Made by a program: the position numbers and the translations under genes. A stretch of 63,313 nucleotides of DNA, the filler included, from Dirinaria sp. TL-2023a (lineage: Eukaryota): NCBI GenBank assembly GCA_051941275.1. It is 37 parts of 37 records of this genome, joined end to end, with 100 filler letters (N's around TTAATTAATTAA, not from the genome) between each part and the next. Parts side by side here need not be neighbours in the genome. Positions count along the whole stretch, not along the records: positions 1 to 1,651 come from JAVEBF010002600.1; 36 more parts are not named here. One strand, given 5' to 3'. Each line of letters begins with the position of its first letter. Positions within the stretch are counted from its first letter, which is position 1. Below the pieces are notes generated by a model. That model did not search any database. It was not told the DNA's origin and saw nothing but the letters and a program-made list of their open reading frames with translations. Shown here one piece after another: positions 1 through 63,313 of the stretch.

Positions 1-1237
1 CTAATTAAACTCACTGCGAAAAACACTCGATGAATTTGAGAAAAAGAGAAACAGAGAACATTTGAACAGTTGAAAAAGACATGTTTGAGAGAATCGACAC
101 TCAGAATGTTTGACGAGATGAAATCAATACGAATCGAAACTAACGCATCAGATTTGACTATAAAGATTTGTCTGTGTCAGAAAAAACAGAGCAAATAACA
201 CTCAGTGACATATTTCTCGAGAAAATTATCATCAGCTGAATAGAACTACGACATACATAACAAGAAATTGCTAGTTATCGTAGCATTCTTGAAAATCTAA
301 ACAGTATATGCGAAAGAAGCATCTGAACTTAAGATAATAACGAATCATAAGAACTTGCTGTATTTTACGACAATAAAACAGTTAAATCGAAGACAAATCA
401 AATAATCGAAATTTTTTGAATAGTACAAATTTACTATACGATATACGTCAGAAAAGAATAATGACAGAGCGAACGCACTAAATCGACGAAACGATTATAT
501 GATATATAAAACGAAATTCAATCATAACATATTAAAAATGAATCAGAATGAATCATTATCGACAAACAAGACTCAGAAATTGAATGCGACACTGCGCATA
601 TTTCGAGACGATCAAGAGAAATACTTTATACAGAGAAAAAAGTTACAAATATCGACAAACAAGATTGAAAATTGCATTAAGAAATATCACGATGAGTCAT
701 TGCAGAGACATTCGAGAATATTCAAAATATTACGACTTTTACGATAAGATTGTCAGTTTTTACATATGAGACAAAAAATCGAGACATACATTAAACGATG
801 CTTTAGCTGTCAGAAGAACAAGCATGCGACTCATGCTAAATACGAAGAATTGTAGTATTAAAAATCATCAACGACATCATGAAATGAAGTCACGATCAAT
901 TTTATCATCAAATTATCGAGATCAAAGAATTCAGCAACGAGAAAAATTTATGACTTCATATTAATAGTTGTAAATAAATTAACGAAATACTCACATATTG
1001 TACTTTTTAAAAAGATTTACTTCGCGAAACAGTTAAATTACATTATATTGAATCGACTTATTCGATATCACGATATATCAAGAGAAATAACAAGCGATCG
1101 AGACAAATTATTTCGTTCAAACTATTGAAAAACTTTTATATTATTATTGAGAACGAAACTTCGACTGTCAACAGCATATTATTCGAAGATCGATGAACAA
1201 GCAAAGAGAACGAATTAGAGTCTAAAACAGTATTTAC
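1..1237 (+). mobile_element. Degenerate Ty3/Gypsy pol fragment (RT connection, RNase H, integrase HHCC and core)
   Basis: Frame 1 reads IRIETNASD, YFSRKLSSAE*NYDIHNKKLLVI, TNHKNLLYF, zinc-binding H..H..CFSC, ITSDRDKLF and LSTAYYSKIDEQAKRTN*SLKQYL; many stops at ancestral W/Q codons. Confidence 0.93.
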
Positions 1238-1511
1238 TGTCAGGGCCTGCACAGCGCTCAATGGCATATGGGTACAAATAGACTAGAACACTAACTATGA
1301 AGAAGAAAAGGAAAGGAAATCTATCTACAGGAAAACTCAAATAGGGGCCCGGAGCAATATCGGTCCGAGGACGCTAGGCCTGATAAGGCAAAACCAAACC
1401 ACCTCTAACAAAACATCTGGTATAGGCCAAACCACATACCAAGGACCTTCCTTCAGGATCCAGGGAGTCATGTGACCTGACCTAAGGTACTACAGGTCTA
1501 GGTTCATGACA
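1238..1511. mobile_element. Solo LTR (274 bp, TGTCA...TGACA), family A
   Basis: TG..CA ends with a 5-bp terminal inverted repeat; interrupts the integrase frame; a homologous copy lies in opposite orientation at 62905-63109. Confidence 0.85.
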
Positions 1512-1651
1512 GATCTATTTGAAATGTGCGACGACATACGACTTCGAATCAGTGTTACAGAATTTGTCGACGATATCAACATACTAATTTATAGCGAGTC
1601 GACGAAACGCAATTGTCATCTGTTGAAGAAGATATATGACAAATGCAAACA
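1512..1651 (+). mobile_element. Degenerate non-LTR (Tad1-like LINE) reverse transcriptase fragment
   Basis: EFVDDINILIYSESTKRNCHLLKKIYDKC resembles the fungal LINE RT motif GFVDDxNILxYGxSTExNCxxL. Confidence 0.8.
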
Positions 1652-1751
1652 NNNNNNNNNNNNNNNNNNNNNNNNNNNNNNNNNNNNNNNNNNNNTTAAT
1701 TAATTAANNNNNNNNNNNNNNNNNNNNNNNNNNNNNNNNNNNNNNNNNNNN
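1652..1751. other. Artificial contig-joining spacer N44-TTAATTAATTAA-N44 (first of 36 in the window)
   Basis: Identical 100-nt spacer recurs about every 1.7 kb; TTAATTAATTAA gives stops in all six frames; the intervening contigs decrease steadily in length. Confidence 0.98.
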
Positions 1752-1832
1752 GTCTCCAACCCTCTGCTTGCTTGTCGTATAACCATCTGCCGTCTGAGGA
1801 TGAATCCGCTGGATGCCAGTATCTGGAGGAAG

Positions 1833-3310
1833 CTAACTCGAGGGTCCCGAAGAAGGACTAATTGTGCATGCAGTCTTTACCAGCCTTAAAAGAGGATTAG
1901 GGTTAAGCTCCATTTCATAGCGCGAGAGTCTGCGTTTTCTTCCGAAGGCAGGTGCCCGTAACAATAGAAGCTTTAAAATTAGAAGATGTATCAGCTTCTC
2001 ATGACCATATTCGGATGCAAGCTGCAATGCTCTGCTCAAATCTTCCGCTTTCGATGCCGCGCCGTGATCCAAGAGAAGTTGTACTATCTTTTCATTGCCT
2101 TCTCGTGATGCGAGCTGTAGTGCAGTCTTATGATCTGTATTTGCTGCATTGACATTCGCACCGTGATCTAAAAGAAGTTGCACGATCTTTTCAAAGCCTT
2201 TTTCTGATGCAGCATGTAGTGCAGTGTCATCAAATTTTGATATTGCATTGACATCTGCACTGTGATCTAAGAGAAGTTGCACGATCTTTTCAAAGCCTTT
2301 TTCTGATGCAACATGTAGTGCAGTGTCATCATATTTTGATATTGCATTGACATTCGCACCGTGATCTAAGAGAAGTTGCACGATCTTTTCAAAACCTCTT
2401 AGTGATGCAACATGTAGTGCAGTGTCATCATATTTTGATATTGCATTGACATTCGCACCGTGATTTAAGAGAAGTTGCACGATCTTTTCAAAACCTCTTA
2501 CTGATGCAACATGTAGTGCAGTGCCACCAAATTTTGATATTGCATTGACATTCGCACCGTGATCTAAGAGAAGTTGCACGATCTTTTCATGACCTTCTTC
2601 CACCGCCATATGTAGGAATCTACCGTTCGTTGGATCTAACAAACGTCTCGTCTTCCAATCTATGGAAGAAGAAATGCATTCTTCCAGAAAGCGTGATAAT
2701 CCAAAAGCGCACGCTACCGAGAGATAGGTCTCTGGTTTAGAAATTGCGGCTCCTATTCTATTCTCTACTTTTTTGCTTACATGGAAATCCAAATCTTGGA
2801 GAGTCCATGAGCTGGTAGCCCAAGTTGGCCTATATTTTGGATTTGACTGAATATCGGAAATCCATCCTAAATATGGCGCTGGGGCTTTGGAAAAATTATC
2901 CGTGAATGACGATAATTTTTCCTTTAGCTTCTGGTAATTATCGTCGTCGACATACTTATAATGTAGTGGCCAAAACAATTCTGCATAAGCCTTGAAGACA
3001 TTGTTCGCTTGATTCATACTCCTTAATGCCGCGTCGGATGAGTGCCTAGTCACATATACGTCTAGGCACCTTTCCGCAGCAAAGGTATGCTGCTCCAGAA
3101 GTGAGTACTCGGATTTCTGTAAGAGGTACTCTCGAACGGATTGATGCGCAAACCGGAAAACCTGTCTTTCTGCATCAAGTACCACGAGATTACGGCAGAG
3201 TCGAAGTATATCGTTCTCGGAAGATGACAGCATTTCGCTGTCACTGTCGTCGTCAGACTCCAGAGACGCCCCAGGATCAGATATGTGTACGGCGGCGATT
3301 AGCTCCCGCA
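1833..3310 (-). CDS. Last exon of an ankyrin-repeat protein, probably a NACHT-ANK fungal NLR (5' part missing)
   Basis: Post-NACHT winged-helix motif LCRNLVVLD..FRFAHQSVREYL followed by about 7 ankyrin repeats; exon is preceded by a CTAACAG branch/acceptor at 3311-3317. Confidence 0.85.
2047..2589 (-). repeat. Tandem 99-nt ankyrin-coding repeats with high internal nucleotide identity
   Basis: GCATTGACAT anchor recurs at 2146, 2245, 2344, 2443 and 2542 (period 99); a more diverged unit lies at 2047-2145. Confidence 0.95.
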
Positions 3311-3497
3311 CTGTTAGTAAACGTTGAGAACATAACAGCCACTTCAGTGTCTTATTTGCTACGTCGCGCGCATAAGTCTCCGCGTCGTCAATCTGCGNNN
3401 NNNNNNNNNNNNNNNNNNNNNNNNNNNNNNNNNNNNNNNNNTTAATTAATTAANNNNNNNNNNNNNNNNNNNNNNNNNNNNNNNNNNNNNNNNNNNN

Positions 3498-3656
3498 TCT
3501 CTATTATCTAGCATCAGCTGATCATGGTGGGGCATGATGGCGGGGTGGTGTTAGGAGTCGCAGTTATGTATAGCAGACCACCCACTCTTTCTTGGGGACC
3601 TTAGTGATTAGTTCTAGCAAGAACTATAGTACTAGATAGCAAGCCAACCTATTACA
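3498..3656. mobile_element. LTR fragment (family B), truncated by contig start
   Basis: Ends in TATTACA; its reverse complement aligns with 22022 onward (TGTAATAG...TGCTAGAACTAATCACTAAG...AAAGAGTG). Confidence 0.7.
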
Positions 3657-3699
3657 CTACCACGTCTTTCACATAGTACGGGTCAGCATGTAGCAGACT

Positions 3700-4090
3700 A
3701 GTACGACCTTACAGCGTCACGCAGCTTATTGCCTACAGCCACGTTGTAGCTCAGCGGTTAGTGCAACTCTATAAAGCTGCGCAGGAGGGCCCATCCTGTT
3801 GCCAAACACAACGGTTCAATATCCGCTTCTTACTCGAATTAATTCAACGCGTCTGCGAAGACGAAGCGCCCAACACCGAAGCCATCCTATCTTTGCTAAT
3901 CACCACGGTGAACCTCACGAATTCGCTTCTAAAATTACTTCAGCCCAAAGGTACATTGTATAATCATTGGCTTTGGGTCAGCAAGGGTCAAGAGATTGAG
4001 AGCACGTTCTCTGCGCTGAACGACAAGACCCGTCTGCTCCAGTTACATAGTGGGGCCCGATGTTGGCAAATAGAGCTCCCCCGGAGGTAA
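3700..4090 (+). pseudogene. Gene remnant resembling a helical N-terminal domain of fungal STAND proteins (SesA/HeLo-like)
   Basis: SVTQLIAYSHVVAQRLVQLYKAAQEG...LYNHWLWVSKGQEIESTFSALNDKTRLLQLH; amphipathic pattern recognised by eye only; no clear start, LTR just upstream. Confidence 0.3.
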
Positions 4091-4382
4091 TTTCCAACGA
4101 TAATAAAATATAGAAATCTCTACAAGCTGTAGGGAATGCGGATCAGCACCTGCGTGGAGCCGGCGAAGATGAAGTGCTATGCGTAAAATGGCTGGGGAAT
4201 TTCGAAGGAACATCACAGATGGACTTCTCATGTCACGGCAAGAGTGAATGCTGGTATTCTTGATCTGCTTTTTAACGGATTGACTTTTTCCTTAGTTGTG
4301 ATATTGATACAAGATTCACGATTTGTCTCTTTAACAATCGCCATTCGTTGGCGGACTGGTCCATCGTCCTGCCGTGAGATAC

Positions 4383-4580
4383 GCGCTGAGGGAGTACTCG
4401 GGAGGAAAGCGCTCTCGACGGCTAGACTTAGGCTACCCAGCGAGTACGTCCTCAGGGAACGCCCACGGCAGACCCTCAACTTCCTGGTCTGTTAAGGGTA
4501 CACTCCCTACGGTCAGAAGCTGAGGGCTGACTAAGGGAATATCCGCTAAGGACCTTCCTCAGCGAGTACTCCCTCAGCGC
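4383..4580. repeat. 198-bp segment bounded by perfect 18-bp inverted repeats (MITE/foldback-like)
   Basis: GCGCTGAGGGAGTACTCG at 4383-4400 and its exact complement at 4563-4580; further degenerate copies near 4438 and 4606. Confidence 0.6.
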
Positions 4581-5235
4581 CATAGCACACCCTCAATTTT
4601 TGGCTGCGCCGAGAAGTACTCGCTGAGCGATCGTGCTTGAGGAGTGGGAGCAGTACGACGTCGTGATCGAGATGTTAGTAGAGTTCGTGCAGCAGCGGTA
4701 CGAACTCGCTTGGAGTGACGCGTTTCTTGTGCAGGAATATTAGGATCTAACTCTCCTAATGGCTGTCGACGCTTATTTCGCTGAGTCTGTACAGTTAAAG
4801 TTAGCCACATAAGGATATGTGAGTAGAAAAGAATACAGACTCGATATCGATTGTAAAGACTTAATAATCTGGTGGAATCAGCGCCTTGAAACTCCTCAAC
4901 CGGTCCTAGAAGCTGAAAGCAACTGATAAAGAGTATGTAAGAGTGAATACAATTGTGTGATGACGCGATGTAATGATGCGAAGAAATGCAAGAGAAAACA
5001 AACGCGCAAAGAATTATAAACAATTGTTCGGAAAAGCGGAAAAGAACTTCCATGTCACGTGAGGAGTCAATCTTGGCGGCACTCGAGAGCCAATCACTCG
5101 AACAGGGGGGAGAGGAGAGGCAATATAATGAGTGTNNNNNNNNNNNNNNNNNNNNNNNNNNNNNNNNNNNNNNNNNNNNTTAATTAATTAANNNNNNNNN
5201 NNNNNNNNNNNNNNNNNNNNNNNNNNNNNNNNNNN

Positions 5236-5597
5236 ACCGTGAAGACGATATCTTCGCCGCGGACACGGTGGTCGGCAGCACGGGTGACGAGGCTTCGAGC
5301 ACCACCACTCTCGTGTCCGAGCGTGGGAAAGCTGTTGCCGCGGCCTCGTCCATCACACCGAAAGCGCCCCCCAAGAAAAAGAAGACCCTCGAGTCTTGGG
5401 ACGACGAGGACGAGGATGACGAGGATGAAGTTGGCGAGGGCGAGGTCGAGGCCGGTGGAAATAGAGGAGCCGATGATGATGATGGTTTGGGGACTCGGAC
5501 TGTGGATGAGATGGAACGCGGGTTTTTGAATGTGTACAAAGCGTTTTCGCTCCTAAAGAAGGAATTCGATGAGAAGTTCCACGCCATGTGGGCTTGA
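5236..5597 (+). CDS. 3' end of a large protein, probably the fungal DDX60-like DEAD/DEAH helicase
   Basis: Acidic linker followed by GFLNVYKAFSLLKKEFDEKFHAMWA*, a C-terminus I recall from this family; no helicase motifs are present in the fragment. Confidence 0.5.
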
Positions 5598-5879
5598 GGT
5601 GGCGATGGATATAGATAATGAAATGAATAGGTAAAATTAGAAATTGGTACTCACGAGCAACGATTGAAATGTCGTATGCGAGAGGGCCGATCGATCGCCT
5701 TGGCATTAATGATGAGTGGAGATGAAGTATGATAGAATTGTCTACTTTAGTATGTAATTGGTAGTACTACTAGAAGGAACTGACATATCTCGCTGTGCGA
5801 TGAAATCTACTCTTTTCTTTTTTTTTTTTTTGGTCTGATATCCATCCATCCATCCCGTCGTAAGATAAGATAGGGAACT

Positions 5880-6870
5880 TCAATCCACACCATCATCATC
5901 ATCGCCCGCTTCAGCTGCTCCCAGCTGCGTCTTCTCGGCAGCCTGCACTTCGGTCCCACCCATCCGTGCTTTCTGCAGCAGCGTGAACACGACTACGAAC
6001 AGGATTTCGGAGGTGGATTTGTTGAGGAGGACGTATCTGATTGCAACATGGAATGGTTAAACTCTTGGAACTTGGTGATGGGAAAAAAAAAAATTTTAAA
6101 ATTGATAATTATGAACATACCGGAGCGAATCTTCGCCGCCCAGATAGGGTAGTATGGAGAGGGAGAAACCGGGGAGTTTGAGCGCGAAATCTAGAGCGAT
6201 CGAGATCTGTCAGTGTATAAGGTTCCTTTTTCTTTTTTTTTGTCCCACCAAGATCTTGCAAAAAAAAAAGAAAAGAAAAAAAAATTGCAACAGCATTAGC
6301 AGGGGGGGATAAAACAACAGTAACATCAAAAACGAAAACCAACACGAAAAAAAAACTGACCGTTGAAATCGAGATAGGGATTGAAGAAATCCGCCCGATA
6401 CACCCTCCCCGCTTCCCACGTCCACTTGGATCCTTCTTTCAAGAACCATTTCTTCCTCTCCTCTGCGCCGGCTGGCATCCCGCTCTCCTGTCTTTGATCG
6501 ATTCCGCTTCCTTCACCTCCCTCCTCCTCCTCTTCCTCTTCCCCTTCGTTCCTTCCTTCCAGCAAAGCCTTCCCATCTTCTTTACTCTTCTCGCTCTTTT
6601 TCTCCCCAACTCGCAAAATATTCAAACTACTCCCCGCGGGCCCGTACAGGAACGGTTTGTCCGCGTACACATCCCCCTCCAATCCCGGATCGATGGCCCA
6701 TTTCACGATGCGGAACGCGGCGTTGAAGCCAGGCGGCAGGCGGTCGCGGATCGGATGGTCGAAGTCGTTCCCGAACAGCAGTGAGGGGCCCGGGATGTCG
6801 GTGGTGGGTGTGAAGGAGAAGGAGATTGAGTATTGATCGCTTTTGTGGGGGGCGTGGGAGAAGTAGGGGG
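5880..6870 (-). CDS. DUF1769 (UPF0590) family protein, 5'-truncated, two introns (about 6209-6360 and 6038-6120)
   Basis: LLFGNDFDHPIRDRLPPGFNAAFRIVKWAIDPGLEGDVYADKPFLYGP, ADFFNPYLDFN, LKLPGFSL, YVLLNKST..LFVVVFTL; stop TGA at 5880-5882. Confidence 0.85.
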
Positions 6871-6970
6871 NNNNNNNNNNNNNNNNNNNNNNNNNNNNNN
6901 NNNNNNNNNNNNNNTTAATTAATTAANNNNNNNNNNNNNNNNNNNNNNNNNNNNNNNNNNNNNNNNNNNN

Positions 6971-8008
6971 ACGGAGGGGTGGGGGGGAGGTGAGTGATAG
7001 ATTTGAAAGGTTGGGAAGGAGGAGGGTGGCGGTATCCTCTTGCTCCGGATCGGGATCTGGTTGGAGATAGACATCGAGTTCGTTGATGGTGCGGTCGAGG
7101 TCGCTGGCGTCGCCGGAGATGGAGCACGCCCAATCGTAGTGCATGCCTGAGAACCCATATTTACGGCCTAGACAGATGTTTTGCCAGATACTGTCTTCGG
7201 TTGCAACGAGGTGCGCGAGATGTTTGCACACGAGGGATAGCCGGGAGAAAGACGCTACGTCGGCGAGGGCGAGATAGGACAGGATGTCGATGAGAAGCTC
7301 GTTGGGAACGGTAGAGATAGGACAGGGCGGCGAGGGCGACTGCTCCGTTTCCGGGGCCACGGGAGGTATGGAGTGACCGGCGAAGGAGGCGATGAGTTGA
7401 GATATCGACGGTGTAGTAGTTGTAGAGGCGGGGGGCCCGTCTAGGGAGTGGTGGGCGGTTCCGGGGACGGTGACAGGCGCATTCGACGGGTTCGGGTTGC
7501 TGGGTTTCGATGCGGTCGACGTCGGAGGGAAATGTTTGTTGCGGTAGATGCGGTCGACGCCAGCGTCGAGCCTGTAGGCTTTTCGGTAGAGTGTCACGCT
7601 GTCTCCGAAGTTGCCTTGCTCTTCTCGTTCCACGGCTCGTTCGTAATGCTCTAGAGCAGAACTCGGCGTCTTAGGTGCTGCAGTAATACTTGATTGTGAA
7701 TCTTCGCCCTCCGAACCCCCTAGTCGGCGAGCTGCATCTTTGTTCTCTAGGTCGTGATATGTATGCGGCTCAGCGTCCCCTGAAGCTTCATTCTCCGCTC
7801 TCGAAGCGCTGGCTTCCTCGAGTCTCGAATACCGCGGGGGTCGCCTGGCTTTTGAAGGCTCGCCTCTTCCAGCTGTGCTCCTTCCGATATCCAGAGGGTG
7901 TGCAGATCGTTCCCATTTGCCTGACGTACTACCCTTTGCACGGGCCGTGACTTCCTCTTTCCATTGCTTGCGGAAAATTTCCAGCTCCGCGCTTGGGTCA
8001 CTTGACAT
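6971..8008 (-). CDS. HRT3: F-box protein of the Hrt3/Pof7/FBXO9 family, 3'-truncated
   Basis: N-terminal ELEIFRKQWKEEV, ALEHYERAVEREEQGNFGDSVTLYRKAYRLD and F-box PISTVPNELLIDIL..RLSLVCKHL..EDSIW. Confidence 0.8.
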
Positions 8009-9352
8009 TTTGAGAGGCAGTTGTGATTGCTTCTGCGGTAGGTTGAAGGCTAAATCAGGGACATTAGCCAGGATAGTCGGTAATGATAATGAAGGTTACG
8101 TAGGATGAAAGAGATATTCATTGAAAAAGCAGGTACCGACATCGAGGGTGTACAGTATGAGTCAAGTAGGCGACTGGAGCGAGTGTCGTAATTGCACTTC
8201 TACCGTTTAATCTTCGGGTAGATATCAGCATCATGTTTCGGATTTACTCGGTAGATACGATACAGTAGATAATCTCGATAATCTAGATTATTCGTCTTCT
8301 TTCGACATTCGGAAAACGCTCCTACTCGATAAATCAGTCGTAAATGCAGGGTAGGATTCTGAACCGAATTGTGCGTTTACCTTATCTACCACAGCTGCCA
8401 TCAAAATTTCTTTTGCTAAGTGATGGCTGTAACAAAGGTTCTTTCTCTTTGCATCTTATTTTGCCCTTACTCGGCAAAACCAATTGGGATCCTATGATCA
8501 GGACAGATCCATGTCAACATGCATTGCCATGCCACGTTGTTTCGTCGACGCAAGCTCATTTCCCTGAGCCAAGTGTCTCGTTCTCATTGCTTGCGGGTGC
8601 AATAANNNNNNNNNNNNNNNNNNNNNNNNNNNNNNNNNNNNNNNNNNNNTTAATTAATTAANNNNNNNNNNNNNNNNNNNNNNNNNNNNNNNNNNNNNNN
8701 NNNNNGAAAAGTCTTGAATGCTCGCCGGCGCCGTGCAATCAATAGCAGGCACAGCGGTGGATCAGGCTCAGCGTTTAGATACCCGCCATCGAGACGAACA
8801 GGCTTGAAATGGATTCTTGTAGTTAGAAATTCAAGGAGCTTGATATTCTGCAGTGGCAATTTGGCCTTTAGCATAATTTTCTGTGGTTGTACTCTGAGAT
8901 AGGGTCTTGCTTGTCGTGGTAGCATTGTTGAGCACACTTAGGACACGAGGCTAGCAGTGATGACTAGGGGGGATGGCCAACGAGATGGACGATATCAGTC
9001 TGCGACCAATGCGGAGCTGATTGGGATTCATGGCCATGCTTACACTGTTTTTGCAGTCCAATGTAAAGTCCTTCGCTGTGCTGAAATTGAACCCTTCACT
9101 AGTGTCGTGCAGAAAATTGCTGAGTCTTATCTCCACTACCTACAGCTTGAGTTGATAACAAATCCTGGTCTTCTCGAGAAGTTTAGATTGTGATCCGCCC
9201 ATCGTGGGACCGCTAATGGCTCGCGTCTTGAGTCCATCTCTTTTGATCAGACGATAAGTACCGTCCGCGGCGCATATCCTAGGATAGCCACGATTCGCCC
9301 CCACCGGTTCCGAGTATTTCACCAATGCCTTCTTGCTGAGGCAATCCCAACC

Positions 9353-9763
9353 TCAAACCCCTTGACCCTCAAACTCCACAATGTTTCCTAGCCCCTCGCT
9401 AACGATCCTGATCGCCTCATCTATAGCTTTCACCGGTATTGTGACATCCACCTTCTTTCCGTTCCCGCTCTCGCCTCGCTGCCCCTCTTTCTGCCGGGTC
9501 TCATCCCTTCCACCCCTCGCTTCCTCGACCAAAATGCGCATAACCTCATCATAGTCTCGGTCTTCGTCCTCTCTGAACAGCTGAAGGCTTCGCTCTTTGA
9601 TCTTATCCAGCCAAGCCACGTTTTGGCATTCGGCGACGAGGCTTTCCTGGAGTTTGGGTATGCAGGTTGTTTGCGAGAGGAGGGCGGAGGTTATTTTGGC
9701 ATTGAGTTTGGGAGGTAGAGGGGCTGATGTTGGGGTAGGTACGAGGATTTTTGGTGGTCGCAT
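9353..9763 (-). CDS. Sus1/ENY2-like small helical protein (136 aa)
   Basis: ITSALL..KLQESLVAEC..AWLDKIKERSLQL..YDEVMRILVEEAR..IPVKAIDEAIRIVSEGLGNIVE follows the helix pattern and W-x-D-K-x-K of Sus1. Confidence 0.55.
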   Translation of the reverse strand: MRPPKILVPTPTSAPLPPKLNAKITSALLSQTTCIPKLQESLVAECQNVAWLDKIKERSLQLFREDEDRDYDEVMRILVEEARGGRDETRQKEGQRGESGNGKKVDVTIPVKAIDEAIRIVSEGLGNIVEFEGQGV

Positions 9764-10205
9764 TTTGGGAGGATTTTGTGGATGTGTCTTAAGGAGGTGT
9801 GCGGTGACTTGATCGTGGGGATGTTGCGAGAGACGCTACTGCGTGGTAATTGATCATGCTTGTGTTAATGGCAGTGGATCATTACTGAATGGCTATGTTG
9901 ACGGAGAAAGGTGAGCAACACAATGATCTCACAAGAGTGAAGTGGTAAAAGATGTTGCATAAAGAGAGGTTTTGGAGCTAGACCCGATTAGGTAGCCAGG
10001 TGTCCTCCAAGGACGATTTTGATCTGATTTTCACTCTTGCACCTGCTCAAGCTACTTTACTCTGCCATGTCTTTCGCTGACGTTAATTAGACTGCCAATT
10101 GACCATTTTGTAAATAAATTAATCTGCTTCTCGACTAATGTGTTACTCTCTGGGGAACCTCATAGGCTAAGTGCGGCCATAAGTCCCTTCTCAACCAATG
10201 TCTCT

Positions 10206-10337
10206 ATGATGTCTAATATATCATTCACTCCCCCAAAAGCTCTCCTATTTGATTTGATGGGCACTTGCTGCGACTGGTACTCTTCTATTCTCAACACGAT
10301 CAATGCCTCGCCTCCGGTCTCCAATTTGCCTCCCCAC
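10206..10337 (+). CDS. HAD-superfamily hydrolase (haloacid dehalogenase type II-like), N-terminus only
   Basis: HAD motif I in PKALLFDLMGTCCDWYSSI. Confidence 0.75.
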
Positions 10338-10437
10338 NNNNNNNNNNNNNNNNNNNNNNNNNNNNNNNNNNNNNNNNNNNNTTAATTAATTAANNNNNNN
10401 NNNNNNNNNNNNNNNNNNNNNNNNNNNNNNNNNNNNN

Positions 10438-10975
10438 TCCAAGTAATTTCAAACCCTCGCTGTCGCCGTCCCAACTCGGATCCCGTATGATTGAGAGGAT
10501 GATGTTGAGATTTATGTCGAAGCTCAAGTATAGGTGCCCAATGGCATGAAAATACCGGTCAGATATCCTGTTGCAAAACTCTAGTAAAGTTGCTTCTTCA
10601 ATAAAGTTGAACGTGTATGTCATATATGCGATTTCAATGTGTTCCTTGGTCTCACGATACCTGACAATGAAATTGTCAGATCGACTGCAGTGACAATCCC
10701 AGCAGTGAACGGATTTCCAAACTGACGCTTGCCTACAAATCAGTGGCAGTGATGCACGCGGGTTTGATATTTTCTCCCATACCCAATCGGTTACACCAGT
10801 TGTAACTGAAAGGATCTGTGCCCCGCAACGCGCTCCACGGTGTTTCGAACAAATAGTCACCTCGTCGGATGTAGACTATTTCGCGCTGGCCGTCAAGCGC
10901 AAAGCGATATATGATTCGGCGTATCTCGAGAGGTAGGCGAAAGAGGGGGGAAATCTCCCTTGACTGGGAATTGTC
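10438..10975 (-). pseudogene. Fungal DUF7730/F-box-like gene, apparently frameshifted, 3'-truncated
   Basis: SPLFRLPLEIRRIIYRFAL in one frame; LPLICRQ-(intron)-YRETKEHIEIAYMTYTFNF..FHAIGHLYL in another, with the shift near 10860. Confidence 0.5.
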
Positions 10976-13900
10976 GAGATTACTGCTTCTGGTATCGCGA
11001 TCCGAGGCTGGCGTGTCAACTAGTAAGGCATGTTACGTTAGACGGTCATCGCTATTATTTTTGTTTAAAGCTTTTCGAAGAAACGAGCATAGAGATAAGC
11101 GCAATGGCATTGAGGGAAGCAATATTCAAGATTCGTGAAATTACCGTCTGTAGAAGCTGTTTAAGTAAATTGTTTACTTAGTGCGGATTGGAAGATATAC
11201 AAGAATTTTATGAAGTGGTTCCTTGCATTGGATATCAGAAAGATCACGCCATACAATATTTGCAGTATTCCTCCCTTACATCCAAATAGAACCCCAGAGA
11301 CTGAATTAGATAGCTATTAGGGTACATCCAGGGTCTTTATCTTCCAATCACGTGCTTCTAGCTTAGTCACATCGATCTTAGGTTTCATGACCGAATCCTT
11401 CAAGAAGCCCATGATACATTGGCATAGTGACCTTTTTTCTCCTTGCTTGATGCGATCATGACTTCCGTCAATATCGCAGTGTAGTTGGCAAAGCTATTCA
11501 ACAGCGAAACTCCATTGGTCCAGCATCGGTAATGCAGAAAAGCGGTGCATACTTTACCTTTAGTACGGTTTACCTTTGCGGTAATGATTCCGCGTCCATA
11601 CTCATCAGCCCACGATACTCTGGGCGCGATAATGAGATGCGGCGAACTAAAAAGATGAAGATACCAAGTTTGACACATTTCGCTTTGCCGCGGACGGATT
11701 TGCAACTTGGTTGAGTACCTTATCAAATCCTGCTCTAATGCACTGAAACTAAAAGCCGATCAGGCAAGGATTCTAAGACTACTTAGACATGCGATAAAAC
11801 AAACAACCTATGAATGTTAACCCATCAACGCCTGAGTCGTGCTTCTTCATGTCTATGTGCATACACTACCAGAAACAATAGACGAAATAAGTGATACGAG
11901 TTCTCGGTGAGATCAATCACTGGAATCTGCTAATCGAACCTCCCTCATTATGCTGGACTCCAAAATGCCTTTGTTGCAGAACAAATAGCCTTCGTTACGA
12001 GGATGTCACATTGTTCGAGTAGAATGATCCAGCTGCTTTGTCTGCTACAAGACTCTACAAAGCAATANNNNNNNNNNNNNNNNNNNNNNNNNNNNNNNNN
12101 NNNNNNNNNNNTTAATTAATTAANNNNNNNNNNNNNNNNNNNNNNNNNNNNNNNNNNNNNNNNNNNNGACTTGTGCTTTCATGACTTGCAACCAACTAGA
12201 AAGAGGTACCTAAAGCGCAGATGAGAGTGCTCAAGTGCAGTTTAGGAGCCAAGTTCTTAAATGCAAACTTACTCCGTCCCGGGCTTTCGTCCAGGGTAGG
12301 AGCAGGATTTGCACACGGTTGACTTACAGACAGACACTATTCACACACATTCATACCCACAATAATCCGCTTTTCCCTCTGAGAGGGTCTCACGTACGAC
12401 GACTGAGCTTATCACGCAGCAGCCGGTTGTCATAAACATAAATATGATTGTGCTATGAGAGTTCAACCTAGATCATGTTCAATGAAAGTTTTAAATCTTT
12501 TTTCACTTTCACTGTAATTAAATTGATTGCTCAATTTAATTTGATTTAGTTTTACTGTCTCATATATATGGCATTTTAGATATCTGTAAGAGTTGCGATA
12601 ATTAGAACATCCGCTATATCGAAAATGACAAAGTCCCAGAAATCGTATTTCACTCAGAACTCAGCTGAGAGCTTCGCACTGGGGCAGAGTAACGGTATAG
12701 TGGCTTGCCGATATGCAATTCTTAAGATAAAATAGGTGTGGGTTTGCCAAACTTAGCGCTTCTATGCTACCTATTTAATACCCCCAAATTTATGAATAGA
12801 CCAGTTCCTTAACTACACGTTCTAGGAACGATTCAGAGAGAAGGCCTTCATTTCTGAGGCTTCTCCCTTGATCTCTAATCAGCCTACCATCCCTCCTTCA
12901 TGAAAAACTTGTGATAAGTCTGTTCAAGGTTTGTCAGGTTGGTAGATTGATTTTCTGGGATTAGATGGGCGCCTCTCATCCTTAACTCATCCAGAATACG
13001 ATCTTTCAAAGTCAAGGATCCCAGCTGCCCCAACTACTCCCATCGAGATTTTACTCTCATTAAGTAGGTTTCAGGATACCCAAACATCATTGAAGAGAGT
13101 TGTTGGTATCCTTAGTCCTTCTTAACAAGATTTGTTGATTATTCATATTTGCCTCAGGAAACATACATTTTAGCAATCCATCTTCATTTTAATTTTAATA
13201 GTTTTCCTATTAAAACTTAGCAATATCAATGGGGCTTCTTAGATTTAGGGGTTGTTGGGCTATGTTCTTTGTTAGGGGGTTCGTTACTATCATCTTATCT
13301 ACTGTGTTGTGGTGAGGCTTTAAGGTCCTATATGCCTCTATGTTCATATTTGCCGCCATTATGAGTATGTTTGCGAATTTTCAAATTTTGCCTAATTCAT
13401 CGACATTTGTTGATGATGATCATTACCACTATTTTCGCTTCTCCCTATGAAATAGGGTGGGCCTAGCTTGTCCGGACCTGTCTACTATTTTATACCTGCT
13501 AGAGTCATTGCTTAGAGATGCCCCATTATTCAGACCTTAGTATACCTTCATGCAATCGTGGTTCCACTATGTACCTGCTCAAGGTCTGCTCAAGCCCATC
13601 TTTGTGCATGATCTGTCATCTCTGACATTGAAGGTATTGACTCGTGTACTATGCGAAATGGAGTATCCTGAACATTCTGGGGCTATGTGTGTGATGTGGA
13701 GAATGCGACCTCCATGTGCATGTATGTTAGTCATTGAGGAGGTGCCACAGGGCTAAGGTCACTATTGGGGTAAGTGAGATGTCGACCATTTGCATTNNNN
13801 NNNNNNNNNNNNNNNNNNNNNNNNNNNNNNNNNNNNNNNNTTAATTAATTAANNNNNNNNNNNNNNNNNNNNNNNNNNNNNNNNNNNNNNNNNNNNGTAA

Positions 13901-16900
13901 TTGGCACACTGACGCCATCGCCTCAGCACAGTGTATTTACTACATCGTGTATTCTACTACGTAGATACCTGAGGAGCTGTCTGATTACCCAGGTTTACGT
14001 ATTTCAGTGCCTATTCTATTACAGCTTGTGGCCACAACAATAATTGCAACGATTGATTGTCAGCACAATAATACTGCACGCATTTAAACTACTCCTTCCA
14101 CCTTTTCCTGAATATTATCGTTCCCGATTTTGACCACCTTCCAAGTACGATTTCCTTCCGTAGATGTCTTCTGATTTCTTCCATCACGCTTGCCAGTATG
14201 ACAATCATATGCGTAAACACCAGATACCTATATGTATCTAATTTATGCCCATAAATAGATTTTCATTCCTTAGCGGCAATAGGGGTCACCCAAGTCAGAC
14301 TTTTCAACAGTCCAATACTGGTATTAGCTACTTTGCAAAGAGCAAGGCTATGATGATTTTACTATATATTTGTAAAATTGCAGAAGCAGCGGCACAGATT
14401 CTATTATTCTCCGCTTCAGTTCAGGCCCACACACCGCGCTTAGACGATCCTTTCACTCTTCGCTATTTCTGAACCATTTGTCATTATATCCCAATGATAG
14501 TGTTACCTCCTAGGCGATCGCGTGATACCAAGCCCTTTCCCTTTATTCAGCGAGCGTCATTTGACTTGGCCTGGGTAAGATATTTTGCTACTTGGGTATC
14601 TAGTAAGGAGCATGAAAAATGCATCTAAGAAGGAGCAACTGGTGCAGAATAAGTCTGGCAGACCACCTATTCCTATTCAAATGTACAGATCAGCTTGATG
14701 GATTTGGATGAGCTATTATCCGGGTCAAATTATACTTTTACTGTCTAAGCGTGCGAAGTCCGTCACTTCTCCTTCTGTAGTCAGTAACAACGATTGCCAC
14801 AATACACGGTCATGAATAAGGTACTACGAAAGTCTGCCTCGAAATGAGTCTCAGAGAACCAGGTACCCCTTCTTCAGCGAATAATTTCTGACGTTCCCAA
14901 ATCTCAGTCATTTGCAAACAGAAGCATCCTTAACTCTAGGTTTTTGGTCTTGGTTCTTGAGATGGCCTCCGCATACTTGGCGATTCCCATCGATAATGGC
15001 GAAGAGGAGGACGAAGAAAGGTTTGGAATAGTCTCCATGGTTAGCACTGCGGGCGATATTTCCATGCTTTTCCGAGTCTTAGATGACGACTTGCAATGAC
15101 AGCACTCCGTTGGCTGACGGAAACTGACGGAAGCTTGAGCGAGTCATACAACGTGGGGATCACCTTTTGTGGATTAGCTTTGCTCTTTGCCATGGACTCG
15201 ACACAGAAAACCAAGGAACTCAGGTCAAGATTCCAGAAGTCGTAGAAAGAACGGGATGCATTTGACTGCATCGACCTTGGCATCTATTCAGTAGTAGGTC
15301 TATCACACGACATGAATCGTAAGAGTCAGGAAAGGAAATATATCAGACCAGAATGAAGGCAAATAGCTAAAGCACTCTGGGACCGTGATAGTGTTACCTC
15401 TCTCCAGCGACAATTCAAAGGCAGAGCTTCGGTTCTCTTTTGACTCTAAAGGTACATAGGTAGCCAAGTACATAAGGTAGGTAAGGTAAGATACATAGAC
15501 GAATACACATTTCGCTAGGCTGCTANNNNNNNNNNNNNNNNNNNNNNNNNNNNNNNNNNNNNNNNNNNNTTAATTAATTAANNNNNNNNNNNNNNNNNNN
15601 NNNNNNNNNNNNNNNNNNNNNNNNNCTATCGCTGATCCAACTTATAGAGAACTGCAACGTCAGGGATCGCGGCCGAATATCAACTTTGGATCATATTGCA
15701 AAAGTAATAGTGCAGGCTATTACTCGATCACAGGAGCCTATATATATAGCTATCAGTAGCAGCAGACCAGTTGCAGTGGCAGTCACATATGACTCATTCA
15801 CTCTCGTTGACTAACTCAACAAAATCAGCTTCTATGTCGGGCGGGTGTTGGACCCGAGTTAAAATTCCTATTTTATTAATCTGGCTTCGATAAAGTCAAC
15901 AAATCAATGTTCAGCAGCGAAGAAAGTACCTAGCACATTTGGGTCCGAGCAACAGATAGCATCCAAATGTGCTGCACGGGAAGACGTAACAGCTTGAATC
16001 CGTTGTTATTCGAATATTCCTGTAGACAGCGAGGCAGAAGCACAAAAGAGGTAGATTTCACTCACGCTAATTTGTCCGTTGCAATAGCGCTGACATCATT
16101 CTATCGTTGGCACAATTGTTCGGTATGGCCCCAAGAGCTAGGATTGGGATGACCGATGCTATGAAGGTAGATAACCCAAATCGCAAGGGAAAGAGTAAGG
16201 TAGGCAGGTGCACTTCGAAGAACGAAGCTAGCCAGGTACAAGACTATTCGATTACAGACGCCAACAAGTGTGGGTGCGAGGTCACTGAGGCTCATACGGT
16301 GGAAGGATTTCAACCTTAAGGAACCAACTAAGATGCCGTGCTCTGGCTGTTCACCAGGTCTGCTACCGGCTGTAGAGCCGGTTCAGCCGTATTCCCACCG
16401 CAATTCTGTTCACAAAATGGTTCAAATTATGTCCGAGTCTGGTGATCCGGATTGGTATAAAAAGCTGGCACCGTTGGGATTAATTAGCTTTCGGTGCACG
16501 GACCGGACGGCAATTTTTTTCCCGGTCAGCAGACAAAATTGCCCGAATAGGTAATTTTGAGGCCTGTCTTTTAGTCTCCCAAAGTTAGAATCTCCCTGAT
16601 ATCCCTTTCGAGGCGATATTGGGTAGACCGAAGCGAGATTCGATCCTCCCGATTTTGCTGTCGACGCCAAATCGTTCATTAATAGCGTTTTGAGTTTTTT
16701 TTTTTTTTTTTTTTGCCCCTGAAAAAAATTCGGCGAATAAAAATTCTCGGCTCTCGAAGCTCAACAAATTCGTGCTCAACAATTTCCCTTATACCTACTT
16801 ATATAAGATCCACATCTTCGCCACTCGTGGATATAAAAGAAAGAAGAGTCCCCTCCATTTTCCTCCTCGCTAATCATTAAACCTTTCACCCATCCATTAC

Positions 16901-17041
16901 TTTTCCCATAACCCCAATCATCCAAACTCGATCCCCATATCCTTCGTACCAAGTCCCAAACCACCAACCATTATATCCACTTCCACCTCACCAAGTTAAC
17001 CCGAAAAAGAAGCCCGGCATCTACCATCACACCTCACAGCC

Positions 17042-17253
17042 ATGACCTCGACGCTCACGACCTTCTTCCTCGTTTTCTTTTTCGGCGTCTTCACTTTCTC
17101 GTCCCTGAGCACCGCGTTGCCGTCTCAACCACCACCACCCGCCTTAACAAATGCTACCACATCGCGATCCAACCTGTTTTTCAGCGGCCGGGGAGGCAAG
17201 ACCTCGCCTCACGAGCATGGTACCTTCCCTCCTTTTCCCCCTTCTTCTCCCCC
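17042..17253 (+). CDS. Putative secreted protein, N-terminus only
   Basis: GCCATG start, hydrophobic signal-like stretch FFLVFFFGVFTFSSLSTA-LP, TATATAA at about 16800 upstream. Confidence 0.5.
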
Positions 17254-17353
17254 NNNNNNNNNNNNNNNNNNNNNNNNNNNNNNNNNNNNNNNNNNNNTTA
17301 ATTAATTAANNNNNNNNNNNNNNNNNNNNNNNNNNNNNNNNNNNNNNNNNNNN

Positions 17354-18325
17354 GTAGAGTTGAAAACGAAAGATTGAATCGAAGATTGAACGAAAATGAA
17401 TGTGAAAAGTTGATCTTTTTTATTCGAGTCTCAGTTTTGATCGATGATCACTAATGTTTTTGATGAAAGCATTGACACGAACTGTGATCGAGACTGTTGA
17501 TTTTTGTGATTTTTCTTCGATGTTCGAGATCGAGAGCGATTTGACACGTTCTGTGAGAGATTTATTGAAGAGTCTTCGCTAGATATGTTGTAATATCGTT
17601 AGCAGATAAGAGACTTGAATTGAGATAGAAAACAAAAACGTAATAAAGAAAATGAGTGAGAAAGAAAAATGTGTAAAGAAAAAGAGACGTTCGAGTTTTT
17701 GTAATCAAAGAGAAGTATTGTTTCATAATAATGTTATTTCATTTGTTGTAACACGATTGATTCGAATAATACGACTGCGAGAACTTTAACGATTGTGTTT
17801 GAAAATGTCGTTAAGAATCGCGTTGTCTGATGCAAACGTCGACATGTCGTTCGCTGTTTTGATTAAATCGCGAGAGTGTTAAAATTTTTTGAAGCAGACT
17901 CACTATTTGTTCGTGTACTGAGTATCTCGAATCGCTTTTAGAGCAGACTCATTATGTTCAACTTTTTACGTTTTCGACGATAGACGAGTGAAGTCGTTTT
18001 TTCGTTGTATTATATTCAGAACTGCTTTTAAAATAGACTCACTGTTCGTTCGTTTACTCTATATCTCGAATTTTCTTTTTCGTGTGATCATCTTTTTTTA
18101 AAGTTTCTCAAACTCTTTCGTGTGACGATGTTTATTCGAAAATAGCTCTTTCGAAACTGATTTTTTCGAAGCTGTCGACTTACGCAGTAACGACATGAAG
18201 AAAAAATTTAAGCTCATTTGCAAGAGTTTACTGTGATATCTTAGCAATCTAACTCGAGAGATTGACGAAAAAATTTTCTTTAGAGTACAGTTCGTCGACT
18301 GATTCTGAAGAGATAGCTAGTATTA
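17354..18325. mobile_element. Heavily mutated repeat relic of unidentified family
   Basis: AT-rich, CC/GG essentially absent, TCGA/CG abundant; one minus frame reads as protein punctuated by TGA/TAA/TAG. Confidence 0.55.
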
Positions 18326-18487
18326 TGTCAGGAATCTAGACTGCATAAATAGATATGATATTGACGAGAATACTAGCTATGCAGAACTAAAATACATGAG
18401 GGCGAGATTTAAGTAGAAATCTCGTCCGCTAGCGCTCCCGAGGTTCCTCCGAGGGAGCTCCAACACTATCGCACTAAATCCGTGACA
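18326..18487. mobile_element. Probable short solo LTR (162 bp, TGTCA...TGACA)
   Basis: Terminal inverted pentamers and an abrupt return of CC/GG within depleted flanks; no TSD seen. Confidence 0.5.
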
Positions 18488-19081
18488 GCGAACAAAATCG
18501 CATGACAGTCAGACACGTGTTATTAACGTGTTTTACGTGAAAACAGAAAAAACTAAAGATGCAACGAAGAACGAATAATATTACAGATGTGAGAAAACTG
18601 CTCGATAGCGTCACTGATATCACAGCGACGATACGCATGATTTTATTCACTAATTTACTCAGTCAGTTTTAGACGACTGCTCGTTCTTCAGATTTTTAGA
18701 CTCAGAGTTCTCGCATGAAGGATTTTCTAGTATTATGAATAGAGAAAACTGCACGTAACAAGAAAAGAGTCGACGCAGCGCTGACGCGCCGCCGATATAA
18801 GTATATGAATCTCGCATAGACCTCTGATGGGTGTTGAATCGAGTAAGAAAAAAAAAATCTAAATAAATTTTGCGAGAAAATAAAAATTATTTTATTGCTC
18901 GTCAATTATGCGACATGTTTGCGATATATTAATTTTTGAGTCATAAATATTTGTAAAATTTTTTGATAAAATTAATATATCNNNNNNNNNNNNNNNNNNN
19001 NNNNNNNNNNNNNNNNNNNNNNNNNTTAATTAATTAANNNNNNNNNNNNNNNNNNNNNNNNNNNNNNNNNNNNNNNNNNNN

Positions 19082-20709
19082 ATCATTTATTCTCAGAAAC
19101 AGCACAGAAACATGCGTCGCGCAAAAAAATCGTGTCGAACGAGAATGAATTTAGAGAAACGTCGCAGAATATGCTCGTCTCATCGCGTTATAAGATATTG
19201 AAGCGCGATGAACTCAAACTCAAGAGCAAATCGAAGTCATTTCTCTTTTTATCAACTAGCAATCGAGCTACGCAAGACTCGATCAATACGACGAATCGTC
19301 TCGAGTCGTTAGAAGAGAAGATATCGAATATAACAATAATTGACGTCGCAAGCTTTGATTTTCTGACGCAACGAGCTCGCAAAAAGAAGAACGACACGCA
19401 ATTTTACTCTCTTACTATCGATCAGATTGACAATGAATTGAAGAGACGAGCATCTATAAAGACTACAAATGCTTCGAAGAATCTCGAGAAAGCTATCATA
19501 TTCACATTATCGATGAATGAGATAATAAAACGCATTTCTGAAGAATTTAGAGATCTCAAGAAGATGTTCAACTCTATCAAGACAAAGAAATTGTCATCTC
19601 ATCGATCTTACGATCATAAGATAAAGTTGAAGAGCAATGCAAGTCAATTGTCACGCAGTCGCGTGTACTCGATATCGAATATCAAACTTCAAAAGCTTAA
19701 GAAATATCTTGACGAGAATCTTCGAAAGGAATACATAACGTCTAGCTATGCTTCATATGCATCGTCGATATTATTCGCAGTCAAAGCAAATAAAAATCTA
19801 AAAGTGTGTGTTGATTATAGAAAACTGAACGTCATTACTCGACGCAATCGATATTCTATACCTCTTATCGAGAAAACCCTTGCTCGAGTTGTAGAAGGCA
19901 AATATCTCACAAAATTAGATGTTATTGCGGCCTTCAATAAGCTCCGCATGCATTCTAATAGTGAAGAGTTAACTATCTTTATTTGCTCATTAGGCGCATA
20001 CAAATATAGAGTGTTACCATTCGAATTAACTAACGGGTCGATCAACTATCAACACTATATGAACGACATTCTATGGGAGTTTCTCAACGATTTTGTCTCT
20101 GTTTACTTAGATGACATTCTCATCTATAGTAAGATCAGAAAGAAGCACGTGCAACATGTACGAGCAGTACTTAAGAAGCTTGATGATACAGGTCTTCAAA
20201 TCGATATTGAGAAGTGTCAATTCTTCGTGCAAGAAACTACCTTTCTGAGGGTAATTCTATCGACTGACGACCTTCGCATGAACTCTGTCAAGATGCAAGT
20301 AGTGACTGATTGAAAGACTCTCACACGTCTCAAAGAGCTACAGGCCTTCATAAGATTTTGTAATTTCTATCGGCGATTCATTAAGGGATTCTCGCGAGTG
20401 GTGAAGTCGATGATGAAGTTGATCAAAAAGAAAGTCTTCTTTTATTGAGATGAGATCTGCGAGCAGGCATTCAAGAAACTAAAATTCTGCATTACTTCTG
20501 CTTCAATACTCAGACATTTCGATCGCACACGCAAGACGATACTAGAGATCGACTCTTTCGATCATGTAAACGCAGAGATATTATCGCAGTACGATGACGA
20601 TGAAGTATTGCACTCGATAGTCTTCTACTCAAAGAATTTTCTATCGACTGAGTGCAATTATGAGATATATGACAAGAAACTACTCGTCATCGTCAAGTGT
20701 CTAGAACAC
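19082..20709 (+). mobile_element. Ty3/Gypsy pol fragment (RT and RNase H), mutated
   Basis: HRSYDHKIKL, VCVDYRKLN, TKLDVIAAFNKLRM, YRVLPFELTNG, VYLDDILIYS, then after a TGA at 20311 [32 protein letters not shown]. Confidence 0.95.
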
Positions 20710-21081
20710 NNNNNNNNNNNNNNNNNNNNNNNNNNNNNNNNNNNNNNNNNNNNTTAATTAATTAANNNNNNNNNNNNNNNNNNNNNNNNNNNNNNNNNNN
20801 NNNNNNNNNTTGAATTACAGTAGTGCCCAGGTCATGTACCTAAGATAGTATCGTTGGTTGCAAAAGTCTTGTTCGTTTCGGCAAAACGCCACTTTTTTAG
20901 TGCGCATCTCATCAAAAAATTGACTCGAATTGTTACGAGCATGTTCTCACTGTTATTACCCGGTTTATTTTCTACAAGGTTTTTGTGTGTGGTGTTGAGT
21001 TTTGACCTGATCGGGGTTAGCGCATCCGAGGTGGTCGGTCCGGGCGATCAGGGTCCATCATCACCACCAACACCAACACAT

Positions 21082-21539
21082 TGTCAAAGACCCAACCTTG
21101 GTTAGATAGGTTTCCCAATGGTAAAAGTCCCGGCAGCGCCAAAAGATTAACTAAACTAAGTCAAGGGACTTGGTGTCTATCTTACTACTTAGGTGTTTCA
21201 GGGTCGTAACACTATTCGAGTCTCTCTCTGAGCTTCGTCCCGAAGCTCAGCACTCAGGGTGTGGGTAGGAGGTTCGTCTTAAGTGGAAAGGTTAAGTAGT
21301 CGCCCCGAGCTTAGACAAGCTCTCAGTCACAAGTTCTCGCCGAAACAACTTTTCAAACGTTCGGGCGGAATCGAACTCAGAATTTTGCGATCGGGTTGAT
21401 TTGGTTTAATGTCAAAAACTCAGCCTTGGTTAGATAGATTTCTCAATGATAAAAGTCCCGGCAGCGTCAAAAGACTAACTAAATCAAGTCAAGGGACTTG
21501 ATGTCTATCTTATTACTTAGGTGTTCCAGGGTCGTAACA
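21082..21539 (-). mobile_element. Complete non-autonomous miniature LTR element (TRIM-like): two 130-bp LTRs, 198-bp non-coding interior, TSD CACAT
   Basis: Direct repeats 21082-21211 and 21410-21539, each TG..CA; CACAT at 21077-21081 and 21540-21544; purine-rich tract next to the minus-strand 3' LTR. Confidence 0.88.
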
Positions 21540-22021
21540 CACATTCATAAATACCTGCTTTCTATACTTAGATTTCTTTTCTTTCTTCATGCTTTGTGTA
21601 TTTAGTTGATAGCACCTGCATAGATCATATCTTCTGCACCGGTTCTGACACGAATCAGAAAAATCGTAGAACTCATAGATTATCGTCTGTAGATTTTTCA
21701 ATGATTTTAAATTAGACAAATTTGATATTTTTCATATGCGTTTTGTAATTTGAGATCGTTGTTGAATTCTTTTATCATTGTTGTTTTCATCTCGTCGTCG
21801 TCATGTCGAACAAAAATGAACGCGCGAGAGAAATTTTTCAAAAAATTTTTTATCGTCGTCGATGACGATAATATTTTTGACAAAAGTCTCAAATTGTATT
21901 AGAATCGATGCAGAGCAAGTTAATGCAGATGTAGTTAACTAAGATATTATTATTAAGGAAGATGTAAGATCGTATGCGTCGGTTACTCGTCGGCGCAGTA
22001 CTTATGCGAAAGACGTGACAG

Positions 22022-22375
22022 TGTAATAGATTATACGACTACCTGATACTGTAGTTTCTGCTAGAACTAATCACTAAGAACTCTTCTTCGAAAGAGTGAG
22101 TAATTCTCTATACTTAATCGCGAGCGTCAACATTGCCCCATCATGACGAGCCCCGCGCTGACGAGTCACGAGCGCTCGTAGACACAATGCTTTATAAGCG
22201 TCAACTGCTCACTAATTTCTAGTCAGTCTCGAGATTCAATCTTTCGACGCTGACTTCTAGACGGCGCTAACTATGCTTCAGACCCCGAAGAATTGCCTCT
22301 AAGCACCCTCGACTGTCAAGCGACGCTAGTCTGCATTGGTCAATATATATCAATATATTAGATATCACTGTTACA
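22022..22375. mobile_element. Solo LTR (354 bp, TGTAA...TTACA), family B
   Basis: Terminal inverted pentamers; first ~120 bp homologous to the reverse complement of 3498-3656; no clean TSD. Confidence 0.65.
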
Positions 22376-22757
22376 GAAGGAAAGAAGAAGAGAAGCTAGA
22401 TACAATAAGGGTCCTAGATATATACGCTAGCGGGTGTNNNNNNNNNNNNNNNNNNNNNNNNNNNNNNNNNNNNNNNNNNNNTTAATTAATTAANNNNNNN
22501 NNNNNNNNNNNNNNNNNNNNNNNNNNNNNNNNNNNNNGGAGGGATGGACGGATGGAGGGGATGGAAAAGAGGGGAATGAGTGCGCGAGTGAAGGTGCTGG
22601 CTTGCTGCCTTGCTCGTATGTAAATAAGGTGGAAAATATGGGTTTTTTTCTAGGTGAGAGAATCCGGAATTACTACTCCTTAAGCCTCTTGTACGAACGA
22701 AGAGCACGATGAGACAGATCTTAGATCCTACTGATGACCAACGTTCCCCCACACTGA

Positions 22758-22789
<32 letters not shown>

Positions 22790-23616
22790 TATACGCGCAA
22801 CATATCTCTACGCTGGAAAAAAAAAAAAAAAGAAAGATCAACAATGAAGATCTGGAAAATCTATATCTGAGCTTACCTAAAGTACAGAATGAGTTTATTC
22901 AAAGCCATTCCGGATACAAAATCTCCAGAATCCTGAAACGACGATTTCACGAAAAAAGAAAGGAAGAAAGAACAACCGACCGTTTTTTCGAATTTGAATT
23001 GGATTGAATTGGATTAAGAAATACATTTATGTGTATTCTAAGACCTCGACTGTCGTCACATTACTCTTCTTGGCTAACTTTTTAGTTTTCAGTTTCTAGG
23101 GTGGTAAGATACTTGATATCAAACATCTTTTCTTAAAGCTTCGAAATTAAATCTATTTGATCGATCTTCTTTGATTTGAACAGAAATGCGGATTTTCAAG
23201 TCAATGATGGTTTTATGAGATAATGATCGATTAACGATGGAAATGATTTATTACGAATCGTGTTACTTACTTTTAAATCGATAAAAACCGGGAACTTTTA
23301 AAACAACGCTCGAAAAATTCTAATCCGGAATAAAGTAGTGAGTCTTTTTTTTTTTTTAAAACCCGTCTACTACTACCCATCGATAGATAATAAGTAAGCA
23401 GTATTGATTCTGAACATAGAAAAGAGAAGGGATTTTAAGGTATCAAGATCCCCCCACCCTCATGCCCACACAGACGTCGAATCTACAACGCCCATCGTTA
23501 AATCGTGATTTTCGAAAAATGATGAAATGCGGTTCTGATAGGAATTTGGTGTGTGGAGGAGATAAGTAGTACCTTATATCTTAGATTCCGAGAGTGAGAA
23601 TTCAGGCACCTGCCTC

Positions 23617-24118
23617 ATTTGACGTGTGCATGTGTGTTGCGAAACCTTGGCATCTCAAAATTCTTTCTCTCCTCTACTTACATGCGCAGTCTACAAGCTA
23701 ACTTTTTTTTTAAAAGAAGTCCCACTGCCGTCACATCACGCTCGTTTAGTGTCTACAGTTCGATTTCATCTATCAAATAAATAGGTACCCTTCAATCTTT
23801 TGCTGTCTCAGAAGTCAATAATAATGTAGTCGCTCCGCTCTAGCGTCAGCGAAAGAACAGGATTTCAGCAAAATAACGTTTTTTCACGAAGTGACGATGA
23901 ACTAATTCGTCATGAAAGTGTCACTGTCAAATCGGCAAATCGTTAAGTGTTAAAAGACGTTAGAAAAAATGGTTTTCGCAATTTTAAATTCTGAAGCATC
24001 GAATTGAGAAGAAAGACATTGATAGACGACAGTGAGTATCTTAGTGATCAATGCGACATGTGAGCAGAAAAAAAAGATTGAATGTCAAAATTTCGCAACA
24101 CACATGCACACGCTAAAT
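23617..24118. mobile_element. MITE-like element (~500 bp) with long terminal inverted repeats
   Basis: Perfect 22-bp core CGTGTGCATGTGTGTTGCGAAA at 23623-23644 and its complement at 24091-24112; imperfect pairing extends further; no ORF. Confidence 0.75.
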
Positions 24119-27100
24119 CTCTCTCTCTCTTTTCTTTCATCAATCATCTCACCCTTCTCCTCCTNNNNNNNNNNNNNNNNNNNNNNNNNNNNNNNNNNNN
24201 NNNNNNNNTTAATTAATTAANNNNNNNNNNNNNNNNNNNNNNNNNNNNNNNNNNNNNNNNNNNNTTCGTGGGGAATCTGGGAGATGCAGGCATTATTGAA
24301 GGTGGTACGAGACCTGTAGGAAGTTAAAGTAGGACACTTGGATTGCACATTCATTACCCGAAATTGAACGAATTACAAAAACAAAGACCCTTAAAAAGCA
24401 AGAAATGATACAATCACACGACACGATTAGCCAGAAGAAGCGAACCCTGTCCAAAAATTACCGCTTGATCTGTAAAAACGTTCGGCTCATATTTGGTCCT
24501 CCACTTGATATTCCACAGTCCGCTCTCTTTTTCCCTCAAAGTAGGTTTCTCATCAGCCCCGTCCGTCATAGAACCTTACCTTATGCGCGCCTTCCTGAGC
24601 ACTGAGTTTGCAGGAGAGATTACGAGGTTTTTGAGTGGCGGCTTTGGAATACATCAGTCTCATAACATGAACTCTTGCAAAGATATAGCCCAGATCGATG
24701 AACCTGATGATGATATGTACATTTCTATCGCAATCGCGAATTTGTATATTGCATCGGGTGTAGTGGGCTAGCGGATATCATTGCTCCACGTCTGATTCTT
24801 TGTTGAGTATTTATTGAAATTAGGAAGGTCAGATGGGGGCTCGAATTCTGTCTATATGTGTGCTTTTTCTTTTCTTCTGTTTTTTTCTGTTTCATTTAAA
24901 CGACCCTTCCACCCATTTTTTCTCCTTCTAAAGCCAAGGTGGTAATAGGGTAGAATTATATTCGGAGGATGGTGATGTAAAGTAATATATGCAGCCTTAA
25001 TTAAACCCATTCAAGATAGGCGTGAGCAGCCACCACGCACCAAAAATCAAAATCAAAATAGATCTCCCCTCCCCCTCTTTTATTGAGCATGCGATAGATA
25101 ATGATAAAATGTAAGAAAAAAGATGAATACAAAAAGAAGAAGAAATAGCTGACAAAAACGAATCAGCTCCAAACCTCCAAAGCGCGACATAAACGTGCTA
25201 CTGACTATCGAGTCTTCTTCATAAGATAGGATATTTTTTTTTACAAGGATTGTGAGACTATGGTTTTGGTGTTGATATGTTATATAATAATTAGGAGAAG
25301 AAGGGTGAAGGGTGTTTGTGAACGGTGAGGGGGGGGAGGGGGGTTTAAGAGAAGATGAGACAAGGTATTCATAATTGATTTGTGATTTGTAAAGATTGAT
25401 TTATGTATTCATGTAATCTATGGTACAGGCAGTATATTTTTCTCATTTCAGATTCTTCTTTGATGAGATAAATGCTAGTTGTCTCCTACCTTCTACGTTT
25501 ATAACGCACCAATACCTACCTAGAAAGAATCTAGACAAGGGAGTGACGCCCTTGAAGCGAAGCATGCATGAGGATCAGTCCCCCTGGTCCTTAGCGTTCC
25601 ATTTTGCCATGGTGGAATCTATACTCCCTCCCTCCCTGGTCTAGTCTCGTACAATCTGTGCCAGAAATGTCATCTCCACCCATTCTTCGCCTTCCCTGCT
25701 ATCACGAAGCCGTAAAACCCCATCCCTAGTCTTTGGCGCGGGAGACATGACATGACCTCCAACACAGAATTATCTCTTTAAGAAAGAAAGAGAGAAGGAT
25801 ATAAGTAGCTAAGAGTGAGGAATAGTACGGGGGATATGTGTCTGGAGTGGATTAGTGAATAGTGAGTGGAGTGTGAGAGAGGGATATGGGNNNNNNNNNN
25901 NNNNNNNNNNNNNNNNNNNNNNNNNNNNNNNNNNTTAATTAATTAANNNNNNNNNNNNNNNNNNNNNNNNNNNNNNNNNNNNNNNNNNNNATATTGAGTT
26001 GTAAGGTAGGGTGAGGTTGAGGTTGAGATGATTGGGGGGTGCGTTGGTACTTCAAGGAGGCAAGAAGGGTGCGTGGACAGCTGGCTGGCTATGTGGGACA
26101 GCTCATATATTACGTTCTGGTTTTCATTTTCGTTTGAATCATAGCTAAGTAAGATGCGTACAACGCAGTCTTTTATGACTCCAAGTTTTCTATGTATCAT
26201 CTCATTCCGCTCTCGCATCACAGCCAGCACGAGGTTTACCAAGGCCCAGCACATGAAAGATCTAAGAACACACATACAATCTGTAAAGACGTGGCACCTA
26301 GCTCGTGTCTCCATGTGTCCGAACACACACTGACACCAAGGCACTGAATCCCATCTTCTTCTTCGCCTACAAACCCTATATCAATTCTCAAGTCTTCATC
26401 ATTCTTTTAACCCTTGCCCTTGCAACGCCTGTGCTTGTGATACCTCTGCAATATGTACCCTCTTCACCTTCCTCACGACTTTCGATCCAAGCTCGAGCGA
26501 GTTGAGGCTTGGGTCATTTCATCTGGCACTAGACAGGGATTTTTTGAAGGGGTATTGGCTCCCTCTTGTTCCATCGCTCAATTTGCATGCTTTGAGGTTT
26601 GTGCAGTTATGTCATATGATTGGAAGCTGTATGTAATAAGAGTAGTAAAAGCATGGAAGCTGAGACATCGAGCGTATACGGAGTGGTATTTAAGGATGGC
26701 TTAGCTAGAATAAGGCACCTCGATAATTGAGAATAAAGATAGTGTAGAGTATGATAGGAACCTTTTTTTTGTGTATGAGCATGTGCTATGTCTCTAGTGT
26801 AGGAATGGATGATATATGATGTGAAGAAAATAAAAAATACCAACAGTGCAGCTCCTCGATTGCGCTGTGCAGAGCATCTTATTCGACCGGATTGAATCTA
26901 GAGATTATAGACTAACCTCAGCGGTCTTTGGAAGCCCTGATGGTCTTGTCACCGCATGCGCCAAACCAACTCTCTCCAATTACTCTCATAGATTTGTGTC
27001 ATAGAAGACGAGGGAGCTGGCTTAAATAAGTACGGCAAGTCAAGTTCCACCGCTTAAGGTAGTTCGTTAGTTGAAGGCTAGATATCTCCCGATTCAGAGA

Positions 27101-29434
27101 AAGATTTCATGGATACAGTTTTCCAGCTTGAGTGTGAATGCTACTTTAAAAGAAATTGCCGTGCTCTCAGCGCTGTTGATATAACTTGTACTGATATTGA
27201 GTCAAGTTCGGTTTTCTTATCGAGGTCGATTATGGCATGGCTTATAAACTCTTGGATTGCTGCCAGCACGGAAATTCAATGAAAATTGTATGGTAACCTG
27301 TGCCAGGTCTGGGTCGGGAATTGTTCCTGAAGAGATGAGATGCCCGTAATGGAGTTACGAGATTAATGTAAACCTGTCAGTTATAGGGCTTTGAAGCGTT
27401 GGAAATTGTTGTGGCGGAAAAAAGGAGTTCAGAGACCATGCGAGAATGAAATAGGTTGGCAGAGGACTCACAAAAAAAAAAACCTATCAATACCTTCCAA
27501 CCTCTTTGCTGCCTGAAAATCAAATATACTCGTCCCTCTAGTCTAAGAGAATGACGAGATGTATGCAAATGACGCTTTCACGAAGTGGGGATAAATTGAT
27601 TCAGCATGAACGTNNNNNNNNNNNNNNNNNNNNNNNNNNNNNNNNNNNNNNNNNNNNTTAATTAATTAANNNNNNNNNNNNNNNNNNNNNNNNNNNNNNN
27701 NNNNNNNNNNNNNCCGGCACACGCCAAAATGCTGGAACCGCGAAACGGTTCGCCATCTAGTTTAGTAAGTTCTAGTGGAAGAATCTTTACATGGTCGCGG
27801 CATGGGAAGTCCAGTCAGCATTACATCCATACCAAATGACCCCTGCGTTCGACAGCATTTGACCTCTACAGCTAAATATCACTCGCAGAAGCTGTCGAGA
27901 GCTCTACAGCCTTGGACCATCCAGGTGGCACACATCTCGTCACTTTGGTACCTGCATTCGGGGTCAAGTTGCAGACTACTTTTAGGTATTTTGCGAATGC
28001 GCAGAGCCTGGTTGGCCCATACCGCTCAGACAGGTGATCGATTAGTAGAAGCACCTCTCTTTGAAAAAATGGATCTCTCTTGTTCTGATAGGTCTAGGGT
28101 CGTAGAGGGCCACTTATAATTTATGCAGCGATATGCTACAGGTTATTTTCAGTTCGAAGGTTAAACCCTCAAAATTCCCCCTTTACACGAAAACATGGGG
28201 CTCTGTGACAAAGGTTTGCAGGACCCCTCCCACCTTTTCCCAATAATCGAAGAAGTGCTGTCACTAGGAATCAAAACATCCAGGTATTCAGCCAGCTCTA
28301 AGGGATCCAACACTTGTTTGTGAATCGAATACCAATTCCATGGGGTAATGATTTGCGCCGAGATACGTCAGCAGCCACGAATCACAGCACATATTCTTTT
28401 GCCATCAATGAAGTCTCATTGGTTCATCCTAGATTTGCTGCAGGCATTGCAACTGCTTGCAACGTCACTTACACCTATGGATGTCGACATCACTGCCAAT
28501 AGCGCTACTAACTGGAAGTCACCTGGGAGTCCACCTAAGAACTTCACCAGATCAAGGCAAAGTATTACCTGGATTGCGGTTGAGCTCGCCAAAGTGCATC
28601 TATAGTCACTTGGACAGCCTCGTCTTGGCATACATTGCGCCAACCATTACTTATGGTGTCGACCTCCGCACAGTGCGCAGATTTGATAAGAGTAGGGTGA
28701 TCCTTACAATATCCTAATGTAGCTTGGTGGCCGCATGCTGTTCATTGGGCTGCGTAGTCTGCCTGGGGGAGGTCGCTAAAGCCGCGCACCATGCAGTTCT
28801 CTGCCCAACCTTGTGGCAGCAGGCGGCAGCTGGTACGGGCAATCCTGGCCTTGCCGCGCTGCTTTGAAAGAGCGCGAGGCTAGCCAATTGACGTTGTCGT
28901 ATGGCGGCCTACGTGATTGTGCTCTGATCAATGGTTAAGCTCTCAAAATGGCAGAAGAACCGATCGCAGCAAAATGTGTGGTATTTTGTTCGACATTTAT
29001 ATAGTTAGCCCTATTTCTGGCTTTGGAAAAGATCAAATCATTCCACTTCTTCAGTGATTACAAAGCTTCTTCGCTCATTAAGGCTGGACCGTTCGAGTAG
29101 ATCAGTCGCTATACTATACAAATGGTTCTCCCTCTCCCAGCTTGGCAGCAGAACCTTACTGACACCGCAGTTACAGTGGAAACGACTTCGCTCCCATATT
29201 TCGCCCAATAATGACAAGCCCGATTCCCTAGCTTCACCTACTACGGCTCCCTATCGACCGACCTCGAGTAAGAGATCGATTTTGCGAAGAGACAGGAGTC
29301 CTACCACGAAATATGTAGAGGGACCAGATGCAGCNNNNNNNNNNNNNNNNNNNNNNNNNNNNNNNNNNNNNNNNNNNNTTAATTAATTAANNNNNNNNNN
29401 NNNNNNNNNNNNNNNNNNNNNNNNNNNNNNNNNN

Positions 29435-31055
29435 GTGTTGGATTGCGGTGTCCGGGGAGGGAGCCTTTTCATATTTGGGCGGTTTTTTCTTGGACTTGGG
29501 TTTCTGGGTTAAGTGCGCTGGGTCTGCGAAGAAGGGGTCGTCGAAGCCGAGGTCTTTCTGTTTCTCCAAGCCTGCGTCTTCTTCTAGCGACCCCGTATGC
29601 TCGGCTGCTGCTTCTTCTGCGTTGTTGCTATTTAGTTCTCGGACGCTTTTCATCTTCTCTTTTCGCCGCTGTTTGCGCTCTTTTTCTTTCCGGATGTACT
29701 TCTCTACAGTCGTCTCTTCGTGTTCGGGCTCCGGCCCGTTTTCAAACACGCCGCCTTTACTGCCCGATAGCCCTGATGTGAATGTGATCTGTAAATCTCC
29801 AACTGGTGCGCTGGTTTCATCTTTTGCCTTCTTAGGGACAGGCTCGGAGGGGAGGCCAAGAAGAGCGCGCATTCGCTGGCGCTCGGCTTCTTTCTTCGGG
29901 AGCTGAGGTGCTGCGGCAGAACCCGATTCCACCCCTGTGTTTTCCGTCGCTGGGTCATTCGCGCCCGTTGCATCGACGACCACTGGCTCTGGCACATCCT
30001 CCTCCTCCTCACTATCGCTGCCTAGATAAGCTTTGAGATCATTCTCGTCGACCTCAGCACGGCTTCCCCCAAATGCTCGCTTCTGCACCTCTTTCCTCGC
30101 GACATCGTCCGCATCCCATGTCAGCCGGACCTTACTGTGTTGCAGTGCGTCCGTGACAAATTCGTTCGGCCGGTAACCATCCGGGATTCTTTCACATTCG
30201 TCCCTAGGCTTGTCACTGCTGAAATCCGTATCGTCAGGTATGAACCGTAAGTCGAAGAAATTGGCGGTAGTCAGATACTCGGTGCCATCTATGGCGTTGT
30301 ATATAGCCTCTGCGACCTCGGCAGAAGAACAGATCAGGACAGCGAAGAAATATCGTAGACGAGAAAGCTGATAGCGGCGCAGGCTTGCCGAGCTGAAGTC
30401 CTGGCCCTGGTCCTCTTTTAACATGGACTTTTTGATCTTTTCTTCTTGCTCTTCGTCATCCAATTCTGCCTCTTCCAGATCGTCTTCTGCGCTTGATTCA
30501 TCATTCACCGGTGCACCACTTGGTCGTTTCGAGCCGAACATGTCTTTCGAAGGCCCTTCCATCTCTTCTCTCTCCATACGCTCTTTTCCGTATTCGCTGG
30601 GGTATATAGAAACCTTCAATATTCTCCCTCCGCCCGGTGCAAAGCTGGAAAATACAGCCAAAAGATCTGCTGAGCGGATATTGTCCCAATCTAGATTGAC
30701 AATCGCAATTCTCGATGTGACTTCGCCCATCGGCACCTCCTCGCCATGCTGCTCGTCCAACATGCCAAAGATTTCCTCCTCTTCCTCGCTTGAAGCCTCA
30801 TCTTCGCTCTCTTCTTCAGAGCTACTGTCCTTCTCCTCGTCTTCCGCATCCAGCCTTTCCAGTTCCTTCTCCACGTCCTCGTCATCTATCAGCCCTTCTT
30901 CATCCTCGTCTGCAATCCTGTAATACCTCTCCAGCTCTTTCCTCCCGGCGTCCTTGGGCAACTTTCTACCATAACGGTCTACCTTCGCTTTGCTAGAGAA
31001 GTCATCGCTGCGCAGCATGTGCGCGAAGCGCGAATCGAGGCGAACATGGGTATTT
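29435..31055 (-). CDS. ESF1: Pre-rRNA-processing protein Esf1, truncated at both ends
   Basis: KVDRYGRK, TSRIAIVNLDWDNIRSADL, VSIYPSEYGKERMEREEMEGP, LRRYQLSRLRYFFAV, ANFFDLRFIPD, ALQHSKVRLTWD. Confidence 0.96.
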
Positions 31056-31155
31056 NNNNNNNNNNNNNNNNNNNNNNNNNNNNNNNNNNNNNNNNNNNNT
31101 TAATTAATTAANNNNNNNNNNNNNNNNNNNNNNNNNNNNNNNNNNNNNNNNNNNN

Positions 31156-32771
31156 GCTTTCATTGATCGAATCTTCGCGCAACAAAATAATTTAAAAATG
31201 ATCTCTCTGAAATTTCTCATAACTCTCGAAATTTTTGATGATTCTCAAACTGTATTCGAACTCATCACTCATTATGTTTATAAACTTTTTGATATCGGAC
31301 ACTCTCATCGATTCACGAAATTCTATGTCACAGAATTGTCAAATTGATCTGTGATTCTAGATTTTCTCTGATTCAAAAAAAATCAAATTCGATTGAATTT
31401 CAAAAAACTGACTCTCGAAATTCTCGTTGATAAAACATCTGAAAAATCTGCAAAATCGACTGTCAATGCGTCGACGAAGTATGTTTTTAACTCGCTTATC
31501 TTGACCTCTAATGAGGATTCATTTATGAACGTTAACTTCATCGACGTCGTCGTTTTCTCACGACTAGCTCGAAAAAAGAATCGTATTTTAGACGTCTTCA
31601 GTTTAAAGATTTTAGAGAAGATTTTAAACATCAAATCTAAATCTGACTCAATTACGAAACTGTCAAAGAAATTTCATCACTTGTTGTCGACATTTTTTTA
31701 TCAAGAGACTGATGTGAGGACGTTGTGCAACCGAGTGAAGAGCACACGTGGAGCGGAGGGCCACCGGTAGAGCTACGTAGTAGAATTGCCACCGTAACAG
31801 AAGATTAAATCGTGCAGAGAAAAGCTGGGGGATGGCCGATACATAAGGTCGGCCAGCGCCAAGGCATCGGCCCGGGTCGGGGCCGGTATCGGGGGGTCTC
31901 AGGGGTCTTCAAGAACCCTGAAGACCGGACCCTAAATCTAAAATAGGGGTCCTCAGGTACGGCTTTGGTCTACAAGTCTACTGGTCACGTGATATCGCAA
32001 CTATACTATGGTGGCATTACAACTGATCAGTTTCTCGCGCATCGTTTTTACGATCATGCTATTGAACTTTTAGATGATAAAGAGTCAGACTTCGGTTCTC
32101 TATACGACATGTCAAAAAACGAACTACTGATCTTACAGAAATATTTAAAGAAAATCCTCGTCAAAGATTTCATCAGAGTTAGTTTATTCGAGTATTTCTC
32201 ACTCGTGCTTTTTATAAAAAAGTCTGATGAATATTTTCGATTTTGCGTCGACTATCGCAAACTCAATGCTATCACAAGAAAAAATCGTTACCCATTGTCT
32301 CTAGTTCAAGAAATCTTAGATCGTCTATGCAAGACAAAGTTTTTCATTAAAATCGATATCATAGCTGCATTCAATAAACTTCGAATATCTCTTGATTACG
32401 AGAAATACACTGCGTTCCGCACTCGATTTGAATTTTTCGAGTATCTATTTATGTTTTTCGAGTTATGCAATGCTTCTTCATCATGACAAAATTTTATCAA
32501 TGATATTTTAAAAGAACATCTAGACGATTTCTGCATCGTCTATCTAGATGATATACTGATGTACAGCAATACTCGAGAAGAGCACATTAAGCACGTCACA
32601 TGAGTACTAGAACAGTTGAAGAAAGCTGAGATTCAAGCGGACATCGAGAAATGTGAATTCTACGTTCAAGAGGTTAAGTATTTAGATCTTATCATCATCA
32701 TCAAAGGCATCAAAATAGACTCGGACAAGATCGACGCTATTGTTAACTGAGAATCACCTCAGATCTTAAAG
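31156..32771 (+). mobile_element. Ty3/Gypsy pol fragment (protease region and RT), mutated and interrupted by a solo LTR
   Basis: [77 protein letters not shown] at Trp positions. Confidence 0.93.
31713..32021. mobile_element. Solo LTR (309 bp) with 5-bp TSD ACTGA, nested in Gypsy pol
   Basis: TG..CA ends; ACTGA at 31708-31712 and 32022-32026; removing it restores QETDQFLAHRFYDHAIEL. Confidence 0.92.
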
Positions 32772-32900
32772 NNNNNNNNNNNNNNNNNNNNNNNNNNNNN
32801 NNNNNNNNNNNNNNNTTAATTAATTAANNNNNNNNNNNNNNNNNNNNNNNNNNNNNNNNNNNNNNNNNNNNAACCAAGATCAAGATACAAAGTATCAAAG

Positions 32901-33605
32901 ATGCAACTCACCCTTACCGTCCTCAGAATTTCCCTTCTGAACCTCTTGCTAAATGTGAACGCATTGCCAATCGCGAGTACGTAACGTGGCCCCCTCGTCT
33001 GATTCTTATTTCTCGTATTTGACTTGGTTGATTGCTTGCTTTCATGAGTCTATCTAATATTTTTACTGATATATATATGAAAAGGTAGTTCCGAGATCAC
33101 AGGGTCTCGAGATGCTGAAACTGGAGGTACCAATGAAATAATACCCCGAAGGCCAGGAGAACCGGCGGCGGAAGAATGTAAACGCGCGCTTCGCTCCCGG
33201 GATGATACTTACTCCGTGCAGCGCCGCTGTGGAGGGAGCGGAGGAGGCGGCGGCGGAGAAGGAAGTGAAGGCGGTGAAACTGGCCCATCGGACACGAACG
33301 TCGAACAAGGAGACGACTCGAGTCCGGACCCTGATCCCAAGCTTGTGGCGTTGAACGAACAGAAAGGCCTTAGCTGGACGTGTGCTGTCACGGCTGCACT
33401 GGAGGGCTTTGAGGTGGGCCTCGCTTGCGATGACCTTGAACAGCAGGCTGCTGCGGCGGATCGGCCAAAGGCGCCCTCTCCGGCGCCTGCTTCCCCGCCT
33501 CCTCCGCCGCCGCAGTCAACTTCTCCGAAAAAGAGTAATGAAACAGGGGGAAGAGGCCCGAGAAGAATACTACCAAAGAAAAGAGGTCTTAGAAAGGACG
33601 GCTGA
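32901..33605 (+). CDS. Small secreted protein, two exons (intron 32977-33084)
   Basis: Signal-like MQLTLTVLRISLLNLLLNVNA-LP; GTACGT donor, CTGAT branch and AAG acceptor splice in frame into the 33216-33605 ORF; dibasic sites and 4 Cys. Confidence 0.65.
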
Positions 33606-34099
33606 AGTAGGTTGTGTGGGGTAACTAGAGTCACCGAGAGTACTGGCTTTCAGCTCTTTAAGTGTTTGGTTGCTGAGTTCACCCGTGCTAGCTTAAGTCT
33701 GCTGGAAGTCTTGACTGGTTTGCGTTTCCGGGCGTGTATCTGGACTCTGCTTCTTATAAAGTAGAAGAGACTTTTTGATTGGCGAATAGAAACTTTTTTC
33801 TTCCTTCTCCTCTTTGCTTTTTGGACACTTCCATGCGATCGTTGTCAGCCTATTATCGAGACGATAGCCGTTGATGGAGCTATATCTTGACATTAGTGCT
33901 TAAGCAGAGAGAGACAGATCTTCGGGGTAGTCGATCACATAGTTGCCGCTGATACTGCTCCAATTCGGTACAGACAACACAGCAGGCCAGGGACCGTTCG
34001 AAAAATCCCCAAATGCAATGCCCCAAAACCCGCTATATTCTTCGCATCTGATTTTGCGTAAATCTACCCATAACACCGAATCCCATGCTATCATGAAAA

Positions 34100-34484
34100 T
34101 CACAATACCCCCTTCCTCGCCAACTCAATCTTCCTCCTCGCTTCTCCCTCCCTGTATCCCCCTTTCGACACACAAATCGCGCTCCCCTCCCCCAACTCCA
34201 TTTTATCTTCGACAGCCGGGAACGCGCAGGGACAGTGGTGCGGGAAATGGACGCAGGCGAGGGTGCCGGGGCAGAGGTAATTTGTGCAATGCGCTGTTGT
34301 AGTAGTAGAATCACGGGGTCAGCCATACATACAGTTTGTAACCATCTTTTGCACAAACAGCTGCAAGTGAGAAGCAAAGAAGTTGGCGCGGGATTGCAGG
34401 AGGGAAGGTGAATGACGAGAGTGTGAGGACCCGGGGGGGGAGGGGGGGAGATTTACCAGAACCATAGGGATTCTGGTACCAAAC
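34100..34484 (-). CDS. LCL2: Long chronological lifespan protein 2 (ER protein), 3' part, intron 34294-34456
   Basis: Spliced translation [73 protein letters not shown]; absent from the ORF track. Confidence 0.9.
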
Positions 34485-36436
34485 NNNNNNNNNNNNNNNN
34501 NNNNNNNNNNNNNNNNNNNNNNNNNNNNTTAATTAATTAANNNNNNNNNNNNNNNNNNNNNNNNNNNNNNNNNNNNNNNNNNNNACGAACATGAGCTAAT
34601 TGGTATTAGGCGCAATCGTCTTCTACGGCGTCGACAAACTTGCAACTGCTCTTATGAACAGTAAGATCCTATCCCAATACAAGCCCTTGCATATTTCTTT
34701 GATCAAGTCATTGGATCTTCAAGAAATATTTTGCTCACGCAAGCGCTACTCAATAGCGGACAAATACAAGGACGATCCTCGAAACCCAGCAGTGAGAAGA
34801 CGGCAGCAGGCGAAGGCAGACGATTAAAGCATACATCTATTTTCTCGGTGCAGTCAACCTTCGTGACAAGCGTGGCAGCGGTGGGCGATTGACGAATGGA
34901 AGACAATTGTACATAGGCTCTACGGTGCAGTAGAATTAGGGGCTTTCGTTGGGTTCTGGATCTGAATTGGCAATGGCTTCGTTTTTGATCAGGTCTGTCG
35001 AAACAAGCTCAGCTCTTGATAGGTAAGATCTGAAAAGTTAGGATGGCTACCCCTCAAGCACGGTCTCTGGAATTGATAATATACTCTGTTCGCTCATTGC
35101 TGTTGCAATCGTGGTTCACGCTGTGAGTCAGAGACAGGCTCTCATTTTGTTACGTCTATCGGAGAGCCTCTTAAGCAGATACAGCTAGGCTCTGAGAGAC
35201 TTCTAATTCAAGAAATCATACAATGATCTTTCACTTGTGGAAAGGCGGTTCGAGATTTGAGACCAATGCTTTTGCTGATGCAACAAGAATTTTTGAAACC
35301 CCCAGATTTCCAGACAGCAAAGGAAGGAACCTTCCAGGTCAGATCGCAAGAAAATGAGGAGTCATCCAGTCCAGTAAGTTTTGAAGCTCCATCAGGATTC
35401 AATATAAAGAGCCAGCCCAGCATTCCTTATTCAATCGTCTTTCACTATACAGGATGCAAATGTAGGAAAAAGGAAAAGAGAAAAAAAAAATCTCTTACCT
35501 TGGTCTTTGGGGGAACTCGACGGGTTCGGTCGCTCGATGCGGAGGAGGTCCCCAATTACCGTGCTCACCGGGCTAGTTTGAGCGATCATTTCGGGCCCTT
35601 CGCGGGATCGAACTCGGGGGGGCGGAGTAGGATCCCGGGTTTCCGAAATTTGTTTTTTTTCGGAAACTGCTCAGAATCGAACTCACAACGCTCTCCCCCC
35701 CTCGGTAGGACCCTTCTTTGTCCCGAGCCTCAACTTGCGTCGGCGCGGTTAGAGGCTGGCCCAAAGGGGAGTTCGAACCGAATGGGAGTTGGTGTTTCCA
35801 CTCGACCAATCTGCTGGAATCGTTAGTTGCGGATTATCTTCTATTCTCGTATATATAGATTTGATTCAACTAGGGTTTTCGGTTTTGGGGTTTAAGTTCT
35901 CATTTCCCATTGTCAATTCGATTACTATGTAATCTCTTTAATTTAGGTTTACTTCTTCTATATTTCTAGATTCTATGGAAACGCGTTTGACCATTTCAAT
36001 CCTAAGGCAACTTGACGAGTATGAGCATTTCCCATTTCTTCGCTTTACTGATTTCATCCCCCTCACTCATTACAACCTCCCTTCTCCCTCCAAGGTCTCC
36101 ACACTCTCCAAATCCATACCCCTAACCCCTTCCAAATCCAACAACCGTGCCACAACCCGCCCCTAAACCCTCGCCACATCCAAAACCCCCACACCANNNN
36201 NNNNNNNNNNNNNNNNNNNNNNNNNNNNNNNNNNNNNNNNTTAATTAATTAANNNNNNNNNNNNNNNNNNNNNNNNNNNNNNNNNNNNNNNNNNNNTCCC
36301 GCAAGTGAGCAGCAACCAAACCTTTTGCATGTCACGAGTCCCAACTCCAGCCTCGCGCAGAATCAGAGAAGCTTACACTACTCCGTACCATTTTGTGTGT
36401 ATCCTGATCCCGGGGACGCTCTTTTCGAAGCACAGA

Positions 36437-37906
36437 ATGATTGATATTGAACGCTGCGGGCTCACGGAGGCTTACAGACCACCTGAAGGAACAGCTACCA
36501 CTGCACTGTACGTACACGGGTCAATGTTGCGGAATTACACATCTTGTTTCATTGGCGAAGAGTCGAAAGTAGGGTGCGGGCGCCGATTACCTATTATCCA
36601 TTACTTATTACCTATCCGGGGACTACCGCTTCGGAGGACTGCCATCTAACGGAGACTAGCCGTTTTCGTTAAACTATACTTGCCACTTTCTTGGTGGTGA
36701 GCCGGTCCATCCAGTCCCGGTTTTACAAAAATAGTATCATCTTCGTTCACGGCCTGTTCGGTGACCCTTATAAAACTTGGGCTTCGAAGCCGCTCAAGAA
36801 ACGATCCAAGGGACCACAGAGTCAACTTACAAGCCGTGCTGAGCTTTCGAGGCGAAGAGACGGTACAGAACGTGGCAGTATCGATACACAAAGTGGCGAT
36901 AGTCGGCAGCCAGAAAAGGGTGCAGAGACTCATATCTTCTGGCCACGAGATCTACTGCCGAGCTCGATCGGTGATGTGCGAGTTTTCACATGGGGCTATG
37001 ATGCAGACATTGATGGTTTTGGCTCAAGGTCTCAGAACACCATCAATCAGCACGCAGGAGGGTTCCTCTCCGACCTCGCCGATCAACGCGAGGTTGCCGA
37101 CCACTACAAAAACCCTATCATCTTCGTCGCGCACAGCCTGGGCGGAATCATAGTGAAAGCCGCCGTCAATAAATCATCAACAGAACAGGGCACACGACTC
37201 AAAGATATAGCGCCAGCGGTTTCAGGCATTTGCTTCTTAGGCACCCCTCACCGAGGATCAGAAAGCGCATCGCTTGGAAAAGTTGCGCACCAGATAACTT
37301 TTGCGGCGACGAGGCACCCAAACATAAAGCTTTTGCAGGGACTCGAACAAAACTCTTCGGAGCTGGAACAAATTGGGGATGCCTTTGTACAGACACTACT
37401 AAGATATGGTGAGGGTTTGCAGGTTTATTCGTTCCGAGAAGAGAAGGAAACTCGAAAGTATTGGATACTGCACTCGACGGTAAGCTGTTATATTTGCCGC
37501 AAATATCGACTATTTCTTTGTTAAGCTGTGAAGATTGTGAAGGCAGACTCCGCAAAAATTGGCGACGACCGTGAAGAGGGTAGATTTCATTAGTTCGTGT
37601 CTTATGAAATACGTTCCGGCTAACCAAAGTCAGTGGGCATGATTGCTGCAAATCACCGTGATATGACAAAATTTGAAAGCCCCTCCGACATTGGTTTCAA
37701 GCGAACTGCAGCTCATTACAGTAATGGTGGCTGCAAACCTCAGCTTTATGCTCGATATGAGCCGGATTTCTGCACCAGTGCGCAAACTTCTCTCCAAACC
37801 CAAGGATAGAAATATCTGCCTCCTCCAACTTGCCATAGGCGGACCGAACATTGTGCCAGCTAATCTTCAAGATCGTGCGGGAATGGTACGGAAGATTTTG
37901 TCCTTG
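36437..37906 (+). CDS. SesB-like alpha/beta-hydrolase (PGAP1/DUF676 lipase-like domain often N-terminal in fungal NLRs), multi-exon, 3' end uncertain
   Basis: IIFVHGLFGD..TW, FWPRDLLP, RVFTWGYDA, IIFVAHSLGGIIVK, GICFLGTPHRGS, ANHRDMTKF; first intron 36508-36734 is in frame. Confidence 0.85.
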
Positions 37907-38102
37907 NNNNNNNNNNNNNNNNNNNNNNNNNNNNNNNNNNNNNNNNNNNNTTAATTAATTAANNNNNNNNNNNNNNNNNNNNNNNNNNNNNNNNNNNNNN
38001 NNNNNNGGGATTAGGTGAGTTATTTGTTGTAGTTTGAAAAGAGTGAATTGGCGAGGGAAGAAGGTGGAAGGAAAAGGGAGAGAAAATGATCAAGATACGT
38101 AC

Positions 38103-38257
38103 GTGCCGTCGTAGAGAGCATCCATGAGACTGTCTTCGTCATCGACCATCTTTTGCAGCTCGTCTGGGAGTTTCTCGCGCGGGGGCAGTGGGGCGTCTTC
38201 TGAGGGTGGAGGACGCCGCTGGATGGCGTTGTTGCTGGAGTCATTGGGTCGAGACAT
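38103..38257 (-). CDS. First exon of a probable MTFP1/MTP18 mitochondrial fission protein
   Basis: MSRPNDS..PLPPREKLPDELQKMVDDEDSLMDALYDG then a GTACGT donor; resembles the fungal MTFP1 N-terminus, but the conserved domain lies beyond the contig. Confidence 0.5.
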
Positions 38258-38527
38258 CTTGATCTATTTGTTTAAATACCTTCACGAAGAAAGAGTTGAG
38301 CAATGGCTTGTTCCTTGTTCATGCCATTGTGGACAATGTGGTTCACCGGCTCGTGACTTGAAGATGGGAGAGCGCAAGAATGACGGAATTGTTCGTAGAG
38401 GACTGGTCCTGCACGGAATGTGTAGCATTTCCTTCACCACCTCCGAAATAGAGCTACCTCCTCTACCTATCACTACCACTACTAACTTACCAATTCACCC
38501 CTGCAACTCCTTCCCCTTACACCAATC

Positions 38528-38934
38528 ATGGTCGCCACATACACCATCTTCGGGCGAGAAGTCGGTTCTCACATCGTGCGTCTCCGTCCATCCTAGCCTT
38601 TCCTTCCTCGCCTCATCTCCGCTAATATCCACCTCACATAGCTCTCAATGGCAACCCTCGGCACCTTCTTCGGCGGGATTGCGCTCTTCCGAGCGACACG
38701 CTCGCCTTCAGTACAAGCAGCCCGCGGTAACTCGCCCCCAATCAACGCCCAGACTGAAGATGAGGAGGCGTTTATTCAGTATGCGTTCTCCTTCTGGTTA
38801 TATTTGGGAAATTGGAAGAGGGAAAGGGGGGATGAGATAAGATTTTGCTGATTTCGGGATTCTTACATAGGGAGTTTTTGAAGAATGCGCAGGCAGAGGA
38901 AGGGGGGAAGGAGAAGGAAAAGGCGAAGGGATGA
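38528..38934 (+). CDS. ATP19: Mitochondrial ATP synthase subunit k, three exons
   Basis: Spliced MVATYTIFGREVGSHI/LSMATLGTFFGG..PPINAQTEDEEAFIQ/EFLKNAQAEEGGKEKEKAKG*; both introns GT..AG. Confidence 0.9.
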
Positions 38935-39387
38935 AAATCTGGAGGGATCAGGCACTGGGGATGGGTGGATGGAAAAGGTTATTAAGGATGGTTGGAGATT
39001 CTTTGGCAGGCTGTGAGGCCGTTTAGATGTAAGGAATTAAGGAATGGGCCACGGGTTGCTGTCTCATGCGCAGACTATAGCTCTTGCTATCGAGTGGACT
39101 AAGGGAACTGTCTGGATACTCTATATGCATTTAGGCCCGGAACATGCGTCAATCTGGCTTACAATTTGCGCTCACAACTCAGACTATTGAGCGCCCATGG
39201 AAATTCTAGTCAATCTATTATTTAACCCTATTATCTAGACTACCTCTATGTGTGCAATGTCTATATCTGTAGGTCAGCTTCTACAACACTTGATACTCTG
39301 TAGGTAGATCCCATCGCCGAAAATATCTTATGCAATCTACTGCCACCTTGCATCATGCTCAATGCAGCACACTCATCTATGAAGATT

Positions 39388-39615
39388 TCAAGACGTTTCG
39401 CAGCGGCTCATCATCGTCCTCCTCAACCGTCCATTAATCACACCGCCAACCCCGAAGGCAGGCACGATCCTGGCCATGCGAGCAAGACTACTCCCAAGCC
39501 AGTCCCTACCCACGCGCCCTAGTCGCTGACTCCAACTCATGCCGGATCGGTTGTAGAGATCCAACCCCCACAAATGCAGAGGTGTGCTGAGTAACTGTAT
39601 ACCAGCCGGTGCAAG
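39388..39615 (-). CDS. 3' end of a conserved uncharacterised fungal membrane protein
   Basis: APAGIQLLSTPLHLWGLDLYNR..LARMARIVPAFGVGGVIN..RR motif. Confidence 0.7.
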   Translation of the reverse strand, partial: LAPAGIQLLSTPLHLWGLDLYNRSGMSWSQRLGRVGRDWLGSSLARMARIVPAFGVGGVINGRLRRTMMSRCETS

Positions 39616-39977
39616 NNNNNNNNNNNNNNNNNNNNNNNNNNNNNNNNNNNNNNNNNNNNTTAATTAATTAANNNNNNNNNNNNNNNNNNNNNNNNNNNNN
39701 NNNNNNNNNNNNNNNGGGGTAGGGGAGATTTCGGCTTTGGATATAATGTACCTTAAGGTAGTCTACTGGTGTGCAAAAAAAAAAAGCTCTATTATTCTGA
39801 ATGAATGGGGTTTCATCATTCTATTCTCGATCTAAGTAGGCATAGGTATCATGCCCAGAAACGACACCTCTCGAAAAAACAGAGAGAACAAAAAGGAAAA
39901 GACCTACCCCAGTTCCGAGCCCAAACAAACAGAGAAAAAAAAGAAAAAAAAAAAAACCCCCCCTAACATCGATATCT

Positions 39978-41322
39978 TCACACACTCGTACCCCCGATAA
40001 GCCTCTCGACTTCACCATGCAACGCGGCCGGATCCTCGAAAACGGTCCACACCTCCGGAGGAACGTGTCGAAAGGCCTTCTCGAAGCGCTCGGGCTGGTT
40101 TTTCGCGCTCTGGGCATCCAGGCCTTCGACGTCGGTGACTTTGCGGATGAAGATCTTCTGGATCCAGCCGTTGCCGAAACGGCGGTACATGTCCTGTATG
40201 AAATTTTGTTTTGATTAGCAACTCGACTTCCCAAGTGTGTTCAGAGTTGATCTGCGACTTTGCTCCTCAATTCTATCGTAAGACTGTCATGGCTAAAACT
40301 CACCCACTGCTCGTGATTGGAAGGGGGTTGTTGGGTTTGGGGAAATTTGAAAAAAAAATTTTTTTTTGCTTACCCCGTACGCTTCGGGATCACTTTGCGT
40401 CGAGTCACCCACACAGAGGACCTTCCGCTTCGGCAGCATGCCGTGCAGCTTCTGGATGCGACTGCTCTTGTACGCCTCCGTGCCTTGCGTCAGTGAAGCC
40501 AAGAAGCCGCCCATGTCTTGCCAAGAGGCTTCGCGCAGCATGATGGGGCCCGGTGGGTAATGAGCGTGGATGAAGGGATTTAGAAAAGGGTGGAGGTTGT
40601 AGGGAGAGGCAGAAAGGTAGAACCTGTTGTGGGAGAAAAGGGTTAGCAGGGGATTGGTGGATCAACAGTGGTGAAGATATTAGTAGGCAAGACAGGCGGT
40701 GAAGGTTTGGGATGGGGTGTCTGACCAGGTAGGAGAGAGCAGGGAATTGATATGTGCATATAGTTCCGGCATGCCAGCGATGGGCGTGGGATTCGAGACA
40801 AAAGTCGAGCGGAGGATGCCAATCGGAGAAGGGGTCATGGTAATCTTGATAGAGTCGTCGATGTCTGTTATTCTGTCATAAGCCAGCTGCCACGACTTCT
40901 CTTCGCGGGTTTTGTCCCAAAGCAAAAGCTGGTCGGTAGAAGTATACGCACCGGAAATCACCATCCACCCCTCCGGTTCTGCAAACCTAGTCGTCATAGC
41001 CCCATGCGGCGCCGCTTCCGTCGGGATCGCTTCCACCGTAATGCTATCTCCATCTTCATGCTCGCCGAGATCATCAATGATAGTTTCGCTGACTGCACTC
41101 CTACCCCCCGGCCCAACCCTCCTCGAGCGCAAATCTGCCGGAAATCTCAAATCTACACTCCTCGCCGGCGCAATCGTTATAATGAACATCTGTAGTCGTT
41201 CGGAGATCGTCTTCTCTGCCTCCTTCCTCTGCGCTTCTTTACCTGTACCCCCAAGTCCAAGCTTATCTGCAATGTTGGCCACGGCATCGCTGACATCCTT
41301 GCCCGTATTCTTTTGGAAATAC
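39978..41322 (-). CDS. App1-like phosphatidate phosphatase (DUF2183), multi-exon, 5'-truncated
   Basis: GWMVIS/DIDDSIKIT catalytic motif, PIAGMPELY, YPPGPIMLR, LCVGDSTQSDPEAYG, IFIRKV. Confidence 0.88.
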
Positions 41323-41422
41323 NNNNNNNNNNNNNNNNNNNNNNNNNNNNNNNNNNNNNNNNNNNNTTAATTAATTAANNNNNNNNNNNNNNNNNNNNNN
41401 NNNNNNNNNNNNNNNNNNNNNN

Positions 41423-42244
41423 AGATTGAGGTCTTCGGGAGCGACACTTTGACAAGCTCGAGTATTCGCCCAAGATTCGTAGTAACCAATGTTGCGCCGA
41501 GAGACACTTGATCCTCCTCCACAGGAAGGACGGTTGACGGAGCCGCACCCGCCGTACTTGGTGCTGCACTGGCCATAATTTGAATCGCCAGTATTTTTCC
41601 AAGTGCAGAATTCTGATGTTGATCCACAGAAGCCAAATTCTGAGCAGCAGACGTTCAATGGACACTTTTCTTTTCCAGCGGCCGCATAAGGTCCGCACTC
41701 AGCCTTGGCATTGCCTGTCAGGTCCGTCAGTCAACACAGCGCCAGAAAGCATTCGAACCGACGCGAAAGCTTCATGAATGAGATGCCAATCACAGTTCAC
41801 AGCCAATGAATCGAATTAGGAAGCAACTTTGGGACCGACGCTGCTCGGCCTAAGCCTTCTCTGCTGCAAGTGGTCTTTGATATAGTACAATGAAGACCAT
41901 GAGCGGCAAAACCCAAGAGACCCTTCAGATTTGCCTTGCAGTAGTAAACAAGATGGAATGTCTCACTTACAGTTGGAACGACAGCCAGAACCACACGATT
42001 TTGGCGAATAGCCGCAGAGATTGTCTTCGCCGCAACAAGCGCCGTTCACGCAAGGAGTGTTGGCATTACAAGTGCCCGTCGGTAGATCTCGTCCTTGAAG
42101 TTCAAACGCTCTATTCCCATATGGTGTGAGAGCATTTGAATCTTCTTCGGGAATCCTTGGCTCAAATGAGCGTGATACAACAGGGTATGAGAGGAGAAGT
42201 GCAGCCAAGAACCAGGAAATCAACGATGACTTCGGAGAGTACAT
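41423..42244 (-). CDS. GH18 subgroup C (killer-toxin-like) chitinase with CBM18 chitin-binding modules, 5' part
   Basis: Signal peptide; GTCNANTPCVNGACC..CGYSPKSC..C..NC-(intron)-AKAECGPYA..CPLNVCCSEFGFCGSTSEFC; GH18 start RNIGYYESWA. Confidence 0.9.
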
Positions 42245-44917
42245 AATGAGAGGTGGTGGACCACGACGTATTTGCCAAAAACGTCTTTAACGAAGACGAA
42301 ACAAAGAGAAGGGTAAGTCAGTGACGAAGTAGAGGTCTGCAAAGATGCCTGGTTGCAAGGCGAAAGGGACTAGCCCCTAACGGGACGCCGCTGGATGCTG
42401 CACAGAGCCTGGCGAGCCTGACAGGCCTGGCTATGGATCTGCGCATCCTGCCGGATCCCCGAAGAATCGTGGACTCGCGGTGAGGCTCAGGCATTATTAG
42501 AGTAAAGTAGGTAAAGTATGTCAGGTCATGTATGTAAGGCAAGGTAGGTATGTATCAAGCTCTTGAAGAGTGTGTGCGCTTGCACAAGAACGTCACTGCT
42601 GATCCCTCGGGCCAATCAGTGAATGATGGCTTGGCGGCTCGGGAAAAGAAAGGCTTGATTAAGGAAATGCTCTCCCTTCGGCCATACTCCCTGTTCCAGC
42701 GTATTGCAGGGCCTTCATGCGGCTCGGAAATCAATCATGTATTGCAGCTCACATGCATCCTCCGCCTCACAGCTACGCCCAGGATGTAAGGTAGGATCGA
42801 GAGCTGTTTCCGTCTTCTCCTGTGTTCCATCGTCAGTAGCCATCGCCGGAGCCCTGAGACCTCTTCATCCCAATGTCTGTCTTGACTTGAAGAAGCTCCT
42901 TACCACACCAAAGACCAATTGCTGCAGGACATGCATGCTTGCAATCGAGCAAAAATGCAGAGGCATTGGGGAAGCTTCTTGATCCTAACTATTGCGGGAT
43001 GTATCAATGCACAATTCAACCTGTANNNNNNNNNNNNNNNNNNNNNNNNNNNNNNNNNNNNNNNNNNNNTTAATTAATTAANNNNNNNNNNNNNNNNNNN
43101 NNNNNNNNNNNNNNNNNNNNNNNNNGGTGTAGAGGTGCAAGGGTGGCGCGTTCTGATTGGCTAGGTATAGTATGACTATTGGCCGCATAGCTAGTCTTGA
43201 TAGGACGGGCTGCGAGCGCCTAATGAATTAATCAATCAATCAATCTTCAGCGAACATTCGAACACACAACCAAGAGATGGAACATGAGAACACCCATTCA
43301 TTCGTCTACTCTATCCCCATCCCCATCCATATCCAGCGGCAATTCGATGAGCAAAGAGTAGGTTCTTTCAGGAATTGTCTGCTCGCTCTCGGCTAAGCTT
43401 ACCAAAAAACTCGTCTCGTCAAATGTATGCACATGGAAACACAGGTGTGTGGAGCGGTAGACAATGTCATTGGTCCCGAATAAGTTTCCTTGCAGCAGAT
43501 ACCTGCATCATACCCAAAGTGTACCAGGCTTTCGTCCTCTCACAGAGCGAACACCAACCTCAGAACCTCGGCCCACGGAACTTGAAAGAACGAAATTAAA
43601 GCTTTCGCCCATACTGCTTGCTTCATATTGCAAATACGTGGAGCTAGCCTTTGTCGGAAATGGCTCCGCTGCGTTCTTATTTTGCGCCATTTGTTTGTTT
43701 TTCTTGCAGACCCCCGTCTCTTCGCTCTTCCGTTTTCCTTGCGCAGGAACTGTGCTACCACAGTCCAACGGTTGGCATAACACACTAGAACTGTGTCTTT
43801 TCAGTGTCTTGATTTCGTCCAATTCTCGCAGGCACGTGGCGTTCTCGCCTAGTACGAAACTGCTCGTCATCCTAACACTTCTGCCGCCTTTCTTCACTTG
43901 TGATCAGCTTCATTTTGGCGACTAGCGGCGAAGTGGAGCACAAATGCTCGGCCTGATCGCTATCTGCTATTACATACGTGAAAACTTTTTCTAGCGGCAA
44001 TTTCGAGCGACACTTGATCCGAAATCTGAACTAATGGTAGTGGCACACATCCTTGTGAATCAGTACATACGGGCACTTAAAATTTCGAGCGTCACTGAGA
44101 ATTCTCCTTAATCAAGCTCGCAGTGTGATTTCAATCGATCTCACTAATGCGTTTTCGATTTCGTCTACTTCCACTGCTCTTGCGCTTTCTCAAGGCCCCG
44201 CAGTACTACTGTTACAAAAAGGTACTCCGAAATAACAATTTTGACACCTTTTGCCTGTTGGGTGGCATCAGACTCTGGGCAGTTTGGCCGCGACAACACC
44301 CTGTGGAGCGTGGAGCTTCACTTCGTCTTCGGAGAGCCCCAGCTGGGCACGTATTCACGAGGGATCTGCGAATATTGTTGGCTTTCGACTAAGAGATGAT
44401 GCAGGATGCAGTGACCTATGGTGGTCGAGAGAATACTACGAAGATCTATGGCGAAGAGCACAAAATCGTCTGAAATTGAGTACTTTCACATGATGACACT
44501 GTTTAATACGAAAACGAAAAGGACGATCGCCGTTAATGTGCCTTCCTAATTGCTTATTATAGGTCACAATCTGATGTTTCTCCTGATAGAAAAAACAATG
44601 ATCTTCTTCTAATCCCTTTAGGAGGCCAAAAAGAATCGACTGGGATAATTGAGAAAGTAAGTACTATTGATGTTTTTTAACTGAGATTGAGAGGAAGCTG
44701 AGCAAGACATAGATAAGTCTTGCCGNNNNNNNNNNNNNNNNNNNNNNNNNNNNNNNNNNNNNNNNNNNNTTAATTAATTAANNNNNNNNNNNNNNNNNNN
44801 NNNNNNNNNNNNNNNNNNNNNNNNNGGGTGGTGTGAGAAGTGGGTTGGTCACCAAGGTGCAAAGTTCATGTACCTTAGGTAGAAGCAGGATGCATTGTAA
44901 AGGAGTAGATGCTCCAG

Positions 44918-45849
44918 CTAACTACATGTAAATACCACTTTGCTTACTACATAACTAGCTGACGCAACCATGGTGGAAGATCTCGCACCTTCCACAACAT
45001 CTCCATTAACATACATGTACATAAAAGAATCCCCCCTGCGCCATCCCCTATCTTCAATTGAGCTAACGCCTCTTCGATGTCCAGCTCTGACCAAATAATC
45101 TTCTGCAAACCCTTGGTCACGTAATAACTTCCCGGCTTCCTCCATGATTGCATATCCTTTTGTATATGTCTCGCTGACCCCGTCCATATGCCATTCTTCT
45201 CGCAAGTAGTTCATGATTTCCTCTCAGCCTCCCCAATGCTCCCTTCAGCCCCAGTCCTCGTATAACTTAGTTGTCTTAGTCAAGGCGAGGCGGACGTCAT
45301 CGATCTCTTCCTTGATCCGTTTGAGAGGTGGAGGGGGGATATAGTCTCTCTCGTCTTCAACCAGAATAGGCCTCTTTAAAATGGCCAGGTAGCCACCACG
45401 GTTGCTTCTAGCATACTTGGGACCACGGCAGTAGATGCGGGTAAGAAGTTGGATTCCATAGGTAGAGGTATATGCGTTGGCGACTGTTCTCGGGTTCGCG
45501 GTGACGGCGAGTTGAATAGTTTCAGGGGCGACTCAGACTGCGGTAGATCTTTAGACCTCGATCTAAGCGTAAGTGATTCTCCACTTGGATTGGGTGACGG
45601 CGATTTCAATGACCTCGGAACTAGCGAAACTAAAGATAAGGTAGGTAATGGCTAGTCCTCTGCCATTGATGGTTCTTTTTGCTGTGTATGCATAGGGGAG
45701 TTTTGAGCAGCCGGGGTACTCGGACCGGAGCCGATTTCTATTGATTCATTCGACCGCGGTACTCGGGCCTTAGTCGACGCGGGGGGAAGCATTAGTCGAG
45801 CGTTCTCGTCCGAATCTATAGGCGTGGTTTCCGTTTGAACCGTGGTCAT
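44918..45849 (-). pseudogene. Probable disrupted hypothetical gene (Ser/Pro-rich N-terminus)
   Basis: ORF-track segments 45652-46002, 45376-45609 and 44918-45214 look like one gene broken by an in-frame TAG at 45652 and a frameshift near 45380. Confidence 0.35.
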
Positions 45850-48800
45850 TTGAGTAGGCGCCGGGTTTGGGGGCTGTAGGGATGGATATGCATTTGTTGG
45901 TGATGAAGGAGTACTAGCTGGCTTGAAGGGTGTGTGTTTAGCGGGCGCCAAAAAACAAGGGGAAAAAAAGAAAAAGAAAAAGTTTCTTAATCCACATTCC
46001 ACATCACAATCATCCCGCTTTAATTTAGTTTACTTGGACGTACGTACCAATTCCCTCCAAAAGAAAAAAGAAAGAAAGAAAGAAAGAGAGAGAGAAAAAC
46101 CCCCCGGAGGAGGACTGATTAACACACGCATGAAAATAAAAAGGGCAATTTACTAACAAATAGAAAATGGAAATGGGGAGAGGGTTAAGGTTGGGTGGGA
46201 TGATTTAAGGATATTTTATTTGATCGATTTGATGAATTGATTTTGCTTGCTTGCTTGAGATAGATTATATATGCTGAAGGTAATGATTGGTGAAGGCTTT
46301 TTTTGGATTCTTGCATACAGAGGAGAGGGGCGAGAAAATAGGAAGGAAACTAAAGTGTTTAAAATTTGATGCCATTCTCAGAGAACAGTAAGTGGGTTTT
46401 GGATTTTGCTTTGCTGGTTTAGGGTNNNNNNNNNNNNNNNNNNNNNNNNNNNNNNNNNNNNNNNNNNNNTTAATTAATTAANNNNNNNNNNNNNNNNNNN
46501 NNNNNNNNNNNNNNNNNNNNNNNNNGGTTTGATTCGGTGGGAAAGGGAGAGAGAATGGGTTTTTATTGTCTGTTGGTCGGGGATTTTGGGGTTTCATTTT
46601 GGAAATTTTGAAACTTTTCTTAGGGAGCGGTTTGTTGTCCAGTGCTCTCTCTAATCCGACGATAGAATCACATTCACAAACTTTTTTTCTTGACATATTT
46701 TTAAGACCGATCTTTATGACATGGAATAAAGTCAATAAGACTTCAATCTTTGATGCCAATGATGTCGTATCTAGTGACCGAAGAGTATTACCAAAAATCT
46801 ACCTCTTTTTAATAATCTCTAGAAAATATATATACATCAATAGATGTAGACATCCGATTTCCTCATTCGATTGTCATATTGACAAGCCATGAAAAAAGCC
46901 TTCCGGAAAATCTTGAAAAGGAAAAACTACGGAGAAGTTGACTAAAGCGTAAACGTAACAGAAGCATTTATGAGCTTGAGAGGTAGTGAGTTTCCGATGC
47001 GGGTTTTTGGCGAGGGGTCAGGGTGGGTATGAATTTTTAGAGGAGAGTGATGCGGGATCTGAGTGGTGGAAGAGGGCAGGGTATAGAGAATATGCGATAC
47101 AGGGGAAGTTTTTGTAAGTGGGGGGTTTGTTCGGTGCGTGTTTAAGAAGGTGATATGTTTGAAATTTGTTGCGATTATGTAAATGTGCTATCGAGTGGTG
47201 TGGGGGGAAAGGTAGAAATAGAGAGAGAGAATCTTGTATTGAGATTGAACTTTACTAGACCTCAATTCTGATTATCGAAGAGGTTTGATAGGTTTTTTGC
47301 TGAGCGTATGCGCTCTGATTCGCTGATGTGATTAGATTGGAACGTCGCTCTTAGTTTTTTATAGCAAGTGTAGATAGGATGACGTCGAGCTGATGAGATC
47401 CAGTTTGTGTAGATGATAAAGTATCGTAGGAAAGGAGTTAGGTATGGGAGACTTCTTTTTCTTATTTTTGGTTAGGTTAGAAGTCTGTGATAAGTAATCT
47501 AGTGATACTTTTGCTGCCAGAGGTCATGATCCTGGGAATTTACTTTGGTTGAGAAGGTACGCTGGTTGGAGGTCGTGTTCGACTACTTTTGCGGGGGTAT
47601 GTTTGGTTATTAAATCAAGAAGGCGCGGTGTTTCTAGGATAGCTGTATCCACTCAAAAGGCGTCAATAATACGGCTTTGCAGATACCGCGCGTACCTCAA
47701 GGTACTTGGTTTAATCTTGGTTTAATAGTCTGGCAAACCTTCGCTTGTATATGTAGGTAAGATTGCCTATGGACTGATGCAAGGTTGGACTGGAAGATTA
47801 CTTCCTGCTTCGACAGCGTGGCGCTTTTGGTCTTGCATGTTAGCCATTTTCATGAACCCAGTGAATTTTGTGAAAGGACACAGTTATTGTATGGTTGACA
47901 GTGTATGAATTATCATTGTCTAGCCTTCAGCACTAATCAAAGCACGGATCGGATAAGATCTGCGAGACTTAGAGAGATGAAGCTAAAGCACTTGATCTAG
48001 ACTCCGTGCTCGTCGTTCTGGGACTTCTCAAAGCCTCACCGCCTAACCATCCAATGTGAAAAGGAGGTTGTAACTGAAGAAGGAAGTGAACATCGTTATG
48101 GACTCGATTTCGCGGCCTCCCAGGNNNNNNNNNNNNNNNNNNNNNNNNNNNNNNNNNNNNNNNNNNNNTTAATTAATTAANNNNNNNNNNNNNNNNNNNN
48201 NNNNNNNNNNNNNNNNNNNNNNNNGATTCTTTCTTTTAGCACGATGGCATAGCATAGCATAGCTTAGCTTTCCCTCTGTCTGTATACATACTCAAGCAAG
48301 CAAGGCAAGGCAAGCAAGAAGTTTTCTCTCTTTCCTCCTTACTTGAAACTCCTCCATCCGCTCGCTCGCTCCTTTTAAATCTTCGACCCTGCTTCTCTGA
48401 CGAGATACAGGTTCCACGGTTTCACGCTTTCACAGCGGCAGAGTCGTGGGGAGGCGGTCTATCGTGATGTCGTCAGTCCGTCAAGGTGTTTTTTTGGTTT
48501 GTAAGTAGTAGAGGGAAGAGTGAGGGGGTTTTAAAGTGGTGGACAGGATGTGTGGGATGATGAAGGAAACATAACCTGTTTAGTACTTACTCAGCGCAGG
48601 AGTATTAAGGTATGATATATCCGGATGAATTTTAAACCTTCTCCAAAGCCGCAGAGACAAGCTGCGCGCAATGGTGAAGGAAATAAAACAAATACGTACC
48701 TCGGACCAGAGAAGCTCTTGCCAAAAAAAGAAAACCAAAGAAGGAAACCAAAGCAGAAAAAAAAAGCAGAAAAAGGGAAAAAGGGGGAAGGCACATACCT

Positions 48801-51800
48801 CAACAACCGGACAGAGATTATACTGACGCGTCCTTGTTACCCAGTATAGAAAAGCAGTTTTGAGGTAGCTACCACCATCGGGTTCCGGATCGCCGTAGAG
48901 AAAACCGGGTACCCGTGAGAACACTTCTTTGCGGGCAGTATCTCGCCCTCAGGTCATACTAGAATATCTTCTGCATGGAGCCTGTATAGGGGCCAGCTTC
49001 GAGACGCAATTTTTTTCCCAGACCCAGACCCAGGACCCTATATGTGTTTGCGCCCACGCCCACCATTCAAACCCCCAGAAGCCAAACAAGAATTGGGGTG
49101 GGGTAGCTGAGGGTACGCCCACTGACCTACCGGTATCATGGGTTAACCCGTCAGAACCCACAATCCCCCTATAGATATAAAAAAGGATGTTGAATCCCTA
49201 GCCCCAGCCAGCCAGCAACAGAACAGAACAAGTGTGGCGCCCCACTTTCTTCTGGTTTATTGATCCCTCAGATTAGACAGACGGCGGGTGCAAAACACGG
49301 GCGGTGGTGTGGGAAAAAGACGTCCCCACGCAACTGGCAATCGCGTGATGTGAAATTTGTATGTAGGTAGCACATGGACCTCCGGACTCTGATGGGTCGC
49401 CCTTCGGGCCCGCTCGTGGTTAGTAGCCGGACTTTACTTAGCGAGAGCGCCCTTCGACTCACTGTTGCAGGGACATGTTAGTTTTTGGCGTGGGGAGTGG
49501 ATGGGATGAGGAAGGAAGAAAGAAAGGGGGGGCGGTGGAGGACTTACGATCTGCATTTAATCTTTCCGAAAATTTCCGCCACAGGCGTGTACCTACGTAC
49601 GAAACGTGGCATTGAACTCCGTGGACAGGAAAAGAACGCGGCCGATGAGAACCACCGGCGCGACGCACCGACAGAATCCGACCTTAACACTGCGGGTCTA
49701 CAATGAGGGCCAATACTTGGCTAAGTCAGAACTACCGTGGCAGGTAGTGGGTACGGATTCCTGCAGATGTGCTGCACGAGGGTATTAGTCAAACTGATGC
49801 ATGGCAAATAGGGGGCAAGAAGGNNNNNNNNNNNNNNNNNNNNNNNNNNNNNNNNNNNNNNNNNNNNTTAATTAATTAANNNNNNNNNNNNNNNNNNNNN
49901 NNNNNNNNNNNNNNNNNNNNNNNCAAGCGCAGGCAGGCAGGCAGCGAGATGGCAAGTGACCGAGCAGCGTCGTCACTGGTCTTTAACAAGCAAGGCCACG
50001 AGTCGCTATCATCCCAACGCTAATGAGAAGTAATATTCTCACCATGGCCCGGGGTTTATTAACTCGTTCGCCGTGGAGGAAGTGAAAAGGCTAGGCGTAA
50101 CGCTTTGCTTGATACTCTGGTGGGTGGAACTGCATGAAATAGTACTCATATGGTTCCTTGCTCGCATTCTGTGCAATGCACAAAAAATTTTTTTCTTTGG
50201 TTTTTTTTTTTCGGGGGTTTCGCAGTTCAATAGACAGATAGCCAGCTTTCTCTATCCTAGAGGGTTGGCCGTGTGAGAAAGAGATATCGTCTCCATAAAA
50301 CGTACATGTCCACAGGAGAGGAAAAAAAAAGTTCATCAGAAAAGATCGAGAGGATATGTTATTCACTATTTAAAACAAATCCTGCCTCAAAATACTTTTT
50401 AGTGAAGACCTGGGGGTGGTGGTGTGCCAGCCATGTTCACCCTTTGCTTTTCTTTTGTTTTCTTTGCTCATTTCCCCCCACCTCACTTCACAAGAAAGAG
50501 TAGGATCGGGAATATAATGCTTAGCCAGCGAAACTTCTCCAGAGTTGATGCATTCCAAACAGATTCAAAGATCACGAGAACCCTTCCAAAACCCCTCGAC
50601 TACTTTGTAATTACCACTACCAGAGAGGAAAGAAAAAACAAAAAACAAAAAAAAAAAGCAAAAACATCTCTTACCGAGTCCTCACATCAAATGTAATGGA
50701 CAAGTAATAAAATATCAAGCCCAGTATTCCCACTTCATCCCTTCACCAAATCTCCGATCTCGAAATGAATAAATTCTCATCCAGTGATAACAGCCACCTC
50801 CTCATTGTGATGATTTCCCCATTGAATCTCAAGCTTCATATCTGATTTCCTGCGGTGATGGAAGTTCTGATCTCTTAAGAAATAGTTTGTCCAAGCGCTA
50901 GCATGGCATTACCCCATCCCATTACGATATACTTATCTTTGTTGATTTCCCGTACCGCCAAAACTTGACCCGCGGTCTCCCCGTTAAGATTCCTCCCGCA
51001 CGTGACGATGATGGTGGCGGCGGGATGAACAAAGAGGAGCATTGTAACCCGAACCTGCTTTATTGATTTCTTCGATGAAAGAACAAGGTGAGGAGAGAAG
51101 GATTTGCACAATCCAACAATGGCTCTGTTTACGCACAAAGAAGATTCACCGTGGGAGAGGAATGGAGTGAAAGAAAGGGCATTGTGTAACCGAGTCACCA
51201 GAAAGGGGGGTTTCAGCCTACGCTTCCACTTGATTCGAGGTGGATACTTTACTTTCAGTTTCAGGGCCCTCGTGAAGAGCCGTTGTATGAAGGGATGGGG
51301 ATTTTTCTTTGATGAGGGGAAGTTTTTGTTTGAGGTTCTGTTCTTCATCGGTCTGGGACATGGACTATTAATACATCGTTCAGGAAGCCTGTTACATTCT
51401 TTTCTTCTTTTCTTCTTTTTTCCTTTTTCTCGTGTAGAAATCATTGCTCCTGTAAAAAATTATCTTACTTCATTGTATTTTCTTGGAAAAGAACCAAAAT
51501 CCCCACCAAAACCNNNNNNNNNNNNNNNNNNNNNNNNNNNNNNNNNNNNNNNNNNNNTTAATTAATTAANNNNNNNNNNNNNNNNNNNNNNNNNNNNNNN
51601 NNNNNNNNNNNNNAGGCAAATGCATCAGGTAGGGCAAAAGAAGTCTATTTACATGCGGACGCTAAGCCTAATATTGCATCTAGTGTCAGCACACCTAGCT
51701 AACATCTCTGGGCAGATGACACTTTCGCAGTAGTATTGTTGTTATGTGAAGCAATGATATTTGGAATCTTGCTTATGCCTAGCGTCTTGGCATGTTCATG

Positions 51801-54160
51801 TGTATTCAAAAAAGCCTCAGTACTCCTCGCAATTCCAACTGCAGTGTCATAATGAATCTCAATCTCCAGCAAAAAGCTTGAATTCGCTTCTTATTGAGTG
51901 AGAAAAGATGTTTCTCTGCAGATACGGCCTAGACTGCCTGATGCTGAGTCGTATCATTTTCGAACTTGAGTTCGGCTGCTCAAGCCCTTCTATGGGAAGG
52001 TGAGCTAAAAGCTCAAACCTCCTTATCCAAGCCTCCTGCTTAATAGAACTGAAACTAATTCATCCATGTAGTTTCCCCCCCTCTCCTTCTCAACCCCTGT
52101 ATCCAACAAAGATCCATCTTTCCTTCTTTGATCTCCCTCCTACTCCATAACGTACCCTCCCAGCCCCCCTCTAAGAACCTATCAAGACCTTTCACACATC
52201 CTCTCCACTCTTAAAATGCAATCATATTCCTCGTTCTGCAGAAGGCGAGCGGAAAGATAGATCTATCTGTCTATCCTCTGCAAAGGCTTAATCCACCGCA
52301 CCCATCGTATCATGTTTCAATTTCAGCTCAGGCAAGGAAAAAAAGTACGGAAAGCATCGCTCAGACCCGAGCTAGTTACCTCCAGACTTTTTAATCTTTG
52401 ACAGAATATTGTCAACTCCATGATTAAATATACAAGAGTGTAAGGAAGGACTTGAAGAAAACATCTTTCCCCTCCGTTCCCCCTTTTTTCATCCCGGGAG
52501 GTTGAGCATCATAATCATGCCCAGAAGAAAATTCCTCCATATCCACTTAAACATATGTAAATATCTTATGTCTTCATAAACAAAGTCATCATCATCATCA
52601 TCAAACCCCCCCCCCAGTTCTCACAATCAAAGATCCAGTCAATCCACTGAGAATCATGAAAAAATGTTCATCTCCTATCTTTCATTTTTGATTTCAAGGA
52701 TATGATTCCCAATCTCAATGTTTATCAGAGATAAAATCGATCTTTTCGCCGCAAAGTAAAGATTCAAAAAGGATATATGTCTTGAAATATCAAGAATTCC
52801 TATCCGTGCTGCTTGTCAACACGCTGGAGCGAGAAGGTTTCTGATCTTTGTCTCGTCCATGAGAGAGAAAAAAAAAAATTTCGGAATCCCCGATTTCACT
52901 TCCACTCTCCCTTCTCTCTTTCTAAATAAACTCAAATCATCTTCTTCTCCCCTCATCAAACAGTCTTCCTTAAACCCACTTTCTTCTCTTCACATCGTGT
53001 CGTTCGATCCATCTGTCTCGCGCAGTATATTTCAACCTCAAGCATATCAGCCTCTCAATCGTCATCTACACTTAAAAATCAAGGATCTAGATCTCAGCTC
53101 AAAATTTCTCAGATCTAAGCCCCATTTTCATTTTCATTTCTTTTATTATGAGAATGAGAAAGATGTGAGAACAGAGACGTTCCGTGAATCATCGTTGAGT
53201 ATCNNNNNNNNNNNNNNNNNNNNNNNNNNNNNNNNNNNNNNNNNNNNTTAATTAATTAANNNNNNNNNNNNNNNNNNNNNNNNNNNNNNNNNNNNNNNNN
53301 NNNCCCAAAAAGCATACCCCCCGCACGATGGACTCCTTCGCCAAAAGTTATCTTTCTTCCTTGGCACCATCAGCATTAACACACCATCCTGCTTCTCTTC
53401 AAATAGATATACACTCTCACGTCAGTAAATGATCGACAGCCACCAAATCTCTTTAATCATTCTCAAGATATCAACCCCATATATCCCTCCTTACTACATC
53501 TCCGAGATCATCATTCATCAACTTAAATCCTCTCCAAGAAAAAAAAAGAAAATAGACCAATCACAGTATAGCCGAAGAAAAACACCACATCCACTTCAAC
53601 CCCTGGGATCCCCACAAAAAAAAAAAAAAGAACGTGAAAGCAAATGAAAATCTAACCCCTACAGAGAAGAAAAAACTGTTTTATCGGATATATATTCCTC
53701 TGGGCTAATGATCAATTAATTGAATGTGATGAAAGAATGAAATAAAAAAATTAGTCAGTCCTCCCTTGATGCTGGATATGGAAGCTGAGGTCTTGTTTTA
53801 CCTCATGCTGTGTGTTATTGGGATTATGTATGAGTACGTTGGCTAAGGTAGCTATGAAGTCTGGTTGAAAGACCAGAATTCAATTTGATTTGCTTTGCTC
53901 CTAATAGCAAGCTGAGAAAAAAAAAACGAAGAGAGATTATAACGAAGCAGAACACATCTATCTCTATTCATAATGGATAATAAACCCCCCCCAAATTTTT
54001 TGCTCACTTTCTCTCTCTCCATATCTATATATATCTCAAATCTCGTTTCCCTTTTCTAAATTCTTGATAGAGACCGAAAAACAAGAGCAGCATCAAAAAT
54101 CCGTCTTCATCTTCGCCGTTTATCTTAAAGCACTAATATACAACCCGAAATCCAATCTTC

Positions 54161-54200
54161 TTTTCTTTTCTTTTCTTTTCTTTTCTTTTCTTTTCTTTTC
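54161..54200. repeat. (TTTTC)8 microsatellite
   Basis: Direct reading. Confidence 0.95.
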
Positions 54201-55102
54201 CTTTTTGTTCCTTCGTTTTGCTCTTAGTTATAGCATGGATCCAATTCAATATTCATAGAGATAGACCAACTTTGAAAGGGGAAAAAAAAAAAAAAAAAAG
54301 AAGTAGGACCATCCATCTAACACTAACCTCAAAACCCCATTTTAAAAAAAAAAACCCCTCAAATCGACCCAGTGTCCCCATTCCACACACACCTGAAAAG
54401 CCTCTCTAATCCATCTCTCCACGTAGCCAAGTTATCCATACTTTACTTTAACCTTCCCTCAAAAGAGATCCCCCTTTCCTCACATACCTCACATCCTTCC
54501 CATCATCCTCACACCTCTAACATACCTTCTCACATCACACAACTACCTAACTTCCCCTACCTTACCTTACCGCAATATCCGAACTTCCCATCTTTTTCAG
54601 ACTATATTACAGTGTGTATACAGTACTCGTAGGAGTACCATGAGTTGTGTGGCGATGTTTCTTTCGTTAGGGCGTGGGTTAGGAAGTCGGTATTATTTAA
54701 ATAAATAGTAAGGAAATTTTTATGTATGGATCTCTTGAAAAGGTTTTTAACGACGGGAAGCGTGTTTGTGCTTGTTCTTTTTTAGTATAGCATAGCGTAG
54801 CACCTTTTCTTTTTTGTTTTTGTGAAAAGATGAGATTGCATTTCCCCCCCCTCCAACAGTGCAGTTAGTCAGTCAGTCAGTCAGTGTCTAGANNNNNNNN
54901 NNNNNNNNNNNNNNNNNNNNNNNNNNNNNNNNNNNNTTAATTAATTAANNNNNNNNNNNNNNNNNNNNNNNNNNNNNNNNNNNNNNNNNNNNGGTTTTAG
55001 TATTTAGTATTTGTGGACTGCTGGAAATTCGTGATTAGTCCTGAATTTTTACTCAAGTCCCGTGCTGTGCTGATGCTAACAGGCAGGAAGGCCCAACGTA
55101 CC

Positions 55103-55271
55103 TTTGGAAGTGTTCGTTTTGGAAAGACGAAGATAGTGGTGGTGATGGTAGGCTGGTGCTCAAGGGAAGAAGAAACCGCTAGGGTTTTGGAAGTGTTGGC
55201 TTTTGGAAGGTGGAAGATGGTGGTGATTTTGGTAGTAGGTTGGTGCTTAAGGAAAAAAGAAATAGCTAGGG
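55103..55271. repeat. Diverged tandem duplication of a ~83-bp unit
   Basis: TTTGGAAGTGTT...GGTGCT.AAGG.A.AAGAAA..GCTAGGG at 55103 and again at 55186. Confidence 0.75.
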
Positions 55272-56685
55272 AAAGTGGAGTGATTTATAGAAAAAATATC
55301 AAGACTAAGAACGTGAGCCATGTCAAGTGAAACAGTCTTATCAGTATGAAACAGTGACTCGTTCACACCAAGAGTCAAGCCGATGTCCCAGAACAATGGC
55401 AATTCATGACAATTGCAAACCGTGAATTCGTGATTCCAAGGTGTCACAGTCTGCTATTCGATGTTCATCAGGCCCCTGTGATTAATTCCGATATGCAGAA
55501 GGGCGAGCGAAATGCCAATGACAGACATCTAGCCTCTTCTATGCACTTTCCAGGCCAACAATTAGATATTGTGGGTTACCGAGCAAAATGATCACAGAAA
55601 ATGCAACAAGCTAAAGGCTTGTTGCCGCCGGCGAAGGGATCAAGATGAGTTGTGATACCTACTGGATTTGGCTCCTTGAGAATCGTTTTGGTAATAAATG
55701 CGATGACTAAAATGGAGATAGGGAGCCTTCGCAACGGATGCGCTCGTCAGACCCGGACAGCTGACGGAGCTTGGCTCGACTTCAAAGTTGATCTATGGCC
55801 AGTAAATGGTGGCATGAAAGTCGCCGTATTCGAAGATTTACCTGGAGAACAATTAATGTCTCGGCTATCTGTAGCATGTGTACTCCATGAACCTGCGAAA
55901 GAATTGTATTGGAAGCTAATGTTCCATGAGCTTACACTGATCCAATCCAAAGTGGCCTTTCATTTTTTATAACGGTTGTGCGGATCAATCATCGAGTACG
56001 CCTCAAGTTGTACAGTTTCCATCGACTGCGACCATTAGGAGATTACCTTACCTTAGAGCTTGCAAGCGGCCGGAGGTACTGAGCAGGGTCTCAACTTTAG
56101 GTTCCGTTTGTCCTCGTTCGGGGCACTACTAGTGCCTAAGGTAGAATAGCTTGCTTACGGTACGATGCGATGCCTTTGGAGTTTGGTGTCACCTTTGCAG
56201 CCTTTGCTGCAACTTAAGGTAGGTATCCTTATGGGAAACTCGGGTCTGCTAAATTATTTTCGCAGCTTGCGAAATACTAGTTAATACTAGTGACCAACGG
56301 CTTTCATGAACTCCTTTAATTGGTCTCGCTTTGCTGCCACCATGCGGGACGAGTGGCAAGAGATCCTGGGTGACGAATACGCGTGCAGAGATCTGCACGA
56401 TTAGTGCAGAATGCAATCAAGATTTCGAGATGGCAATAATAATAATAATGAAGCGAGCGAAGCTGGTTTCCATTAGTGCGCCTGGACACGTAGCGGCCAA
56501 AGCCGGTTTTAGGGACGTTTGCAATGCTCCCTTTAAAAAGCAGAGTCTGCCCAGGGGATGATTGACTGGTTCAGTCTCCNNNNNNNNNNNNNNNNNNNNN
56601 NNNNNNNNNNNNNNNNNNNNNNNTTAATTAATTAANNNNNNNNNNNNNNNNNNNNNNNNNNNNNNNNNNNNNNNNNNNNTATCAA

Positions 56686-56784
56686 TGTCGCAGCCTTGAC
56701 AACAAAGACCGTTACTCAAAGACCAACTAAATCAAGCTAGCGACTTGATTGCCTATCTTGCTACTTATGTCCAGGGTCGTAACA
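56686..56784. mobile_element. LTR relic related to the TRIM LTRs at 21082/21410
   Basis: Shares AAAGAC.AACTAAATCAAG, CTATCTT..TACTTA and the terminus TCCAGGGTCGTAACA. Confidence 0.7.
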
Positions 56785-57339
56785 CATATCTCCATTCCAT
56801 TCTGAGCGAAACAGGAGACAGTCTCTTGATGCATTCTACGAGTCGATATAGCTGAAGAAATTCTCGGTTTCGGAGCTTTGTCAGCTTATTATCTAACGGT
56901 CCAAGCACAAGGATAGTTATCAACACTCTCAGTCAAAACCATCGAAATTGATAAGAGGCAGTGAGGACCTTCGGAATGTCACAGCCAGTAGCTGTCTCTT
57001 CATGACCTATCGGAAAAACTCCACAAGCCAAGGTTTCGAGGGTAACTTTTGGCCGATCAGGCTGCGGTTCCTCGGGTTCAGCTATTCTTAATCTTCTAGT
57101 AAGATGATTCGAAATATAGTTCCTTTTTGGAGCCCATGCTTTTTCGTAAAAGAGGTGTGTTTATCTCATTCAAGTTCGGCTTCTGTAGACTTGATTTCGA
57201 GAATCATGTAACATTTCCATGTACATCCAAAAAAGCTACTTAGCTTAGACCTCAAAAAGAAGCTTCCCTACAAGATTCAGAAGGATGCTCAGCGTTTATA
57301 CTCAGAAATCTTCGTGAGAAGCTGCTACTTCAAGCAGCT

Positions 57340-57999
57340 ATGAAAGCACTTTCAATTCACGACTTTCAGTTCGCTGCTGATTCCTCGTCAGACATTCTCT
57401 TTAGTTCAGACATATTTGAAGGTGATGTAACAAGAAATAATGGACGAATTGAAAGCGAAACACGAAGTCTGTTGTCCTCTGTGTCAAGAAATCAAAGACG
57501 AGAAATGTTCGACAAGCACGAGACTACGTCTTCGAGTGCGAAGATAAGCACGAAGCATCAGCATGTCTCACTTCAAAATTCTCAAACGAAGAGGCGATTG
57601 TCGTCGATACATCCGTTATTCCGTCGGCGGCCAATTTCAGGCAGAGCTGATGACGTTGCTGCTCTGAACGATCGAATAACGAGAAACGGCGAAACGACAT
57701 CTACTTACGAGCAACTATCTCATCGACTTCAAATATCAAAACGTCATCATTCTCGTTCTTCAAAGGAGCGTATTGAAGAGCTCACACGAACGAATGACTA
57801 TCTGCTGCAAGAGCTAGCTTATCACAAAGAAACTCAAGCAGCCGACTTGAAGTTTTATAAAACAGTTACGGGTTTTTATGCGAAACTGAAGAATGCGCTA
57901 AGGGAAAGATCCCGAAGACGAGCAGAGGCAGAGTCTGCTTTATTAAGATATTGGGGCATTAATTTTGATGATGGGAATGTCGAGGACATAGTGTTTTAA
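57340..57999 (+). CDS. Hypothetical protein (219 aa) with C-terminal coiled coil
   Basis: Intact single-exon ORF; heptad pattern ERIEELTRTNDYLLQELAYHKE. Confidence 0.5.
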   Translation: MKALSIHDFQFAADSSSDILFSSDIFEGDVTRNNGRIESETRSLLSSVSRNQRREMFDKHETTSSSAKISTKHQHVSLQNSQTKRRLSSIHPLFRRRPISGRADDVAALNDRITRNGETTSTYEQLSHRLQISKRHHSRSSKERIEELTRTNDYLLQELAYHKETQAADLKFYKTVTGFYAKLKNALRERSRRRAEAESALLRYWGINFDDGNVEDIVF

Positions 58000-58686
58000 A
58001 AGGGAGCCGCTAAAGTCACTCTTCTCTCTGCGGACGTTACACCACTCCTCTGAAACGACACAACGCCTGCCTAGGAATTTAATGTTTCTCCGCGGATATT
58101 TCAGATAGTCTCGAAGCCGTTTTCGAAAGCATATTTGAGCATGAGAAAGCTTTACCCAAATGCATGTGTTGTTGTCGATTTGCGATTGTGGAATGCATAA
58201 TATTAGGATTGAGGCTAATTGCAAAATCTTGACGTTCGTAGCAATATGACTGACTGATGAAGATANNNNNNNNNNNNNNNNNNNNNNNNNNNNNNNNNNN
58301 NNNNNNNNNTTAATTAATTAANNNNNNNNNNNNNNNNNNNNNNNNNNNNNNNNNNNNNNNNNNNNATCTTAGTTGGTCTGTGAAGTTTACATTATCTCAA
58401 TATTCATAGATATTCGCTTTAGCATCTCATCTGTCGCTTCTATTACTCAAGATCCGCACGACATTGAAGTCCTCATTCGCTGCGAATCTTTAGACTTTCA
58501 AAGTTCATACTTCTTCAGCGACTGATCATTCGAAGCGGTTAAACATATGCAGAGATGAAACTATACTAGCGAACAGTTATAAAATTCCTTATCGCGGTTC
58601 CGAATGAAGCCGTCATGCATTTGTTCTTCTGTCTCATCTCAACAGCTGACGAAGCTAAGTCAAGTACGAGCTGAATTTTTGATTCA

Positions 58687-59948
58687 TTATCTCTTGCTAT
58701 CTTCGTCTCTTTTTTTCTTGCTCGATCTTATCTCTTCGATGAACGAAGTAACAGACGTCGATGAGATCGTACTAGAGGAACGTGTCTGCTTTCAATGTTG
58801 CGAAAAGAAGAATAGTGCTTTAAGAGCGATGTTAATTGTCGTTCTTCGAGCCTCAAGCTCGTGACTGATAATGTTCTTGACGATGTTGTTGCATGCTCGA
58901 ATATCTTTAGGAGTCACAGATGAGTAAGACTCTAGAAACGACATGTAGTAGTGACGATCGACTTCGAAATATCAATGAAGATAGAATATGATCTCTTTAT
59001 GAGACATGATAATCGTGAAGACGATTGTATTCGTTAGTGATGAACTATCATAGATATCAGCTTCTCGAAGAAGTCATAACATAGCATTCACAGAATGAGA
59101 ATCGCTGTCTGCAGTCTGATTCTCGGCCACGTAGATTGTCTTTTCAACAGCTTCGAACTTCATCTCAATCATGAGGAAGAGAAACGTGTTATCTCTTGTC
59201 GATTGAGCATAGAGTCGCATTACTGAATGAGTGATGACGTTGAATTGAGCGTACGATCAGTCTGATTTTTGATTGATGACATATTCAAAATGAGTGTCAG
59301 ATTTGAGTGTAGAGATATCGTAGTGATATTCTGAGTTGTTTGATAATGCGACGATACTTCATGAGCTGTTCTCTTCTTCCGCAATGTCAGAACGTTCGAA
59401 AAAGAACATGTCTGTTCTGATGAGCTTCGCTGTTGGGCCTTCAGTGCTATCGACGAGCTTCTTCATCGTGTTTATCACTTTAGACACAGTTTCATTCTTC
59501 AACTGAGAAGACTCTCGTTGCTTGAGTATTTGTGTATTTGCAAACGTTCTCAGCTCTTCTGACATCTGCCTCCTCGAGTAGTTCAAAGTGATGTAATTAT
59601 TATAGAGCGTGCCTCGATACAAAGGGTGTGATGTATCAGACCTGTCACTCTGAGAGACGTCTGAGCTGAAGTTTACATTCTCTTCATATTGTGATATTTG
59701 TTGTGACATTTGCTTGATCGTTGCAAGTGACGGAGATGTGCGCTTGACTTTGTCGACGTCAACGGTAGCTGAACAAGTCAATGAGCGATCGCTCGAGAGA
59801 CTGATTGAGCTAAATTCTGAATTGAAGACTGCAGAGATTCAAGCGTCAACTAGCGAGTCAGTCGAAAGCTGTGAGCGACAATGTTTGCTTTTAGACGTGC
59901 AAGTAGATCACGATGAAGCACTGTCTGAGCGAGTAATTTGAAGATGCT
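58687..59948 (-). pseudogene. Hypermutated DUF7924-like (PD-(D/E)xK nuclease-fold) gene, 5'-truncated
   Basis: One continuous frame with KSDTHFEY, FLFLMIEMKFEAVEKTIYVAENQTADSDSHSVNA, i.e. KPDxxFGY / FPFLxIExK / GGTxYxAENQxAGSG after CC>TC and GG>GA; five in-frame TGA between 59361 and the TAA at 58687. Confidence 0.7.
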
Positions 59949-60944
59949 NNNNNNNNNNNNNNNNNNNNNNNNNNNNNNNNNNNNNNNNNNNNTTAATTAA
60001 TTAANNNNNNNNNNNNNNNNNNNNNNNNNNNNNNNNNNNNNNNNNNNNTCCCCGATATTTACTAGATGATAGCAGACCACTGGGTCAATATCGTGAACAG
60101 ATGACCTGATACAGACGTGGTGACCATGTTGGCTATTATCATTAGGAGAAGCTTGTCTGCATTAATGTACCCACTTCAAGATTCCCGCCCATGATACTCC
60201 GTACCCGGTTTTGAATCTAAGGTACGTTATGGCTCGAGGGGGCATGACGTAATGACCTGCGGGGCCAGCTTAGACGCGTCACGTGATCGGCATTCTGTCA
60301 ACTTGAAACAAGGAGTCCGTGGTTCAGCACTACTGTAAAGCCTTGGTGGCTGCTCTCATACCCAGCTCCTTCGCTGCTGTTGAGATTCTGCCTCGTATGT
60401 GAAACCTCTGGCACGGCGACAATGCTGGTATGGCATTGTCGTATGGGACCATCTCTCGTGTTTTCAGGCATCGAACCACAAGGGAGGCTTACTCGAATTC
60501 GAAGCAGTGACTATGGATCGAAAAGCATGTAACAGGCCCCCAAATGCTGCAGCAGGCGCAGCCGCAATTGCCTACAAACCTCCAAGGTCTAAAGCTAGAC
60601 TAATGTTTCATAAATCGGAGACCATTCTGTTCTCTGAACACTAAGGTACCCATCGGACAAATTGTGCCCGTCCTGCCGCTCCATGCTTCAGATCCGATCT
60701 TCAAGCACAAGGCAGTTTCGTGGCCTCCGAAGCTACCTGTGACTCCGATCTGCGTTGTCACTTCTCCCTTTTCGTCAAGCCTCCGTTTCTAGGCTCCACA
60801 CTCCTCAGACTTCGTTGTCATGTTTATGGCTCAGCGGGGAAACACGAAACGTTCGGTGTAGTCTTTGCCTCAACTCTGATTGCAGTACCATCACCAGTCT
60901 GATTTTCTCCTCTGTCAGCATCAGGGGGCCATTTCTCATTTTCA

Positions 60945-60952
60945 TATATAAG
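60945..60952 (+). promoter_or_regulatory. TATA box candidate for the GH26-like gene
   Basis: TATATAAG 138 bp upstream of the ATG, followed by a CT-rich tract. Confidence 0.45.
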
Positions 60953-61082
60953 GCTACGCCTGTTGTAAAGGCAGGATCTCTGTCCTCGCCATTCTCCTTT
61001 CTTTTCCCATCCTCTATAACATTAAATTTACTGAGCTCATATCCTGTGGGACGGCTTCAGCGTTTCCATTTGACTGAACAAG

Positions 61083-61631
61083 ATGAAGCTCACAGCTCTC
61101 TCTGTGTTCGCTCTAGTTGCGTCTCCTATCTCAGCGTTTCCAAAATGGCCCGTACAAAGAAAAGAGCTCATACCTTACTATCCCTCAGGGTACCCATTCA
61201 ACAGACCAACCGGTCACAGATCACAGCACCATAGCCCTCGCTCCACAGGGCCTGTCTCACCCACTGGCCAAGAAAGCTCAATTGCAAACCCTCCGTATCC
61301 CTTGCCCACGAGTTATCGTGGAGGGTTCCGTACAGGTACCGGTAGAGTCTCTGGCCCTACAACAACTTTCAGCCGGTTACCGGTAGGTAGTAGTGTAGGC
61401 GCAGGCTCTGCGCCAATTCCAATCGGTACAGCCTCGGGCGCTGTTTCATCGCCTAGAGCCACAGGCGTTCCCACAGGGTGTCTGAAGAAAAACAGCATTG
61501 CCGTTGGCTGGCTTCCTGAAGCTGCGAGCGACTTTGCAACGATCACATCTAACCTTGGGAAACCTGGATGCTACTTCGGTCAGTATGCGCAGATCACTAG
61601 CAGCACTTGGGATGGCTCGCAGCTCACCCAG
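61083..61631 (+). CDS. Secreted glycoside hydrolase, probably fungal GH26-like, 3'-truncated
   Basis: Signal peptide MKLTALSVFALVASPISA, long P/T/G/S linker, then IAVGWLPE..LGKPGCYFGQYAQITSSTWDGSQL. Confidence 0.65.
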
Positions 61632-61731
61632 NNNNNNNNNNNNNNNNNNNNNNNNNNNNNNNNNNNNNNNNNNNNTTAATTAATTAANNNNNNNNNNNNN
61701 NNNNNNNNNNNNNNNNNNNNNNNNNNNNNNN

Positions 61732-62410
61732 TCGTGTATCAGTACGTCTGCGCGTTTCTGACGCAGAGTGATCGTTTTGAACACATCTTTGACTCAATAA
61801 TCGCTCGATTTAAGCGTTTTTCTGACAGTTTTCGAGTCGACGCGAAAAATTATCATGTTTTTGAATCTTCGAATTCTCAATATATTTTTGCGCGTCGACA
61901 GCGTGTTGATGCTGTTGAGTTTTTGTGTCAGTGCGATTATCTCTGTCACATTCATTTTTTATACTTTTTTCGCTTTCGCGTCTTCTTTGATTCAGATCAC
62001 AATCTTCAGTTCTCTGCTCAGCTGACGTTTCGACGATGTAGCAGTAACGTTGACGCGTGTTGTTCTCTATGCGCTCGCGATGCTCATGATCGTTATTTTC
62101 GCTCAATTGTTTTTTTTCTGCAAGTGTTTCTTCTTTTGTACAACTTTTTTACATCTGCTGATCATTTTCTCAAGTCGCGCAATCATCGCGTCGTTATTAT
62201 TTTGTATGATCGAGATAATTGCGATTTCGCTCTGACGCGTCTTTGCGCGAATTATGTCGAACAGATTGTGCAGTTCAGTCATCGACATCATTTCGCTGAC
62301 ATTGATTTTCTTAAACTCATAGAGTCTCACAATCTTATTTATCTCATTTAATATTTCGCTCGATTCTGATATTCTTCTCTGCGAAGACGTCTCGATAATA
62401 TCTCGTTCAT
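61732..62410 (-). mobile_element. Degenerate LINE (Tad1-like) ORF1/gag-like fragment
   Basis: Coiled region, then RELKIVI*IKED..EII..IIFRVDSKTVRKTLKSSDY*VKDVFKTITLRQKRADVLIH, similar to the W..F..A.LR...GVLVHG segment of fungal LINE ORF1; CC/GG depleted. Confidence 0.6.
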
Positions 62411-62904
62411 TTGTCGACGTCGCGTCGACCGCGTTTATCTCATCGCGACAATCAGAGTGAGACGCGAACCTTATCGCCAGTGATAATCCTCAGTAGCTCT
62501 TCGAATTCAAAGGTAGTTTTAATTGATAATATGATCGAGTTCCTCAATGTCCATAAAAGTTTCCTTCATTAGATATATTGAATCAATAATTTCTTGTTAT
62601 AATATAAAATAAAAGATAGAGTCAAAGACGATGATGTCGAATGAAATCGTCTCAAAATAACAATAATATAACATAAATAAACAAATTGTTAGAAGAATTA
62701 CGCGTTTGCAAAATACACAGTTTTATTATTAAAGTAGATGTAAAAAGACAAAGATAAGACGCTCTCATTGATTAAATAATATGACTCATGATCGTATAAC
62801 TAGTTTTAATAAAACGAACTTCGAGTGTCTAATAACGTAATCAATTAATTGTGATGTTTTAGAGTCGTTGTTAGGACCGGTGTAGAGCAAGTCAATGCGG
62901 ATAT

Positions 62905-63109
62905 TGTCATGAACCTAGATCTGGAGCACCTTAGGTCAGGTCACATGATCAGGTCACATGATCAGGCCCAGCGTCCCCTCGGACCGATATTGCTCCGGGT
63001 CCCTATTTGAGTCTTCCTGTAGATAGATTTTCTTTCCTTTTCTTCTTCATAGTTAGTGTCCTAGTCTACTAGCACTCATATGCCATTGAGCGCTGTGCAG
63101 ACTCTGACA
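62905..63109. mobile_element. Solo LTR (205 bp), internally deleted copy of family A
   Basis: Reverse complement of 1238-1511 at both ends; TGTCA...TGACA. Confidence 0.85.
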
Positions 63110-63313
63110 TTACACTAACTATCATTCTTATCTTTGCACTCGTCGGCGTTGCACGAGTAGATCAAGCAATCGCAATAAAAGACCTTATAATTATAGAAAT
63201 CAAAATGCCTAGACAGATATCAGACCTTCGAGCACAGCTCACTCAGACTCAGATCTTCTCGATCGTCAATGACCTCATTGACGATGCGATCTATCTGTCT
63301 CAGACGATGAAAG

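Follow-up and report, generated by a model that had tools for sequence, protein, structure and literature searches.

Repeat Relics Without CC or GG in a Dirinaria Assembly Suggest a RIP-Like Process With CpC Preference

Introduction

The first 1237 nucleotides of the stretch shown above carry the remains of a Ty3/Gypsy element in which neither CC nor GG occurs, and the question raised by this locus is what kind of process removes both dinucleotides, and from which sequences. RIP occurs premeiotically after fertilisation and requires RID (Masc1 family) and/or DIM-2 with DIM-5. Its canonical context in Neurospora is CpA, and CpC is the least favoured. Dinucleotide context reportedly varies between species, as Clutterbuck is said to have described in 2011 in Fungal Genet Biol. 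The non-canonical signatures named in the available passages of the printed literature are CpT (Botrytis, Sclerotinia, and Magnaporthe), CpG (Tuber, Microbotryum, and rusts), and TpCpG (Pucciniomycotina). In the portion consulted, Amselem et al. (2015; PMC4352252) tie the dinucleotide context to the Dnmt1 subfamilies present, and the accessible text of a 2025 kingdom-wide survey (PMC12543289) states that RIP-like defences share a CpA preference. CpC-dominant repeat mutation was the subject of no report found in the literature searched, in which matches to "CpC" were RIPCAL colour legends or strain numbers. The original prediction for this DNA was of a genome-defence mutator that acts on repeats, converts CpC to TpC, and spares CpG.

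The Window and Its Contigs

The window, meaning the whole 63,313-nucleotide stretch that was analysed (Dirinaria sp. TL-2023a, assembly GCA_051941275.1), consists of 37 short contigs of 1651 to 1582 bp separated by 36 spacers of the form N44-TTAATTAATTAA-N44. Since these are unlinked short contigs, regions that are neighbours in the window have no physical linkage. Six gene-bearing contigs showed CC+GG at observed/expected (o/e) ratios of 0.71-1.14 (ankyrin 0.71, Duc1 1.14, F-box 0.93, ESF1 0.87, DUF676 0.93, and APP1 1.11), in agreement with the expectation that genes such as ESF1 are spared. There is no case in the window of a recognised host gene and a saturated relic on one contig, and the ORFs of the 37 contigs showed neither a DNMT nor a deaminase domain. 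An all-against-all blastn of these contigs returned no mutated and unmutated copies of one element, the only pair being two LTRs; their 27 differences, which are few and partly misaligned, comprise 8 of CpC type, 6 of CpA type, 4 of CpT type, 1 unassigned transition, and 8 transversions.

Loss of CC and GG

Positions 1-1237 contain 0 CC and 0 GG beside 55 CG (o/e 1.96), 91 CA (1.13), and 51 TG (1.03), which bears out an impression first gained by eye; TC stands at 66 (1.34), GA at 131 (1.61), and TA at 104 (0.73), and the run without CC or GG covers 1-1243. Among 2000 mononucleotide shuffles of this sequence, the CC+GG count averaged 55.9 (sd 6.6) with a minimum of 33, and at the window-wide density of 0.0926 per position the probability of zero over 1237 positions is about 1e-52. 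Gly, Pro, and Trp are absent from all six reading frames, and hence, as had been claimed, from the Gypsy frame. The affected stretches of the window are listed below, with the basis of each assignment where it is a search or a count.

1..1237, + strand: Ty3/Gypsy pol relic (RNase H and integrase zinc-binding region), CC/GG-free; Pfam
1512..1651, + strand: unclassified CC/GG-free fragment; no Pfam match
17354..18325, unstranded: unclassified CC/GG-free repeat relic; 0 CC, 0 GG; CG o/e 2.11
19082..19860, + strand: Gypsy polyprotein, upstream of and entering reverse transcriptase; 0 CC, 1 GG; alignment to P0274
19861..20709, + strand: the same Gypsy copy, reverse transcriptase to RNase H; 9 CC, 16 GG; RVT_1 2.3e-24
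21642..21957, unstranded: unclassified CC/GG-free stretch of 316 bp in an otherwise normal contig; counts
31156..31712, + strand: Gypsy copy upstream of reverse transcriptase; 1 CC, 2 GG; ends at ACTGA (31708-31712)
32022..32771, + strand: the same Gypsy copy as 31156..31712, reverse transcriptase; RVT_1 3e-23
57284..57593, + strand: partly depleted stretch in an open 251-codon frame; 2 CC, 2 GG; no Pfam family
58366..59948, - strand: DUF7924 gene copy, about 90% depleted; 13 CC, 13 GG; DUF7924 1.8e-10
61732..62429, unstranded: unclassified CC/GG-free relic; 0 CC, 0 GG; CG o/e about 2
62564..62874, unstranded: AT-rich CC/GG-free stretch, GC 0.25; counts

The signature had been expected at five places beyond 1-1237. 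It holds at 17354-18325 and 61732-62400 (0 CC and 0 GG in each), at 19082-19860 (0 and 1), and at 31156-31712 (1 and 2); 58687-59948 is partly depleted only (8 CC, 10 GG; o/e 0.15-0.20), and depleted stretches outside that set were found at 1512-1651, 21642-21957, 32157-32639, 57284-57593, and 62564-62874. The five fully affected stretches, pooled to 3817 bp, hold a single CC/GG site. The saturated stretches retain their CpG (o/e about 2), with TCG at an o/e of 3.43, GCG at 2.21, and ACG at 1.70 in the pooled sequence; TC and GA are raised and TpA is not, TA being low. Across the affected regions TC+GA reaches an o/e of 1.4-1.9, that is, TpC is enriched, and GC falls to about 0.30-0.40 only.

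These stretches are what remains of repeated elements: Ty3/Gypsy copies, one copy of a DUF7924 gene, and fragments of no assigned class. The Gypsy assignment rests on RVT_1, RT_RNaseH, and Integrase_H2C2 matches in pol order and on tblastn to full polyproteins. The relic at 1..1237, with its stops read as X, matches RT_RNaseH (1.3e-20), RT_RNaseH_2 (4.3e-18), and Integrase_H2C2 (7.5e-11), and contains 13 in-frame stops (4 TGA, 5 TAA, and 4 TAG). In the second copy, the part at 19082..19860 reads LSSHRSYDHKIKL in a frame that is still open, and the level of mutation shifts abruptly at 19860/19861, within one copy, from saturated to partial. The reverse-transcriptase part of the third copy, tallied over 32018-32771 (754 bp), is strongly depleted, with 5 CC and 5 GG. 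At the DUF7924 copy, relatives of which form database clusters of up to 26 members, all changes at conserved Gly, Pro, and Trp are of the CpC type. The relic at 17354..18325 gave no Pfam match in six frames, and the remainder of its contig (18326-18981) is partly depleted (10 CC, 9 GG). The translation of 1512..1651 includes FVDDINILIY, which we take to resemble reverse-transcriptase motif C, and an open frame of 205 codons lies on the + strand of 61732..62429.

Direction and Sequence Context of the Mutations

The direction of change was read from codons. For the window's three Gypsy contigs, the positions used were those covered by at least 10 intact Gypsy homologues and conserved in at least 70% of them; contig 58366-59948 was compared with 40 intact DUF7924 homologues. 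Conserved Gly was kept at only 2 of 21 positions in the Gypsy contigs, the rest being mostly GAN, AAN, or AGR, and Pro at 4 of 34, with 21 now TCN Ser; none of 8 Trp survived, and 6 of them are TGA. His (12 of 14), Gln (6 of 7), Cys (6 of 6), and Leu (43 of 49) were kept. The DUF7924 contig is cleaner still: Gly was kept at 2/22 positions, Pro at 3/32, and Trp at 0/7 (all TGA), and the residues kept were His 7/7, Gln 17/18, Cys 3/3, Leu 22/23, and Met 7/7. Conserved His had become Tyr once in 14 positions of the Gypsy contigs and never in the 7 of the DUF7924 contig, and CGN-Arg also stays in comparisons with intact homologues. The replacements observed were Pro to Ser, Phe, or Leu, Gly to Asp, Glu, Asn, or Lys, and Trp to TGA, and in the relatives Pro to Ser (311) prevails over Pro to Leu (84).

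Because Pro has become Ser, Gly has become Asp or Glu, and Trp has become TGA while other residues were kept, it is the 5′ C of CpC that was mutated, on both strands. The codon counts thus agree with what had been proposed from conserved motifs. The C-to-T transitions at this position are near saturation and highly specific; in the affected stretches of the window CpG is retained in full, and there is hardly any change at CpA and CpT. The fraction of trinucleotides surviving in affected sequence was 0.10 for ACC, 0.08 for CCC, 0.15 for GCC, and 0.13 for TCC, compared with 0.40-0.53 in gene contigs, and since it barely varies with the 5′ base, the 3′ C defines the target. DNMT-type enzymes and RIP typically recognise the 3′ side, whereas AID/APOBEC and DddA-type deaminases read the 5′ side.

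Bisulfite-like conversion was ruled out, as C is retained before A, G, and T. Avoidance of CC and GG by selection on transposable elements was likewise ruled out, because the relics have lost Gly, Pro, and Trp residues with catalytic and structural roles and have gained stops.

Comparison With RIP

RIP as known from Pezizomycotina such as Neurospora crassa has much in common with what is seen in the affected regions: both strands undergo C:G to T:A transitions, and there is confinement to repeats, saturation, many stops, sharp borders, and a target defined by its 3′ neighbour. Short repeats may likewise escape, and either strand may take the lead in partly mutated copies. Repeats are hit and single-copy genes spared, the repeat status being taken from membership of the Gypsy and DUF7924 families. 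The affected regions differ in that the context is CpC, TpA is not enriched, CpA/TpG is not depleted, the indices are negative, and CpG is kept.

RIP is conventionally called at a TpA/ApT of at least 0.89 and a (CpA+TpG)/(ApC+GpT) of at most 1.03. The affected regions show neither a preference for CpA to TpA nor the index values of RIP: TpA/ApT was 0.45-0.71, the substrate index was 0.89-1.25, with its threshold passed only by 17354-18325, and the composite index was -0.17 to -0.79, like that of genes, compared with about +1 in control loci with classical RIP. The negative composite index means that standard indices under-call the CpC signature, as anticipated.

The CpT and CpG systems in print have in common with the present case a lineage-specific context of repeat-targeted C-to-T mutation; CpG, however, is spared in the window, and the available passages of those reports give CpA, CpT, and CpG and no CpC. 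Strong classical RIP is described, in the parts of the sources at hand, for the lichen fungi Cladonia rangiformis and Xanthoria (PMC12542154; 10.1101/2025.11.25.690456), which resemble the present case in the kind of host and in the targets, Ty3 and LINE relics that lie in sharply bordered, AT-enriched compartments. Within those parts RIP is defined by GC (with a Cladonia peak near 16%) or by RIPper indices, and dinucleotide context is not given; the present relics, unlike those described there, have a GC of 0.30-0.40 and would fail index-based callers.

Unmutated LTRs and Sharp Borders

Three LTR or LTR-like copies in the window adjoin or interrupt depleted sequence.

1238..1511, unstranded: LTR-like element TGTCAG...CATGACA, unmutated, between two CC/GG-free fragments
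31713..32021, unstranded: solo LTR TGTGAGG...CATTACA of 309 bp, unmutated, inside a mutated Gypsy copy
62905..63109, - strand: second copy of the 1238-1511 element, reversed, about 70 bp shorter and unsaturated; blastn

The first of these (tallied over 1238-1520: 16 CC, 25 GG) has no visible target-site duplication and shares 90.8% identity over 152 bp with the copy at 62905-63109 (tallied over 62875-63107: 16 CC, 10 GG). The solo LTR (tallied over 31712-32017: 17 CC, 39 GG, GC 0.55) has the TG...CA ends expected of Ty3/Gypsy LTRs and is flanked by a 5-bp duplication, ACTGA, at 31708-31712 and 32022-32026. The process thus leaves unmutated both the gene-bearing contigs and short LTR copies of about 270-310 bp inside relics. 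Within saturated relics, the LTR copies that lack mutations measure 205-309 bp, and the LTRs of about 370 bp attached to a full-length copy are mutated, a pattern that later insertion would explain as well as an escape of short repeats. In the metagenome loci L028 and L029, the LTRs attached to the full-length element are CC/GG-free, so the LTR sequence itself is not immune.

The Signature in Other Public Data

Among Gypsy relatives of P0138, 25 of 119 lack both Gly and Pro and 78 of 119 have a combined content below 2%; of the database representatives, 9/150 lack both residues. Four metagenome loci (L028, L029, L069, and L076) are CC/GG-free over 4-9 kb (CC+GG o/e 0.00-0.03), and in L028 and L029 flanks of about 2 kb are CC/GG-free as well. 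The remaining 76 of 80 related loci, mostly distant elements (about 30% identical) that served as controls, show no CC/GG depletion, and nearly all carry the classical CpA-type signature. Given the Gly/Pro-free relatives and CC/GG-free loci, the signature does not stem from an artefact in this one assembly.

Within one copy, the LTR pair is separated by 29-30 transitions and 7-10 transversions, an excess that indicates transition-biased mutation after integration, and 231 transitions and 31 transversions separate saturated copies. Partly mutated relatives retain Gly and Pro in varied proportions (P0285, 1 Gly and 16 Pro; P0345, 22 and 68; P0286, 44 and 21; P0276, 48 and 29), against 76 Gly and 101 Pro in the intact relative P0291; from these sequences, Gly and Pro losses appear decoupled in both directions, and either strand may lead. 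Tract-like patterns are seen in P0338, in P0326, and at window position 19860/19861, where single events are not separable. In a family of 1131 aa, Pro was lost in 558 of 671 cells, compared with His to Tyr in 5/347, Leu to Phe in 7/1045, and Cys to Tyr in 0/180. Secondary contexts occur, CpT in ENA families and CpG in an NCBI/JGI family and JAABU loci, and as they differ between data sets, more than one process may be superimposed.

Candidate Processes

The reading that best accounts for these observations is a repeat-targeted, RIP-like one. We consider it probable, with moderate confidence, that they reflect a CpC-preferring, homology-guided genome defence with a DNMT-type agent in a lichen-forming ascomycete. 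Such a defence would act on chromosomal double-stranded DNA in repeated rounds, each of them mainly on one strand and over a long tract. The putative agent would be an enzyme of the cytosine-C5-methyltransferase type (RID/Masc1-like or DIM-2-like) that, at the position just 3′ of its target, would favour C, to a lesser degree T or G depending on lineage, and not the canonical A. Against this reading, the affected regions lack the canonical CpA preference and the index values of RIP, and most of the classifiable affected elements are retroelements.

The predominance of retroelements lends some weight to an alternative that is nonetheless unlikely, in which a cytosine deaminase of single-stranded DNA or RNA edits retroelement intermediates or transcribed transposon DNA without sensing homology. 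APOBEC3G acts on minus-strand cDNA, where it converts the 3′ of the two cytosines in CC, so that the plus strand alone shows GG-to-AG changes, and retroviruses edited by it show low editing in their LTRs. It shares with the present case the CC/GG targets and the inactivation of retroelement copies by Trp-to-stop changes. All affected elements that Pfam classifies as mobile are retroelements, P0285 keeps 16 Pro but 1 Gly, and in contigs 1 and 37 an unmutated LTR-like element adjoins saturated internal sequence; with no target-site duplications there, a mutator linked to reverse transcription and passing over the LTRs could also fit. The solo LTR at 31713-32021 does have its duplication, however, and is thus simply a later or too-short insertion, and the LTRs and roughly 2-kb flanks of L028 and L029 are themselves CC/GG-free. 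In contrast to APOBEC3G, the present process hits the 5′ C (GG to GA, CC to TC), affects both strands, and acts after integration too, as the transition-biased divergence of one copy's LTR pair indicates. G-to-A change is not confined to the plus strand: both CC and GG stand at zero on the coding strand of the Gypsy relic, the DUF7924 relic is likewise depleted of both, and partial copies are asymmetric both ways, P0286 (44 Gly, 21 Pro) and P0276 (48 and 29) opposing P0285. Nor does the 5′ neighbour choose the target (survivors 0.08-0.15), as it would for AID/APOBEC or DddA enzymes; the 3′ neighbour does.

The RIP-like reading also places the process in a particular host, most likely a lichen-forming ascomycete of the Lecanoromycetes or near them. 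The mutated contigs appear to be tied to the ESF1-bearing genome only by co-assembly and by Lecanoromycetes as the best named matches of both ESF1 and the DUF7924 copy. It is accordingly conceivable, if rather improbable, that the same mechanism operates in a different partner, co-assembled with the ESF1-bearing fungus from a lichen or some other consortium, contigs of about 1.6 kb never joining a saturated relic to a recognised host gene. The best named relatives of the DUF7924 copy, Toensbergia leucococca (62%) and Circinaria calcarea (58%), are nevertheless Lecanoromycetes, as are those of ESF1, and beyond named species the closest relatives of both share the source kind "ena".

Non-enzymatic, damage-driven mutation of dipyrimidines, for example through UV photoproducts in compacted repeat chromatin, is very improbable. 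Lichens are heavily light-exposed, CpC is a dipyrimidine, and CpT is affected too in some relatives; yet TpC is enriched (TC+GA o/e 1.4-1.9), of the two cytosines in CC it is the 5′ one that changes (Pro to Ser 311 vs Pro to Leu 84), and the mutation is saturating, leaves genes free, and ends at base-pair-sharp borders at LTR insertions. An artefact of sequencing, base-calling, chemical conversion, or assembly can be practically dismissed, as the substitutions preserve reading frames, are confined to transposon relics with unmutated insertions within them, and recur in ENA, NCBI, and JGI predicted proteins and four separate metagenome records.

Implications

A broader proposal is advanced tentatively, as a possibility with a substantial chance of being wrong: that a clade of lichen-forming, and perhaps other, ascomycetes has an unrecognised form of RIP that reads 5′-CC-3′ in double-stranded DNA and acts almost exclusively on its first C, so that CpG and CpA escape. 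If true, this would imply a RID/DIM-2-type enzyme with re-tuned recognition of the 3′ base, or else an unknown DNA cytosine deaminase recruited to repeats. Dinucleotide preference is the sole read-out of the poorly understood catalytic step of RIP, and a lineage with a clean CpC preference would provide a natural comparison for locating the residues that choose the target in RID/Masc1, a DIM-2-type protein, or another enzyme. Such an enzyme would be a natural CC-specific C-to-T editor of double-stranded DNA that spares CpG, and thus of interest for base editing. Surveys that rely on indices or on very low GC would be blind to the CpC form, so that the spread of RIP-like defences would be underestimated, and claims that CpA is their common preference and that they occur in few clades only may have to be revised. 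In lichen fungi the signature could serve as a marker of genome defence and, if the process is premeiotic, indirectly of sexual cycles.

There is also a consequence for annotation. Nearly all new stops are TGA, derived from TGG, so the relics keep open frames if TGA is translated as Trp; such a reading probably explains the long database "proteins" devoid of Gly and Pro, and it constitutes a practical annotation hazard.

Loss of CC and GG from repeated elements

The window of 63,313 bases is made up of 37 contigs, ordered by size from 1651 down to 1582 bp, with 36 identical spacers (N44-TTAATTAATTAA-N44, the first at 1652-1751) between them. Because the contigs are merely joined by these spacers, the adjacency of regions is artificial. 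The evidence considered here is drawn from the window, from public protein collections and from one scan of metagenome contigs.

The original prediction, made from the sequence by eye, was that repeats in this genome are hypermutated from CpC to TpC with CpG spared, and the absence of CC and GG from positions 1-1237 is borne out by counting (0 and 0). In 2000 shuffles of the same bases CC+GG averaged 55.9 and never fell below 33, and at the window-wide density the probability of encountering neither in 1237 positions is about 1e-52. The region retains 55 CG (observed/expected, o/e, 1.96), 91 CA, 51 TG, 66 TC (o/e 1.34), 131 GA (o/e 1.61) and 104 TA (o/e 0.73). The same signature had been proposed for five further regions and was recovered in four of them, with CC/GG counts of 0/0 at 17354-18325, 0/1 at 19082-19860, 1/2 at 31156-31712 and 0/0 at 61732-62400; the exception, 58687-59948, is depleted by about 80-85% and not saturated. 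Depletion also extends to stretches absent from the prediction (1512-1651, 21642-21957, 32157-32639, 57284-57593 and 62564-62874). When five saturated regions are pooled (3817 bp, both strands), one CC/GG site is left, TCG (o/e 3.43), GCG (2.21) and ACG (1.70) are enriched, and trinucleotides containing TA are low. The number of CpG sites has been essentially preserved, as predicted, since the C and G fractions are down to 0.17 each while the CG o/e has doubled.

Gene-bearing contigs are spared. Across contigs with recognised genes, which include ankyrin/NLR-type, Duc1, F-box protein, DUF676 hydrolase and APP1 genes as well as the ESF1 gene named in the prediction, CC+GG o/e is 0.71-1.14.

29435-31054, minus strand: ESF1 frame of 540 codons (Pfam RRM_ESF1, 1e-51)

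The best named relatives of ESF1 are all Lecanoromycetes (e.g., Stereocaulon, Letharia, Lecanora, Trapelia, and Xylographa; 56-65% identity), and proteins from the source labelled 'ena' are closer still (83 and 78% identity). ESF1 and, as a separate line of evidence, the DUF7924 copy described below indicate that the host is most probably a lichen-forming ascomycete or something closely related.

Identity of the affected elements

A Pfam domain search of the affected contigs, with stops read as X, assigned four of the affected stretches and returned no match for the remaining affected contigs.

1-1236, plus strand: Gypsy relic (RT_RNaseH, RT_RNaseH_2, Integrase_H2C2)
19084-20310, plus strand: Gypsy frame of 409 codons, still open (RVT_1, 2.3e-24)
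31158-32771, plus strand: Gypsy relic (RVT_1)
58366-59946, minus strand: DUF7924 copy (DUF7924)

The first ~260 residues of the open Gypsy frame are devoid of Gly, Pro, and Trp and read LSSHRSYDHKIKL at the place of the usual Gypsy motif, LPPHRPYDH; the mutation level shifts abruptly within one element, at 19860/19861. The relic at 1-1237 contains 13 stops, TAA and TAG besides TGA, and is an older relic showing some CpA-type changes as well, in agreement with the prediction. The collected DUF7924 homologues (P0392-P0450) are proteins of ~509 aa, in clusters of up to 26 members, from lichen fungi and other Pezizomycotina, and could be part of an unclassified mobile element.

Direction and sequence context of the mutation

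The three Gypsy contigs were compared by tblastn with 79 intact polyproteins of normal Gly+Pro content, using positions covered by 10 or more homologues of which at least 70% agreed, and the DUF7924 contig was compared with 40 intact homologues, the closest 74% identical.

Conserved residues kept in mutated contigs, with replacement codons in brackets (residue: Gypsy contigs; DUF7924 contig)
Gly: 2/21 (GAA/GAG/GAT/GAC, AGA/AGG, AAA); 2/22
Pro: 4/34 (21 TCN Ser, 3 CTC Leu); 3/32 (23 TCN Ser)
Trp: 0/8 (6 TGA, 1 TAA); 0/7 (TGA in all)
His: 12/14; 7/7
Gln: 6/7; 17/18
Cys: 6/6; 3/3
Leu: 43/49; 22/23
Arg: 10/15 (several survivors are CGN codons); no entry
Met: no entry; 7/7
Tyr, Phe, Ile, Lys, Asn: no entry; all kept

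The DUF7924 contig gives the cleaner pattern, and in the few changes that remain there (six Thr to ATC, four Ser to TTC and two Ala to GTC) the mutated C is again one that precedes a C. These codon replacements identify the mutated base as the 5' C of CpC, on both strands (CC to TC, GG to GA), as originally proposed, with very little change at CpA, CpG, and CpT in this genome. Where mutation is partial, the base 5' of CC has almost no influence on the fraction that survives (0.08-0.15, against 0.40-0.53 in gene contigs), and the base that follows CC has only a modest one (CCA 0.05, CCG 0.11, CCT 0.15).

Short LTR copies do not show this loss. Within the mutated Gypsy copy of contig 31156-32771 lies a 309-bp solo LTR (31713-32021, with TG...CA ends) that is flanked on both sides by an ACTGA duplication; the tallied stretch 31712-32017 holds 17 CC and 39 GG at a GC content of 0.55, and the DNA on either side is depleted. 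In contig 1, a 274-bp LTR-like element (1238-1511; 16 CC, 25 GG) lies between the saturated Gypsy relic and a second CC/GG-free fragment, and a reversed second copy of the element occupies 62905-63109; no target duplication is visible at either LTR-like copy.

The same signature in public proteins

A full-library search with the Gypsy frame of the window returned 150 representatives, nine of which lack Gly and Pro altogether. A further 119 proteins, from sources labelled 'ena', 'ncbi', 'jgi', and 'lgn', were found with one of these nine, of 986 aa (P0138); 25 of them contain neither residue, Gly+Pro is below 2% in 78 and normal in 27. Among the controls no protein lacks both residues (0/119 ESF1 and 0/59 DUF7924 homologues). 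The Gly/Pro-free ORFs (within P0138 and P0272-P0390) reach 1706 residues, with a normal Trp count and Trp at the usual positions. In all likelihood these are hypermutated Gypsy relics, open only because the gene caller has read TGA, derived from TGG, as Trp, an interpretation supported by the pol frames of two metagenome loci (L028 and L029), which have TGA at Trp positions and no TGG. Such long Gly/Pro-free 'proteins' constitute an annotation hazard in public collections.

The rates that follow were measured on proteins, so that normal sequence divergence contributes to them, and long ORFs do not sample the copies evenly. With this in mind, 18 Gly/Pro-free relatives were compared with the least-mutated member, P0274. 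Gly is kept in 0/698 cells (Asp 246, Glu 166, Asn 135, Lys 76, Ser 41, Arg 23) and Pro in 2/580 (Ser 311, Phe 157, Leu 84), while His has become Tyr in 20/427 and Cys has become Tyr in 4/255. In a nearly identical family of 1131 aa from NCBI and JGI, Pro is lost in 558/671 cells and Gln kept in 424/427, with few changes of His to Tyr (5/347), Leu to Phe (7/1045) or Cys to Tyr (0/180). Arg is changed there in 105/799 cells (Trp 31, Gln 29, Lys 20, His 15, Cys 10), 85 of them to Trp, Gln, His, or Cys, a sign of some CpG mutation in that genome. The ENA families show Leu to Phe in 231/1533 and 37/581 cells, suggesting that CpT is the secondary target in them. In partly mutated relatives Gly and Pro are lost independently and in either order (residues left: P0285, 1 Gly and 16 Pro; P0345, 22 and 68; P0286, 44 and 21; P0276, 48 and 29), in some of them in regional tracts.

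Mutated copies in metagenome contigs

The scan of metagenome contigs, made with an alignment of this Gypsy family, yielded 80 loci. Four of these, L028 (JAABUS010001970.1), L029 (JAABUU010000351.1), L069 (JAABUT010001827.1), and L076 (JAABUV010021907.1), have a CC+GG o/e of 0.00-0.03 over 4.1-8.9 kb, with GC 0.28-0.29 and TA o/e 0.62-0.64; the composite RIP (repeat-induced point mutation) index is about -1.1 to -1.2 in L028 and L029. They are copies, 95-99% identical, of one Gypsy element in four records, and this family is only ~40% identical to the other loci. CC and GG are also absent from the ~370-bp LTRs and ~2 kb of flanks of these copies. L028 and L029 differ by 231 transitions and 31 transversions, the transitions falling at CpA (123/1313 remaining sites), CpT (86/979), and CpG (20/92). 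The two LTRs of a single copy differ by 29-30 transitions and 7-10 transversions, an excess indicating that transition-biased mutation continues after integration. Unlike the window (CG o/e ~2), the element is CpG-depleted (o/e 0.28-0.51); the process varies between lineages in its secondary context.

The other 76 loci (mostly on contigs Ga0307507_* and Ga0307515_*) are distantly related Gypsy elements of another organism and serve as a contrast set. They are not CC/GG-depleted (CC+GG o/e mostly 1.15-1.5), and nearly all carry a classical CpA-type RIP signature (CA+TG o/e mostly 0.4-0.7, TA 1.3-1.6), the composite index being about +1 in the three loci checked.

A probable RIP-like process and its alternatives

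Relics of repeated elements carry strand-symmetric, saturating C-to-T changes in which the 5' C of CpC is mutated, and several assemblies and several unrelated families of elements share this signature. The finding is genuine, with overwhelming statistical support and a coherent biology. The process occurs in the lichen-type fungus of the window and in several further public assemblies, and the best description of it is a new form of RIP-like genome defence, specific for CpC. The observation made in the original prediction is confirmed and its interpretation supported; the enzymatic basis is one that we infer.

RIP and C5-methyltransferase-type enzymes choose cytosines by their 3' neighbour, and deaminases known from the AID/APOBEC and DddA types recognise the base on the 5' side. 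A RIP-like, homology-guided process would act on chromosomal DNA, each round striking one strand of a tract. It is favoured because the 3' neighbour defines the target; because losses of Gly and Pro are decoupled, sometimes in tracts, as expected if one strand were struck per round; and because LTRs that form part of a long copy are mutated and short solitary ones are not, a contrast that later insertion would also produce, and LTR pairs diverge by transitions after integration.

The CpC process works as RIP does, but the features diagnostic of canonical RIP fail in the affected regions of the window, where TpA/ApT (0.45-0.71) and the composite index (-0.17 to -0.79) are indistinguishable from those of genes, so that standard indices under-call the signature, as anticipated. 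CpA, CpT, and CpG signatures have been reported and tied to Dnmt1 subfamilies (Amselem et al., 2015; PMC4352252), a CpA preference is described as common to RIP-like defences in a 2025 survey of 1,239 fungal genomes (PMC12543289), and in papers on lichen genomes RIP is defined through GC content or RIPper with no context given (PMC12542154; 10.1101/2025.11.25.690456; PMC13535494). Full-text literature searches found no report of CpC-dominant repeat mutation.

With contigs of 1.6 kb, the relics could conceivably come from some other member of a consortium than the ESF1-bearing fungus, but ESF1 and the DUF7924 copy both point to Lecanoromycetes. If a single-strand deaminase edited replication intermediates, the LTRs left unmutated in contigs 1 and 37 and the preponderance of retroelements would be accounted for. 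Such editing is at odds with saturation on both strands, an asymmetry that runs both ways, a target set by the 3' neighbour, and the mutated LTRs and flanks of L028/L029 with their transitions after integration. Against dipyrimidine damage of the UV type stand the enrichment of TpC, the targeting of the 5' C and the sharp, repeat-limited borders; artefact is contradicted by frame-preserving substitutions, unmutated insertions inside relics and recurrence in independent assemblies.

Other features of the window

An open frame of 251 codons at 57244-57996 (plus strand), without a Pfam family, is CC/GG-poor in its 5' part (57284-57593; 2 CC, 2 GG), perhaps as a duplicated gene that has been lightly mutated or through leakage of the mutation process into a gene. 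At 61734-62348 (plus strand) a 205-codon frame without a Pfam match, rich in Phe, Ser, Asp, Arg, and Cys, is open in fully CC/GG-free DNA, either by chance or perhaps because some mutated element, as yet unclassified, was truly coded in this frame. The ankyrin-repeat gene (contig 1752-3397, CC+GG o/e 0.71) also encodes a GPI inositol-deacylase winged-helix domain, as fungal NLR-type proteins do, and has tandem repeats within 2058-2600 at a 99-bp offset (78-90% identity). Contig 20810-22437 contains a direct repeat of ~131 bp (21082-21212 and 21410-21540, 90% identical) that is not CC/GG-free and is of unassigned kind, and a shorter relative of it lies at 56718-56789 in contig 56680-58265.
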